Assembly (NCBI RefSeq): GCF_964194025.1
Contig: NC_134476.1
Location: 12,896,001-12,960,000, forward strand
Source: Convolutriloba macropyga
Taxonomy: Eukaryota
Direction of reading: 5' to 3'
Length of the DNA: 64,000 bases
Shown here piece by piece: positions 1 to 64,000 of this stretch; position 1 is the first letter of the stretch, and each line of letters opens with the position of its first letter. A program made the position numbers and the translations under genes. The notes under the pieces are model-generated. The model ran no database searches. It worked only from the letters and a program-made list of their open reading frames with translations, and was not told the DNA's origin.

Positions 1-431
1 CGGAAATAAACCCCCTTTTGATAGTTTGAGAGCTGCATATTTTAAAATTCGGGCTTGGTTCCATGAGGGCTTAATTATTTAGGTGTTTATTTCCTATAAA
101 AAATAAGGTGTTTTTTCAGTGTTACGGCGGGGGTTTCTTTCCTTGATCCATCAGTTTTAGTTAGGAGTGCACTCGAAGCATGGTCTGATCAGATTTCACT
201 ACGGTCAAGACACCTATAACTGAGTAATCTCTAGGGTAATGATAATTACTTGTTCTAGTATCGACGTTTATCCTTTATCCATGCCATGCGATGTTTGCAT
301 GAAGAGCCCAACTGAAGTGTTCGACAAGATCAACGTCACTATTGTCGATGGCAGTGACGGATGGATGGCTACCTGGGTAAACTTTTCTCATTTTAACAAT
401 TTTCAACTGGATCTATTCTGTCCAATTACCC

Positions 432-462
<31 letters not shown>

Positions 463-3400
463 ACAAAACCCACACAAACACGCACAAACAAATACATACA
501 CACACAAACACGCACAGCTTAGTTACCATATGAAGTTGATTGAGCATTAATTAACCCAAATGTTTATTGGCAAAAATAACGACATGGCTCCTCTTTTGTG
601 ACGTCATTGTCGTTTTGTAGCAGATTTAAAGCCTGAGTTTTCAATTTGGAACATGCATCAGTCTTTGACGATAAAAGTAAGTTTGGTAACAAAACTTCTC
701 GAGAGAACTAATCCTCACGTTTTCGAACTGCAAAGTATTAAATTTCCCCTTTTTTATTTAAACATAATTTTTGTATAAAAAAAACACATTTTTAGAAGAA
801 ATTGTCCAAATATTAGAAGTTAAAGAAATTCAAACAAAAAATTCTAACAATTGCCACGGCCCATTATTAAACGCTACATCATTATTACAAAGTTCAATCA
901 AACCAATCTGTCATTGGGCTAAGAGAAGCCTAATAATGTTAGGGAGGCGAAGGGGACGGGGACAGCAATTAAATTAATTCTTTATTCTTCTTGTCTTTGT
1001 TAAGATTGTGGTTGAAGTGAACAATATCAAGCAGACCTACTACAACAACCGGTGGGTTGATAGCTACGATGGAAAGAATTATGGACCACAGGAGACATTC
1101 GACCACTACTACAAATAAAAACAATCAATAAGAATCAGCCTTGAAAACAATAGTAAACTCAAATTTAAAGTCAAGTAAAAAACTAAGTTGAACTGCATGC
1201 TGCATTCATTCATAATTATATTCAAGGTAGCGATCTGAACCCCCTCCAGCGCGCAAAGTTCCGTGTTGTTTTCTTAAAATATGTGAACAAATTTAACTGC
1301 TAATGGTTCGCATTGCATGATAATTTGTCCATCAATTACAAGTAAAATATATGCAAAGTTGAAAGTTGAATGAATAGACAGAAAAGACACCTTTCCTCTG
1401 CACTCTAAATTTTAATAATGAACCAGCCTTTGATGTTAATTGTGCCGGTTAATAACCGGAGAGATCAGTTTACAGGATAATTGAATTGCATAATAATAAT
1501 AATAAACTTTTAAAATAGTTGTTCAAATAGACTATTAAGATGGACTCTAACAGGGCTCTTTGTACATGCTGAAATAATAGCAAAAGATTTTTGCTTATTT
1601 CTTCGCGTAGATTAGACTTACCCACCCCGTTTGAGGTGCACTATTCAAGCCAGCTCTGATTAGACCAACTTGGGTCGGACGCAGCCCGTGTTGAGAATTT
1701 CGCCGGATTCAAACCTAAGAAATCGTCAGATTTCGTCGGTTTTACTTCGCCAAAACCGATCAAAGCTCTTACGTTTTTTCGTAGTTTTGATTGGTTTTCT
1801 TCGGTATTTAAACGTAAGAATCGTCGGTTTCAAAAACTGAGAAGCGTCGGTTTTCGTCGATTACAAATATGCTTCTTACAAGCAAAACCGACAAAAACCG
1901 AGGCTTAGTACGTCGTTTTTGTCGGTATTTCTCATGGCGGGGGGGGGGGGGGGGGGGAATAAAGCGCGACCCGGAGACAGACTGGCAGCAAGTTTATGGT
2001 CAAAAACTTCAGGGCAGAATTAAAACTCTGCGCGGTCTGATCAGCGCAAAACCTATCGTCCAGAAAGTTTGAGAGAATACGTACAAGTGTTCACTGCTTC
2101 CTAAATGATTAAATATATTAGTCTTAGTACTCCCAGTGCGTTATCCTGTTAGGTCTGGCTCACCCAGTGTGCGCCCCAACTTGGTCCGGCAACTCCAATG
2201 CAACACCCAAGAAAAGTTTAATTAGTTGGTAAAAATTCAACACAGAAACTTTTGTCTGAAGATATTTCAAGAAATAAGCTGGCAAAGCAATTTCAATTTT
2301 TTTTAGTGTGAACAGCATCCTTGGCTAAAAAAGTCTTGAATTTTGTCAAAATGAGGTACCGCAGAAATTTTTTTAACATCTGTTCACAGCAGGCGCTGTA
2401 CGTCAATTCAAGTATGCTCATCTTCCTCTATATGTTTTCCATTGAGGGTGTTCAGACTAAGGAAACAGTTGTAAAATGAATAAATGAAATTCCTAAAATG
2501 TAGAAAAGTCAAGGCTTTCTAATTATGCCTGATCAAATATTGTAATGATTTAAGTTCTGAGTTTAAACAGTTTCTGCTTTTCTAAGAGATATACAAATTA
2601 GAGCTACCTCGACTATATTCTTTGCCTTATCAGACCAGGAATTCTTTGAACTTTCCATTCGTTTGATCGACTAGATCTCTATATGTTTATGAAGGCCACA
2701 AAGAGTCGTTAAGTAATTATCTTACAATTTTATTTCGGTTAACTTCTGACTCGGTTCCAATTTGAAGTTTTCATTAATCCGCATCAAATCTTAGCCATTG
2801 GCATAAAGAGTTATAAAATTACTTTATGGCTTCAATTCATTAGAATAGCATCAAAAAATATGCGTACTCAATTTTTTCGCCCAGTTTTTCGTGATCGTGC
2901 TGCGATGCTTTGAATCTTTGTCTCTGGTATCAAGTTTACCTCAAATGAAAGTTCGCTAGTAACTAAGCGCTGCAATCAGTCATTTTTTAAATAAAAAATT
3001 CAAAAAAAACCAAGAAGCCCAGGCTGTTCATGAGTTGTAAAGAATTAAGATTCAAAAGAACTTGGAAAAATCAACTTTAAAAAGCTTCTCTAGTATGTTT
3101 TCAGAATTCGGTGAAGATTTTTTATTTTCGTTTGTTACATTTTTAAAAGCAGATTAATAATTTCAGGCTTTAATAACAAGAAGAATGTTTTCAAAAAAGC
3201 ATTTTTTTTTGTTTTTTTTTTACATCGTTTGACGTTTTCGTATTGGATAATGTTTTTTGCGGCTCTGATCTTCAATTCTTGATTGTAGTCGGGAAGTGAA
3301 AATGGATTGAAGGGAATAGAGTTTAATGCATAATTGTCATAAAATAATTTCATGAGATCAAAAGTGAAGAAAAGATCATTAAATTGTGCAATATCAGCAA

Positions 3401-4262
3401 GCACTTTCCGTGGTACTCGGAAGCTATTTCGTCTAAAAGGAAACAAACATTTCTTGAGAAAAAGATCGTCTGGTGTTTTATCAATTTTTTCCAATATATT
3501 TAGCTGTTTACAAGTTTTGTTCTGACATACATATCACAGTGTATTTAATGGGTTCCATGTTTTTGAAAAACTACTTAAATGGGTTCCATGTATACTGTCA
3601 ACTATGGTACTCGTCGAGGCAGTTTCCAATTTGTGAATGACACCAGTTTTTGGTTTCAGTATTGTCTCAAGATTAACATTTCTGCAAAACTTCAGAGTTA
3701 TCTGCATGAAAATCACCTAAAATTTGCTTTTTGAGACAAAATTGCTCCATCTAACAAGCAAAAAGAAAAAACCCAACGGAGGACATTTTAAACAAAACAA
3801 AAAGACTTCACCAGAACTGCGTATATGGGAATTCAGCGTGATTAAAAGTTGAATTTTGAAACTTTCAAATACCAAAATGCGGATTATAGCCAGAGCCATT
3901 TGCTCTCTATACTTTGTAAGACATCGCATAACGCTAGAGACGAGGTTGAAAGTAACTGCATCAATCGTTGTCATAGCTTTTTTCAGTGGAATTTCTCTGA
4001 CTTTTCTTGTCTAAGCATTAACAGTGTATAAATCGAAGAATAAACTGGGGCATTTAAGTTTGTTTATCAGAGAAAATCTTTTAGCAGGCAAACATTTTGC
4101 ACGAAGCGTAAGTTTTGCCTGCTGCATAAGTTTTGCCAGACAAACAAATGAGCAGCTAGCGATCAGTCGGTTCTTTCTCGCTGCTTTCAAATTCGCTTTT
4201 CTTTGTCAGCGTTCGAATTCAAGGCCATACTTTTGTCTTCAACTACACTTTCTGCATGCAAA

Positions 4263-5033
4263 ATGGCTAATTCAGATCCTGTTAATGCAAATGGGTCAAC
4301 CGAAAACTGCGAAATGACTAAAATAGTTAAAGAACTTATGATCAGAATTACATCACTTGAGCAAACAGTTAAATGCCAAGAACATACCATTCTTATACTG
4401 AACAAAAACGCTGATGAGCTTCAAAATCGTATGTCGGCCCAAGAAAAGTACTCAAGCAAAGACTGCTTGATTTTCAAAAACTTCCCAATTAACCCATTCA
4501 GCAAAAACTTATATAATGATGTTTGCAAAGCAATTTATCATTACTTCAATTATCAAGTTACGCCTGATAGAATCAAGGCATGCCATTCCTGGAAGCATTT
4601 TAAAAACGGAATAACCCCAATAATTGTAAAATTTATTTATTTCGACGATAAGGATTTTATCTTCAGCCGGCGGAAAAAGTTATCGGATAAAATAAACGGG
4701 GGTAAAAAATTAGTTATCCATGAGAAGCCCCCCCCCCCCAAAGATGCTGAAATTATGAACAAATGCAACGAAATTGGGCTCATTTCAACAACATGGAACT
4801 GCAAAGTGAAAGTTTTTCGAAAAAATCTAAATGGTAACTACTACTCCTGCGCTGTAAATAGTATAAAGGCGGTGGACGAGCTCAAACATTGTGCAATAAG
4901 GAAACGTGAAACTTCAGTTGCGAGGGGTTTTGTAAGAAACGACGGTAAACTTCGAGTTGATCCATCTAATCATATAGACAAAACTTGGAAACAAAATTTG
5001 AACCCTTTTGAGAAAAAAAACTACAAACTATAG
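4263..5033 (+). pseudogene. LINE ORF1 (coiled-coil + RRM-like), frameshifted near the 3' end
   Basis: MANSDP... coiled coil, then QEKYSSKDCLIFKNFP / IKACH / IIVKFIYFDDK, which match ORF1 of the LINE at 29666. Confidence 0.8.
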
Positions 5034-5227
5034 TCACTCCAGAAAACATAAGCGGGATTCACCTGACGACCCAGTAAATTGCAAAAAAGGACAGTTGGAT
5101 CTATCAGCTACGCCGACAAGCAGTAACATGGCTCTATGTGCGGAGGATGTTATTGAAATTGTGGATGGGGCAGCGAGGGAACAAGCATCTGCAAACTGTA
5201 ATCTAACTTATAATTTTTGATAAATTA

Positions 5228-8011
5228 TGGGGGTGTACGTCTACGAAAACGAATTACAGGCAATAGGTATTCCTTGTATACTATCCCTTAACATACAGTC
5301 CTTAAAATCCCATCATGACCAGCTCAATTGTTTTCTTAAAATTTTCAAAAACAACCTAGGCTAATTGCTCTAAGTGAAACATGGCTTAACGAAAATGAGT
5401 CAAGAACTGAACAAAAGGAGGCGGTGTGGCTTTTCTGGTGCAATCTGAAATCAGCTTTGAAAAAGCTTTGAAAAAATTCAAACGCCAAGAACTACATCTT
5501 CTGAAAAAACTAAAATTAAAACGGAAAAAGACAACAAAACAAGTTTTTTTACAGTTATTTATAGACCACCAAACAAGAGTTTAGAAAAATTCTTTGCAGA
5601 GTTTGAAGAGTTTTTACAATATACCTCCAATCTCAAGAATCAGTACATTTGTGGCGAATTCAACATAGATATTTTGTCAAAATGTAATACTGTTTTCGAA
5701 CATAAACTTTTGATAAAAAGTTTCAGCTTTAAGTTGCTTAATGGAATACCAACTCGCGTTGCTGAAACTAGAGAAAGTTGTCTCGGACATTTCCTTGTGA
5801 AAGAGCATCATAAAACTATTACAATCAAAACTTCTCTTAGTGATCTTTTTCCATTTTTATTGTTATTGAATGACGAAATTGAGACGAAAAGCTGTTTCAC
5901 ACATAAATTTCGTGATCTTAGGAAATTGAAGAATGAACAAACTTGTTTAAATTATTTGTTTTGCTTATACACTAAAATTGCAAAAACTTGAAAAAAATTC
6001 AGACATGAATGTTGACAACAGGGTATCTACTTTGGTTAATGTAATGAATACATTATTGGATCGATTTGCACCTTGGAAGAAATCGCGAAAAACAGCGACA
6101 TGGTACAATAAGAATATTAAATCCCAGATAAATAAGCAAAACAAGCTTTTTAAAAATTGGTTGCAAGAAAAAACTGATGAAAACCGTGAGAGTTACAAAA
6201 AGCAGAGAAATATAGTTACGAAAACTATTGAACATGAGAAAAGGAAATTTTATGATGCCTTGGTTGAGGCTGATAAAACGAAAAAAAGTTTGTTTCAGGC
6301 ATATCAAACAATTTGCAACACGAAAAGAAGTAACATATGTAACGTTGAGCCAAATATTCTGAACAATTTTTTTTGCAAAAATTGGCGAAAATCTGTCTCG
6401 GTCATTTAAACCTTCTTCTATAGACAACAGTAAAATCAAAAGAGTTGAACAGAGCTGCGTTTTCTTTCCAACATCACCGAGTGAACTAAGCAAAATCATT
6501 AGGTCTCTGAAAAACAAAAAGTCTGCTGGTCATGATGGGTTAAACTGCGAAATTGTTAAGATTTCTTTACCGGTAATATGTGATTACTTATGCAACGTTT
6601 TTAACACCTGTTTTGAAAATGGATATTTCCCTGTACCATTTAAAAAAGCAAAAGTTATTCCTTTGCATAAGGAAGGCAGTAAAAGCAACCCTGCGAACTA
6701 CAAACCCATTAGTCTGTTGACATCATTTTCTAAAGTTTTTGAAAGTTTGATCAATAAGAGAATTATGAGTTTTGTAGGCAGACATAGAATTTTAACCCCA
6801 AAGCAGTTTGGATTCCAACCAAAAAAATCTTGCATCAATGCAATAATAAAATTCACTGAATTCCTCTCTGAGGCACTAGAACAAAAACTATCCGGGGTGT
6901 CATTATTCATCGATTTAAAAAAGCTTTTGACACAGTCAACCACCATATTTTGCTTTCAAAGCTAGAAAGATACGGTTTCAGAGGAAAAAGACTAGATTTA
7001 ATTAAAAATTATTTCTCTGACAGATCTCAATATGTTTTTTTGAACAGTAAGACGTCAAAATCCATTGATGTTGATTACGGTGTACCACAGGGATCAATAT
7101 TAGGCCCAACTTTCTTTCTAATATACATTAATGACATGCCCCAATGCTGCTCGAACTCGGAAGTAGTTTTGTATGCAGACGATACTACCATAACATCGTG
7201 CTCAGTGAATGAAAATACTAAATTTTCCTCTGATGTAAAAAACGTTAAGAAATGGTTTGATCAGAACTGTTTAACGATCAATGAAAACAAATGCATGCTT
7301 ATGCCTTTTGGCCACAACAAAAAGGCTAAACACCTAGACGGTGTTTTCAAAGACGTTCAAATCAAAGATCAATGTATATATTTGGGTATTACTTTTGACA
7401 AATCGATGAAATTTACGTACCACTGTAAAAAAGTTGCAAAAAAGTTAGCAACCTTTTCGGCTGTTGCCTATCGGGCAAGAAACTTTTTCACTAAAAATCA
7501 ATTGTTAATCTTTTACAATGCCTATGAGAAATCCACCATAGAATATGGTCTTTTAATATACGGAAACACCTAAAAGACACATCTTGACGAAATTTTTTAA
7601 GATGCAAAAAAGAATATGTAGGGCCATTTTCTTTAAACGAAAAACTGATGCGATTAGGAATATCATGACAAAATATCATCATCTTACCGTTTATGAACTT
7701 TTTGCTAATATTTTCAAATTTATGTTTGACGAACTCAGAAAACCTGAGTCAACTTATTTAAAATTAGATTCGCTCAGCAACCATCGTGAAACAAGAAGAG
7801 TCTCGTAGAAACTTTTACCTGTACCCAATTCAAAAAACATTAAAAATTCTTTGCGGATCAAAGTTATCGTAGCGTACAATTTTGCGCAAGAAAATAATTT
7901 AATTCCTGAAAGCATAAGAGAACTGACTCCAGGTCAGCTCAAAACTTTCTTAAGATCCTTTACTTACCTATATATTCAGGATAGCTATGAAGTGTTCAAT
8001 TTATTTTTTTG
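5228..8011 (+). pseudogene. LINE ORF2 (APE endonuclease + reverse transcriptase), multiple frameshifts and stops
   Basis: ORF fragments 5674-5991, 5978-6409, 6663-6965, 6950-7573 and 7584-7808 carry successive APE and RT motifs. Ends approximate. Confidence 0.9.
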
Positions 8012-9390
8012 ACTTCCTGTAATTTCACTTCGTTTTCGTAAATAAGATACCGGGTTCTTGCTAGATGAGGCTGTAGTCTCTCCAAGAGTCCGTCCCGACG
8101 TAACCTCTTTTAATTAAATTTTGTTTTTGTTTAATTAATGTTATGTAGCTGGTAAATGAAATTCAATTCAATTCAATTCAGGCATTAATTACTAAATTTC
8201 AATTCAAATTCCATACAAAGCAAACGGGACAAATTGCTCTGTTTGCAAAGCGTCCCAAAAGGGAATAAACTACCATTGCATATAAGGTCAACGATATCAG
8301 CAGTCAGTTATAAACATAGATTCCCAGATTTTTTGATAAAGCAGCATGAAAATGTTCCATTGAACGGAATCGTAAGACCACTTAGTTCTTACTTTTAAGA
8401 ATAAAATTGAAAAGCAAAACATGAATTATGCTTAAGTTTTCCAATAATACCAACTGATTTCAATGATATAGCTCCACGCATGTAAATGTTCAACGTTCAG
8501 CTATAACCTCAAATTTACGTTTGAATTAAGGAAATTGGATGTTCGAAAAACAATTTTTTGCAAATGGGTTTCATTAAAATTTTATCTCGGAGAGCTAGAA
8601 AGCGAAGTGCTTCTAGAAAGGTGATGAGTAGCTTTCGATTCTTGTTCCTAAACAGGAGCAGGGAAAAGACATGATGTGTCAAATTTTAAATCAGGTGCAC
8701 TCCTTCTTTACAATACCAAAATCTTCGCATGTGTTAGCTGCTTTACAAAAATTTATGTAATGCTATTTACCAGTACGGTCACGACTAATAATTAATTAAT
8801 TTCGGAACAAGACGAGCATCTGAAAAATTGCTAGAGAAATTGTTGTGAAATTTCTACTGGTCCTTAATCGTTTTATTTGCTGGCTGCACACATTTTCTTT
8901 TGTAGAACTTATGCAAGAAAAGCTTTTGCAAGTTTTTTAAGGTGTGTTGAGTTCCGCTTTACATTTGCTCTTGTTACGCGCTTTAATTTTGCGCTTCAAT
9001 TGTTCGCTGCCTGAGAAAGTTGCTGCCTCCAAGACGTCAATTGTGGCACTTAACTTTTTTTGGGTTGTATTCACCTTATCATGAGTCACTGGACACTTGT
9101 TTTACAAATTAAATGGGATGTCCGTACTTTCTGCTCACGACCACTCGGTTCCAAAAATTCTCAGAAAATTGTAAAGTGTGAATTCAAAAAAGGAAGCTTC
9201 GACCTCAATTCGATGTAGGCTTAATTTTCCTGTTGATGTATTCTTTGAAAATAGCTAATTTTTGGTGTTCTCCAGCATGCAACTATAACACCTAAATAAT
9301 CGCTATCGTTATTACAGTTTTGTTGTTCAACCAAATTCTGTAAAATTTCCCAGAATACAAAAATGAGCTACAAAGTATGTTGAGTTAGCT

Positions 9391-9883
9391 TGTCCTACGG
9401 ACTGGATATTTGTTCTGAAAATTACCGTATTTAGTTCGAGACTATTTTCTTCAACTTCAAGCGCAGTAAACTAGTTCAATTTCCTTAATCTTAGTTCATT
9501 CATTCATCATTGTTGCAACATCCAGGTTATTCTTGTTCTAGACACGAAACTGTCTATTCACGTTGTAAACAAATCTAGCTTGCTTTTATTCAGCGTGATC
9601 ACCTTATGATTTCTTTAAATTCCTTTCTGACTTACTTTGTACATTTTCATTTCATAATCTCATTTGTGCTCCTCAAAATCAGTTTAAATTTAAAATTAGC
9701 AATTTGCTTTCCAAAAGTAACCTCAGAGAGTAAACTAACCATTCGCGTCGCGAAGTCCCAATCTTGAAGGCAAGTTTCAAAATCAAAATTGATAAAGTGG
9801 CAATCGCACTGCAATTGCCTAATTTGCTAAGTAGAAATCAATCGTGGCACAACTGACCAAAGATAGACTTCAGCAGTACCACA
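9391..9883 (+). repeat. 5' LTR of Gypsy A
   Basis: Starts TGTCCTACGGACTGGATATTTGTTCTGAAA and ends CAGCAGTACCACA; homologous to 15287-15882. Confidence 0.93.
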
Positions 9884-12800
9884 TGGCAGAGACAGCACTT
9901 GACTTAAGAAAATCTACACTCCATATCGAAGCTTTCTGGGCGAAAGCAACTATCACTCCACCCCTTTCGTGGGAGAAATGGACGCAACAATGGAAACTCG
10001 CATTGTTGGCAAAAGAGGGGATACAACTAGAAACTCTTCTCAACGAACCACCTCCAGAAGTCAGATACCTACACGAACGTGTGTATGAGGAACCAATGGA
10101 AAGCTAGACACAGCAACCGAAAGCAATAGAAATATTCGCAATCAACAACTAAAGGTAACGTGGCAAAACAAATGTAAAAAGATCGACAAAATTGCCATTC
10201 TGTGTGGTAACAATACTTGGGACTTCTGCAACCAAAAGCAACTTCCTTTCTATATCTCTGCGGAACAGAAGGCCGCAGAATATTAAAAAGCAAACAACTG
10301 CATTTCCTCATTGATAAAGTTGGAAAAATCACCGCAAGTTGAATGATTGATTCTGGTACTGTGTAATATCATAACCAAAACTTTGACAAATGACATCCTA
10401 AAAACTACCCCAACAGCACGATGGATTGCTTCAGCATGTGAGAAAGATCTCAAAACATTTTTAAACGAACCGATCAAGGTCCTCGTCAACATTACAACGA
10501 CGGTTGTCTACAACGATTGTATGCGTGGGGATGCATGCCTTACAGTAGTAGAGGATGTCCACAAAAACATCATTGGAAGTGACCTTTTGAGTAGTCTTGT
10601 CTTGGCCAGTGGTTCAAAAACAAGCATAAAGGGGTATGTGTTAACAGTATTGATAACTCTACATGCAAAGTAAAACAGCTTATCGCCTCACAATTTCCAG
10701 ATCTTGTCTCAAGAATTGGCCTTTCAAAGACGCATGTCGTTACATCAAGGTTTTATCAGAAGTTTACAGCAAAGCTTCAAAAAGGTCGTCGTGTTTCCAT
10801 TAATCTACAACCTCTAGTTACTGCTGAATTAGACCGAGTAAAAAAGAACATTGAAAAACTGTCTTGATGTTCTTACCAAAATTTTATTTCGCCTATAGAA
10901 AATTCATTTTGCCTGCAAGAAGGAAAGATCGATTTATAAAATTAGCACAAGATTCCAGTCCTCAACAAATCAATTCATAAAACAAATATCAAATGCCGAA
11001 CATAGAAATGTTAATAGACTCCATTTCACAACACTTAACAAACACACAAAACGGCCAACAAGCATAATTTTCAAAAGTAGATCTTAAATATGCACAGATT
11101 GAATTACGATTATTTAAAGACACTGCAAAACACTGTAATTTTAAAACCATATAAGGCGAATCTACGGGTACAAGTACTATAAAACTGGATTTTACGGCCT
11201 CACATGCCAGCTGAATTTCAAAAAACAATAGACTACGCACGTATTGGTCTTCAAAACTCATACTGGTTTTTAGACGACATCATAATAGTACGGGTTAAAA
11301 TACGACCACATTAATTACGTTATCAAATGTTTTTTTAAAAAACTTAAATGAAGATAATTTGCGCATCAATCTCCAAAGTGTCAATTTGCTTAAACGGAAT
11401 ATGAATGTCTTGGTTATAAAATTACTCAAACAGTAATTTCACCGCTCGAAAGCAAAACTGCATTTATTCGAGCAATACCACCACCAACTACACTTAAACG
11501 TTTAAGGTCATTTCTTGGATCAGTACACTACATTCGCAAATTTATACAACATCTAGCGCATCATTGTCACCCTCTCAGACTATTATTAAAAAAAGACTGC
11601 AAAATACGTTTGGACTGAGTTACATACCAAACGCTTCAATATAATTAAAGAAAAAACAGCACAGTACTAAAAATTGCCATTAAAATCCCAAATTAGATTT
11701 TAGAGTAAAATGTGACGCTTTGCGTTCCAGACTTGACGCAGCACTAGAACAAAACACCCCAGAGGGGTGACAACCTATTGCATTTGCATCGTGTTTTCTC
11801 AATCCTACAGAAAAACGATAAAGCATATATGAATTGGAATTATTGGGAGTTGTAGGGTCAATAGACTATTTCAAATATTACCTTTATGGTAAGGATTTTA
11901 CAGTAATTACAGACCACAGAGCCCTACAATAAATACTTAAAGAACATCGTTCGAGTAAATCTTACAGCAGTGGAATTTCCCGATTGATTGATCGACTACT
12001 CCCTTACAATTTTGCCATATAACACACGCCAGGATCAAAAATGGGTCTTGTAGACTACATCTCTAGCAGTCCTTTTTGCAAAAGCAAAGAAAAATTTATC
12101 ATACATAGAACACTTGGTGGTGCCAACATTTTCTAAAATTCGAGACTCTTTCCAACAACTTATTGAACATAGACCATTAGCATTACAGAAAATACACAGC
12201 AGTCTAAAAAGAATTCACCGAATTCAAAATTAATCAAACCGTTTGCACCGCAAACACCTATATCAAAAAGCAGAAACTTACAACTAAAGAATAAGCTAAT
12301 TTCATCGGATTCACCACATTCTAATATTTCACCGTGAAATGCTTCGCAATTTACACTCTCACATAAGCTCAAAAATCCCAACTTTAACACGCGAATCGCG
12401 TCGAAAATGCCCCCCTCATATTCAAAGTTACAATTTGCACTATATATCTTTCTACTAAAAAATCAAATTCCATTAACAAAATCGCTGCAAATACTGCGCA
12501 AAAGTTAGACAGTAAAGAATAAGAACAACCTGAACAATTAAGCCCCAATTTTGATAACAAATCAACTAATCACCATAAATTCTCTAAATTAGGCGCGAAA
12601 CTCAAAAATTCCATCTATAAAAACCAAGCACCGAAAATTAACTCGCTTTCTGCCCAAAATTCTCTTGCAAACAAGTTCACTGATATCAACTCAATTGCCT
12701 CTACTTCAAAAATGCCTCGAGGAAAATCTTTGGAGACAATACCAACAAAAGCCCGAGTAACCTTCTCGGTTAATTCCCCTACAAATACGACACCAGGCAC

Positions 12801-13685
12801 CAGCAATTCTACCACAAGAGAAACGACCCCTTCTACCAGTGCAATAGACACAGCCGACGACCGCAGACTATCAGAGACGATCAACAGAATCTTCAGCAAA
12901 AGAACTAGCCATTATAACGGGGAAGGACGCCATCCTAAAGGAAATACGAGTGTCCTACGAAATGACGAGGGGAAATTGAAGGACATCAGTCCTTATGTAC
13001 ATTTATATTGTTATATTGTCGGGATATAAGTGTCAAGTATGGGTGCCTGTGTCTCGATGAGCGGATAGCAATCCCCAAAGCAATAAAGCACAGTGTGTTA
13101 GAAGATATCCACTCCACCTATCCGGGGAGATTTGCAATGCGTTCGCTCGCACAAAATATATGGCGGCCAAATATTCATGGAGACATACTAGCAAAAGCTA
13201 CTCAGTGCAAAGCTTGCAAAGTAACAGGTAAGAAATTAAAACCAGTGATTCCGCATAGCAAATGGTCACCATCACCTAATTGCATTGAACCGAATGACGA
13301 ATTACAATAGACTTTGGCGGTCCTATTATTAACGAGAGGGGAATAGAACAATATTGCTTAACAGGCATTGGTAGATATTTCAAATATCCTACAATAGAAA
13401 CACTTAATAATGCTTCAAATGCAAATCTAATTNNNNNNNNNNNNNNNNNNNNNNNNNNNNNNNNNNNNNNNNNNNNNNNNNNNNNNNNNNNNNNNNNNNN
13501 NNNNNNNNNNNNNNNNNNNNNNNNNNNNNNNNNNNNNNNNNNNNNNNNNNNNNNNNNNNNNNNNNNNNNNNNNNNNNNNNNNNNNNNNNNNNNNNNNNNN
13601 NNNNNNNNNNNNNNNNNNNNNNNNNNNNNNNNNNNNNNNNNNNNNNNNNNNNNNNNNNNNNNNNNNNNNNNNNNNNNACAAGGTG

Positions 13686-13687
<2 letters not shown>

Positions 13688-13750
<63 letters not shown>
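13688..13750. repeat. (TA)n microsatellite inside the Gypsy A integrase, next to an assembly gap
   Basis: Direct reading; integrase sequence (H-L-V-P-R-T-I-R-I-D-Q) resumes after it. Confidence 0.95.
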
Positions 13751-13753
<3 letters not shown>

Positions 13754-15286
13754 CTTGTACCAAGAACAATTAGAATAGATCAAACTAGATGTTTAATGGG
13801 TAAAATTTAAGAATTTTGTCCCGAAAAAAAATAGAACCCATATATACGCTCCTGTACATGATCAGAGAGCAAAAGGTCTTGTTGAACGTCTCATTTGAAC
13901 TACGAAACGACAATTATCATGTATAAAAACACATTTAAATTTAAAAAATTCAACTTACAACAATGCTAAAACATGCATGCAATCAATCACAAATTGAGAA
14001 TTACTAAACAGAAATCAACTAATATTACACCATTTGAAGCACATTTTGGCAGAAAGTATAATACACCAGCATCCAATACAGCAAATCTAATACAACAAAT
14101 CAAATAGTAAAAATTATAATTAAAACAAAAAATTAAAAAATTAGACAGATACAATCCCAGGCCACGCATATTTAATTGACGAACAGTGGGCAGACACCGG
14201 AATGTGTTCAAAAGTGGAAATCGAAAAAGTTATTCGTGGCGCGAACGGTCGAGCTCACAAACAAGAGCTACAAGACGAAGAAAACAGACTAATGTGGTCA
14301 GTCGGGATGTCGCGGCCCATCCCACGTACGGAAAGAGGTATTCGGGTTACATTAGCTCGCAAAATCCACGCTGGACATAGAAAAAAGAAAAATCTAGATG
14401 GGCTGTATGAGATGTTGAGACATGGCAAAACCATGAGCAAAGTGAGCTCAGCAACAAGTGTAATAAAAGAACCGAATAAGCCAGAAGTGCGAGTGCGCAA
14501 CTCAGATATTGCGAAATTCGGAAAAAAGCATGAACGAAATACCTGGTTGAAAAGATTTCGGAATCAAAATCACAAAAGGGACCTCTTCAGAAAAGATTTC
14601 GGAAGTAAGAAAATTAAGTGCTCTAAGAAACAATCCGACGATGTTAGTGTAATCTCCTCGGATCTTTCTTGCATTTCAGCGGCGAGTATCGTGGCAAGAG
14701 CTCTCAAAATGCGTATTCCAAGGCGAAACCTAAAACACGATGAAACATTCAAGAGCAGACCTTATCTCACAAATATTGCATTTTAGTCCAATTCAACCAA
14801 TTGCAGCTCCACCAAATCATCCATCCTCGTCAGGAAAATCCGCAACGCAATGAACCCCCAACCTTAGAAAAGAGAAACGCACACTACAAAATAGTGACAC
14901 ATCTGACTCGAAAACTAAAAAAGCAACAAAAAGATACCAATCACCAAACACAGACGATAATCCAGGACATTCAACAAACACACGGTTAGTCGGCCGAATT
15001 ACCTATCACTGAAACGACATTCATTGGATCATCATCACCAAGAAATCAATGCGAACTTTGGAAAGTTCATCCAAATCCCACTATTCCCATAGAAAGGGAA
15101 ATGACCATACTGGAAGCCGAACAAAAACTATCAGACAATTTAGAATAAAACTCTGTATCAAAGCTCAGCAAACTTCATATAACTATTTAAAAAATTACTA
15201 TTTTACTACTATTTAACCGGTGAATAAGTATCACCTTTCTGATTTTATTCATTATAATCTTCATTATTTCTGTTCACAAAGGGAAA

Positions 15287-15882
15287 TGCCATACGGACTG
15301 GATATTTGTTCTGAAATCATACATTACCGTATTTCGTTTAAACCTATTTTCTTTATCTTCAAGGGCATCTAACTACTTTAGATTCTGCGTGATCACTTTA
15401 TGATTTCTTTCACTTCCTTTCTGAATTTATGAAATGCCACGATTCATTACTACTTAGCAAATTGGGCAATTGCGGTGCGATTGCCACTTTATTAAGTTAG
15501 ATTTTGAGATTTTGAAATTGGCTTCCAAGTTTGGGAATTCGCGACGCGAATGGCTAGTTTACTTTCTGAGATTACTTTTGAAATGCAAGTTGCTAATTTT
15601 AAATTGCAACTGATTTTGAGACACAAATGAGACTATCAAATGAAAATGTACAAATTATCTCATTTGTGTTCCTCAAAATCAGTGCAACTTAAAATTAGCA
15701 AATTGCTTTTCAAAAGTAATCTCAGAAAGTAAACTAGCCATTCGCGTTGCGAACTCCCAATCTTGAAAGCCAATTTCAAAATCAAACTTAATAAAGTGGC
15801 AATCGCAGCGCAATTGCCCAATTTGCTAAGTAGTTATCAATCGTGGCACAACTGACCAAAGATAGAATTCAGCAGTACAACA
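15287..15882 (+). repeat. 3' LTR of Gypsy A, containing an internal ~200-bp-arm inverted repeat
   Basis: Starts TGCCATACGGACTGGATATTTGTTCTGAAA and ends CAGCAGTACAACA; ~15435-15633 is the reverse complement of ~15658-15848. Confidence 0.93.
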
Positions 15883-15969
15883 TAGCTCTCACGTTCTTTC
15901 TTCATCGTACACTACCAATGGCAACAGAAACCAGCTATATGAAAATTTAACTTTTGTTAGCGTCAAAAG

Positions 15970-16301
15970 AATTGCTCTTGAACGACAGGCGGGTGGAAAA
16001 ATATTTGACCCCGCCGCGGTTCGAACCACTGAACTCCGATCTTTAACCAGATGCACTGCCTACTCGACTACCAGGCCCTACTTTTTAATATGCTGCAACC
16101 GATTTTATATTAGCAAAAAGCTTTACTTCGGAGTAAGAGCAATAGAGATCACTCAAAAATGAAGAACGAAAGCGTGAAAAAGTCACTTGAAAAGTCAAAG
16201 AATGTTCTAGAAGAAAGGCGCAAAATGGTCAAGCAAAAAATTCGCATAAAAAAGACCAACACTTTTACAATAATTGCTATGAACTTCGTTCAAGAGCAAT
16301 T
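15970..16301. mobile_element. Non-autonomous Helentron-like (HINE-type) element with tRNA-derived interior
   Basis: Perfect 16-bp inverted repeats AATTGCTCTTGAACGA (15970-15985) and TCGTTCAAGAGCAATT (16286-16301); terminal hairpin AATTGCTATGAAC-TTC-GTTCAAGAGCAATT. Family assignment is inferred from structure. Confidence 0.7.
16006..16077 (-). repeat. tRNA-derived (SINE-head-like) segment
   Basis: Minus strand reads GGCCTGG TAGTCGAGTAGG (A box) ... GGTTCGAACC (B box) GCGGCGGGGTCA, followed by TTTTT. T-arm and acceptor stem are imperfect. Confidence 0.7.
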
Positions 16302-16661
16302 AATTAACTATTTTACGGGGCTTTATATAGATTAAAAAACGAAGTTCTCACACTGCCTCTAACGTAGTATCATTACCAACACTTCAGGAAATTCAAGAAT
16401 TCTTACTTTTTTAATATAAATGGCAAGGTAGCAGTTAAATTCATTTTCTTTGTTTCCGCCACCTGCAATTGGACTTGATTGTACATAAGAGAACAAAGTT
16501 TCATAACCATAAATTTTTGATGAACTGAAGGAACATTTGATATATGTCAAATGGAATTAATACTCGTCTCGATCGTGAGAAGTTCAATCTAATTACCTCA
16601 CTAAAACAGTTGATACTACAAAAACAACCTTCAAACAAACCTTGAAATGAAACAAAAGGAA

Positions 16662-17102
16662 TCAAGATAATTCAGTAATTTGATTGTTTGACTCAAGTTT
16701 AGGTGTGTGACGTTTCTTTCTGTTCCGACATCTAGATTTTACTGAACTGTTTTCCTGTTCATCTCGCGTTTGCTTAAGAACTGAATTCATAGAATGCCGA
16801 GGCTGCAAGAACTTCATTTTCTTGTTTTCTCTTGCCTGCAATCTTTCTTGCTTACGCCTCTCAATTTTTTTGAGCAGCTTCTCTTTTCGTTTCTCAAACG
16901 CAGGATTCGAGACAGGTACATCAAGCAGACCTTCTTTGGATTTCAGGGCTGCCAGTTTATCGAGATCTGCCTTTCCGGGATCTTCTGAATGATTTTGGGG
17001 TTGATTAGATTCTGTAAGAAAGGTGGGTTTCTTTAGGACCAATGTTGCGTTGTGTAAATACAACAAGGGGAGATGACATTTCTCAATAATATCTTGTAAT
17101 AC
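16662..17102 (-). CDS. UTP23: rRNA-processing protein UTP23 homolog, exon 2
   Basis: TTTTCAG acceptor, phase 0; VLQDIIEKCHLPLLYLHNATLVLKKP aligns to the UTP23 PGVPL..VLxKP region; basic C-terminal tail. Confidence 0.88.
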   Translation of the reverse strand, partial: VLQDIIEKCHLPLLYLHNATLVLKKPTFLTESNQPQNHSEDPGKADLDKLAALKSKEGLLDVPVSNPAFEKRKEKLLKKIERRKQERLQARENKKMKFLQPRHSMNSVLKQTRDEQENSSVKSRCRNRKKRHTPKLESNNQITELS

Positions 17103-17649
17103 CTGAAAAAATGAATTGTTAATAATTTGTAACGTACTATTGGATAGTTCAGCAATAAATGTAGCATTAGCTAATTTTCAAACTAGCCAGCACTTTTTTG
17201 CTTAACCAAGCCTACTGAATGCTCAATTTATGCAAAATGCATTTTCATAATATACGGTACACAATGTTCATTTTTCGGATTTTCAAACACCGTCGTTCGG
17301 ATTAGAAGATGAACCCAGTTGAAAGAGCACATAATTTATCTAAATTCACTTCACGGTTATATTGATTTCATGTAATTTTCACACCAGAAGCTTGTACATA
17401 TATATTATTATATTTGTGAATATGTAAGCATTTAGTCTCACGTTCACTGCTAACATTGAAAATTGAAACCTATAATCAGCACTTTACATTTGACTTTCAG
17501 TAGCAAACTGCCGCCAATTGAAAGAGCATTCCAGAAGGTTCTTGAACAAATTCTGACTAAAAAAGACATGACAGTAAAGATGAGCCAACTAATCGAGAGA
17601 GGCAACTAATCAATACCACTTTTGCTACGGAGAGAACACCGTTTCCTAC

Positions 17650-18045
17650 TTTGTCTTGAGTTGCATAAATGTATTTCGTCTCTTCGTCTTCCGCCAAATT
17701 CTTCAAGCATGTTACAGCTCCTTTTAGCTTCTTCCTACTATGAGCGCATTTGACCACTGAGAACTGCTTCAAAATATGAAGAGCTCCGAAAAAGTAAGAG
17801 CCCAATTTTTCTAATTCTTTGATCACACATTTTGTTGTACACAACTCCATTGCACCACTCGTATTGTAGGAGGCCTCAGGGGTTACTCCAAAATAGGAAG
17901 GAATTTGTTCAGACAAATTTACTTTGTGGTTGAGCGCAGCCATAGTTAGGGTTCCGTCCAAAACAACTTTGTAAGGTGGTTCGATGCCAATTTGTTTGAA
18001 GGCTTTCAAAATGCCCTTGACCTTTTTCTGCCTCTTGTATTTCAT
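17650..18045 (-). CDS. UTP23: rRNA-processing protein UTP23 homolog (PIN-like Fcf1/Utp23 family), exon 1; spliced product about 278 aa
   Basis: MKYKRQK...EPPYKVVLDGT...CTTKCVIKELEKLG...CAH...YIYATQD; GTAGG donor at 17649. Confidence 0.92.
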
Positions 18046-18663
18046 GATTTAATCTGAAACGAAAAGGCAGAAATGGAGGATTTAAGATTAAACTAATTAA
18101 GAACATGCAAAACTTTTACTTGGTCGTATTGCTAATTTGTTCTAGAAACTTTTTCAGCTATAAACCGAGAAGTTTGCCCAGTAATCACTATTTTTCTCAT
18201 GTGTTGCTTGTTAAATACTGCAAAATTTGAAGTCACTGAAATAATCGCGCTCATGTCAAAATGTATGCACGTGATGGTCGCACTGAGCACAAAATTTTCA
18301 GTCTACAGATTATATTCTGGTGCATATCCAACGATGAGGTCTAGACATTACCTCACGCAGGCTTTTTGACTTTCTCATGACTAAGCACTGGTCTGCGTGG
18401 AAAAAATTGAGGGTATTAGGTATTTTGCTAATTGGAACATTGAACAAAAATTGAAATATTTTGAATCAGGGTTAAGATCGCGCAATTTGAAATGTGTACT
18501 GAAATTGAGCAATTTGAAATTGAGTGTCCAATGGCACCAAAACAATTACGCTATGTTTAAATATAAACAGTACTTAGAAACTAAAAAAGAATGACTTCGA
18601 ATTCCAATATATCAAAATGTTTGCAAAAAAAATAGAATCTAAACAACCGAATAACGTCTGAAG

Positions 18664-18999
18664 AATTGCTCTCGAACGACCAGTGGGAGCTGTAATCATG
18701 GCTACTTCTTTCAGTCGGGGGTGCGGTTGCAGCCTGAGTGGGACTAAGAAGTTCACTGTGAGGCTTTCTATGACGTCATTGGAGGTCATTATATACCACT
18801 ATTAAGATTTAAATTCAAAATAACACAATTTCGTCGCTTTTTTCAGTTGACTTTTAGTATTAAATTGCCGCCAATCAAGATGAACTGCTCGAAACCGCGA
18901 AAAATTTAGATCACGCAAAACACAAAAGTCAAGGGCTTAAAAGTCACTCGGAAAGTCAAACGGTCAAGCAATTTGCATAGACACACGTTTACAATAATT
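18664..18999. mobile_element. HINE-like family copy
   Basis: Starts AATTGCTCTCGAACGAC; shares the AGATCACGCAAAA...AAAAGTCACTCG...TTTGCATA...TTTACAATAATT 3' block. Confidence 0.65.
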
Positions 19000-19175
19000 T
19001 TTGGTACCTTTTGAAAACAAAACTTCACGCAGCTGGCTGATTCCTCGTCAAAATATGGGACATGTTCAAGGTAGAGAAAATTGGCCTGAATTTCAAATAT
19101 TTTTTAAAAATCAAACAGCACATCTTCAACACTTTTGTTCAGCAATACAAAAAATAAACCAACAATCATCGAATG

Positions 19176-19527
19176 AATTGCTCTCGGACGCCAGGTCGGG
19201 CACTTTCTTTTAGAGGGTGAAGTTGAGAAATTTTTTATGACTGCAAAAAGATTACACTTAGGGGTCTCAAACTCAAAACCTGTTTACAGTTTACTAAATA
19301 ACCACTAAGTTAAACCAGCTTTGCCACTTTCTGGATTAAAATCGCTTTAATTTTAGCAAGACTTAATCTCAGAATAACGGCAATTATCTACGCAAATCAC
19401 GTCAACATTAACAAGTCAAGCGTGAAAAAATCACTTGGGCGCGAATAATGATCCAGAACAAACGCTTAAAATAGGTCCAGCAAAAAATTTGCATAAAAAC
19501 ACGTTTACAATAATTGCTTTAAACTTT
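19176..19527. mobile_element. HINE-like family copy
   Basis: AATTGCTCTCGGACG start; AAAAATTTGCATAAAAACACGTTTACAATAATTGCTTTAAACTT end. Confidence 0.6.
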
Positions 19528-20271
19528 TAAGGTATGCTAGTCTAAAATATTTACCACTCGGCTATCCGTGTCTCGGCATTTCTTATCCTACAGTAGCTTT
19601 TGTTATACAATCAAACAAATGTGAATAAAAGTAAAATAGATCACGCAAATAAAAATCAAGAAGTCAAGCGTGAATAAATAACCCGAAAAGTGAAATCGAA
19701 AGAACGCTCACAAAAAACTATTAAGGAAAAATCAAATCAAAGAATATTACCGTCAAATTTCATGGCAGCAAAAAAAACTTAATTCAAAAATCCTAATTAA
19801 ACATTATACGCTTTCCATGCTTTTTAACAATACCAGTGACAACTTTCTGTTGTAGACAGATCGATAGGCCAAAACTGAATGAGCAGAAGGAACTTGTTGG
19901 GCTTATATTTCTCCCCTAGTTGTGTCGAACAACAATTGGTACATATCTTGCAGACTTAATGCGTTAAGCGATAAGTTTACAAACAGAAAGCAATTTTTTT
20001 TTACAAATCGATTGTTAATTTCAGCTAAGCTGATTCGTCAGTAGTTTTTATTTTAAAACCAGCCTTTTATTCATGCTACGACTATTCCTGTCAACAATTT
20101 AATTTTCTACTTAAACGGTCATTTTCTGCTTAAAAACGGAAATTTCAAACAAAGTTCTGCAATCTTATGACAGAACAAACTCTCAGAGTGCATATTGGAT
20201 ATCATAACAGTATTTAATACATTCAAACAGATGAGAAGCATTATTTCTATTAATATTTGCAACTTTTAACT

Positions 20272-20603
20272 TCATTGTGTAAGATATAAATCATTTTGAC
20301 AAATGTAGTCATTAACTTGATCCGGTACTAGGTACTTAGCAGTGCTCCCTTTGGAAATCAAATCTCTAACTAAGGTCGAGCTGACATCATTGACTGAATC
20401 TGCCTGGACGAATAGAATGTTGTCCTTGTGCTTGGAAACTACAGGGTGCTGGGATAGGAGGGAGGTGGCATCGTAACCCTTTCTCTGGATACAGACTATA
20501 CCGTGGGTTCCCAAGATGTTGTCCAAATGCTGATGTGACCAGAGATCTGGAGTGTTGAAGGACAGCAGGAGGTCAGTGCCACAGAGCAGCCGACAGTTGA
20601 TGC
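20272..20603 (-). CDS. NMNAT: Nicotinamide/nicotinate mononucleotide adenylyltransferase, exon 3
   Basis: CTTTCAG acceptor, phase 1; LLCGTDLLLSF..PDLW, GIVCIQRKG, NDVSSTLVR, KYLVPDQVNDYI..NDLY. Confidence 0.95.
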
Positions 20604-21170
20604 CTGAAAGAGGAGCCCTGATCAATTTGTAAATAAAAAGAACAGAGAAACAGAGCGAAGTCGGTTACATCGACTTTCAAAAGATAATAGGAAACAAAGA
20701 ATAGAACGGAAAATAAATGGCAAAGTTCGACCCAAATCTGAAGAACAAATTTCTCCAAATTGAATTAGATTTATTACACATTTAAGCGGAAGTTATGAAC
20801 GCAAATAAAAGGTGTCAAGAGGACCCACATAGTATCTACCCCATAACGAAGATTATTCTTTGTAGAATGAAAATCAAATAGGAAAACAAAATTAACTTTC
20901 CCATGCATTTTCTTCCAACCCTGAAGAAAATAAATTCTAACTACAAACTACATGCTTAACAGACAAACAGTAGCATTTAATCAATGACGCAAACATGACA
21001 GAACGATGTTAGAGCAACACTAACTTTCTGAAAATTTGAAAAGTAAAAAAATAATTTCAAATCAACTAAAAATGCCAGAGGGCTAAAAGTTTTAACTTGA
21101 GCCAAGGACAACTAAGGTGTCCACTTTTTCTCGACACCAAAATTCAAACATAACCGACAAACGTCGGCCG

Positions 21171-21574
21171 AATTGCTCTCAGACGACCGATTGGCTTCGT
21201 CAGTAGCTGGCCACGGTTTAGTGAGGCTAGCTTTAGATTAATCGAAGGGGCGTAAGGTGAGCGCAGCGGGGGTGCAAAAGCGGATTGGGGGGACTGATGC
21301 GGGGGCGGTGCGTGGGTGGTGTGTGGGAGCAATTTCTAAGAACCGCCCTTCATACCATAAGTATAAGTCTCCAAAACTGTTTCTGTTACCCGCATACTTG
21401 AAGACTAGTGGGCTGAACGGCTCTAAGAGAACTTAATGCAAACTGGGCGCTACCTCTTTATTCCGTTTCTGAAGACGAAAGTCAAATTTGTCCGACGAAA
21501 AATCGGCCGAGCCGAAAATTGCATAAGAGACAAACAGGATTAACATTTGCTACAAACTGCTTCTGAGAGCAATT
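21171..21574. mobile_element. HINE-like family copy, G-rich subfamily (NMNAT intron 2)
   Basis: AATTGCTCTCAGA ... TCTGAGAGCAATT inverted termini; interior shared with 22540-22860 and 24130-24633. Confidence 0.7.
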
Positions 21575-22539
21575 CACAATGATTTCAACAATGATTTAAA
21601 AAGTGCCTGTTAAGTCAATTATGATAAGAACATTTTTACTTTAACTCATTGTTATTGAGGATCAGAGATGATGACATCACGCCACATAACAGCAGCNNNN
21701 NNNNNNNNNNNNNNNNNNNNNNNNNNNNNNNNNNNNNNNNNNNNNNNNNNNNNNNNNNNNNNNNNNNNNNNNNNNNNNNNNNNNNNNNNNNNNNNNNNNN
21801 NNNNNNNNNNNNNNNNNNNNNNNNNNNNNNNNNNNNNNNNNNNNNNNNNNNNNNNNAGAAGAAAAGAAACCCTAAACGACAGATACAGAAAGAGATAAAT
21901 ATTTTCCATGATGAGATACGGCTCTACAACTTCTAGTTTTCTAGCCTTTTTAGTAAATAAATCACATAGAAAAAAAACTAACAAGGCAAAATTAAAAAAG
22001 TTTTCAACTTCGCAGTACATAAAAACTTCGAAGTCATTTTTTGCCTCGAAAGTTCCGTTAGGGAACCCATCTCCGAGACTTAGAAAGATTTGTTGGCCAG
22101 TAATGATCGTTAAACTCAGAAAAGGACACGAAATATTGAAAAAAATTTAAAAACAAAAGCAAAATTTAACAAAATCTTGCCAAAATTCGTGATATTAATA
22201 TCTTCAGAAACATTTCATTGTCTCAAGAGACTATCGAGTATCTCTGTTTCAAGCCTGAAATAGTTTCACTGGCTCATAAACTCTACAAACAATGCAGAAG
22301 CTTATTATCAAACCTTGGAGGAGGTCCCAGGGCCCCTGGTGACGGAAAAAATCGAAAACATGAAAATGCAAAAAGCTTAAAAAATTGCTTAAATTTGTAA
22401 TAACGAAATCTTGAAAAACATTCCATTATCTATTAAGTATGCAGTAACATATTATCAAACCCTAGAGAAAATTCCGTGGCTTTTGAGGCCAGAGAAACTT
22501 AAAAAAGACAAAAATTGCAAGCTTTTTTAAAAGAAATTG

Positions 22540-22860
22540 TGGGGGCAACAGTGGGGCGGGGGTAACAGGGCGGGCGGGGGGGGGGGGGGGAGTAATAGTG
22601 GTGGGGGGTCAACAGCGGAGGGGTCTTCAACCTTTAAGAACCGCCCTTCACACCATAAGTAGAAGTCTCCAAAACAGTTTGAGTGGAAACACAGCTGAAA
22701 AGTTCTAAGAGCACTTAATGCCCACTGGGCGCTACCTGTTTATCCCGTTTTTGAGGAGGAAAAGTCAAAAGCGTCAGATGAAAAATCCGTCAAGCAAAAA
22801 ATCGCATAAAAAGACCGACAGGACTAATAGAATTGCTATAAACTTCGTTTGATGGCAATT
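22540..22860. mobile_element. HINE-like family copy, G-rich subfamily, 5'-truncated
   Basis: AAGAACCGCCCTTCACACCATAAGT...CTGGGCGCTACCTG...AATTGCTATAAACTTCGTTTGATGGCAATT. Confidence 0.65.
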
Positions 22861-24129
22861 AAAAATATATTCCAGTAACTTAAATTTTGCGCAAAATACG
22901 ATTCCATGACATGGTGATAAAAAATAGAAACTCGCAAAATCGACGCAACAATTCGCTCTTCCACCGGAACAGAGTTACGTCTGAGGACATTACAAATTAA
23001 AGCATCTGAATGTAATATACGGCCTTTCAATTTTTCGTTTCAAAATTGGCTCACAAAGTAGATTCAGGATTGACCTTTAGTATTTTTGGAACAATCTAAT
23101 AAGTATTTAAGAACGGTTCACAAAGCACCTTTTTAGAGATCGAACAAGCTCAGTAATATGTAACAAAAAGACGGTGAGCAGATTGTTGTTGATAAATGTC
23201 ATCGCCGAGATGCGTTCTTTTGCTAAAAATATAAATTTTATATTTTTGGAGAAGATCGATAAGGCTTAACGCATAAACAGAAGAGCATCCATTCACCGAA
23301 ACACCAGCTGAAATTCAATATTGGTTATATAATATTGAATGGGTCATTGTCGGGCACCGCAGCAACGTCTTTTTTGCAACGATCCCAAATAGTCCGATTA
23401 GCTTTGAATTAATTTCAATTTTATTAAATTTATTCTATTTATTTCAATCACGACGTCTATATTTCTGTCTCAAAATCTAAAAGAGACAACCAAATACTTG
23501 CAAACAGGCTGTTTCAAAACTTGAACAACGATGAGAAAGTTGAAATAAGGCACTTAATTAAGTCGTACAGTTTTCTGTGATTGAGCACAAATTTATTGAG
23601 AGTTAGCAAGTTTCCTATCGAATCGGAATCCTTTTGCATTGGTAGTTTTTCCAATGACAGTTACATTAGAGCCATCAACGAGGACGATGTAATCCTCCAG
23701 ACGCTATATCAGCGGAAGTCAGTTAGGTACGAGCACCAATAATGGACTCGGAATTGAACCTTTTGTGACCCAACGTTCATTTTCACCCATAAGGATAAAC
23801 CATTTATATTAAACCGTTCTTTTCTCTCATCTAAGTATGATTCAAACCACCCTCATGCCTTTCCGCATAGGTCACATAAATTTTCAAGAACAATCTCGAA
23901 TTAAATTGTACCAAATGCTTCCTTAAGGACAGGAAAAACTAGTCATTTCCAATAAATTTTAGACGAATCTTGTTTAAAAAAACAAGAACATCAATGGTAC
24001 CGTGGCGCTTTCTGAAGTCTTATTGGATTGAAGGAGGTGAAGTTTATCCAGTCAACTGTAAACTAGACTGAACATGGATAGCCTTTTCGAATATTCCAAA
24101 AAATAGAAAACAACCGACTAACGTCGGGC

Positions 24130-24633
24130 GAATAGCTCGCAAACAATTGACGAGCTAGCTGTTGGCTTCGTCAGCAGCTAGCCACGGTTTATTGAGACTA
24201 GCTTTAGCTTAGAGGAAGGGGCGTGAGGTGATCGCAACGGGGGGCAACAGTTGGGGGGGGGGGGCACCGGTGGGAGGGGGGTCTTTGGCTGCACGGGGCC
24301 CCTGCGGCCTAAACGATGTGCACAGGTGGGGATGGGGGGGGGGTTGAAATAAGGGGGAGGGGCTTGCTGTGGGAGGGGGGGGGGGGGTTAACCTACAGAA
24401 ATCGCCCTTAACACCATAAGTAGATGTCTTCAAAACAGTTTCTGCTCGCATACTTGGAGACGAGTGAGCTGAAAGGCTCTAAGAGAACTTAATGCCCGCT
24501 GGGCGCTACCTGTTTACTCTGTTTTTGAGGATGAAAAGTCAAATGGGTCAAGCGAATAATCGGTGAGGAGAAAAATCGCATAAAAGAGACCAATAGGACT
24601 AATATAATGGCTTAACTTCTTTTGAGGGCAATT
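24130..24633. mobile_element. HINE-like family copy, G-rich subfamily
   Basis: Aligns to 21150-21574, including the upstream AACCGAC..ACGTCGG flank; ends GAGGGCAATTAAAAA. Confidence 0.65.
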
Positions 24634-25182
24634 AAAAAAACATACCCGGCAGATTGCCGGAAAATAGCCGCCGTTGATTCCAATAAGCATGATTGGGATT
24701 GAAATAACAGAAGATATTGAAAAAAAAAGATTTTTGTACAAAAACATTTTTTTAAGTCCGATTTATTTTGATGGCATTTCGTAGTTGAACACACTTCTGT
24801 TTCATAGAGAGAGGCTACAGGGGCTACTATCAATAACAATAAGCATTAGAGATGGTAAATAAGACTTATAGGAACGACGTTCAAATAGCGGGCATCTAAA
24901 ATTGGGCTTTATGGGTTTATCCCGCTTCTATTTCTGACTTCAATTTTTTATACTGATTCTGTTCATTTTGAATTGCTCTGCTGAGCAACTGATGTTCAAA
25001 ATCACTTTTAGCAGAATGAGAGAAGAGAGAAACTAGCCTAGAGAAGTCAAAAAGATTTCACGCAAAATGTTGAAAAGGCGGCAAAATAAGGTAAAGCGAA
25101 ACATTTTTTAATTCGACGAAGTAAAAAACATAGCAGGACAAGTCCTGACTAACAATTCAAAGAATTTTCATTGACTAAACAG

Positions 25183-25490
25183 AAAAACTAGACCTAGAAT
25201 GGACTATGAGTGAATTGAGAAAACCATTTTTAAAAAATCAGATAAAAAATAAGAAAAAAAAAACAAAATATCAATGTCAAAATGCCGCATGTGAACAAAA
25301 AAAACCACTAGCGAGAAATGAAAATTTCATTCAAACAAAAAACTAGGCCTTGAATGAGCTGTGAATGGATTGCGAAAACCATTTCGAAAAAAATCCGATC
25401 CAAAAAATCGAAAAAACAGTAAAAATCAGAGTGAAATTGCCGCATGTGAACAAAAAACCACTACAGAGAAACCGAATTTTTGTTCAAACA
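25183..25490 (+). repeat. Two diverged tandem copies of a ~155-170-bp unit
   Basis: AAAAACTAG.CCT.GAATG...GAAAACCATTT...GCCGCATGTGAACAAAAAA..CCACTA.. occurs twice. Confidence 0.7.
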
Positions 25491-26554
25491 CCAGTTTCGC
25501 ACTCTATTTTAAAATTAGAGCGAAAAAAATTCACGCCGCAAAACCACTCGCTTTTTCGCTCCATTTCCCGTTTCGGCGTGACCAAAATCACTACTCCAAT
25601 TTGATTTCAAAAATCATGAAAAGGTGTGAACAGATCTTAGAAAAAAAAGACAGCGCCCCAATACAATTCAAATTCTTTGAATTGTAAAAAATAGGAGCGC
25701 TATAATAGCCGGCTGAGATGAGGGCGGCTATTAATAATTAGATAGTTCTGTTGATCTAGAACAGGAGCTATGACCTTTTGAATTCTGATCCTCTCCGGAA
25801 CAACCACGAGACAGATGCGCGTGCACTCCCTACGCTCTATTATGAGTTAGGTCGTGAAAGTTAGTGAGTAGGCGCAACTGGGATGAATTTTCTGCAAAAT
25901 ACTTATATTTATCATCTTGACCCCTCATTTTGTTCGGGTGACCACTGCTCACCATTAAGTTCAGTTGATGAAGTAACTCATGAATTTAACAGATAATAAT
26001 TACAGATTTTGATAGCGGAAAAGGAGTGATAAGTGCTTTTCAAACCAACGTTCATTCTTTACTGAGCAAACAGTGATTGAAATGTGCATTTTTGGCCGGC
26101 TTAAGCAGCTTAGGAAAAATCTTTTCCATAAACGATTTACGAGAATAGAACATTCAGAGTCACGGCGGCAGCTAACTTAACAATAACATTTAGATTTTCT
26201 CGTTGCCTAGGGATTTTTTTTGATGTAGCTTACTTAAAACCAAACTAACTTCATCTAATGAAGTTTGTCTCAGAAACATTAATTTAAAACCAGGCTTAAT
26301 GGGGGTGGGGCAACTTATTCAATATTTATTTTGGAGCAGACAGAGCAAATTTGAAGGTAATGAATTATTGCACAAATCTAACAATGCTATTTACTTATTT
26401 GCTTTGTTTTTCTTTTAGTATCATTCAGAGTTCATAAGTTTGCCTTTAGTCTCCAACGCTTGCTTGGAATTTTTAAGGTAGCAAGTTTCTTCGCAGTTGT
26501 TACAGATGTTTTCGAAGATCTTCATATCTTTGCAGGTATGAAAATATAAAACAG

Positions 26555-26766
26555 CAATTTCGGCGCACTTATCATTCAACTTTTAGTTTTAAATTGCCGC
26601 CAAATGAGTTTAGCTACTTGAAATTGTGAATGAGGGAGAACTTTAGTTCACGCAAAACGCAGAATGTCAAGGGCGTAAAAGTCACTCGAAACGTCAAAAA
26701 ACGGTCAAGCAAAAAATTTTGCATAAAAAAGACACACACGTTTACAATTGGTTCTCTTCGAGAGTT
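26555..26766. mobile_element. HINE-like family partial copy
   Basis: Matches 18826-18995 (TTTTAG..TTAAATTGCCGCCAA...CACGCAAAA...AAAAGTCACTCG). Confidence 0.6.
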
Positions 26767-27018
26767 AATAATATATTGTTCCAATTTAATTGTTCCTTCG
26801 TGTTGGATTAATTCATTGTTCCAGCTTCGTGTTGGAACAATTAATAAGCAGGTTAAGTATATATTCCACTGAACTATCAATCTTGCGCAAATCAAACTAC
26901 TGAAAGTTGATTTTTCCAAGAACCCTTCTAACTATCCCGATACTCATGTTTTCCATTGTACTCATTGTTATCGTTTTACAGATATGAACAAACTATCTTT
27001 TAGCGTTTCATTTCCTAC

Positions 27019-27206
27019 CTGGGAACTCTGTCTGTAGTTGCGCAGAGTAGTGGTCAAGGACATCCGAGGTGCGACTCCAGTCTTCCTGGATAGTCTCCCA
27101 GTCTTCACATCGTAACCACCGGCTACTCTGGCACGCTAACTGGCACATTTCCACTCTGTGCTTGGCTGCAATCAACCCTTTCTTCCCGTACTTATCGTGC
27201 GCTGGA
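27019..27206 (-). CDS. NMNAT: NMNAT exon 2 (absent from the ORF track)
   Basis: Manual translation: (S)PAHDKYGKKGLIAAKHRVEMCQLACQSSRWLRCEDWETIQEDWSRTSDVLDHYSAQLQTEFP; CAG acceptor and GTAGG donor; phase fits exon 3. Confidence 0.95.
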
Positions 27207-27786
27207 CTGTGTCAAGTATTGTTTCCATTGTTAAAAATTGAGTAAAAACTTAAACAAAAAAATGGTAAATTTCTGAAGGTTACACACTATTCTGTCCACT
27301 TAAATTAGTCCAAAACCAAAAGCGGATATAAAAAAATTCCTCAATCCAACTCCTCAAGTTGCGTCATAAGTAAACACAAATATTGCACAAATTATTCCTT
27401 GTTTCCGCTAAAAAAATATGACCACTTAATTGGTATTTAACTTTATATACTTCGTACTTTTATACAGCGTTCCATTGCACTTTTTACACATCGTTTGGAA
27501 ATTCAAATCTAATCATTGTGCCCTTAAAAAGTATTTACCGATTTATTGTGGAGTCCCACCTTTCACAAGGCTATTACCAATGCAAAGCCTCCGCGCACTA
27601 CCTTGTTCACACCGGCTAATCAAAACAATTTTATTCGCATTAAAAGGAAGCATATTCATATGATTGCTTAATCTTGATAGCTCTAAATTATAAATACTGT
27701 TTGTAAATTGGTTCAATTCCAGTTCTTACTAAAATAAACACTAATTTCCGATCGACAACCAGCTTTTTATGGTGTGGAAACAATTC

Positions 27787-27932
27787 CTCATTATCCCAAC
27801 TTTGACTGTGTGGCCAGCCTTTTCCAGAGCAAACTTGGCAGTCTCAAACAGGCGGAGATGCATGTTAGTCGGAGGGTTGAAACACCCGAACTCTATCAAG
27901 GCTATTAGCATTCTTGATACACCAGTTCGCAT
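27787..27932 (-). CDS. NMNAT: NMNAT exon 1; spliced product about 221 aa
   Basis: GCFNPPTNMHLRLFE is the GxFxPxT/HxxH nucleotidyltransferase motif. The donor site is non-canonical or shifted (see findings). Confidence 0.92.
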
Positions 27933-28278
27933 TTCCTCTTTACAAAATGTGGAAATTATGATGGTTCAGATGTCATATCTAAAAATAGCTCAAATTTGCA
28001 TAAGAAGTTTTCACTACGCCTACCTGATGTTCGGTATCCCCAATCTCACGCAAAACTTTTAGCAATAAAATTACAAAAAAAAATTTAAAGTCACTGCTTT
28101 ACAACTTTAAAGTTGCACCAAACGATTTCATAAAAATGGTTTCTGGCCATTATGGACCCAGCAGCTCAAATATAGGCCCTAATTACCTAAAAACTGGAGT
28201 TGTCGATTGTCTTGAGTTTCTATAAAACGAAAATCGGATAAAACGCGTTCAATTTTGTTTCTTGATTAACCAGTCAGT

Positions 28279-28497
28279 TTAAGAATTGATTTTATCAGTT
28301 GAGAGGGTATAATTCTGCCATCCGTTACAATATGGCGAAAAATTGTCGTTGGTTCTCCGGCAGCATCTAACTAAAGCTTCAATCTCTCGTTCACATTTGG
28401 AGTGCTGGAACCGGTTCTGGTCCAGACATTTCTGGATATCACAGGCTAGCCTCTTACAAACTTCTGATGAGTAATCGCCCGATTGTTTAGATGGCAT
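28279..28497 (-). CDS. CMC4: Cx9C motif-containing protein 4 (p8-MTCP1-like), 72 aa
   Basis: CKRLACDIQKCLDQNRFQHSKCEREIEALVRCC...SPYCNGW matches the CMC4 cysteine pattern C.K.AC.IQKCL..N.....KC...I..L..CC.....S..C.G. Confidence 0.9.
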   Translation of the reverse strand: MPSKQSGDYSSEVCKRLACDIQKCLDQNRFQHSKCEREIEALVRCCRRTNDNFSPYCNGWQNYTLSTDKINS

Positions 28498-29559
28498 TCC
28501 ATTTGATCTTAAAGTCACAAATGGGAGGAGCTGCTCATTGCACGATTACGCAAGTTTTCGCAAATTCAACGCACGAATTAACCTGATATTAATATCATTT
28601 TAAATGTGATAGCGTTGATTGGCAAAATGTATGTTGTATTTGCATTTATGCGTTTGCCAAGATTGTATTTGATTTCGTAGCTGGTTACAAAAGAAATTAA
28701 AAATTGCACTTTTTTTTTGCAAACTTGAAGTTGAAATCATTACAAAGCCATTTGTTTAAATCAACGAGGATCGTCTAAGGAGGTTCGAAAACTGTTAGTC
28801 AAATACTACCATCACTCTCAATCAATTGCTTAAATTTGGGAATGAGATAGCGCTCTAGATCACGGAAAGCTAAAAAAGACAAGGGCGACAAAGACACGAA
28901 AGACTAAAAAGGTCCATCAAAACTTGCATAAAATACACACCACATTAATTGCTTCAAAAAGATAGGAATCTTAAAGTTTTGCGACTTTAAGGTTTGCTAA
29001 ATAATCGTGACTTCAACACTGTTATAATTCCAGGACGTTTTAAAGCTTTCTTAGCTTGCTACATGCCACCTGTTCATCTCTAGCTTATGAAATTAAAACA
29101 GCTGGATGCAGCTAGAATCCATGAACATAGGTCCCTGAACATGTATTTTTAGAACCTTGACCCAATTCATTTTACAAGGTTTATAGTTAAAAATGTGGCA
29201 AATTTTACGGTTTTTTTGAACAGACAATAAAATTCAATAAATGCCAAACATTCAGTAGTGGCGTGAGGCAGAAAACACAATTTCGCAAATTTTCCCTCGT
29301 TTCCACAAGCAGTGAGAATATTTTCCGGTGTTACTTGAACAAGTATAAAAAATTGGATCTGTTAAAACCTTCAGCAGTGAGATATCAGGTATTAATGAGG
29401 TAAAAATTGAACATTTTGCATCTATTTAATATACGAATAAAATGAGCCTCTTTTTGAAAAATCCTTAAATGATAAAATTTGGTTCCCGTACGTTGATTTT
29501 AAAATAGATAGAAAAAAATAATCTGATAGCAATTTGGCCGTAAAAAGCTTGAAAAGTTG

Positions 29560-32500
29560 CGGCACGTTTAAAGCCGCCATCTTTTGTGTTAAAACATTCA
29601 CCTAATTGTTGTGATAAACTTATTAAATAGCTTCAGATACTGCTTGAGACCTGGGCTCCTGCACCATGGTTAACCTTCAAAGCGCTATTGATCAACTGAG
29701 TATTGACAACCCCAGCCTGGCAAATATATTGTATGTTGTGAACAGTGAGATGACTGCTCTCAAGAAAGACATTCAGAGAAAAGATAAAGACATCGTGTAT
29801 CTCAACAACTGTATAGAGGACCTTTCCGAGAGAGTGCTACAACTAGAGCGCTACAGTAGAAAAGACTGTCTTATATTCAACAATTTTCCCTATGAGCCGA
29901 TATCTAACAAGACGCTGCAGGACCAAGTCATCAATTTCATCAACGACATCTTCAACTCAAATATCCCGCAGGAAAATCTGAAAGCCTGTCATTTCCTCAA
30001 GAGTGGAGTAGAAGGGCAGTGCTCGGTGATTGTTAAATTTGTTTATTTCGCTGACAAATTTTTTTTTTGTGGAGATCCCAATCATTTCTCTATGGAGTTA
30101 AGAACAGACGAAACCAACAGTTTATAAGCATGAAAGAGTGCCTCCCTGAAAAAGACAGGGAAATTCTACAGTATGCTGTAACCGACAAACATCTCAAAGT
30201 TTCTACTAATAACTGTGCTGTGAAAGTTGAAGTCACGAACAACGAAGGGAGACGAGAGTTTGTGGAGGTACGAACAGAAAATGACGTCGATAGATTTGAA
30301 AACGTGGCAACTAAGAGGAGGACTCAAAAACAAGTAAAATCTGTGCCGTCACAACCAATGGAAGTAAATGCATTCGGCAATCCGAATGTGCAGTCAAACA
30401 GATTCACTGCTTCAAGCCTTCAACTACCACCATTGACCTACCATCCCATTGCCAACTATCATCAACCAATAATCGGTAGTAAGAGAGCAAGAGAGCCTAC
30501 TCCGGCAGAGGACCGGTATGAGCAGCTACTCCAGGACCTAAGGGAAAAAGTATCAGACCCCGAAACATTGAAAGACTGTGCTGGGTATGGTAGGAAACTC
30601 TCCAAATCCTATAAGTTGCGCTGTAGATAATGAACATATCTCATCCAATGATACTTTTCGTGCTGAAATCTGTTAAGGTGCTACATATTAACACGCGTTC
30701 TCTCAGAAAACACTATAATGAACAAGAGGCACTTATAGTAAGTCAGCAACAATCTCCAGAAATCTTAAGTCTTACTGAAACATGGTTAAATCCTAATGAT
30801 GAACCTAACTGCTTCACTCTTCCAAATGACAAAGTGTTTAACAAAGCTAGAGACACTCGTGGGGGAGGCGTTATGATACAGTGTTTGAACTCTGTCTCTT
30901 TTATTGATGAATTTGACTCTCCGTTTGAAGAATGCCTTTTCCTAAAGGTCAAATACCATGGTAATATATTTTTGATAGCTGTGGTTTATAATCCACCGAG
31001 AATAAATAAACTGCTTTTTATCGATAAACTTGATCAATTTTTGGAAAGTTTATCGAAGGGTTTGCCTAACTTGATTATGGGAAACATCAACATAGACGTA
31101 CTAAAGCAAAACGATGCAACTCTAAGATATCTAGCAACTATAGATGCAAATGGATGCAACTTTTTAAACAACAAGATAACTCGTCCTGCCTCAAACGGAG
31201 GGTCATGCTTAGATCATGCTATCTGCATAAATTTTGATTTAGGGATGATCTCTGTTGAAGTTCTAATGCATGAAAATTATAGTGATCATTTCCCTGTGCT
31301 TTTCCAAGCGGATCTCAAATCAAAGAACCATCCTTCCAGTAAATATATTACTTTCAGAGACACCAGTTATCTAAAATCAAGTGAAAGCATCAATTCCTTT
31401 TGCGAGTGCCTTGTTCATGTTCTTAAAAACAAAGAAATAACTAGTTTTGGGACTTTTCATTCCACTTTTATCGAAAATTTAAACAAATATGCGCCGATAA
31501 AACGCGTAGCTCCATCAAAGGTTTTCTCAAGACCAAAATACTAAACTAACAGGAAAATTAATTTATTAAACAAGCGAAACCAAGTGCATTGTAAATGGAA
31601 AAATAGCAAAAACCCACAGTATCTTCAAACCTTTAAAGAAATCAGAGTACGTGTAGAAAATGAACTCAAAAAATCGAAGAAAAACTTTTATTTCTCTAAA
31701 TTCAATAAATGTATTGGTGATACAAAACAAATAAATAAACTCTTGAATGACTTGAGAGGTAAGAGTACTGATGCTCGTCGAATTGATCATCCCTGCTTAA
31801 AGACAGGCAGTATAATCAATGAAGACATCCAGATTGCTGAAAAATTCAATGAGCATTTCTCTAATATTGCGCAGACATTGCATGGCACTATAAAAGAATC
31901 AAATGTCAGTGCTACACAGTTGTTAGAGTGTAATGGATTTTCATTTTGGCTGAGACCCACAACTATTTCGGAAATAGAAAACATCATTCAAGATCTCGAT
32001 AACAAAACCTCATCTGGTGCTGATCACGTAAGCAATATAATCGTTAAAAGCTGTTACCGGCAAATAGCGCCTGTTTTGTCTGGTGTTATCAACAGTTCAT
32101 TCAAAACAGGCATTTTCCCACCAGAGTTGAAGCAATCAATTATAATACCACTTCACAAAGGTGATTGCAAAAGCGATCTGAACAATTATTGTCCCATTTC
32201 TCTTCTAATGGTTTTCAGCAAAGTGTTTGAAAGAGCAATGTACAACAGAGTACACTCATTTGTCGAAAGTTTTGATCTTCTGCATAAAAAGCAGTTTGAA
32301 TTTCGAAAAAAGCATTCGACAGTCGACGCTATTGCAGAAATCACGGAAAAAGTAAGAGAAAACTATCAATCAAATCACATGATTACTTTATTTTTGGATT
32401 TATCAAAAGCCTTCGATTGTATCGATCACGCCATTTTGTTGAAGAAGCTAGATTTCATTGGTATCAGAGGACCATGCAAAGAATGGATGAGCAGTTACTT

Positions 32501-33600
32501 AAAATATAGAATGCAATTTGTTTCCTGCAATGGCGTTTATTCTGACCAGAAACCAATTGTGGGATACACCAAGGGTCAGTATTGGGTCCTCTTCTTTTTC
32601 TGCTCTACGTAAATGATTTACCGCATGTTTGTAAGACCAGTGAAGTTTTTCAGTTTGCTGATGACACAAACGTAACTGCCATCAAGTGCTCCCATGAAGA
32701 ATTAACGGCAGACATCAAATCTGTGTCCAATTGGCTCGATAGCAACAGGCTTAAACTAAATATCAAAAAAACAATACAGGTCAACATATCACTAGGAAGT
32801 GCCTCTAGTTCACCCCTTGTTCTGAACGGTGTTGAAATGAAAATAAAAAACTTGTCGTGTCGTTATTTAGGCGTAATCATTGACAATAAACTATCATTCA
32901 AGCAGCATGTAAATTGCATTATCAATAAACTCAGTAGACAATGTGGAATACTGTGTAAGTTAAGACACTACGTTCCCCAAATGCTTTTTACTACAGTACT
33001 ATCAAATGAATATAAAGCCAATAATTCAATATGGCCCTTTAGTATATGGCTGTACATCTTATACAGCCTTTGTTCCTATTGGAGATATGCAAAGAAAAAT
33101 TATGCGTATAATTCATTTTAAATCTTTCAAAGAGAGCGTTACCAAGACAATGCTGGAAACTAACACACCGACAGTTCATGAACTTTATGTTTACGAGTTA
33201 GTTAAGGTTTTTTCCCGATCTATCCTCAAGATGCACGCAGAAAGTTTTCTTAATAATTTATTTTCTTTTGAAAAAACAAGCATTTATTCAACCAGAAGAT
33301 CAACTAAAAACTATCTAAGTGTTCCAATGACAAAAAACAAACTACAGCGCTGCTCTATGAAGTATCGTGGAAGTAAACTGTATAACCTTTTGCATGAAAA
33401 TTCCATCATCGACGGTGAAGACCTTACAAATCAAAACATTTCGTCGACTGTTCATAGGATTTAAGATAATTATATTTTAGGAAATCAAGAGCTGTCAAGG
33501 GAAGTCTTCGGTCTGTAGTCGTAGAAATAATCATTAGCCAGTATTCAGTTATCTATGATAGTTTCTAAGACCCTTTCTTCCTTAAATATAATTAATCGAA
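29560..33600 (+). mobile_element. CR1/L2-type non-LTR retrotransposon 2, near full length, lightly degenerate
   Basis: ORF1 29666-30630 (frameshift in a T run at ~30060); ORF2 ~30630-33518 with APE (LTETWL, YNPP, SDHFP) and RT (PISLL, FLDLSKAFD, FADDT, YLGVIID). Boundaries approximate. Confidence 0.93.
29573..29583 (+). promoter_or_regulatory. YY1-like motif at the probable 5' end of LINE 2
   Basis: GCCGCCATCTT matches the CCGCCATNTT consensus and lies ~85 bp upstream of ORF1. Confidence 0.3.
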
Positions 33601-34678
33601 AAGTTTTTGGGCTAATTGTTGGAAACCCTGTTATCCTTGATGCGTGCTTTGCAAATTAAGATGATCTTAACAAAAAATAGTTGCGTTGCCTTCGTAGAAG
33701 GCACCGCGGTTCGATTTCGGCAGTCAAAATTTGATTTTTCTAAGTTCTAAAGATGTTTTTTTAGGAGTTTTTGTCTTCTAATATGGAATTTTGTCAACAA
33801 TTCCCTTTTTTCTCTCCTTATTACTGAACGAAGTTTGTGTGTTCTCTTAAGTCAGCTCTTAAATACCATAGAAGCCGGAAAACAGAAATGAGTTGTTATA
33901 ATATTTTTAAATTTTGAATGAATCACATTTTGTTTTGGAAAATTCAGTTTTTTAATTACGTTTTTCGTCAATGATGAAATTAAAAATGTTTCTCGTTCTT
34001 CTGGGCACGCTGTGAAGTAGGTCGAACGACCTCGTTGCGTGTCCTGTCCTTGCTTTAAGTTCAATATACTCTGCTGATTATGCTATTTTATTTAATTTTT
34101 GTTATTTTGTATTTAATTTAATTATACTTGCAAGCGAGGATAAATTAACTCTCTCTCTCTCACGTGCACATTTTAAAATGCCGAAAGTCTGCAGTGCCAG
34201 AAGTTGAAACGCCAGAAGTTGACTTCCGTTGACTTTCTTCATTTTCAAACGTGCTATTTTAGTGTTTTAAGCATGGCTAAGTGACTTTGCAGAAGTCACT
34301 TTGAAATTCTGATTTAATATCTCGAAACGCTTCGCGGTTCTCGATAAACGCCAGAAGTTTGCAGTGACTTCAAGCAGAGTCACCTAACTATTACTAAACA
34401 ATCACCCAGTAGCCGTCCTGGTTTCAGAATTGCTTTTTGCAAATCTATTTCATAACTCTTAAGAAGAAAAGGCATAAAAGTGTATGAAATTGTAAGGTGC
34501 CAATTAAACCAGATTAGTTGATATTGTGATCAGGCAGCTTCTTCATCCAATAAGAGCGGATCTAATTATCTATCAAGGGATAAGTTCAAGTGTACTCCCA
34601 ATGAACACGTAAAAAACATCCTCGCTATGGAATCGCAGCTACTGGTCAAGAGACCATGAACTGACCAACGTCGGACGA

Positions 34679-35023
34679 GTTGCTCTCTAACGACAGGCGG
34701 GACAATTTGATTGAGAGGGGCTAGTCTAGATAACAGAGATGTCTAGGTAACTTATGGGTGCGAAAAACCCTAACTCCAGAGGTTTAAGGCCGCAGCCTCC
34801 GGGATAGTATTCTGCGCCCGCAGCCATTAAGCTATCCCGGCTTTGCTAGCGAACCGCTTACAATCGCAATGCGAGCACTGTCTATCAAGAAAAATTAAAA
34901 AGAGAAGCATGAGAAAGTCCTTCGAGAGCGAAAAAGTTTCTGAACAAAAGCGCAAAAACGGCCAACAGAAATTTTGGATGGAAAAAAGAGATACGCGTTT
35001 TCAAAGTTAGTTCGAGAGCAATT
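34679..35023. mobile_element. HINE-like family copy with a second, more degenerate tRNA-like interior
   Basis: GTTGCTCTCTAACGACAGGCGGG start as at 15970; ends GTTCGAGAGCAATT; minus strand GCCGGGATAGCTTAATGG (A-box-like) at ~34841-34824. Confidence 0.6.
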
Positions 35024-38007
35024 AAAAAATAACTTTGTATAACCCAAGGAGGAGCAAAAACCTATTTTTATATTTTTTTTTTTACAAAAATCGTTTTCAG
35101 CTTACCACTAACACTTCAAGTACAACCAAGAGGCGTTGACAAAGTTGACAAAATTTAATCAGACAAAGGTGGGGATTCGGACAAATATTCTATACTCATA
35201 GCTTTAATGGTGAAACACCAATAAGAACAGTATTATCAGTTGCAACTCTTAAATTCTGCCCGAGAAACTGTTGGGAGTAACCGAAAGCAACTTATATACG
35301 CTGGAGAAAACTACTTGAACGTTTGGTCCAAAACACAAAATACACAAACAAATACCAAGACGCAAACACTAAGACCAGAACCAGAGGACAAAAAATTTAT
35401 TGGTCAATTGGTCACTACTCAAGGATCGTCACTGTTCATTAACGTCTTCTGTTTTCTCTGAGAAACTAGGTGTGGACTTTTTGAGGCTATTATATCGGTA
35501 ACAGTAATTTTGACAATAAACTTTGAAACGTAACTTTTCAATTTCGATATTTCATGAGCACGACGGACAATTAAATTTTTTATATCTTAGAGATGTGTAA
35601 TTAGCGAGAACAAAAATCACATAGTTTTGGCATTAAACATATTTATATCCGCAGTGTGGGGCAAACAATAAGTAATTATTATAATTTTTCTTTCTGACAG
35701 TTTTTGCACTCTGCCTCTATTTGTGTCTAACATTTAAAAAAACCTCTCTCACACTAACTATACCTTTCTCCCTCTCAATACACACTTACTAGTCAAAAAA
35801 AAACAAAACCATGAATATACCCGGACAAGCGCGCGCACGCAAACATACAAACCTCACCAGCACCAATCTTTTTAAAATTTTCAAAATTTGTCACCGTTCA
35901 TAAATGGCTTGACAGTTTTTTTTCGGGAAAACTAGGTGTGGACTTCGGGAAAAAAGAACAGTATTTTGGGTTGCTTATTGACCTACTTGATCATATCGAA
36001 AGTACCATACGACTTTTCACTAATCAAGAAACTTCAAAATCATGGACAAAGCAGGGTCGTCAAACGTTTGAGAGGGCGATAACCCCCATGTGGTAATTTT
36101 TTCAACCCATTTTCTTTACAATTTCAAACTTACACAACTCATTGGAAGTTGTGTTGATTAGATTACGGGTTCATGCCCAACTTTTATCACCATAATGGCG
36201 CTGAAACAGTGGCTTAACCTAACAGGACGGCTCGCGCGAGTCGGTGCCTAGCACAGAATGTTCCAGCACACCTTTGAAGGTTGCAAAAACAACTATCCAA
36301 TTCTGCAAGAGAAACTGTTGGGAGTTTCCGAAAGCAGCTTATATATGTTGGAGAAAATTATTTCCACTTTCGCTCCAAAACACACATTACACAAACTTAT
36401 AGCAACACGCAAATACAAAGCCCAAAACCAGATGATATTTTTATATTTCTATTGGTCAATTGGTCACTATTCAAGGTTCGTCACTGTTTATTTACCTCTT
36501 CTTTGTTTTCTTTCAGAAACTAGGTGTGGACTTTTTGAGTCTATTGTATCGGTAACAAAATTTTTGACACTAAACATTGAAACATAACCTTTCAAAGTTT
36601 CAATTGTGATATTTTATGAGCACGACGTACAATTAAATTTTTTACATCTCAGATGTGTTATCAGCGAGAATAAAAATCACATAATTTTGGCATTAGACAT
36701 ATTTATATCCGCAGTGTGGGGCAAACAATAAGTAATTATTATAATTTTTCTTTCTGACAGTTTTTGCACTCTGCCTCTATTTGTGTCTAACATTTTAAAA
36801 AACCTCTCTCACACTAACTATACCTTTCTCCCTCTCAATACACACATACCAGTCACATAAAAATAAAATCATGAAAATACCCGGACAAGCGCGCGCACGC
36901 AAACATACAAACCTCACCAGCACCAATCTTTTTAAAATTTTCAAAATTTGTCACCGTTCATAAATGGCTTGACAGTTTTTTTTTCGGGAAAACTAGGTGT
37001 GGACTTCTTGAGGCATGTGTATTTCGATAAAATTAATGTAAAATCGGTATACCTTTTTCGATGATTTAGAAAAAAAATTATCGATTCTGATGTTTCATGA
37101 ACTTAATACCCCACTTTTTTTTCAAAAATGCCCAGAAGTGTTAAAAAGATTTAATAAACACATTTTTGTCTCAAAATATTTGAAACATTGTTATTAACTT
37201 AATTTTCTAACTTAAGTAACTTTCTAACTTTTATACTTCTGAGAGTTTTTGCACTCTGTCTTAAGTCATTTTTAACATGTAAAGAAAAGTTGAAAGCTGT
37301 TCGTTAATAACTTTAGTAGCTTTGAGGAAAATTGTTTATCAACAAATTTAATGTTTTGGCCTTCTTACCAAGGAAAATTTAATAAATTGTTTTGATAACT
37401 GAAAAAGTTCTCCAATTACTTCAAAAGAATTTTTCGTTTTTCATAAGAGGAATTTGGCAATCAATGAAATGAATTAGTTCGATTAAAAGAGAATTGTTTT
37501 GCAAACACAGCTCCAGAGTTAGGGAAAGAATACATTTTTCTGATCATAGTTTTACTACAGTTTCAAAGTGTACTTTTGCTATGTTGAAGCTTTAAATTCC
37601 CTGAAATCTTCTACTACTCTTAAATTTTGATACAGCGAAAAAAGGTTCGTGCAATAGCTTTACCAACAGAAAACAGACGGATAAAATTAATTTTTAATTA
37701 AAACTTTAGGAAAAAAACGAAATTCAATTTTTGAACATTTTTCGGGCATATAGTTCAAATTATTATTTTTTAGGCTTTAAACTGTTATGAAATATTGAAA
37801 GGTCCCCATAACTTAAATCAAATTTACTACAAAATTTCTTGTTTAGTTCTATCTCAAACTTCAATGCGATCTGTTACCCCCCCCCCCCCCCCTCACATCG
37901 AGCAATCGTTAAAGAACTAGATCCTGAGGGCTACAAAATAAAGGCTTCCTTTTTTCTAAACAATGCGCTAAAAAAATGAAAATTTGACTGAAGAAAAAAG
38001 CCAGCCT

Positions 38008-38064
<57 letters not shown>

Positions 38065-41000
38065 CTGCATTTTTGAAAAAATGTTGGAACAATGACAAAC
38101 TTAATAATCTAGAAATGTGTAATTTCAACTTTCGCGATCGTTTGGTGTGAATTGGTCATTAACATGACATTCCATCGCTATGTTATGCACCTGCCATCGT
38201 ACAATAAGTCGCAGTTCATTTTAAAATATTTGATATTTGGAATAAGAGCAATTGAGATCATGCGAAAAAATCGAGACCAAAACTATCAGAAATGGTCAAA
38301 TCAGCAACACAACCAACCCATAAAACATAAAAAAATGGTCACAGATTTTGTTCGAGTGACAGTCAAAACGCGAACAATCTAATGCTTTATTTCCTTGGAA
38401 AATTCACTCCTAACACCAGATTTCAAGCTAAGTTTATGCAGGAAAAAAGTTTGTAGTAATCTGAATTATAGTAATTAAGATAGAAACAGAGAATCACTCA
38501 TGTTTGTTCGAGAGCAATTAAAAAAAACTTTCCTTATAAACCAAACAGCTGCAAAACCTCACACTTCACGTACAAAAAAGTGACGTTGACAAAATTGATT
38601 TAATTAGACGAAGGCGGGGATTCAGACAAATATTAAATAATCATAGCTTTGATGATGAAGAACCCCAAAAAGAACAGTATTTTGGGTTGCCTATTGACCT
38701 ACTTGATCATATCGAAAGTACCATACGACTTTTCACTAATCAAGAAACTTCAAAATCATGGACAAAGCAGGGTCGTCAAAGGTTTGAGAGGGCGATAACC
38801 CCCACGTGGTAATTTTTTCAACCCACTTTTACAATTTCAAATTTACACAACTCATTGGAAGTTTTGTTGAATAGAGTACGGCTTCATGCCCAACTTTTAT
38901 CACCATAATGGCGCTGAAACAGTGGCTTAACCTAACAGGACGGCTCGCGCGAGTCGGTGCCTAGCACAGAATGTTCCAGCATACCTTTGAAGGTTGCAAA
39001 AACAATTATCCAATTCAGCAAGAGAAACTGTTGGGAGTTTCCGAAAGCAGCTTATATATGTTGGAGAAAATTATTTCCACTTTCGCTCCAAAACACACAT
39101 TACACAAACATATAGCAGCACGCAAATACAAAGCCCAAAACCAGATGATATTTTTATATTTCTATTGGTCAATTGGTCACTATTCAAGGTTCGTCACTGT
39201 TTATTTACCTCTTCTTTGTTTTCTTTCAGAAACTAGGTGTGGACTTTTTGAGGCTATTGTATCGGTAACAAAATTTTTGACACTAAACTTTGAAACATAA
39301 CCTTTCAAAGTTTCAATTGTGATATTTTATGAGCACGACGGACAATTAAATTTTTTACATCTCAGATGTGTTATCAGCGAGAATAAAAATCACATAATTT
39401 TGGCATTAGACATATTTATATCCGCAGTGTGGGGCAAACAATAAGTAATCATTATAATTTTTCGGACAATTAAATTTTTTACATCTCAGAGATGTGTTAT
39501 CAGCGAGATTTAACAACACATAGCCTTGGCATTGGACATATTTAAATCCGCAAATAGGGTCAAACATTAAATAGTTTTTCTAACTTTTTCTGAGTTTTTG
39601 CACTCTCTTTGTATCCAACATTTTTTCTCTTTGTATCCAACATTTGAAGAAACAATCTCTCTCGTACTAACTATCCCTTTCTCCCTCTCAATACACACAT
39701 ACAAGTCACATAAAAAAAAACACATGAATATACCCACACAAGCGCGCACACACAAACACACAAAACATCACCAACACAAATTTTCAAAATTTCGTCGCAA
39801 TTTATATATGGCTTGGCTTTATTTTCTGGAAAACTAGGTGTGGACTTCTTGACGCATTTGTATTTTGATAATCTAACTTAATCTAAAATCGTAAAAAAAA
39901 TTTTGATGAGTTAGAAAATTTTTTATAAATTTCGATGTTTCATGAGCTTAATCCCCCATTCTTTCCACCCATTCGTTCGTTTCAGAGTTACCCAGACGTG
40001 TTAAAAAATCTATTTAATAATCACAGTTCTGGTTCTAAATATATACGTACGTATTAACTTAACATTCTAACTTTATTAATTCCAATCTTCTGAGAATTGT
40101 TGCACTCTGCCTAAATGTGTTTTCAACACGTAAAAAAATGTTGAAAGCCGTTCGTAAAATTTTTTATTTAGTAGCTTTGAGGACCATTGGTTATCAATAA
40201 ATTTAATGTTTTGGTCTTTTGACTCTGTAAAGAGTATTTTCAAATAAACGGGAAAATTTCATAATTGATAACTGAAAAAGAAAATTTCTCAATTTTCTTT
40301 TATTTTTTGTAAGAGAAATTTGCAATCAATGGAGGATTGTTTTTCAATTTACAAAAACGCCCAAAAACTGAAATTCAGTTCGAAAAGCAATTTCAAAATA
40401 CAAAAGAGAAAAAGTTTCTGATTCTCGAAAAAAAAATATGAACAGGTATTAAATTTTTCAATCTGACAATAAATAAACCCTTTAACTTTCACTTTCGTTG
40501 GTATTTATTTATACCAGAGAAGTTTAGTTCGAACTATCTGCTCGGACATAAGGAAAACAAATGAAGAAGATTACCTTCTTTTTCAACTATGAATTTGGTT
40601 GATTTGATGTTGATTTCATGACACTGTTTTTTAAGTTTCCATGGTTTTGAAAATCTTCAAAATGTTTAGTTCTGATTAATAAGATAATTTTTGGCAAACA
40701 CAACTCTAGAATTTAGAAAAAAATACATTTTTCTGCTTTAGTTTTAGAGTTTCAAAGTTGACTTTTGCTATGTTGAGAGCTCTAAATTGCTTGAAATCTT
40801 AAATTTCTCTAAACTTTTTTGATACAGCGAAAATGGGTTCGTACAATAGATTTACCAACAGAAAACAGAGTGACGGTTAAAAATAATTTTAAAACAAAAT
40901 TTGAAAAAAAAACGAAAATCATTTTTTTGTAAACTTTCGGTCATATAGTTTAATTTGTTTATTTTTAGGCTTGAAACTGTAATGAATTATTGAAAAATCC

Positions 41001-41715
41001 CCATTTAACCAACTTAAACTTACAATATTTCTTGATTGTTTCTATCTTAAATTTCAATGATATCTTTAACCCCCACCCACCCTCGAGCGATCGCTACTTT
41101 TCCTATTATTTTTCCTTCGAAAATATCAGATCACTGTTCCCCCTTTTTTTCAAATTTGATAATTTTTATGAAAAAGGAAACTAGATCCTGAGGGATATAA
41201 AATGGTTTCTTTCTTTTTTCACTACGACGCGCAAACAAAAATTGAAAATTTGACTGAAGAAAAAAAGCCGGCCTCGCATATATATTCCTGCATTTTAAAA
41301 AAAAATTTTTGGAACAATAACAAACTAATATTCTAATTAAAAATGTGTAATTTCATCTTTCGAGATCTTTTGGTGTGTATTGGTCATTTACATGACATTC
41401 CATCGCTATGTTATGCAGCTGTTATTGTACCATAAGTCGTAGTTCATTTGGAAATGAAGGATCAGATATTCAGAGTAAGAGCAATTGAGATCATGCGAAA
41501 AATTCGAGACCAAAACTATCAAAAGCGGTCAAATCAGCAACACAACCAACGCATAAAACATCAAAAAAATTGTCACCAATTTTGTTCGAGCGACAGTCAA
41601 AACGCGACGGATCTAATGCTTTATTTCTTTGGAGATTTCGCTCCTAACACCTGACTTCATACTAAGTTTATGCAGGAAAAAGAAAAGAAGTTTGTAGTAA
41701 TCTGAATTATAGTAT
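35024..41715 (+). repeat. Complex tandem block: ~3.5-kb-period units with an internal ~1.06-kb duplication
   Basis: 35950-36740 is nearly identical to 38665-39460 (same spurious ORFs at 36258 and 38971); 35240-35945 matches 36280-37005; 37490-38480 matches 40690-41712 more distantly. Confidence 0.9.
38011..38059. repeat. (AT)n microsatellite
   Basis: Direct reading; the paralogous site at ~41278 has only about 4 units. Confidence 0.95.
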
Positions 41716-42942
41716 ATTATATCAAGGAGACAGAACAAGTCAACTCAATTCGATTGTTGTGTTTAATAGTAATGCTCTAATAAAACTACCTGAAGATATC
41801 ATAAAGCTTGTACCGTAAGAAGAAGAAATAGGGTCAAATCTTCCCCGTTTGAGTTGTAATAGTAGTAATCTCTTTGTTGTTGTTGCTTTATTCGCTTCCA
41901 CTGTGAAATACAGAGAGAGAAAGAAAGAGCGTAACAAGGACATAAACAAGGTCGTGGGATAAGATAGACACACACGAATCAATCAAACTGCAGTTTAGCG
42001 TTAGTTACTACCGTTTTATTACTTATTGTTAAATCCGACAAATTAATTTATGGAATAGAAACGAAAGCAAGCATGATTAGAAAACTAACATTTGGTTTTA
42101 AGTCAAAATTAACTTTGATCCAAACAGCTTTCTTCCTTTTTACCTGAAATTTTCCCAACACCACCCCCCCCCCCCCCTCCAGCTCATTCAATAATAGAAA
42201 TGGAAACGTTGCTTCGGCAATGAACTGGCACAGCCTCTATTATGAATCAGATCATTATTAATTTAAAATTTTTGGGTTTTTTCCACAGTTTGGGTTAAGA
42301 TCTTGCAAATTTGTCATTAATTTTTTTGCACGATAGTCAAGACTGTTTGCAACAAAGCTTTTAGCATCTAATTTTACTACTACTATTGTAAAGTACGTTG
42401 ATTAATATTAATTTCGTTAAATCATCATAAGAAACAACTCTTTAGTACATTAATTCAAAATTCAGCTAATTACAGCCCAAAGTTGTCGGTTCAAAAACTT
42501 CACTTTATATATGAGAAATGCAATCTTAAAATTTCTAAACGAGGAATTTTTAAAGCTTTACTTGAAATTTCTACTTTTAAAGTCAAATTGTGTCATGCTA
42601 CAACTAAACTCGATCACACACTAAAGGTCAAATGTAACTACGCTGTTAAAATGACACAGCAATCATAGCAAGATAAAGAGAAACAGCGATACAAAAAGAT
42701 GATGAAAACAATCAAAAAGTTACATTATAAAATAAAACAAAAATAAAGATGAAAAGAATGTAAGAAAATAGTGATTAATACAAATTCGTGAAATCATAAC
42801 TTAGTTATGTATAATAAGTTCACAATGGTAAGAAGTTTGCAGTTAATAGTTGGCAACAAAGAATTCAAGTTATACTTGCTATATTCGGGCTCAATTGCTA
42901 TCTCCCCAATGACAGAGGGGGGAAATTTTAAAGGGAGGGGGA

Positions 42943-45900
42943 CTAGCAATAAGCAAGCGCGACTGTATTAGCAGGCATCGCGTGAACTTCTGCCTCAATT
43001 TCGGATCCGCTGCCGACATCAGTGACGTTTGAATCACTTGCTGTGTTCTTAGCAGGACTTGACGACGATCCTTCGGCAATATGATCTTTTGCCGTGCCCG
43101 TAATTTTGGGCTTAGCTACAGAAGCAGTGGTACTTGAACTCTGCGGTAGTTGTTTCTGCTGCTGATGTTGTATCCGCTTTTTAGCTTTGGCAATAGTTGA
43201 GGCGGAAACACCTGTGCATGTCGAGGATCTTTCAGATTCCTCGTCTGTTGGTGAGTTATGTTCAATGACACTTCGGTCAACTGACGTAGCATCAGAATAG
43301 GCGCCTGGATTGGGTTCGCTATCCTCGTGGGGGCTCATAGTGCTATATCCGTGGTCACTGTCTGTAGCGTAACTCCTCGTATGGTGGTGATGTCTCCGAT
43401 CATTCCGAATTGCGATAATAGGCAATGGGTGCAGCATCGGGTTCATGTACCCTATATCATCCTCTTCCTGCTCTAAGGAGTAGTCATCAACTTCATGTGC
43501 TCCCATTTGTACGTTAACATCAGACGTGTAGTTGGCATTGTACATTGCAATCATTTGTCGACGTTGTCGTTCGTGCCGAATTAAGAACACAGCCAGCGCG
43601 ATAACTATTGAGCTGGCCAGCACGCCTCCGGCTACAGGACCTATAGGGGTAGTAGTCGAGGAACCACCACTATGATGAGCTAAACGCTGGTTCTGGCTAT
43701 CGTAGTATCTTGGTTTCGCGTAAGGGGAAAATCCCCGAACTCGCATGTAACAATTCGTCAATTGATCACACTGGTGATTTTGCATTGGAAATATGACCCT
43801 GGAATTGTTCGAACGGAAATAGACCTGTTCGAACTCGCACCAGCGACATTCTCGATTCTGATCACATTTACTTTGCTCAGTTAGCGACGAGCATCGGAAC
43901 CCAATGCAATTACTGGCATCGTGGAACTTATGCTTGTCCAAAGCTCCGATTTTCAACACCTCGGGTTGAGGTTCGCAAGCAACCCAATTGTCAACAGAAT
44001 GCGGTTCTTCAGCCCTGCAATTATCGTCAGCACTGTCCAGGTAAACACAGGGACACCAGCAACGATTGTCAAAAGGCCGTCTCAAATAACATCGATCCTT
44101 ATGAGTTCGCGGACAGAAACACAACTGGAAGTTTACTGTTTCGTCCATTACTCCCCGGATTCCATGGAAAAGATTGGTTCCAGCCAGACGTCGAACACTA
44201 AACGCGGTTCCGTTGTTTAACAGGTAGGATTGGCGCTTGCCCGAATAGTCAAGAGAAAATTTTTGAGAGAACCTGAAATTGTCTTGTCTGTAATCATAAC
44301 ATTCTTCCTTGCTGTAGAAACCGTCGAGTTGACTGATATACAGAAAAAAGTCCGATTCTCTATAGGCAACACTGAACATATTTATGTCTCGCCATTTGTA
44401 TCCGACACTGTTCTTTGAGTCTAAGCTCGAATTCCACATTCGTGAATAGGCAACAATGTTACCTTCCTCGTTAAACAGGAAACAATCCTTCCCATTTTCT
44501 GGCTGGCAATCTGGATTTTGGAATTTCTGTGTATTGTACAACGTATGCGAGTACAAACTTTCAACAGTGACGTCAAATCCAACAACTACGAAGGTCGTGT
44601 TAGTTAGCGGAACCTTCCATGACACAGACACGACATAGCCAGCTTGAGATTCGTCCAGCCACGGTGAAGAAAAATGCTGGTGAAAACCACCTTCTGCGGC
44701 TTGTTTGAACCAGTTCAGCTGATTTATATCCATATTTTTGTCCAGCTTAATAGCTGGCTGAATTATCATAAACCCGTCACTAGTAGCCGCATACCTGCGA
44801 ATAAATGAAGTGTTAATTATACTTTCTGGGCTCCACTTGAATGCCAACGACCAAATATACTTCAAGCTCACGACAGAATGATTTCTGAACAAGGGTTCCC
44901 TCGGATTGTGTCGAACATCGTGCAAATTGAGGAAGAACTGCTCAAACCTTTCGTTTTCAATTAATTCCAGACCTCGATAATGTAAATGAAGAGCGCGCTT
45001 TGATACGAACAGTCCAATAATGCCCTTATAAGGAAGGGACAGAGTGGTGAAATATTTACACACACGCTCTTGATTATCTACTGAATCGTGGTACATAATG
45101 TTAGGCTTGAATTTAAGACCAGACTCATTCGAAACGACGTTCGAATCCCCCTCGCGTCCACTTTTTTCGCCTACGGGAACGTTTTTCAACGCCAGTTCTA
45201 ACTTCACATCATACTCGTACTGGTCTCCAATAAGCACTGTACAAACTACGAATGGACTGTTAGCAAGGCGACTACACGAATAACGGTACAACTTATCAAG
45301 CTGTACATCAATTTCTGCTGTCTTTTTGGTCCTGATAATTTTCTGGAAAAATGTTGAGGCATCTTTTTTGAGCACAGTCGAGAAGTAGTAGTGAAGAGGA
45401 GGTTCGCAAAGAGTAATTGAGACAAAACCTTTATCACGATTATAATTTGTCACTCTGTGATAGATTACGGATCCCTTTTCATCAACAATAAACAGCGTTT
45501 TATTCTCATCTGTATGGTAATTCAACTCGTTCAGTATTGATTCCAAATTAATATCGACACCCACTACGCCGTCAACATCGCCATTCTCGGCATTTTTGAC
45601 AGGAGCCGAAATTGTCATGACCATTTCTCCCTTTTCGTTCTTCGGGTACGAATAGGTAAGGTTGTAATTTCGGGCATTGACAAAATGGGTAGAATTCTTG
45701 GGGAAAACTTGGGCTATCGAGAGCAAGTCTGGTCGCCACATTGGTGTGATCACTTTCACGCTTTTGCTTTTCAGAAGTGCGTCAACCTCTCGCCAATCGG
45801 CGAGTTTGGAAGTTGACCAAAATTCGTCACTGAGTAAACTGGAATACATCATGATATTGCCTACGCGGAAAACAGCCAGGTTTAAATTCTTCATTAGTGG

Positions 45901-46947
45901 CTTCAACTTCATTATCTGTTCATGCTGACTTTTAAAGTTACTCGGCTTCATGCCGCTGAAAACGACCAGAACCTTTTCTGTATCAGCATCCGAGCTGTTA
46001 AGTACTTTCAGAACAGACTCCATTTCCTCCGCAAGGCTTCGGTAATTCTCAGTTTTATTAGCATCGAGATACTTGTCCACATTATCTGAGAGGCTGTGAG
46101 TGCTGAAGAATCCGAGCACATTTTTTCTACTTCCACAATTCACAAACTTCTGGGAACTACTTACATTTTCTGGCCAGCCAGAAATGGTGAACCGATCTGC
46201 GGGTCCAGCGAACTGCGCGATGGAAAAGGCAAAGTTTGCAGCCGTGGTAAGAAACAGTGTTCCAGTGCTATTACCAGAGATAGTTTGCGAATCGAAGAGA
46301 AAAGCCCAGTGACGTTTGGATGGAACTATTGCACTGGCGATTGCTTCCTTCTTGAAATTATGCAACACTGGTGAAAATTCAGCTCCGCACATCGAGCTAT
46401 CCTTCTTGGCGGGGTAGACAAAAGAACTGACACACTTACTCCGAATCGACACATACCACTGTTCGTTCACACTTTTATGCCAGATATCGTGACGTTTCCA
46501 CATTTTCACGACATCTTCTGACAGATGAGTTGTGGAATTGCACTGAATGTACTCTACGGGAAACGTTCTCTGGCATGCTAAAGCCTTGTTAATCCAGACT
46601 CCTTGGGATTTTTGAGTAGCATAAAGCGAGTCATCACAACAATCTCGGTTCGTATGTTGAAGTGATTCGTTAGTGAGACCATTCCTGAGTGTGCTCGAGA
46701 TAAGAGTCTTCGACTGATTGATAGTGTCTTCAATTGACAGGAATAACTTTTCCAGGCTCTGTCTCGTTTCGTTAATTAACGAGATTCGTTTGTCAGTCCT
46801 GGTCCAATTGGAGCTATTGTACTCCGGCTGTTTCAATGTGAGTGCTTCATTAGTAAAAATTTTGAGCTTTAGCTCCAATTGCGAAGTCGGTTCCGCCTGA
46901 TATTCGGAAGAGAGATACAGAAAGCACAGGAAATAAGATATTAACAT
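42943..46947 (-). CDS. CACHD1: VWFA and cache domain-containing protein 1 homolog, single exon, about 1334 aa
   Basis: Signal peptide MLISYFLCFLYLS; Cache motifs (GVVGVDINL, FSSPWLDESQAGYVVSVS, VVGFDVT); Cys-rich region; TM PIGPVAGGVL...; cytoplasmic DHGYSTMSPHEDSE typical of CACHD1. Confidence 0.92.
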   Translation of the reverse strand: MLISYFLCFLYLSSEYQAEPTSQLELKLKIFTNEALTLKQPEYNSSNWTRTDKRISLINETRQSLEKLFLSIEDTINQSKTLISSTLRNGLTNESLQHTNRDCCDDSLYATQKSQGVWINKALACQRTFPVEYIQCNSTTHLSEDVVKMWKRHDIWHKSVNEQWYVSIRSKCVSSFVYPAKKDSSMCGAEFSPVLHNFKKEAIASAIVPSKRHWAFLFDSQTISGNSTGTLFLTTAANFAFSIAQFAGPADRFTISGWPENVSSSQKFVNCGSRKNVLGFFSTHSLSDNVDKYLDANKTENYRSLAEEMESVLKVLNSSDADTEKVLVVFSGMKPSNFKSQHEQIMKLKPLMKNLNLAVFRVGNIMMYSSLLSDEFWSTSKLADWREVDALLKSKSVKVITPMWRPDLLSIAQVFPKNSTHFVNARNYNLTYSYPKNEKGEMVMTISAPVKNAENGDVDGVVGVDINLESILNELNYHTDENKTLFIVDEKGSVIYHRVTNYNRDKGFVSITLCEPPLHYYFSTVLKKDASTFFQKIIRTKKTAEIDVQLDKLYRYSCSRLANSPFVVCTVLIGDQYEYDVKLELALKNVPVGEKSGREGDSNVVSNESGLKFKPNIMYHDSVDNQERVCKYFTTLSLPYKGIIGLFVSKRALHLHYRGLELIENERFEQFFLNLHDVRHNPREPLFRNHSVVSLKYIWSLAFKWSPESIINTSFIRRYAATSDGFMIIQPAIKLDKNMDINQLNWFKQAAEGGFHQHFSSPWLDESQAGYVVSVSWKVPLTNTTFVVVGFDVTVESLYSHTLYNTQKFQNPDCQPENGKDCFLFNEEGNIVAYSRMWNSSLDSKNSVGYKWRDINMFSVAYRESDFFLYISQLDGFYSKEECYDYRQDNFRFSQKFSLDYSGKRQSYLLNNGTAFSVRRLAGTNLFHGIRGVMDETVNFQLCFCPRTHKDRCYLRRPFDNRCWCPCVYLDSADDNCRAEEPHSVDNWVACEPQPEVLKIGALDKHKFHDASNCIGFRCSSLTEQSKCDQNRECRWCEFEQVYFRSNNSRVIFPMQNHQCDQLTNCYMRVRGFSPYAKPRYYDSQNQRLAHHSGGSSTTTPIGPVAGGVLASSIVIALAVFLIRHERQRRQMIAMYNANYTSDVNVQMGAHEVDDYSLEQEEDDIGYMNPMLHPLPIIAIRNDRRHHHHTRSYATDSDHGYSTMSPHEDSEPNPGAYSDATSVDRSVIEHNSPTDEESERSSTCTGVSASTIAKAKKRIQHQQQKQLPQSSSTTASVAKPKITGTAKDHIAEGSSSSPAKNTASDSNVTDVGSGSEIEAEVHAMPANTVALAYC

Positions 46948-47162
46948 CTTTGAAGATTGTTCATAAGCAAGCCTGAAAAAAATAAACAAGTTGAAAACCT
47001 ATCACAAGTAGCTTGAAGCTAATGGCAAATATTTGATAACCTGAAAATAGTCTTTTGTTTTTAATTAAAAAGAACATATTACAAAAACGAGCATAAGTTG
47101 CGGATTAAATAAAACTAATCACGGAAGAAAACAAAATTTTTGTTTATAGCAACAATCAAACT

Positions 47163-47666
47163 TCAATATCTGGGACTTCTTGATCGTGACCTTGAATTAC
47201 GAGATCTCGATCTATTGTCTGACCTACGATCTCGAGATTCACTACCATTTCGGTTATTTTGTTTTTGATCATCCGGGCAGTCACGTGCAATGTGGCCTGT
47301 ACCTCCACAGCTGAAGCAGCGCCCGTCATTTCGTCGACCTCCATCTCGACTAGACCCTGCAGACCTACAGTCTCGTGCAATGTGACCAGGTTGACCGCAG
47401 GAATAACAAGCTGCAACGCCAGAAGTGTCCGGTCGCCTAGAGTCGCGCGGCTTCTCAACCCTTATCTTATCACATCCTGCAATTGTTCGTCCGTCTAAGC
47501 CTCTTATCGCATCCTCGGCATCTCGTGAGTCGAGCATATGCACAAATGCAAACTTGTCCTTCATAAAAATTTTGTCAACGTCTCCATACTTCATAAAAGC
47601 ATCGTGTATATCTTGCTCTCTCACATCTGGTGTTAAATTGCCGACGTAAACTTTGTAAGTGGACAT
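47163..47666 (-). CDS. SR splicing factor, SRSF3/7-like: RRM + two CCHC zinc knuckles + RS tail, 167 aa
   Basis: KVYVGNL (RNP2), KFAFVHM (RNP1), RDAEDAIRGLDG; CYSCGQPGHIARDC and CFSCGGTGHIARDC; RSRSRSRSPRY. Confidence 0.93.
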   Translation of the reverse strand: MSTYKVYVGNLTPDVREQDIHDAFMKYGDVDKIFMKDKFAFVHMLDSRDAEDAIRGLDGRTIAGCDKIRVEKPRDSRRPDTSGVAACYSCGQPGHIARDCRSAGSSRDGGRRNDGRCFSCGGTGHIARDCPDDQKQNNRNGSESRDRRSDNRSRSRNSRSRSRSPRY

Positions 47667-49289
47667 CTATCTGTAAGTAGATACGATAAACCTTTAAAAT
47701 ATGATAAAACCTTAAGTCGTCAGATTTATCTATTATACCCACCAAAAATGTAAAACCTTTCTCTTTGTTATAAACAGAAAAAGTAATTTGAAAAGCTCCG
47801 TAGCTGACAAAAACTAAATGGATCGCTTTGACAAAGAAGATTCCGATTAGTAGTAGTAGTTAAGTCTTTAGGGCTAGGCTCAAGGGTTTTCAACCGTTAT
47901 ACACAGTCAATAAAGTTTATATCAGTCTAACTTTGCTCAGTATATTGCAATGTCAACATCTGCAGAGTATTCTCCATGTGCATTTGTTTTCTTCGTTGTA
48001 TGTTCTTTAGATTAGGAAATTTTGAATTAGGGTATGCAAAAAAATCACTCTAGCCAGGAGAAAAGATGTTGTAAACTCAAGAGTTCACAAATATTGAGCT
48101 ATCTTTCCCAACTAGTCAATTTTTTTAAATCCCATTATGACTCTATGAACTTAATTATACTAATTGACCATGCGATGTTTCTTTAAGGGTTCAAATCATC
48201 TGAAATCAAGGAGAAACACAAAAAAAGGTAATAAATCATTTGGAAAAAGGACAACTATCTGATCATGCACATTTCACCAAAGGAAAAAATATGTTTCGCC
48301 TTCTTTTAACTTGCACCATATTTGTCTAAGGTGCTATTACTGTGAGTGAATGTGCATATAATAGCCAAAGTAAAAATCTAAAATAATGTACAAAAATCTG
48401 ACAATATATTTAAGTTTCGAGAACAACGTCTTAACGTGGACTTAACACGATTGCCCATCATGAAGCTGCTGAGAAAAGCAAGATGGTAGAAATTGACTTA
48501 TCCACAAGGTAAATCTCCATTTTTTTTCAGAAAGAGCTATTTTTATGTCCCAAAACCAAATACAGATATGTAACGACAACAAATTTTTCGAAAAAATACA
48601 ACGGCCTCATTTATTTTGTTTCATACGCTTCTCAGAAAAAGTTCACAAAAATCAACAAATTAAATAAGTTTTCTGGATAAGTTTTCAACAAGTTTTCTGG
48701 ATTTATTTTGTTTTAAAGTTGCATTTGACTACAAGGTATATGAAAGGAACAATTGCTAAGAGCAATGAATTTAAGTCAATTGGAGCATAATTCAAAAAAC
48801 ACCGCCACTATGGAAAAATCAAGAAGTAGGTAAAACGTAAATACAAACTATAAGCAAAATTTTTATAATGGAAAAGAAACTGACAAAGCATTATCTTCAA
48901 AAAATTCTTACATTTCTTAACATCTGAGTTCAACAAGAACAAAAATCTCGGCGATTATTGTAATGACAGAAAATTGTAATATATTGTTGCAAAGAAAATT
49001 TCAGATCTTGAAGAGGGGTCCCAATCGCCGTGTGGAGAATGGTGAGGGGGTCAATATCTTAACATTAAGATCCGCCTTCACACTATGAATTTATCCTAAA
49101 ATTTGGGCGAATCGCGTTAAAACCATAGCATTAGAGAGAAAATGTAAAAATCTTATTGTCGCTGGGGATATTAATTTTTAGCATAAGCTCGGAGGGCGTC
49201 TTGTCGAATTTCAAAATATCGATGTTTTTCTTATACAAAATCCCGACTGTCTGCAATCCATCGATGGACAGTAGCCTGGAAACTGCCTG

Positions 49290-50250
49290 TTCTCTAAATT
49301 GCAGAAGGACCACTGCAGTTAGGAATCAAGAATAATTTCTATCAACGAGAGAAAAAAAACGTTTTTCAAGAAAGCACATCGGAATGTTTTTTCTTTTTCA
49401 AAAAATACATCTGGGGTGCCTCAAGGAAGTGTTTTGGAACCCTTGCATTTCATTATTTTTCTAAACGGTATGCATCAAGCTATTAATCATAGCATATTCT
49501 GTATTTATAGCGATAATTTCAAAATGTTAGCGACGGAAAATCTCTCAAAAGCAAAGTGATATTGATAATTTGTTACTCTGGGCCCAAAATACTGAGCTCG
49601 AATTTCACACCGGAGTGTAAAGATGTGTTTTTTAACGACACTGAACCCATTGATTTGTTCTTGAACGGTTCCCTCTTGGACAGCACTACAAACATTTGCG
49701 ATTTGGGCGTTGAAGTCTGCTCAAATCTTTCTTGGGACCGTCATATCAGTCTTAACTACCAAAATCGAATAGCGGTTTAATTTTTTTTGAAGCAAAATGT
49801 ACCAGCTAGCGTCTCTTTTCATCGTGTCAAGCTCTTTCATATCTTTTTAATCCTATAAGTTCTCCTCTACGCTTTGTCCTCATGGTGTCCCTCAATAAGT
49901 TCCATGCGATGACTGGATAAATTTTAACAGAGAGCTGCTCGCTGTATTCTAATCACGTTGAGTAAATTCTATGTTGAATCTTTAAAGTTGCTGGAAATGT
50001 TGCCAATTGCATACAACAGTATACGTACTGACCTTATTTAACTATTCAAAAAACTGAATTCTCTCTAATATGTGGTTTTAAAATAGTTTGGTTATAGTTT
50101 AACTTGTTGAAAGGATTTTGGAATTATTTGTAACCAAAAAACAAGTAAATTAAATCTGACGAGAAAATTCTAGTCAGATTACAATTAGCTACAAATTAAC
50201 CGATCGAAATTCGTTCGAAATTGAATCAAACTGCTTCCTAAAACGAGAAA
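49290..50250 (+). mobile_element. Degenerate LINE 3' fragment (RT C-terminal half)
   Basis: SGVPQGSVLEPLHFIIFLN...IYSDNFK at ~49410-49525; DLGVEVCSNLSWDRHI at ~49700-49745. Ends approximate. Confidence 0.8.
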
Positions 50251-50576
50251 AAACTTTGAATTGACGTAACTTATTAAAATTTAAGGTTAACTCTACTTAA
50301 CGCCACACTTCAAGAAATCAAGACGCTGACTGTTTTACTTAAAATAGAGTGACAATCAAAAGATAATAATGAAAGAAAGCAGAACCCAGCGTAAAAGCAG
50401 CGAGCAAAAAATTGAGAACGAGAAGCAGCAGAGAATAGTTAAGGTATTCTAGTGGAAGTATAAGCCGGTTGTGTGACTCCTCGGTATAGGGTCCCTCATT
50501 GAGAACAAAACAATTAAAGCCTCATAGTCTGGTTTGTTTTTTCACTGTCAAATTATAATTGGGAACAATTGTTGTA

Positions 50577-51290
50577 TAGTAGCCACCCGTGCAAAATAGT
50601 CTATGTCTTTGGCTAATTGAGCGTGGTACTTATTTAAAATGCAAAATTAGAAGTTAAGTAGATCAATATAAAGAAAGGTTGGTTTAAATAAAATAGGATA
50701 TAATAGAGTGGTTAGCAATGACGGTAGGTTTAATGTTCAATGAGTGAATTTCATCCTCGCTTTGGTTGGTACCCAATATCAGTTCTATCATTGTGGTAAA
50801 TTAACCAAGTCAACAAAGATATGTCAGTTTTGTTGATTTGGCTCGAAGCCCGGAAACCAGAACTGAAAAGGCTAGAAATGATTTCTTTTTCCGTACATGC
50901 AGACTAGCAAATCGAATAAAAAATACATTGAGATTAATACGAAAAAAGGCCTTAAAAATCGAGTTTTAAATTTCATGTGGAAGTTTGTAAACGAGCGATT
51001 CGACGAAAATAACATCTGTAGCTGGCATCTATGCTGTGACTGTCAGATCTGCAGAAATAATAAGGCAATTTTCTAAGACGACGACTGGGACGAAAATCCC
51101 CTCAGTGAAAACTGTAAATCCCCAACAACAACAACAACAACAACAACAACAACTTTGTCTAATCAAAGGTCTAATTTCTTTTCTGACACCTATCGTTGTT
51201 TTGTCAGCCATAAATCAGGTAATAAATCAAAATTCAAACAAATCTTTAACCTTGAAACCCAAGGTTTTTTAGTACATCTTGACACTCACA
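50577..51290 (-). repeat. 3' LTR of Gypsy B (about 300 bp longer than the 5' LTR; contains (CAA)n at 51123-51152)
   Basis: Aligns to 59437-59878 on both sides of 50853-51152. Confidence 0.9.
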
Positions 51291-51455
51291 CTACCCCCTC
51301 TTCACAAGAATAGAGTGCACCACTAACAAAAAATCAAACTATATTTTTATTCACAGATCTTTTTATATGTATGTCTTACTACACAAAATTTATGTGGTTT
51401 CAAATGGACAGTTTAATTATCAGTTTTCGTTGTTGATTAGTTCAAATATGTGCTC

Positions 51456-52260
51456 TTATCGCGCCGCATCATTTTTCAGAATTTGATATGCCCGGTTGAT
51501 GGTCTTGAAGAACTCTTTGTCTCCACCAACATCAGAGTGCATCAACAGGCACAATTTGTGGTAGTGTTTCTCGATCTTATTTTTTGAAGCTGAACTTTTT
51601 ACCAACAAAATCTCATGTAGGGTTGCCGGCCGGTTCATATTGTTTTTGTTTCCAATCTCGCAGAAACCTTTCTCCGTGGTCTTTGTTTCCGTTTCTAATT
51701 GTAATACGTTGTAGATCAAAGACAGAATCTTTTTTTGGCATTCGTTGGTCAAATACTCGTTGTAGTACTCCAACTGCTCAAGCTCTGACTTCAATGGGCC
51801 ATTCAATTTCACCATTTTTCCGAAGCTTTTTTAAAAGCAGCTTTGACTTTCAAATCGCCCAACTCTTGCATCAATACTTCAATGGATTGCTGCTGATCAG
51901 CATTTCTGGCGGCTGCTGCCTTTAAATTATCTCGTAACGCCTCACACCCGGCGCTCCAATTGCCCTGAACTTCTTTTCTTGCCTCTTTGTTCTTGTTGCA
52001 ATGGTTATCCGGTTCCTGTCAAAGCTCGACGAGGTCTTTTTGAAGTAAAGAGACAGTATTCTTCATCTTCTCTAACTGCGAACACTGCTTCTGCAGTTCC
52101 ACATCACTCTGCAGAGCACGCGGCCGAATATTGGCGGGTGCCAGAAGATCTAACTTAGATATTTTTCGAGTCTGCGACTCACAAAATGCCACTCGGTACA
52201 CTCCCGTGGAAATCTCGGAAACAATTTCCCACAATTCTTGCTAGTAGTACACATATTCAC
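51456..52260 (-). pseudogene. Accessory ORF of Gypsy B: coiled-coil + C-terminal J-domain (DnaJ), frameshifted
   Basis: TLHEILLVKSSASKNKIEKHYHKLCLLMHSDVGGDKEFFKTINRAYQILKNDAAR fits J-domain helices I-IV with HPD changed to HSD; upstream frames are heptad-rich. Confidence 0.8.
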
Positions 52261-52335
52261 TAATCTGTGGAATCTCTTTGCTCGATAAATTGAAAAAAAA
52301 AACTTTTTTCTTCTAAAATTTATCAACATTTTCAA

Positions 52336-52665
52336 TCTTGAACTCAAGACCTTTGCTTTTTTTCCTTCTTTTTTTGGTCTCGAACTGAAGACGTTCTCAT
52401 TTTTTGTTTTTGAACTCAAAACAAATTTTTTTTTGGTTTTTTCTGGTCTCGAATTCGAGGCGTTTGTTTTCTTCCTTTTATTGGTCATGAACTCCAGACA
52501 CTTTTTTTGTTGTTGAACGCGAGACGTTCCCTCCTTTTTTGGTCTTTATCTCAACACAATTTCTTTTCTCTCTTTCTTTCATTCTTTCTCTCTTTCTTTT
52601 CTTTCTTTTTTTGGTCTGGAACTCGAGACGTTTCCTGTCTTCGTTTTAATCTTGAACAGAAGACA
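52336..52665. repeat. Array of about 9 degenerate palindromic units (consensus GTCTCGAACTCGAGAC) with T-rich spacers
   Basis: Units near 52336, 52377, 52407, 52446, 52484, 52510, 52542, 52614 and 52649. Confidence 0.75.
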
Positions 52666-55099
52666 ATTTTTTTTTAAAAAAACTGACTCTTTAAAAGACT
52701 CTTTTTATTAAATCCTTTTCTTTTGATCTCGCCGTTAATTTATAAATCTGAGTAATTGATTTTAAATTCGTGCTCCCGTTACGGGGTTGAGATTCTGCAA
52801 AAGTTGTTGCCAGGACATTCAATTAATAATTAATCCCAAAAAATGAACATTTTAGGAAAATTTTTCACGATTTGAAAAATGAGGTAAACTGTTAAGACTG
52901 ACACAGCAATGTCTTTTGCTTTTAACCAAATGTATAAGCTTTTGGTTTTTAAAATCCGAAAAATTGTTGTTTCATTTAGTAGAAAATTTTTTTGTTTGAA
53001 CTGGTCGTTCCAATGAATAGAATTTTTTATGACTGTTTTTTCCTCCCGAATATTGGAACGCTTCCCGACTTACGTTTTCTACTATTATGGCGAACTTTAC
53101 GAGCAGTTTGACTCTGTTTTAAGTCTAATGTGGAGAAAAGGCTGCGATGCAGGCTTCCATCTCTTATATTTAGCTTACTAATCATCGACTACTGATATAT
53201 CTCACGATTGAATTTCTTCAGCGTTTCTCCATATTGATCATAACTGCCGTCTTCTAAATTGACAATAGTTGGATACAGTGGTTTGCATGCAGCGATTATA
53301 AAATTATGATACAAAATTTTTGTAATAGGGTCCATATATCTAATAAAAGTAAAGTTCTGACCCTCTAATAACACAAGAACTTCTTCTGTGTAAAAAGGAA
53401 TTTTAGTTTTTATTGCTTCCATTTTGGAACATTTAAGAACAAATAAAAAAGATCATGTTTTTTCAACGTGAGAGCATTACTGATGGACTAACAATGTTTT
53501 TTGATATTTCAATCATTGTTTGAATTTTCAGTCCGTGAATTTTGCATTGGAGCTTTCTGATTTTCATATAAAAACGTCCCTCGCTTTGAGAAGTTCGAAA
53601 CTAAAGGTGTCAATAACGCTTGAAAGAAATATATCCGCGGTTATTTTAAGATTACCAGTTTTCGGTTCTATATTTTCCTCGGAGTAAAAAAGAACTGGGA
53701 ATCCGGTTTTTTCACCAGATTTCCACACAAGCTTTTTGCTTATTCCTCTAAGATTTCTAAAGCAAAATAATCATATCTGAGTTTGTGTAAAATTTTTCTG
53801 CTGATAAAAGTGGTCTCGTTGTGATCAATATTTTTGCAGGGACCTCTTCATTAAAGTTTTTTTTAAAGTTTGACATGTTTGCTCACCTTTTCAAGAAAAA
53901 TAGTTAATTAGTCGTCTTCCAAAACTGTGGTTTTGATGAAAAAGATTTTGAGAAACCTAAGGGATACTTAAAATTTAATAGGTTTCTTTGTAGCAGCTTT
54001 CCCCAAATTTTTTCGATGTAAATTTTTGCATTAGTTACCACATTCCACATAAGTTTTCCACTGTAGGTGAAACCCACTCTACAGGCTCCATATACATAGC
54101 GCGATCGCGCCCATTTGTTGCCATGAAGCTTTAACTATGCTCTTTGACTTAAGTTGTTTCGCTGTCCTGTCATTACATCTCTTCAGTTACCAAACTGTTG
54201 ACTTTAAAGGTCCTTTCTCCAAAAACTGGTACGGCAAAACTTTTGTTCTGCCAAACGCTCCTACAAGTTTCCTCATTTACGGGGTATACTGATTTAGGTA
54301 ATCTTGAATTTTCTGTGAGAAAAACGACATCGTCATATACATTTCTTTTTTTAATTTTAGTTCTATCTATGGTTGAACTTCAGCATATATCAAACTACCT
54401 TTTCTATTGTTTTCGATACTAGAATGGTGTTTTCACAGTTTGTACTGTGATCTAGAGAATAGATCTTTGTTGATACGATATTGTCAAAATAATAGCTGTA
54501 TAGCTTGATACAAGGTGATGGAGAACCAAAATGGCTATCAATGATGCAATCATAGGGATACTCCATCAAACGATGCAACGGATGAACTCGTCTTTCTTTT
54601 TGATTCCATTATTTCTTTCTGAATTTTTCTGATACAAAAATATCATCATTTTCGTGACTGCAAAATTACTCACCATCTTGCTCAGTAAGATAATTCTGTA
54701 ATTTCTCAGGCACCGATTTTAATCGGCTCCTATACCTTGTTGCCATTTTTGGTGCCTTTGGATCACTTTTAATCTTTTCTTCAGTACTTTTCGTTTTAGT
54801 AGTAGATCCTTTTTTGGTATTGGAATTTTAGTTTCTGCTGCTTTTTTTCTTTGTAGGTTTTAAGAAAATGCACCTCCTCCCTCGGTATTTTGTTTAGCTT
54901 CTCTTGCTCTTTAGAGGTTTCTTGCTCTGATTCGTTAGAGTCATTCTGAGACTTTTCATTTGTAAAAATTAGTGAATCTTTAGAATACCTACCTTCAGAT
55001 TGATTTTTTGTGTTTAGATTACCTTCACTGTCTGCGGTTGATTCTATTCCGAGTATATCATCATCATCTGAGCTGTTCAAATTGATATTTTTCCGCTCC

Positions 55100-58000
55100 T
55101 CAACTATTGTTTTTCGTTTTGCCTGAGGCTCAGGCGTGAATGGTTTTTCTCATGTTTTTCATTTTTTCAGTTGGTCAAAATGGACGTTAATTATTTTCCT
55201 CATCTTTTTATCTTCTACCTTGAAATTCTACTCGTTTATAATTTCAACTATTTTGTATGGTCCTCTACTGAAAGAAGTAACTTTTCTTGTCTCGACTTTT
55301 TTGACCCTTTGGTAATAAACTAACAATTCTTCTCCAACTTCATAGCTCAGTCCATACCTACTGCAATCATACTAGGTCTTCTGGCGTTCTTGTTTGACGT
55401 CCATAAATGCTGGCATCAAATGATGCGTTTTCTGTAGTTTCTGTCTGAATTTGAAAACACAGTCACTTGGTGTTGTTATATTGCTGTCTGTAGTGTGCTA
55501 TAGATGCAGTCTTTAGGTAGCAACAGTGGAAAACCCAGGATTACATATGCTGGGCTGTAGTTTGTTACACTCTTGATTGATGATCGATAGGCCATTATTG
55601 GTAAAGGTTGAAATTTGGTGCACTCATGTTGATATTGGCCTATGTATTTGGGGAGACAATATTCTATTGTTCGATATGTTCTTTCAATCATCGCGTTCCC
55701 TTGTGGTTGGTAGGAAGTTGTTGTTTGTCTCTAAAATCTTAATTCAAAGCAAAGGCACAGGTCACAGCTTTATATTCAGTTTCTTACGTCCCCTCTCATG
55801 CGCTGCCGATTAAACCTTTCACAGGCCCTTTGCCATGTTTTCTCAATCCCAAAGTGAATTGCGCTAGGAGAGTCATGCAACAGCTCAAGCACATTGGACA
55901 CTCTCTCCCATGGTACAAGCATTTGGTAAACAGTCTCAAAGTTGTGTTCTGTTTGAGTTTTCCGATACAAAATCCCTTCTATGAGACAAAAATTTGTATA
56001 CTGAATACAGTATTTCCATGAATGATCAATTTGATGCTCAATTTTTTGTTTGCGGTGTTTCCGGCATTTTTTAAGCACCCAGGAGTATATTTCTTTGAGT
56101 AACCTGTCATTTTGTTGCAAATCTTGCAGTTTTACTCTCTGCAGTTTGTCTAACTGCCAACCTCATTTACCATAGTCGTATTGTCTTGCCCTGCGTCCAT
56201 GGAAATAGCGTTAACAAAAGCTGTTTGTTCATCATCTTCTGTGTCTATGCGCAGCAGACAGTCGACATGTGGGATTTTTTTGCCTCCTCTATGCTTGATG
56301 TCAAAGTTAAATTGACTAACCTCTTCAATTCATCTTGCAAGCATACAGTCTAACTCTTCAAAAATATAGATCTAGACAAGAGCCCGATGGTCAGTTACAA
56401 TTGAAAAACGCTGACCAAGTAAAAAGTTTTTAAAATGTCGCGGAAAATGAACGATTGCAAATAATTTCCGCATAGTTGCTGAATAATATTGCTGAATTTT
56501 ACTCGGTGCTTTGCTAGCATATGCAACAACTCTATCCTCCGTTCCCTGTCGTTGGTTAAGAATTGCTCCAATTCGTGTCAAAGAAGCATCCGTAGTTAAT
56601 GTATTCGGACCCCTATCATGTGGATATCCTAAAACTGGGGCTTCCAAAAGCTTCTTTTTAAACTTCGTTACCGCACTTTTGCACTCTGTACTCCATTCAA
56701 AATTTCTTGACCTATTCATTAAACTGTACTGAGATTCTGCTCTTTTTCCGGAATCTGGAACAAATTTTAGATAATAGCTACAAGGCCTAAAAACGCCCTG
56801 ACGTCTTTCAGGGAGGATGCTTCTTTCATTCTTTCCACCGCTCTTACTTTCTCTAGTTCGACCTCTACTCCACTTCCGGATATAATGTACCCCAAGAAAC
56901 TGACACGCTTTTGAAAAAAATTGCATTTTAATCCCTTAATATTTAATCCATTCTCCTCTAAACGACGGAGAAGCAGTTCTAATCGTTTCAGATGTTCGTC
57001 CAAACCATAACGTCATCTAGATACACCAGAGCCATCTAAATACACCCGAGCAAAAGCCGTCATCAAAAATTAACTCCATTAGGTTTTGAAAATCTCCCGG
57101 TGCAAACGCTATTCCCTTAGGAAGTCTCTTTCATTTATAGGGTCCCAGAGGCGTTATAAAAGCTGTTAAATTCTGACAATCTTCCTCGAGCGCCATCTGA
57201 AAGTATCTCGGTAAGATATCTATCTGCGGGAAGTAGATGTTTCACTCCAGTGAATCAATAACCTCATTAGATCGTGGCAAAGGCAGCATGTTTTCTATAT
57301 TTTTTGTTCAGACAAAGATAGTCTACAACCAAGCGATAGGTTCCATCCTTTTTTGGTACAAGTAATGATGGTGCTGCCCAATCGGAATGTTTGTTTCTGC
57401 TTGTTGTGTTTTGTTACCTTCCTTATCAACAATTTTGCTTTTAATGAAATCTTCGCAGTGACGAACTAAATCGTGAACCTCTGCACCAATTAAAAACTGA
57501 TTCTTATAACTTCGTTGTGATAGGGACAATTGCAATATTTTCCCAACTTTTCCGCAAAGGAATTCGTTTTTCTGAGGTATAACATGTCAAAACTATATAA
57601 GAAATCCCTGACCAAAAAACAAGGCGTTATCTCAATTTTGGTCAATAGAAACTCAACTGTTATCTCAGTTGTAAATTTTTGAAGTTGGACTTGATTAGCT
57701 GTTGACCTCTTCACAGGCATTTTTTTAATGCTGGCAACTTTTATTCTTTTCCATACTCTCATCTGGCTCGGTTCTCCCAATTGCTGGTAGAATGTGTCGC
57801 TTGAAAGATTAACACTACATCCTCTATCAAAGAGGGCCATTACCAATTTAGCTTGTATCATTATTTTCGCAAACAAAGCCTCAACTGGGCTGTTTCCACC
57901 ACGCAAAATTTTTGCGTAGCTAGCTGAAAAAGAAACCCTGCCATCTTCAGCTAGTTCCCATTTGAATAAGGGCAATTTTGTATGGAAAAGTTTGGATTCC

Positions 58001-58958
58001 CGCATTCAAAACAATTCTTGCATTCCTAAGATGCATGATTTTGCTGACCGAAACAGCGACATTATTCGCTCTCAAAACTCGCCGCTGTCTTTGACTAATT
58101 AGCACTACTCTCGTGCGACTGATCTCGGCTTCTGTTCTCGCCTCTTGGTGTTCGCATTCTACTGTAAAAATTGGTTCGTCTATTATCAGCTTTGCTTCTG
58201 TCATAGCTATTATAGTTTCTATTTCTATCTCGTGTTTCTCTTGAAATTCTCTCACTTCGGCGCAGAAACTCTTTTGGCCTCGCCCCTTGCGATGAAAACT
58301 TTTGATTATCTTGCCTGTTAGATTGGTTAATCTGCAATGTTTGCACTAAATCATTAATCGATTTAACTACTTTAGTTTTTCCTCCTCCGCGGCTCGTTAC
58401 CCTTCTCCTCAATTCTCGTGAACGCTCCAATATGTAGTGGTCTTTCTAAAGCTTTATCTAAAATCATATTTGCGTCACCCAATTTTTTTCTCAGGTTGAG
58501 CCGCACCTGACTGCTTTCCATGCCTTCGAGGGATCCCCTCAAAATGAAATGTTCTTTTTTTCATTAGACTCTTGAGGGTAAGCTTTCAAGGATTAAGTTT
58601 TCAAATTACCGAGAAAATCTGTTAAATTTTCACGCGGCTGCTGGACTCTTCTAGCTAGCCTTCCGCGAAAAATTACAAGTTTCTCATTATAATGTTGTCT
58701 GAAAGCTTTTACGGTCTCCTCATGGCTCTTCCTAGTGCCCTCCAAAAGTGTTTGATAGAAAACAATAGTAGACTTTTGTAGCCTTAACACAAAATAAAGC
58801 GGCCGTTCATCCTTTTTGGTTTCGTCGCCGTCTACGGTTTCTTTTATTTGCCCTTTCTGAAGTTGTGGCAAGAACTCAAAGTGTGTAACATAAGTTTGGA
58901 AATCATTTCTATCCTTAAAAGGCTCCGGTAACCGCGTTTTTGAGGATTGCGGCGCCAT
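55100..58958 (-). pseudogene. Gypsy B gag-pol (Gag with CCHC knuckles, PR, RT, RNase H, IN), disrupted
   Basis: ORF fragments from 58593-58958 down to 55476-55691 in Gypsy domain order. Confidence 0.93.
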
Positions 58959-59436
58959 CAGTGTTTTAATTATAAGCTGCTGTTATTCCAATTCTTTCTA
59001 TAAATATGTTTGAAAACCGAACTACTCTTTGACACTCTAACTCAGCAGGCCTTGAAATTTTTTGACACTGTATTTTTTTTGAAAAAACTCAAAAAATGCG
59101 AGGTTCAGTTGTGTATTTTTAGTCAAATTATATCGAATTGAAGTACGTCTGATTTTAGACGCTATATTATTATCGAAAAAAGATGTGCGGACCGATTTAC
59201 ACCATTCAAAGTTTTAGGGGATAATCACTTGAAAGTTCAAAGTTTGCAATTTTTCTTGTCGAATCCGGACACCAGTTCAGATTTCTTCTTTCGGGGCGTG
59301 ATGTTAAGACGTCAGACTCGTGTCGAAAGTTGATTTTCAAACAGAAAAAAGATTATAGATTTCTTTAGAAATCAATACAATGCTTAATTTTATTGATTGA
59401 GTGTTTTCTATTTATCTTTAATATCTGTCGCCACTA

Positions 59437-59878
59437 TGGTAGCAGGCGTTTTGCAATATCTATGTCTTCGGCTAGGTATTTTGAGCGTGGTACTTGTTTA
59501 GAAGGCAAAGTCAGAAGTTAAATTTTTAAGTAGATCAATGTGAAGAAATGTTGGCTTAAACGAATTAAGATATAATCGAGTGGTTAGCTCTGATGATTGC
59601 TTTGATGATCAATGAACGAATCTAATCCTCGCATTGTTCGATACCCAATATCAAATCTATCATCGTGGTAAATTAACCAAGTCAACAAAGATATGTCATT
59701 TTTGTTGATTTGGCGCGAAGCCCGAGTTTTGTCTTATCAAAATTTTATTTTTTTTCTGACACCTATCAACCTTTTGTCTGCCATCAATCAAATAAAAAAC
59801 CATGTTTTAAACTAATCACTAAACCCTGAAAACCGATATTTTTTATTACATCTTTTTTTCATACGTGTGACACTCAAA
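59437..59878 (-). repeat. 5' LTR of Gypsy B
   Basis: Shared blocks such as TTGAGCGTGGTACTT and GTGGTAAATTAACCAAGTCAACAAAGATATGTCA; adjacent to the PBS. Confidence 0.9.
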
Positions 59879-60039
59879 GTTGTACTTGAAAAAAATATAT
59901 CAACTCGAATGAGAAAACATATTTTTGTGTTTCGTGCAACACTAAAACGCGCTCAACGCAAGAATGTAGTGCCACATCCAAAATTGATTGCAAAATGACC
60001 GATCATAAATTGCTCAAAATTGAATCAAACTGCTTCCTA

Positions 60040-61500
60040 CATCAACTGTACGTTTTATCAACTGCTCTGAATGTCAGAAAGTAATGCCATGGCAAAAATA
60101 GCACAAAAGGAATAAAGGAATTAGTCGACAGGTGAAAATTTTGTCCCTACGAATAAAAAATTAACAATATACACGAAACGTTTTGAATGGAATAAAAAAT
60201 ATTGAATTCCTTAAATTGCGAAAATATGATCGAAACATGCAAAAAACATGCGCACTATAAGTTGCATTACCCCGTGAACATGTTAGCAGACTGCCAACTG
60301 CAGAAATCATGATTCGAGAGACTATCTCACCATAGGCAGTATGCAATAAAAGTAGTTCTGGTTATGAGGAGGCGAGTGCTCCTAGGCGAAGAAGAACCAC
60401 GAAAAACTTTTCAAACCAAAAAAATTGCCCTATAAAAAAGTGGTGTTTAAATAAACATTGTTGTACAGACTCCCTTCCAACTGACCAGGAGCTAATTGAG
60501 TTGTTTTTATCAACAAAAAACAATGCATCACCAGCAGCTGCTATCATGATAACAAACTCAACCTAAAATCTCATCAAAAAATAAATACTCTAAAAGTATG
60601 ATTGAGGCAATCAACTACGTACTGTGGGAGGTTCAATGTTCAATGTTCAAAAAATTGCCACTAAACCAATTAAATTGGGTAAAAAATGTGTATCAGGAAA
60701 ATCTCTTGAATTCAAGGGTTAATTTTCAGGCATTTCATGAATACAAAAACCTTGCAGCTTACAAAAGTTGATGAGAGATAAAGGTAAACACAGCACAAGT
60801 GTCAATGGAAAACTTGGCCAGCTGAACGCGATTCTTCAAGCATTATTCTCTCCAGAGCAGATGCTCTGTACGGACAACAATATCGTAGAGTACAAGAAGT
60901 TGACAAATTTCCACATCTCAAAGCAAAGGCTGTTAAGTTTTATATCCAACCTAGATATCACTAAGTTGAGAGAAAATCTGTTAAGCATCAATATTCGCCC
61001 ACAAAACGTCTCAAAAAGTTAGCAGTACGTTACATCAATTACTATAATTGTCAGAACGTACTGCCACGGCAAAAAAAAGCCTTAAGCTGAATAAAGAAAT
61101 GAGGTGTAAGATAAAAATTTTGTCCGTTCGAATGAAAAAATAGTAATTTACCGGAAATTATTGAGGTGAAAGAAAAATATTGAATTAAAAAAAATTGGGA
61201 AACATCAAAATATGCAAAAAACACGCACACTGTTACTTCCAATGGCCGCTGGACATGAAAGCAGGCTTCCATTTGCAAAAAATCTTGATTTGAGATTATC
61301 TCACTGTAAGTCAAAAAACAGAATGTAAAAAAAGGAATTTCTGGTTCAGAGGAAGAAGCAACTGCTCCTAAGTAAAGAAGAACCAAGAAAACTAAAAATT
61401 AAAACCACAAAGCTGACCATCCGTAATAATGGAGTTTAAACAAACGTTGAGTCACAAAATTCGTTCCATCTGACCAGCATATTGAAGTATCATACAGATA
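60040..61500 (-). repeat. Two diverged tandem copies (~980-bp period), possibly membrane-protein gene relics
   Basis: 60073-60490 aligns with 61050-61478; hydrophobic translations VVLLRLGALASS*PEL and LVLLYLGAVASSSEPEI. Confidence 0.55.
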
Positions 61501-61884
61501 ACCAGAAGGTTTGCTACGATTAAAAGAAAATGAAATGCGCAAATATCGTTCTCAACAGAAGAAATTATATTTATTCTGGTGATATGCACTGTGCATAACT
61601 TTGTGCATTCTAAAAAAGTAACAAAACACCGGAAAGGGACCTGCTCTGGGCAGTAGTCCGATAAAAGCTAGAGGCCCAACAATAGACACAGATATTGCTA
61701 GTATAAAACGAATAAAGAACGAAATCTGAACTCATACTAGAACCAGGTATCGAAGAATTTCTTTTTTGTTAACGAAACCTTGAGATGATATTTGGAACGT
61801 TTTAATTATATATCGTCTGCACAAACATGATCAACAATAAAACCATTAGTAATCATGTAATTCAACAGAGCGCATCCTCTCCTG

Positions 61885-64000
61885 GCTAGCATATGCAGTA
61901 ACTCTGTCCTCCATTCCCTGTCTTTGGGTAAGATTTTCTCGAATTCGTGTCAAAGAAGCATCCGTAGTTATTGTATTTGAACCCCTATCATGTGGATATC
62001 CTAAAACTGGGGCTTCCAAAAGTTTCTTTTTAAACTCCGTTACCGCAATTTTGCACTCTGTACTCCATTCAAATTCTCTTGACTTATTCAGTTAACTGTA
62101 CAGAGACTCTGCTGTTTTTCCGAAATCTGGAATAAATTTTCGATAATAGCTACAAGGCATAAAAAAGCCCTGACGTCTTTCAGGGATGGGATGATGCTTC
62201 TTTCATTCTTTCCACCGCTCTTACTTTCTCTAGTTCGACCTCGACTCCACTTCCGGATATAATTTGCCCCAAGAAACTGACACGCTTTTGAAAAAAATTG
62301 CATTTTAATCCTTTAATATATAATCCATTCTCCTCTAAACGACGGAGAAGCAGTTCTAATCGTTTCAGATGTTCGTCCAAACCATAACGTCATCTAGATA
62401 TACCAGAGCCTTCTAGATACACACGAGTAAAAGACGTCAGCAAAAATTAATTCCATTAGCTTTTGAAAAGCTCCCGGTGCAGACGCTATTCACTTAGGAA
62501 GTCTTTTTCACTTATAGTGTCCCAGAGGCGTTATAAAAGCCGTCAAATTCTGACTCTCTTCCTCGAGCGTTGTCTGAAAGTATCTCGGCAAGATATCTAT
62601 CTACGGGAAGTAGAGGTTTCACTCTAGTGAATCAATAACCTCATTAGATCGCGGCAAAGAGGAGCATGTTTTCTCTTTTTCTTTTGTCCAGACAGAGATA
62701 TTCTACAATCAAGCGATAGGTTCCATCCTTTTTTGGTACAAGTAAAGATGGTGCTGCCCAATCGGAATGTGTAAGTTCGACTAAGTCGTCTCATTCAAAC
62801 TCTTTAACAATTTTTTCATAGCTTCTCTTTTCTCAATTCTCATGCTGCCTTATGTACGTCTGAATGGCACAGCGTCCTTTTTGTTTAAAATGATAAATTT
62901 GCGACAATATTACTTCAGATTTTGTGCAAAGTGACCTCACTTTTGTCATTTCGTCACAACAGAAATTCATTGAGTTTGCGTTCACTTGCTTCTAAAATCG
63001 AATTCGTCTATATATTTTGTATTATTGTTAGGGTCATTTTGCTTTATTCTTAAAATTTTTCAATGTTTTCCGCATAAGCGATTCACGCCTTTTGGTGAAC
63101 TTTCTTTTGTTCTAAGGTAGGGTTCAGAACTCAAATATATACGACATCATTAACCATGTCACTCACCGATCTCGTTAATAGAAAATGTGATTAGTCTTCA
63201 AACTCTTTCATTCGCTCAACAACAATTTCTGCTTGTTGTGTTTTGTTACCTTCCTTATCAACAATTTTGCTTTTAATGAAATCTTCGCAGTGACGAACTA
63301 AATCGTGAACCTCTGCACCAATTAAAAACTGATTTTTATAACTTCGTTGTGATAGGGACAATTGCAATATTTTCCCAATTTTCCGCAAAAGAATTCGTTT
63401 TTCTGAGGTATAACATGTCAAAACTATATAAGAAATCCCTGCCCAAAAAACAAGGCGTTATCTCAATTTTGGTCAATAGAAACTCAACTGTTATCTCAGA
63501 TGTAAATTTTTGAAGTTGGACTTGATTAGCTGTTGACCTCATCACAGGCATTTTTTTAATGCTGGCAACTTTTATTCTTTTCCATACTCTCATCTGGCTC
63601 GGTTCTCCCAATTGGTGGTAGAGTGCGTGGCTTGAAAGATTAACACTACTTCCTCTGTCAAAGAGGGCCATTACCAATTTGTCTTGTATCATTATTTCGC
63701 AAACAAAACCTCAACTGGGCTGTTTCCACCACGAAAAATTTTTGCGTAACTAGCTGAAAAAGAAACCCTGCCATCTTCAGCTAGTTTCCGTTTGAATACG
63801 GGCAATTTTGTATCGAAAAGTTTCGATTCCCGCATTCAAAACAATTCTTGCATTCCTAAGATGCATGATTTCGCTGACCGAAACGGCGACATTATTCGCT
63901 CTCAAAATTTACCGCTGTCTTTGACTAATTAGCACTACTCTCGTGCGACTGATCTCGACTTCTGTTCTCGCCTCCTGGTGTTCGCGCTCTACTGTCAAAA
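61885..64000 (-). mobile_element. Second, truncated copy of Gypsy B (end of gag, PR, RT, start of RNase H); runs off the window
   Basis: High similarity to 56513-58167 (shared MDEHLKRLELLL... ORF); has ~455 bp (62771-63225) missing from the first copy. Confidence 0.95.

Follow-up and report, generated by a model that had tools for sequence, protein, structure and literature searches.

Structure and identity of the NMNAT gene

The minus strand of the window that we analyzed, a 64,000-nt stretch of genomic DNA (NC_134476.1, positions 12,896,001 to 12,960,000), carries the single NMNAT gene known for the acoel Convolutriloba macropyga, which has three exons and encodes nicotinamide/nicotinic acid mononucleotide adenylyltransferase, an enzyme of NAD synthesis. 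A conserved motif of this enzyme is rebuilt only if the first intron begins with GA instead of GT. The locus raises the question of whether a GA-AG junction is really used, and if so, where such an intron came from and how it might be removed.

Exon 1 (27787-27978) starts with the first base of the mature mRNA (27978), directly after the AG acceptor for spliced-leader trans-splicing (27979-27980), where the genome reads tttttag/ATATGACA. It comprises the 5' UTR (27978-27933), the ATG (27932-27930) and coding sequence as far as ...GGG ATA ATG AG at 27787, and was delimited by a cDNA piece (27787-27979) and a structure match. Intron 1 (27207-27786, 580 nt) begins GAATTG (27786-27781), ends ...GACACAG at 27207, and is a phase 2 intron that splits the codon of Ser49 (AG/T); when we re-read the sequence, all coordinates and letters that the original prediction had quoted for this intron proved correct. 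Exon 2 (27019-27206), placed by a cDNA piece (27018-27206) and by its match to human NMNAT1, opens with T CCA GCG CAC GAT at 27206 and closes with ...TTC CCA G. It is followed by intron 2 (20604-27018, 6415 nt), a canonical GT-AG intron (GT at 27018-27017, AG at 20605-20604) that has a pyrimidine tract and contains an N gap, and by the coding part of exon 3 (20272-20603), which was identified by structure match and ends with a TGA stop codon at 20274-20272.

Each of the three exons matches human NMNAT1/3 chains. The alignment of exon 1 to human NMNAT1 (solved structure) reaches residue 47, that of exon 2 begins at S49-P50 of the same protein (E 2e-13), and exon 3 matches solved NMNAT structures with an E value of 1e-22, while the product of the gene matches the PF01467 profile with an E value of 1.8e-19. 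An NMNAT3-like protein of C. macropyga at NCBI (P0001, 221 aa), whose residues 1-48 and C terminus correspond to exons 1 and 3, respectively, agrees with the GA-AG model at every residue, GIMSPAHD among them, indicating that the GA-AG junction is already present in the public annotation. In its sequence GCFNPPTNMH, SSTLVR and GIMSPAHD represent the nucleotidyltransferase motifs GxFxPxT/HxxH and SxTxxR and the eukaryotic G-I-x-S-P core, respectively. A word search of proteins returned a single NMNAT for C. macropyga.

In an alignment of 58 homologs, Ser49 was found in 56/58 sequences and Pro50 in 58/58, and the rebuilt GIMSPAHD motif thus reflects real conservation and not chance. Together with the public protein and the transcript described below, this bears out the earlier proposal that the join of 27787 to 27206 restores G-I-x-S-P-x-x-D. 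The in-frame alternative that had been pointed out, GT at 27781-27780 with an unused acceptor AG at 27202-27203 as its partner, does exist in the sequence. It would yield GIMRNSHD and, as had been anticipated, destroy the SP pair by putting Arg-Asn in place of the two conserved residues. Gene finders limited to GT donors would take this decoy 5 nt downstream and so wreck a motif of the catalytic core.

Transcript and genomic evidence for a GA-AG junction

Transcript evidence came from run X5 (2016), which belongs to a study other than that of the assembly runs and was recognized as cDNA by its behavior, namely its exon-only coverage, a poly(A) contig end at 28234 and the presence of a spliced leader; none of the runs listed was recorded as RNA. 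An X5 contig of 887 nt (depth 169) aligns to 27018-27206 and 27787-27979, and its joint (27206->27787) skips exactly 580 nt, whose plus-strand ends CT..TC correspond to GA..AG on the gene strand. The mRNA joined in this way encodes GIM-SP-AHD and not GIMRNSHD. All evidence from the public sequencing runs is in the form of assembled contigs, in which minor isoforms may stay hidden; among these contigs this was the sole transcript contig to span the intron 1 site, and none carried the GT-AG alternative joint (27781/27202). A look at transcripts across exons 1 and 2, which had been suggested with the original prediction, thus turned up the join of 27787 to 27206 and no message encoding GIMRNSHD.

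On its 3' side, the X5 contig runs from a loose end at 27018 into the letters of 20602-20573 in exon 3, which confirms intron 2 as well. At its 5' end are 22 letters beyond 27979 that are absent from the genome at that site. These letters coincide with the 3' portion of the leader that has been published from another acoel, Symsagittifera roscoffensis (PMC9911081), indicating that the contig represents a mature, trans-spliced NMNAT mRNA. It is vanishingly improbable that the joint is an artifact of reverse transcriptase switching templates across a hairpin and that the gene is a pseudogene. A hairpin and a 2-nt direct repeat do flank the skipped segment, but 2 nt are very few for a template switch, and the skip restores the exact frame along with residues that relatives encode unbroken. 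Moreover, the only transcript contig at the site carries the joint, at a depth of 169, and the protein search found one NMNAT only for the species.

Since exon 1 and intron 1 each end in AG, the joint formally fixes the cut to within 2 nt ('both' = 2 in X5), and cuts placed 1 or 2 nt upstream, giving GG..CA or AG..AC, would produce the same mRNA. The second of these would resemble the introns of Fritillaria; AG-AC is the type found most often among the introns of Fritillaria borealis (PMC11282704). Nevertheless, only GA..AG keeps both the G at +1 and the 3' AG, as in the two canonical introns of the window that we examined, and the AG/GAA flank is that of known GA introns (PMC7072748). Upstream cuts are accordingly very unlikely in our estimation, and we describe the intron as GA-AG throughout.

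Contigs from two DNA runs made from two samples (X1 and X2) equaled the window at every base from 26721 to 28500, including the GA at 27786-27785. The presence of GA in two further samples rules out an assembly error. The genomic check that had been proposed for this dinucleotide thus showed GA and no GT, and the concession that a sequencing error or variant might have turned GT into GA found no support, as neither set of contigs differed from the reference. Under a more elaborate form of this alternative, GA would be a strain variant or error, the spliced cDNA would derive from a GT allele, and the reference allele would be defective or would use the GT 5 nt downstream. The X5 cDNA does differ from the window at three exon 1 bases and so comes from an individual other than the source of the DNA; GA was read in the DNA samples and the splice in the exon-only cDNA of another individual. 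The 3' arm of the terminal helix described below also implies an ancestral GT. Yet GA occurs with zero differences in two DNA samples, elsewhere the reference gene has no defect and agrees fully with the public model, and the downstream GT would swap S49 (56/58) and P50 (58/58) for R and N. We consider a strain variant or error of this kind highly improbable. The X5 joint, the DNA contigs and the identical public protein all agree with a true GA-AG intron, as had been predicted.

Absence of intron 1 from relatives

Three acoel genomic contigs from ENA assemblies (L001, L002 and L003) contain the NMNAT locus of relatives. In each of them, NMNAT residues 1-112 are encoded in one unbroken exon, and the only intron in common with C. 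macropyga is intron 2, located after ...FPG and GT-AG in all cases. At the insertion point, L001 reads ATC AGT CCT where C. macropyga has ATG AG/intron/T CCA. A spliced-leader-capped mRNA contig from a fourth relative (L006) encodes GIISPAHD, and in Nematostella and Branchiostoma the ...GI(F/I)SPAHD... exon is uninterrupted at the intron 1 site. As in the window, NMNAT has CACHD1 on its upstream side in L002 and Fcf1 on its downstream side in L001, and this synteny supports the orthology of the relatives' NMNAT loci. Because the codon is uninterrupted in three acoels, a cnidarian and amphioxus, intron 1 was gained in the C. macropyga lineage; judged from these sequence comparisons, it is a lineage-specific and recent gain. 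A tblastx comparison of the window with the relatives' 20-kb loci, in which NMNAT, Fcf1 and CACHD1 are the only genes in common, found no further lineage-specific introns.

The two flanking genes showed features of their own. The rRNA-processing gene Fcf1 occupies 17103-17649 (minus strand) of the window and about 11720-12030 of L001, with a GT-AG intron whose position agrees between the two, and the gap between NMNAT and Fcf1 measures ~200 nt in L001 vs. ~2.2 kb in the window. CACHD1 is a single unbroken open reading frame of ~1,300 codons both in the window (42946-46944, minus strand) and in L002 (1687-5622); the absence of introns is unusual for such a large animal gene.

Terminal helix and splicing signals of intron 1

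The ends of intron 1 carry a 10-nt inverted repeat with 100% complementarity, which is predicted to close the intron as a helix. The 5' arm, ATTGTTTCCA, extends from +3 to +12 (27775-27784) and contains the decoy GT (27781-27780, +6/+7). The 3' arm, TGGAAACAAT, extends from -21 to -12 (27227-27218), and with A-11 and C-10, which take part in the fold, the 3' element covers 27216-27227. In the minimum-energy fold of the full intron with its exon flanks, the helix persists and grows by the pair G+1:C-10 and by the pairing of two bases of the exon with U-9 and U-8, so that three extra pairs (A-U, G.U and G-C) span the donor while A+2 faces A-11 as a mismatch. The reverse complement of the 3' arm is GTATTGTTTCCA, as compared with GAATTGTTTCCA at the actual 5' end of the intron. 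That the 3' arm read backwards gives GTATTGTTTCCA suggests that intron 1 may descend from a GT intron with 12 paired bases.

The helix stands as one case, since the relatives have no counterpart of intron 1 in which covariation could show. Two controls were compared with it. When the first 20 and last 40 bases of 19,678 random 580-nt segments of the window were compared, runs of at least 10 Watson-Crick pairs between the ends were found in 29 segments (0.15%), and a duplex energy of -12.4 kcal/mol or better was found in 644 (3.3%); by energy the helix is moderately unusual owing to its A/U-rich composition. The second control consisted of six GT-AG introns at conserved positions, namely NMNAT intron 2 and the Fcf1 intron of the window together with the relatives' orthologs. 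These had end-to-end runs of 4-5 bp, energies of -3 to -6 kcal/mol and a pyrimidine fraction of 0.52-0.95 upstream of the AG, as compared to 10 bp, -12.4 kcal/mol and 0.38 for intron 1. Intron 1 lacks a pyrimidine tract and has a weak donor (AG/GAATTG). A candidate branch site, TTTTTAAC (27230-27237, with its A at -25, position 27231), can be recognized just upstream of the 3' arm.

U12-type introns are marked by the donor /RTATCCTT and by TCCTTAAC as branch site, which lies 10-15 nt from their 3' end. We rejected this class for intron 1, the donor of which is GAATTGTT (that of the decoy is GTTTCCAC) and the nearest branch-like sequence of which, TTTTTAAC, stops 23 nt short of the 3' end. A search of the whole window with Rfam at the gathering threshold gave no matches, and hence no snRNA genes there. 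A scan of the window for G-N..AG segments with hairpin ends whose removal would restore an open reading frame gave 676 candidates, which amount to noise. The most promising of them, within CACHD1 (46882-46799) and with a 12-bp stem and a GC donor, was refuted by a gap-free alignment to the CACHD1 gene of a relative.

Origin of intron 1

Intron 1 shares with transposon-derived (MITE-like) introns, or introners, a lineage-specific position, but it showed no multi-copy family: blastn of the intron against the window and the loci of the relatives found it once only, and the ends of the intron are at single-copy depth in the DNA runs, in which only 27438-27571 is repeated. A motif search for a family of helix arms likewise found none. 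The 10-12 nt inverted repeat is subterminal, with 9-11 unpaired nt outside the 3' arm, and the direct repeat at the borders consists of the dinucleotide AG only, with no clear target-site duplication beyond it. An origin from a transposon would fit the inverted ends and the new position, but it is no more than a possibility, as no family and no duplication beyond AG were found and 9-11 nt lie outside the arm. Probably the helix is what remains of inverted termini that the inserted DNA once had.

The repeated part of the intron, 27438-27571, was present in DNA-run contigs at a depth 6- to 16-fold above that of the rest of the intron, which marks it as a dispersed repeat. An identical 151-nt piece corresponding to 27482-27632 appeared at depth 2 in run X6, which is labeled as another organism, and this may reflect carry-over between libraries.

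Splicing mechanism and comparison with known introns

The observations as a whole are very probably best explained by a gained GA-AG intron that is removed by the major spliceosome with a relaxed requirement at +2, the helix being probably a relic of the insertion and most likely also an aid to splicing. The major spliceosome would have to tolerate a base other than U at +2, in the same AG/GAA context as that of the GA introns of Eurytemora and Oikopleura. By pairing the ends, the helix would bring the weak donor beside the branch and acceptor region, and it would also conceal the in-frame decoy GT at +6/+7. Perhaps the ancestor was a GT intron with 12 paired bases in which the T at +2 later changed to A. 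Such help is the most likely role of the helix, although burial of the donor should as a rule impede the binding of U1.

GA-AG introns are on record for a copepod, Eurytemora affinis, and a tunicate, Oikopleura dioica (Frey & Pucker 2020, PMC7072748, which cites Robertson 2017). Like them, intron 1 is a GA..AG intron of an animal nuclear gene, supported by transcripts and with AG before and A after the GA. It differs in occurring in an acoel, in being a demonstrable gain and in having a helix of 10+3 bp; the text consulted on those two species makes no mention of paired ends or species-specific positions. In human FGFR genes, a GA 5' splice site is used efficiently with a GT nearby (Brackenridge et al. 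2003, as summarized in PMC7072748). There, the GT that assists is found 6 nt before the GA, whereas the GT in intron 1 lies 5 nt downstream, within the helix, and is apparently unused.

Paired ends are known from other systems. According to PMC11282704 (summarizing Henriet et al. 2019), the non-canonical introns of Fritillaria borealis occupy species-specific positions and GT-AG introns conserved ones; inverted repeats mark the ends of the non-canonical introns, whose removal falls to a major spliceosome that has adapted to them. Intron 1 resembles them in being non-canonical, in its lineage-specific position and in its inverted ends. However, the Fritillaria introns are mostly AG-AC or AG-AT, with clear target-site duplications and repeat families, whereas intron 1 keeps G+1 and AG, and neither a target-site duplication beyond AG nor a repeat family was found for it. 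In the introner elements of Amoebophrya, inverted repeats of 8-20 nt join the ends and short direct repeats overlap the borders, and GC/GA-AG donors are common in dinoflagellates (PMC7789003). These are multi-copy elements of protists with highly variable border dinucleotides, in contrast to the single-copy ends of an intron in an animal gene.

The nonconventional introns of euglenids also combine end pairing with border direct repeats and the lack of a pyrimidine tract (PMC12501133; PMC11282704), which raises the alternative that intron 1 is removed independently of the spliceosome, with the terminal helix and not the dinucleotides setting the cuts. The paired ends, the missing pyrimidine tract, the weak donor and the short direct repeat at the borders are indeed traits in common with euglenid introns. 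The geometry departs from the euglenid rule, however: there, a 3-bp CAG/CTG pairing links +4..+6 with -8..-6, the border dinucleotides are not conserved, the excised product is circular and removal is probably non-spliceosomal, whereas in intron 1 a 10-bp pairing links +3..+12 with -21..-12. Intron 1 also keeps the G at +1 and the terminal AG, and it has a plausible candidate branch site at -25. By its pairing offsets and its retention of G..AG, intron 1 thus falls outside the euglenid type. We know of no structure-guided pathway of the euglenid kind in animals, and its operation here is very unlikely.

A bolder proposal, which we regard as a speculative possibility less likely to be right than wrong, is that the end-pairing helix is a required element of a second, structure-assisted splicing route in acoels that serves new insertions, and that the base at +2 (GA, GG or GC) is irrelevant to it. 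If true, acoels would have two functionally distinct classes of nuclear introns: old ones of the GT-AG type, which have pyrimidine tracts, and new ones of a G-N type, which lack such tracts and are closed by a helix.

Intron 1 makes this gene a clean case: an essential, single-copy enzyme gene with a recent non-GT intron that is shown to be spliced and can be compared to its old, canonical intron 2. Such introns have so far been described in tunicates, a copepod, dinoflagellates and euglenids, and we found no paper on them in acoels in the literature searched. What is new here is the gain, the end-pairing helix with its random and GT-AG controls, and the tract-less acceptor together with a decoy within the helix. 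By itself, the case hints that relaxed donors and paired ends are tolerated in the new introns of a bilaterian lineage that branched off early.

Neighboring genes and repeats

Directly upstream of NMNAT and on the same strand is a small CHCH gene (28279-28518, minus strand) with a twin Cx9C motif, similar to CMC4. The poly(A) of its cDNA is at 28234, and the spliced leader of NMNAT follows 254 nt further on, an operon-like layout. In the metatranscriptome contig of a related acoel (L006:1-918), the CHCH and NMNAT open reading frames are on one leader-capped mRNA with abutting stop and start codons (TAGATGATG), and from its sequence this message looks bicistronic. No CHCH gene was present within 10 kb upstream of NMNAT in L001, L002 or L003.

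A very high-copy short repeat at 26567-26767 reached depths of up to 10^5 in the DNA runs, with many variant joints and loose ends; the cDNA run and organism B contained it as well. On the plus strand, 30 nt that match the acoel spliced leader perfectly (29601-29630) directly head a LINE-type retrotransposon, whose open reading frames (29666-33464, plus strand) are endonuclease- and reverse-transcriptase-like.

Follow-up and report, generated by a model that had tools for sequence, protein, structure and literature searches.

A J-domain protein gene between env and the polypurine tract of Ty3/gypsy retrotransposons in Convolutriloba macropyga

Introduction

Ty3/gypsy elements with an HSV/gB-type env have been described as "ancient errantiviruses" by Chary and Hayashi (eLife, PMC13524379). 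Other LTR retrotransposons carry additional ORFs, including the plant aORFs and Cer1 CERV, and the ORF3s of bdelloid LTR elements (GDSL esterase, DEDDy exonuclease; PMC5408684) are an added gene under selection within the 3' portion. In the portions of this literature accessible to our search, no J-domain is named for bdelloid ORF3s, plant aORFs or Cer1 CERV.

The usual view is that retroelements rely on the chaperones of their host. The HPD loop of J-domains stimulates Hsp70, and polyomavirus T antigens carry an N-terminal J-domain with a short HPDxGG loop, upstream of an origin-binding and a helicase domain. The piRNA pathways involve Tudor proteins as well as Hsp70/Hsp90 co-chaperones. The JDP of phage RB43 is reported to be a viral J protein working through Hsp70 (PMC3486835). 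In the present study, we describe a retrotransposon of C. macropyga in which a J-domain gene lies between env and the polypurine tract (PPT).

Structure of the element

The window, that is, the whole stretch of 64,000 nt of C. macropyga DNA (NC_134476.1) that was analysed, contained an old, decayed Ty3/gypsy copy on the minus strand (Table 1). A preliminary description had reported a gypsy element inside LTRs bounded by a target-site duplication (TSD), and we located the 5' LTR, the 3' LTR and the matching 4-nt CAAC duplication; the PPT and the GPY motif near 55260 were likewise found where it had put them. The LTRs of young copies were about 430 nt long (TG...TA), and 4-nt TSDs were observed at 8 of the 11 family-A loci where both LTR ends were visible. 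Younger copies had the gene order LTR-gag-pol-env-ORF4-PPT-LTR. Pfam analysis of natural open frames of two families (A and B) gave the pol order PR-RT-RH-IN. The reverse transcriptase (RT) was closest to the Ty3 type: the best PDB matches of the family-B RT were 4ol8 and Ty3-G 7q5b (E 1e-85), and caulimovirus, foamy and MLV RTs ranked behind. Collectively, the LTR pair, TSD, primer-binding site, PPT, pol order and RT identified the element as a Ty3/gypsy LTR retrotransposon (Metaviridae).

Table 1. Coordinates of the element's features in the window.
Feature	Position	Strand	Remarks
TSD CAAC, upstream copy	59879..59882	(-)	
5' LTR, decayed	59435..59878	(-)	77-81% identity to 3' LTR over alignable parts
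Primer-binding site	59424..59433	(-)	Complementary to 3' end of host tRNA-Ser(GCT)
Leader splice-donor-like site, decayed, predicted	59223..59230	(-)	AA/GTGAGT (slash, splice point) in young copies, both families
gag, frameshifted in window copy	57954..58958	(-)	Young copies: 343 aa + CCHC knuckle
pol (PR-RT-RH-IN, GPY, acidic/basic tail)	54612..58023	(-)	
env-like gene, broken in window copy	52681..54609	(-)	666 aa in young copies, PF24664
Non-coding spacer, ~40-nt A-rich tandem repeats	52292..52680	(-)	Family A only
ORF4, broken in window copy	51420..52291	(-)	Predicted Tudor/PWWP-like barrel, coiled coil, J-domain
ORF4 N-terminal beta-barrel	52112..52291	(-)	Predicted Tudor/PWWP-like, from family-B model
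J-domain	51440..51620	(-)	HSD at 51539-51531 in window copy; HPD in family
Polypurine tract	51291..51303	(-)	Position same in young copies
3' LTR	50575..51290	(-)	Interrupted by ~300-nt insertion at 51153-50853
TSD CAAC, downstream copy	50571..50574	(-)	

The relics in the window were assigned by mapping the natural, unbroken proteins of young copies onto it. The region between the integrase and the PPT, previously read as several ORF relics, was thereby resolved into the Pol tail and two genes (env and ORF4) instead of four relics. What had been called an acidic/basic extension (55080-54600) corresponded at 55080-54612 to the C-terminal tail of Pol, and the "unknown coding relics" and a "77-aa ORF" (53422-53189) turned out to be pieces of one env-like gene. 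Relative to a young copy, the window copy carried 17 frame-shifting indels in the env-like gene and 6 in ORF4, and its pol had internal deletions of ~490 nt at 57395 and ~300 nt at 55753. Family B had ~20 nt where family A had the spacer repeats between env and ORF4.

The envelope-like gene

The preliminary description saw no clear env hallmarks and placed the J gene at the position normally taken by env. However, a PF24664-positive env was found upstream of ORF4, and thus the J gene was not an env replacement. PF24664, whose match shows homology to viral fusion glycoproteins, scored 41.6 and 52.8 bits on the env of the two families (cut-off 27), and another env from this genome, itself higher in score, aligned weakly over 481 columns (probability 20%, E 0.001). 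Signal peptide and membrane anchor were judged by hydropathy only. Family-A env showed an N-terminal stretch at 10-39 and a C-terminal membrane-like stretch at 589-607 that was borderline at 1.51, and family-B env passed the threshold at 586-614 only. Env had no PDB sequence match, a word-index search with residues 200-620 returned no homologue at E<=0.001, and its AlphaFold model (pLDDT 29) was unusable for testing a class III (gB) fold. Among the other env-carrying families of this genome, 15 loci were without ORF4, so the J protein was not a general need of env-carrying elements.

Domain architecture of ORF4

The J-like frame of the window (51830-51459) passed a PF00226 profile search with 43.2 bits (cut-off 27.8), and the scores reached 60.4 bits in family A and 52.0 bits in family B. 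Coiled-coil coding sequence was present upstream of this frame. The AlphaFold model of ORF4 (pLDDT 80) contained a J fold that matched solved J-domains, and ORF4 was predicted to consist of a Tudor/PWWP-like barrel, a ~140-residue helix and the J fold. The best structural match of the predicted barrel was PWWP 6kco (Z 8.2), followed by the Tudor domains of SMN, ERCC6L2 and TDRD3 (Z 7.5-7.9); the PWWP/Tudor chains overall gave an rmsd of 1.4-1.8 Å over 49-53 residues, and Z values of 7.5-8.2 lie near the tool's caution range, where possibly only a common arrangement is shared. The barrel had no Pfam Tudor or PWWP match. The maximum hydropathy of ORF4 was 0.54, with no signal peptide or membrane stretch, which indicated that the protein was neither membrane-bound nor secreted. 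No named protein matched the barrel-coil-J combination in the searches run, and atlas searches gave matches below 0.8 or none. A Tudor-like barrel would be equally suited to a target in host chromatin or small-RNA pathways and to the particle of the element itself.

The HSD motif and the frameshifts of the window copy had been ascribed to decay, in agreement with the HPD found in 29 of the 31 other family-A loci; family B had HPDKGG in 19 of 19 loci, and the motif lay between helices II and III. Because J-domain searches supplied these loci, and many were chosen for their open frames, the tallies lean toward intact copies. The proposed likeness to polyomavirus T antigens held for the short HPDxGG loop and did not extend to sequence, since no T antigen was among the 45 PDB sequences matched. 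In addition, Pfam detected no T-antigen origin-binding or helicase domain in ORF4, and its J-domain was C-terminal.

Conservation, selection and expression

ORF4 of family B, in the same genome, occupied the same slot between env and the PPT as in family A. The two families shared 77% identity in RT-RH, 54% in pol and ~30% each in env and ORF4, and the J gene was kept in both of these deeply diverged families. The presence of the gene in other copies was consistent, as env sequence lay upstream of 20/20 lower-ranked J matches, and LTR sequence lay downstream of 18/20. We rejected a nested insertion of the J region because it showed no termini of its own and the order env-ORF4-PPT-LTR recurred.

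Homologues with the same three parts were found in other assemblies, where they were seen without flanking context. Among nine distant homologues, HPD was invariant except in one row, and its H and D were invariant throughout; of the eight relatives shown, two differed from HPD (one NPD) or were shortened. The element J-domains grouped in a single clade (UFBoot 100) that was separate from the J proteins of the host, and their identity to the 11 host J-domains compared, which are part of the host's J proteins, was at most 34-38%. A recent capture of a host DnaJ was disfavoured by this low identity and the separate clade. No locus turned up when metagenome contigs (P0232) and viral contigs (P0002) were scanned, and P0065, P0081 and P0086 had no close match in the C. 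macropyga genome (best 50%, 43% and 44%, with 150 scored candidates each).

The expectation of a dN/dS below 1 was borne out in pairwise comparisons with two older-subfamily copies, which gave 0.23 and 0.21 for ORF4 and 0.14 for its J part in both cases. These values were as low as or lower than those of pol (0.32 and 0.36) and env (0.40 and 0.38), and all pairwise values for whole ORF4 or the J part fell within 0.14-0.41. Variants common to several copies were depleted of amino-acid changes and private variants were not; in family-B ORF4, pN/pS was 0.30 for shared variants vs 0.99 for private ones (Fisher p 0.002). The signal for whole ORF4 of family A was weak (shared pN/pS 0.57, p 0.039, 80% identity filter), with p 0.19 when CpG sites were removed, and pN/pS was 0.22 with the two older-subfamily copies included and 0.57 without them. 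The coiled coil gave no significant result (p 0.13 and 0.22 in the two families). The clearest shared-variant constraint in family A was that of the barrel (pN/pS 0.13, p 0.0013). These patterns indicate that ORF4 is kept under purifying selection.

In both families, the leader contained the predicted donor, and acceptor-like sites were present before env and before ORF4. ORF4 is predicted to be expressed from a spliced subgenomic RNA that would join the leader donor to an AG acceptor just before ORF4. In family A, the first barrel strand was not preceded by an in-frame ATG.

Discussion

ORF4 is almost certainly a functional gene of the element, and it probably recruits host Hsp70. We propose that the fourth gene of these env-carrying Ty3/gypsy elements encodes a soluble J-domain protein in which the HPD loop would stimulate host Hsp70, the coiled coil would oligomerise and the barrel would pick the client. 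The client may be the element's own ribonucleoprotein (the Gag/Pol-RNA particle); we put this at slightly under an even chance. Cytosolic host Hsp70 brought to the particle would then help to assemble or open it.

It is very improbable, and largely refuted, that a piece of host DnaJ was captured once and has since been carried without function. Such a passenger would agree with the weak within-family selection signal for family A and the coiled coil, the missing in-frame ATG in family A and the altered HPD or shortening in 2 of 8 relatives, as expected of decayed copies; the pairwise dN/dS range, the frame and HPD kept across 30% identity, and the well-supported J clade with its low identity to the host J-domains argue against it. 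Because ORF4 follows env in both families and a common splice donor is predicted, it might help Env to fold, to be trafficked or to be loaded into particles. This is improbable, since the other env families do without ORF4, and a protein lacking a signal peptide and membrane stretch would have access to the cytosolic tail of Env alone.

Two further explanations direct Hsp70 at the host. The barrel, whose best structural matches are Royal-family folds and whose constraint is the clearest in family A, might dock on piRNA/chromatin silencing complexes, with the J-domain bringing Hsp70 to remodel or dismantle them, or Hsp70 might be diverted from Argonaute loading. We consider counter-defence of either form rather doubtful: there is no Pfam Tudor or PWWP match, a Z near 8 possibly reflects a common arrangement, small SH3-like barrels bind RNA or protein generically, and the barrel is conserved instead of fast-evolving, which would set it apart from many counter-defence proteins. 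It is less probable again that ORF4 directs Hsp70 to a regulator of the host's cell cycle or stress response in the manner of a T antigen and so makes the cell permissive. A soluble accessory gene that stands alone directly ahead of the 3' LTR, a loop resembling that of T antigens, and the phage RB43 JDP, which is reported to stabilise the host heat-shock factor (PMC3486835), would suit this role; however, the absence of T antigens among the PDB matches and of other T-antigen domains, together with the C-terminal J-domain, speaks against it, and no host client is indicated.

No retrotransposon-encoded J-domain was named among the papers listed by our literature searches. A wider reading is possible and, taken jointly, somewhat doubtful: an old, widespread env-carrying retroelement lineage would make, from a second spliced RNA, an adaptor of its own that targets Hsp70 and consists of a Tudor-like reader, a coiled coil and a J-domain; the adaptor would be the first co-chaperone encoded by a retroelement, and its gene an accessory gene of the complex-retrovirus type in invertebrate Metaviridae; the adaptor would possibly be aimed at host piRNA or chromatin silencing machinery; and in another species, duplication of the J gene would have given each element two paralogues. 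If an element-encoded J protein is selected, some retroelements would bring their own Hsp70 adaptor. ORF4 is a small soluble protein whose HPD loop supplies a ready-made negative control, and it could serve to identify the step of the retroelement cycle, or the host defence, for which directed Hsp70 action is required. Moreover, four-gene "complex" elements occur among env-carrying Ty3/gypsy retrotransposons, and gag-pol-env surveys would miss the fourth gene.

Comparison with known systems

The C. macropyga families share with the Chary-Hayashi elements the LTR-gag-pol-env order, a Ty3/gypsy pol, a chuvirus/gB-like env class (by Pfam), a tRNA-Ser primer site and many near-identical copies, but have a fourth gene between env and the PPT. 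Unlike the bdelloid ORF3s, plant aORFs and Cer1 CERV, as far as the accessible sources describe them, the extra gene comes besides env and is a co-chaperone module. As with polyomavirus T antigens and the RB43 JDP (PMC3486835), the element is mobile and has its own HPD J-domain with a short HPD(K/A/Q)GG loop, whereas those proteins belong to DNA viruses and ORF4 to a retroelement. ORF4 also differs from T antigens in the lack of a sequence match and in its J-domain, which lies behind the Tudor-like barrel and the coiled coil. As in class C (DNAJC-type) J-domain proteins, an HPD J-domain is joined in ORF4 to an unrelated targeting module, and no G/F or zinc-finger region is present; in contrast to them, the barrel-coil-J combination of ORF4 lies inside a retrotransposon.

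The Window Element and Family A

The LTR pair of the window element had decayed (81% identity over 271 nt and 77% over 128 nt), and the 4-mer CAAC flanked the element at either end. Pol fragments matched RT, RNase H and integrase families, and the J frame exceeded the PF00226 cut-off. The element, its borders and its J-domain are thus real. The coordinates are collected in the table.

Features of the window, with strand and basis where recorded
Feature	Position	Strand	Basis
LTR element	59878-50575	minus	LTR pair and flanking 4-mer
Env-like gene	54609-52681	minus	666-aa ORF mapped on the window
J frame	51830-51459		PF00226, 43.2 bits (cut-off 27.8)
Insertion of about 300 nt with a (GTT)n run in the 3' LTR; probably a separate small repeat	50853-51153		because part is a 94% match to the flank of another locus (L019)
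Another gag-pol fragment of this element, likely duplicated locally at a later date	61882-64000		91-96% identical to 56513-58164, far above the identity between the element's own LTRs
Unrelated RT/RNase H remnant	11322-12055	plus	
Cluster of direct repeats, about 1-2.7 kb	35243-40138		

For copies of this element (family A), the 1.18-Gb genome was searched with the J frame (1245 first-look candidates; 150 scored, all matching) and with window DNA 53189-55100 (559 candidates, 40 scored); these figures are not copy numbers. The first 20 loci were high-ranking J hits picked for long open frames. Fuller or further loci were added next. A separate set of 20 lower-ranked J hits served to lessen the bias to intact copies. 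Young copies opened with an LTR of about 430 nt, followed by gag (343 aa), pol, an ORF of 666 aa, a tandem-repeat spacer, a fourth gene (ORF4), the PPT and the second LTR. ORF4 spanned 285 aa from the first ATG and about 308 from stop to stop. In the 11 loci showing both ends, the LTR pairs were 97.3-99.8% identical, and a 4-nt TSD was seen at eight. The PBS matched the 3' end of the host tRNA-Ser(GCT). At two loci (L040 and L047) this match, just after the 5' LTR, was longer than in other copies, as if extra primer sequence had been copied in. Genes of the tRNA-Ser(GCT) type also formed a large tandem array at G000:C10:2701276-2806465, with about 59 pattern matches.

ORF4 belongs to the element. 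A 3' LTR followed it at 19 of the first 20 loci, the remaining one stopping a few bases past the PPT; the lower-ranked hits had env sequence upstream in 20/20 and LTR sequence within 1.2 kb downstream in 18/20. The J region noted in the window is thus kept in family copies, and its HPD motif was intact at 29 of 31 family-A loci, the other two having QPD and HHD; in the window copy the motif is HSD. Among the loci fetched, several (L141, L083, L024 and L146) had the ORF4 region duplicated in tandem, in some cases together with spacer or LTR.

The Env-Like Gene

The 666-aa ORF had a hydrophobic stretch at its N-terminus, a borderline membrane stretch at its C-terminus and five N-glycosylation sequons, and it scored 41.6 bits (cut-off 27) against PF24664, a chuvirus-type fusion glycoprotein family. 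It aligned weakly (481 columns) with a better-scoring env of the same genome, had no match among PDB sequences, and its predicted structure reached a pLDDT of 29. Mapping it on the window revised the anatomy: the "unknown relics" and "77-aa ORF" of the preliminary description both lie inside this one gene, and the supposed acidic extension is the tail of Pol. The env itself is ordinary, because Chary and Hayashi (PMC13524379) already describe env genes of this gB type from Ty3/gypsy elements of many animals; the finding is the gene behind it.

A Second Family Carries ORF4

A PF00226 search of the genome gave 910 candidates, of which 150 were scored, with many hits in 283-aa frames. Among 20 loci retrieved, a host DNAJC2-like gene accounted for one, and the other 19 belonged to a second Ty3/gypsy family (family B) with 617-nt LTRs, a single 1682-aa gag-pol frame, a 686-aa env (52.8 bits against PF24664) and a 280-aa ORF4 ahead of the PPT. 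Env lay upstream at 18 of the 19 loci and pol at 17, both exceptions carrying a family-A insertion, and HPDKGG was present at all 19. The family-B RT was closest to Ty3 among solved structures. Identity between the families was 77% in RT-RH, 54% in pol, 30-32% in env and 27-30% in ORF4. The genome also holds other env-carrying families, with RT about 30% identical; neither ORF4 matched anything at the 15 loci examined from them (L091-L105), which bore different post-env ORFs. These were a low-complexity frame of 284 aa that lacks an ATG, accompanied by two short frames that look like paralogues, a coiled-coil frame of 611 aa, and RING-like frames.

Selection on ORF4

Private ORF4 variants were neutral (pN/pS 1.14 in A and 0.99 in B), as expected from decay after insertion. 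For variants in at least two copies, pN/pS was 0.30 in B (16 N, 19 S; Fisher p 0.002, or 0.011 with CpG sites removed) and 0.57 in A (31 N, 20 S; p 0.039, or 0.19 with CpG sites removed). An earlier family-A count without an identity filter had given 0.22, because two older-subfamily copies were included. By part, the shared family-A variants gave 0.13 for the barrel (p 0.0013) and 0.21 for the J-domain (p 0.022), with no significant constraint on the coiled coil (0.62, p 0.13). Against a young copy, simple counting estimates of dN/dS, which are mutually non-independent and include neutral decay, were 0.23 and 0.21 in ORF4 (J 0.14 and 0.14) for the two older-subfamily copies, 0.35 (J 0.21) for the window copy and 0.41 (J 0.32) for another old copy; pol gave 0.32-0.40 and env 0.38-0.63. 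Two copies (L041 and L044) also showed a synonymous divergence from young family-A copies of about 0.6 in ORF4, against 0.23-0.32 for env and pol; this hints that the 3' module was recombined or that rates differ locally.

Predicted Structure and Expression of ORF4

In the family-B ORF4 model (pLDDT 80, 8 sequences), four strands at the N-terminus were followed by a helix (59-196) and by a J fold matching solved J-domains. Residues 1-54 aligned with 6kco (PWWP; Z 8.2, rmsd 1.8 over 53) and with SMN Tudor (Z 7.9, rmsd 1.4 over 49), a good local fit of the modelled barrel, though with Z near the caution range of the search tool; a Pfam search of ORF4 gave no Tudor hit. Neither a signal peptide nor a membrane stretch was found by hydropathy. 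In both families, a predicted splice donor (AA|GTGAGT) lay in the leader ahead of gag, and predicted acceptors lay just upstream of the env start (a T-rich AG) and of ORF4 (AG). In family B, an ATG directly followed the latter AG. Since family A had no in-frame ATG upstream of the barrel's first strand, and the earliest ATG of its ORF4 was not conserved in the older subfamily or family B, this ORF4 may start at a non-AUG codon or receive a start via splicing.

Homologues beyond the Host Genome

A profile of both families, together with a wider profile, was searched against 1.84 billion representatives. The barrel-coil-J proteins returned (P0065, P0072, P0075, P0081, P0088 and P0228-P0234) shared only 28-35% identity with A or B and included no named protein. 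They probably come from other organisms, because three of them, searched in the host genome, closely matched none of the candidates scored there. Cluster P0232 had 20 members on long contigs, and seven of the eight members of cluster P0228 lay on contigs equal in size to one with a P0232-like protein, which suggests one dispersed element with two divergent ORF4 paralogues. In a J-domain tree of 33 rows (2 element, 10 relative, 11 host and 10 generic; window copy and P0136 omitted), the element and relative J-domains formed one clade (UFBoot 100). The A and B J-domains were at most 34-38% identical to the 11 host J-domains and at most 47% to unnamed short-loop DnaJ proteins; the donor cannot be named from a tree of 70 residues.

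Possible Role and Comparison with Known Systems

J-domains that carry HPD bind Hsp70 and stimulate it. ORF4 would accordingly be pictured as a soluble barrel-coil-J adaptor delivering Hsp70 to a client picked by the barrel. Our leading candidate for this client, held at somewhat under even confidence, is the element's own Gag/Pol-RNA particle. The adaptor might instead act on the host silencing machinery, which we consider unlikely though worth weighing, or on a host regulator in the style of polyomavirus T antigens, themselves viral J proteins, which appears rather improbable. Env as the client is more doubtful still, and an ORF4 without function is very improbable.

A literature search found no retrotransposon-encoded J-domain; Repbase, Dfam, subscription journals and bioRxiv supplements lay outside its scope and could contain one. 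The sole DnaJ mention checked in PMC9004415 names a host gene. LTR elements with extra ORFs and further viral J proteins are known (PMC5408684 and PMC3486835, respectively). The carrier belongs to Ty3/gypsy and works in the manner of gB-type env-carrying elements, the likeness of its env being that of the Pfam score (PF24664).
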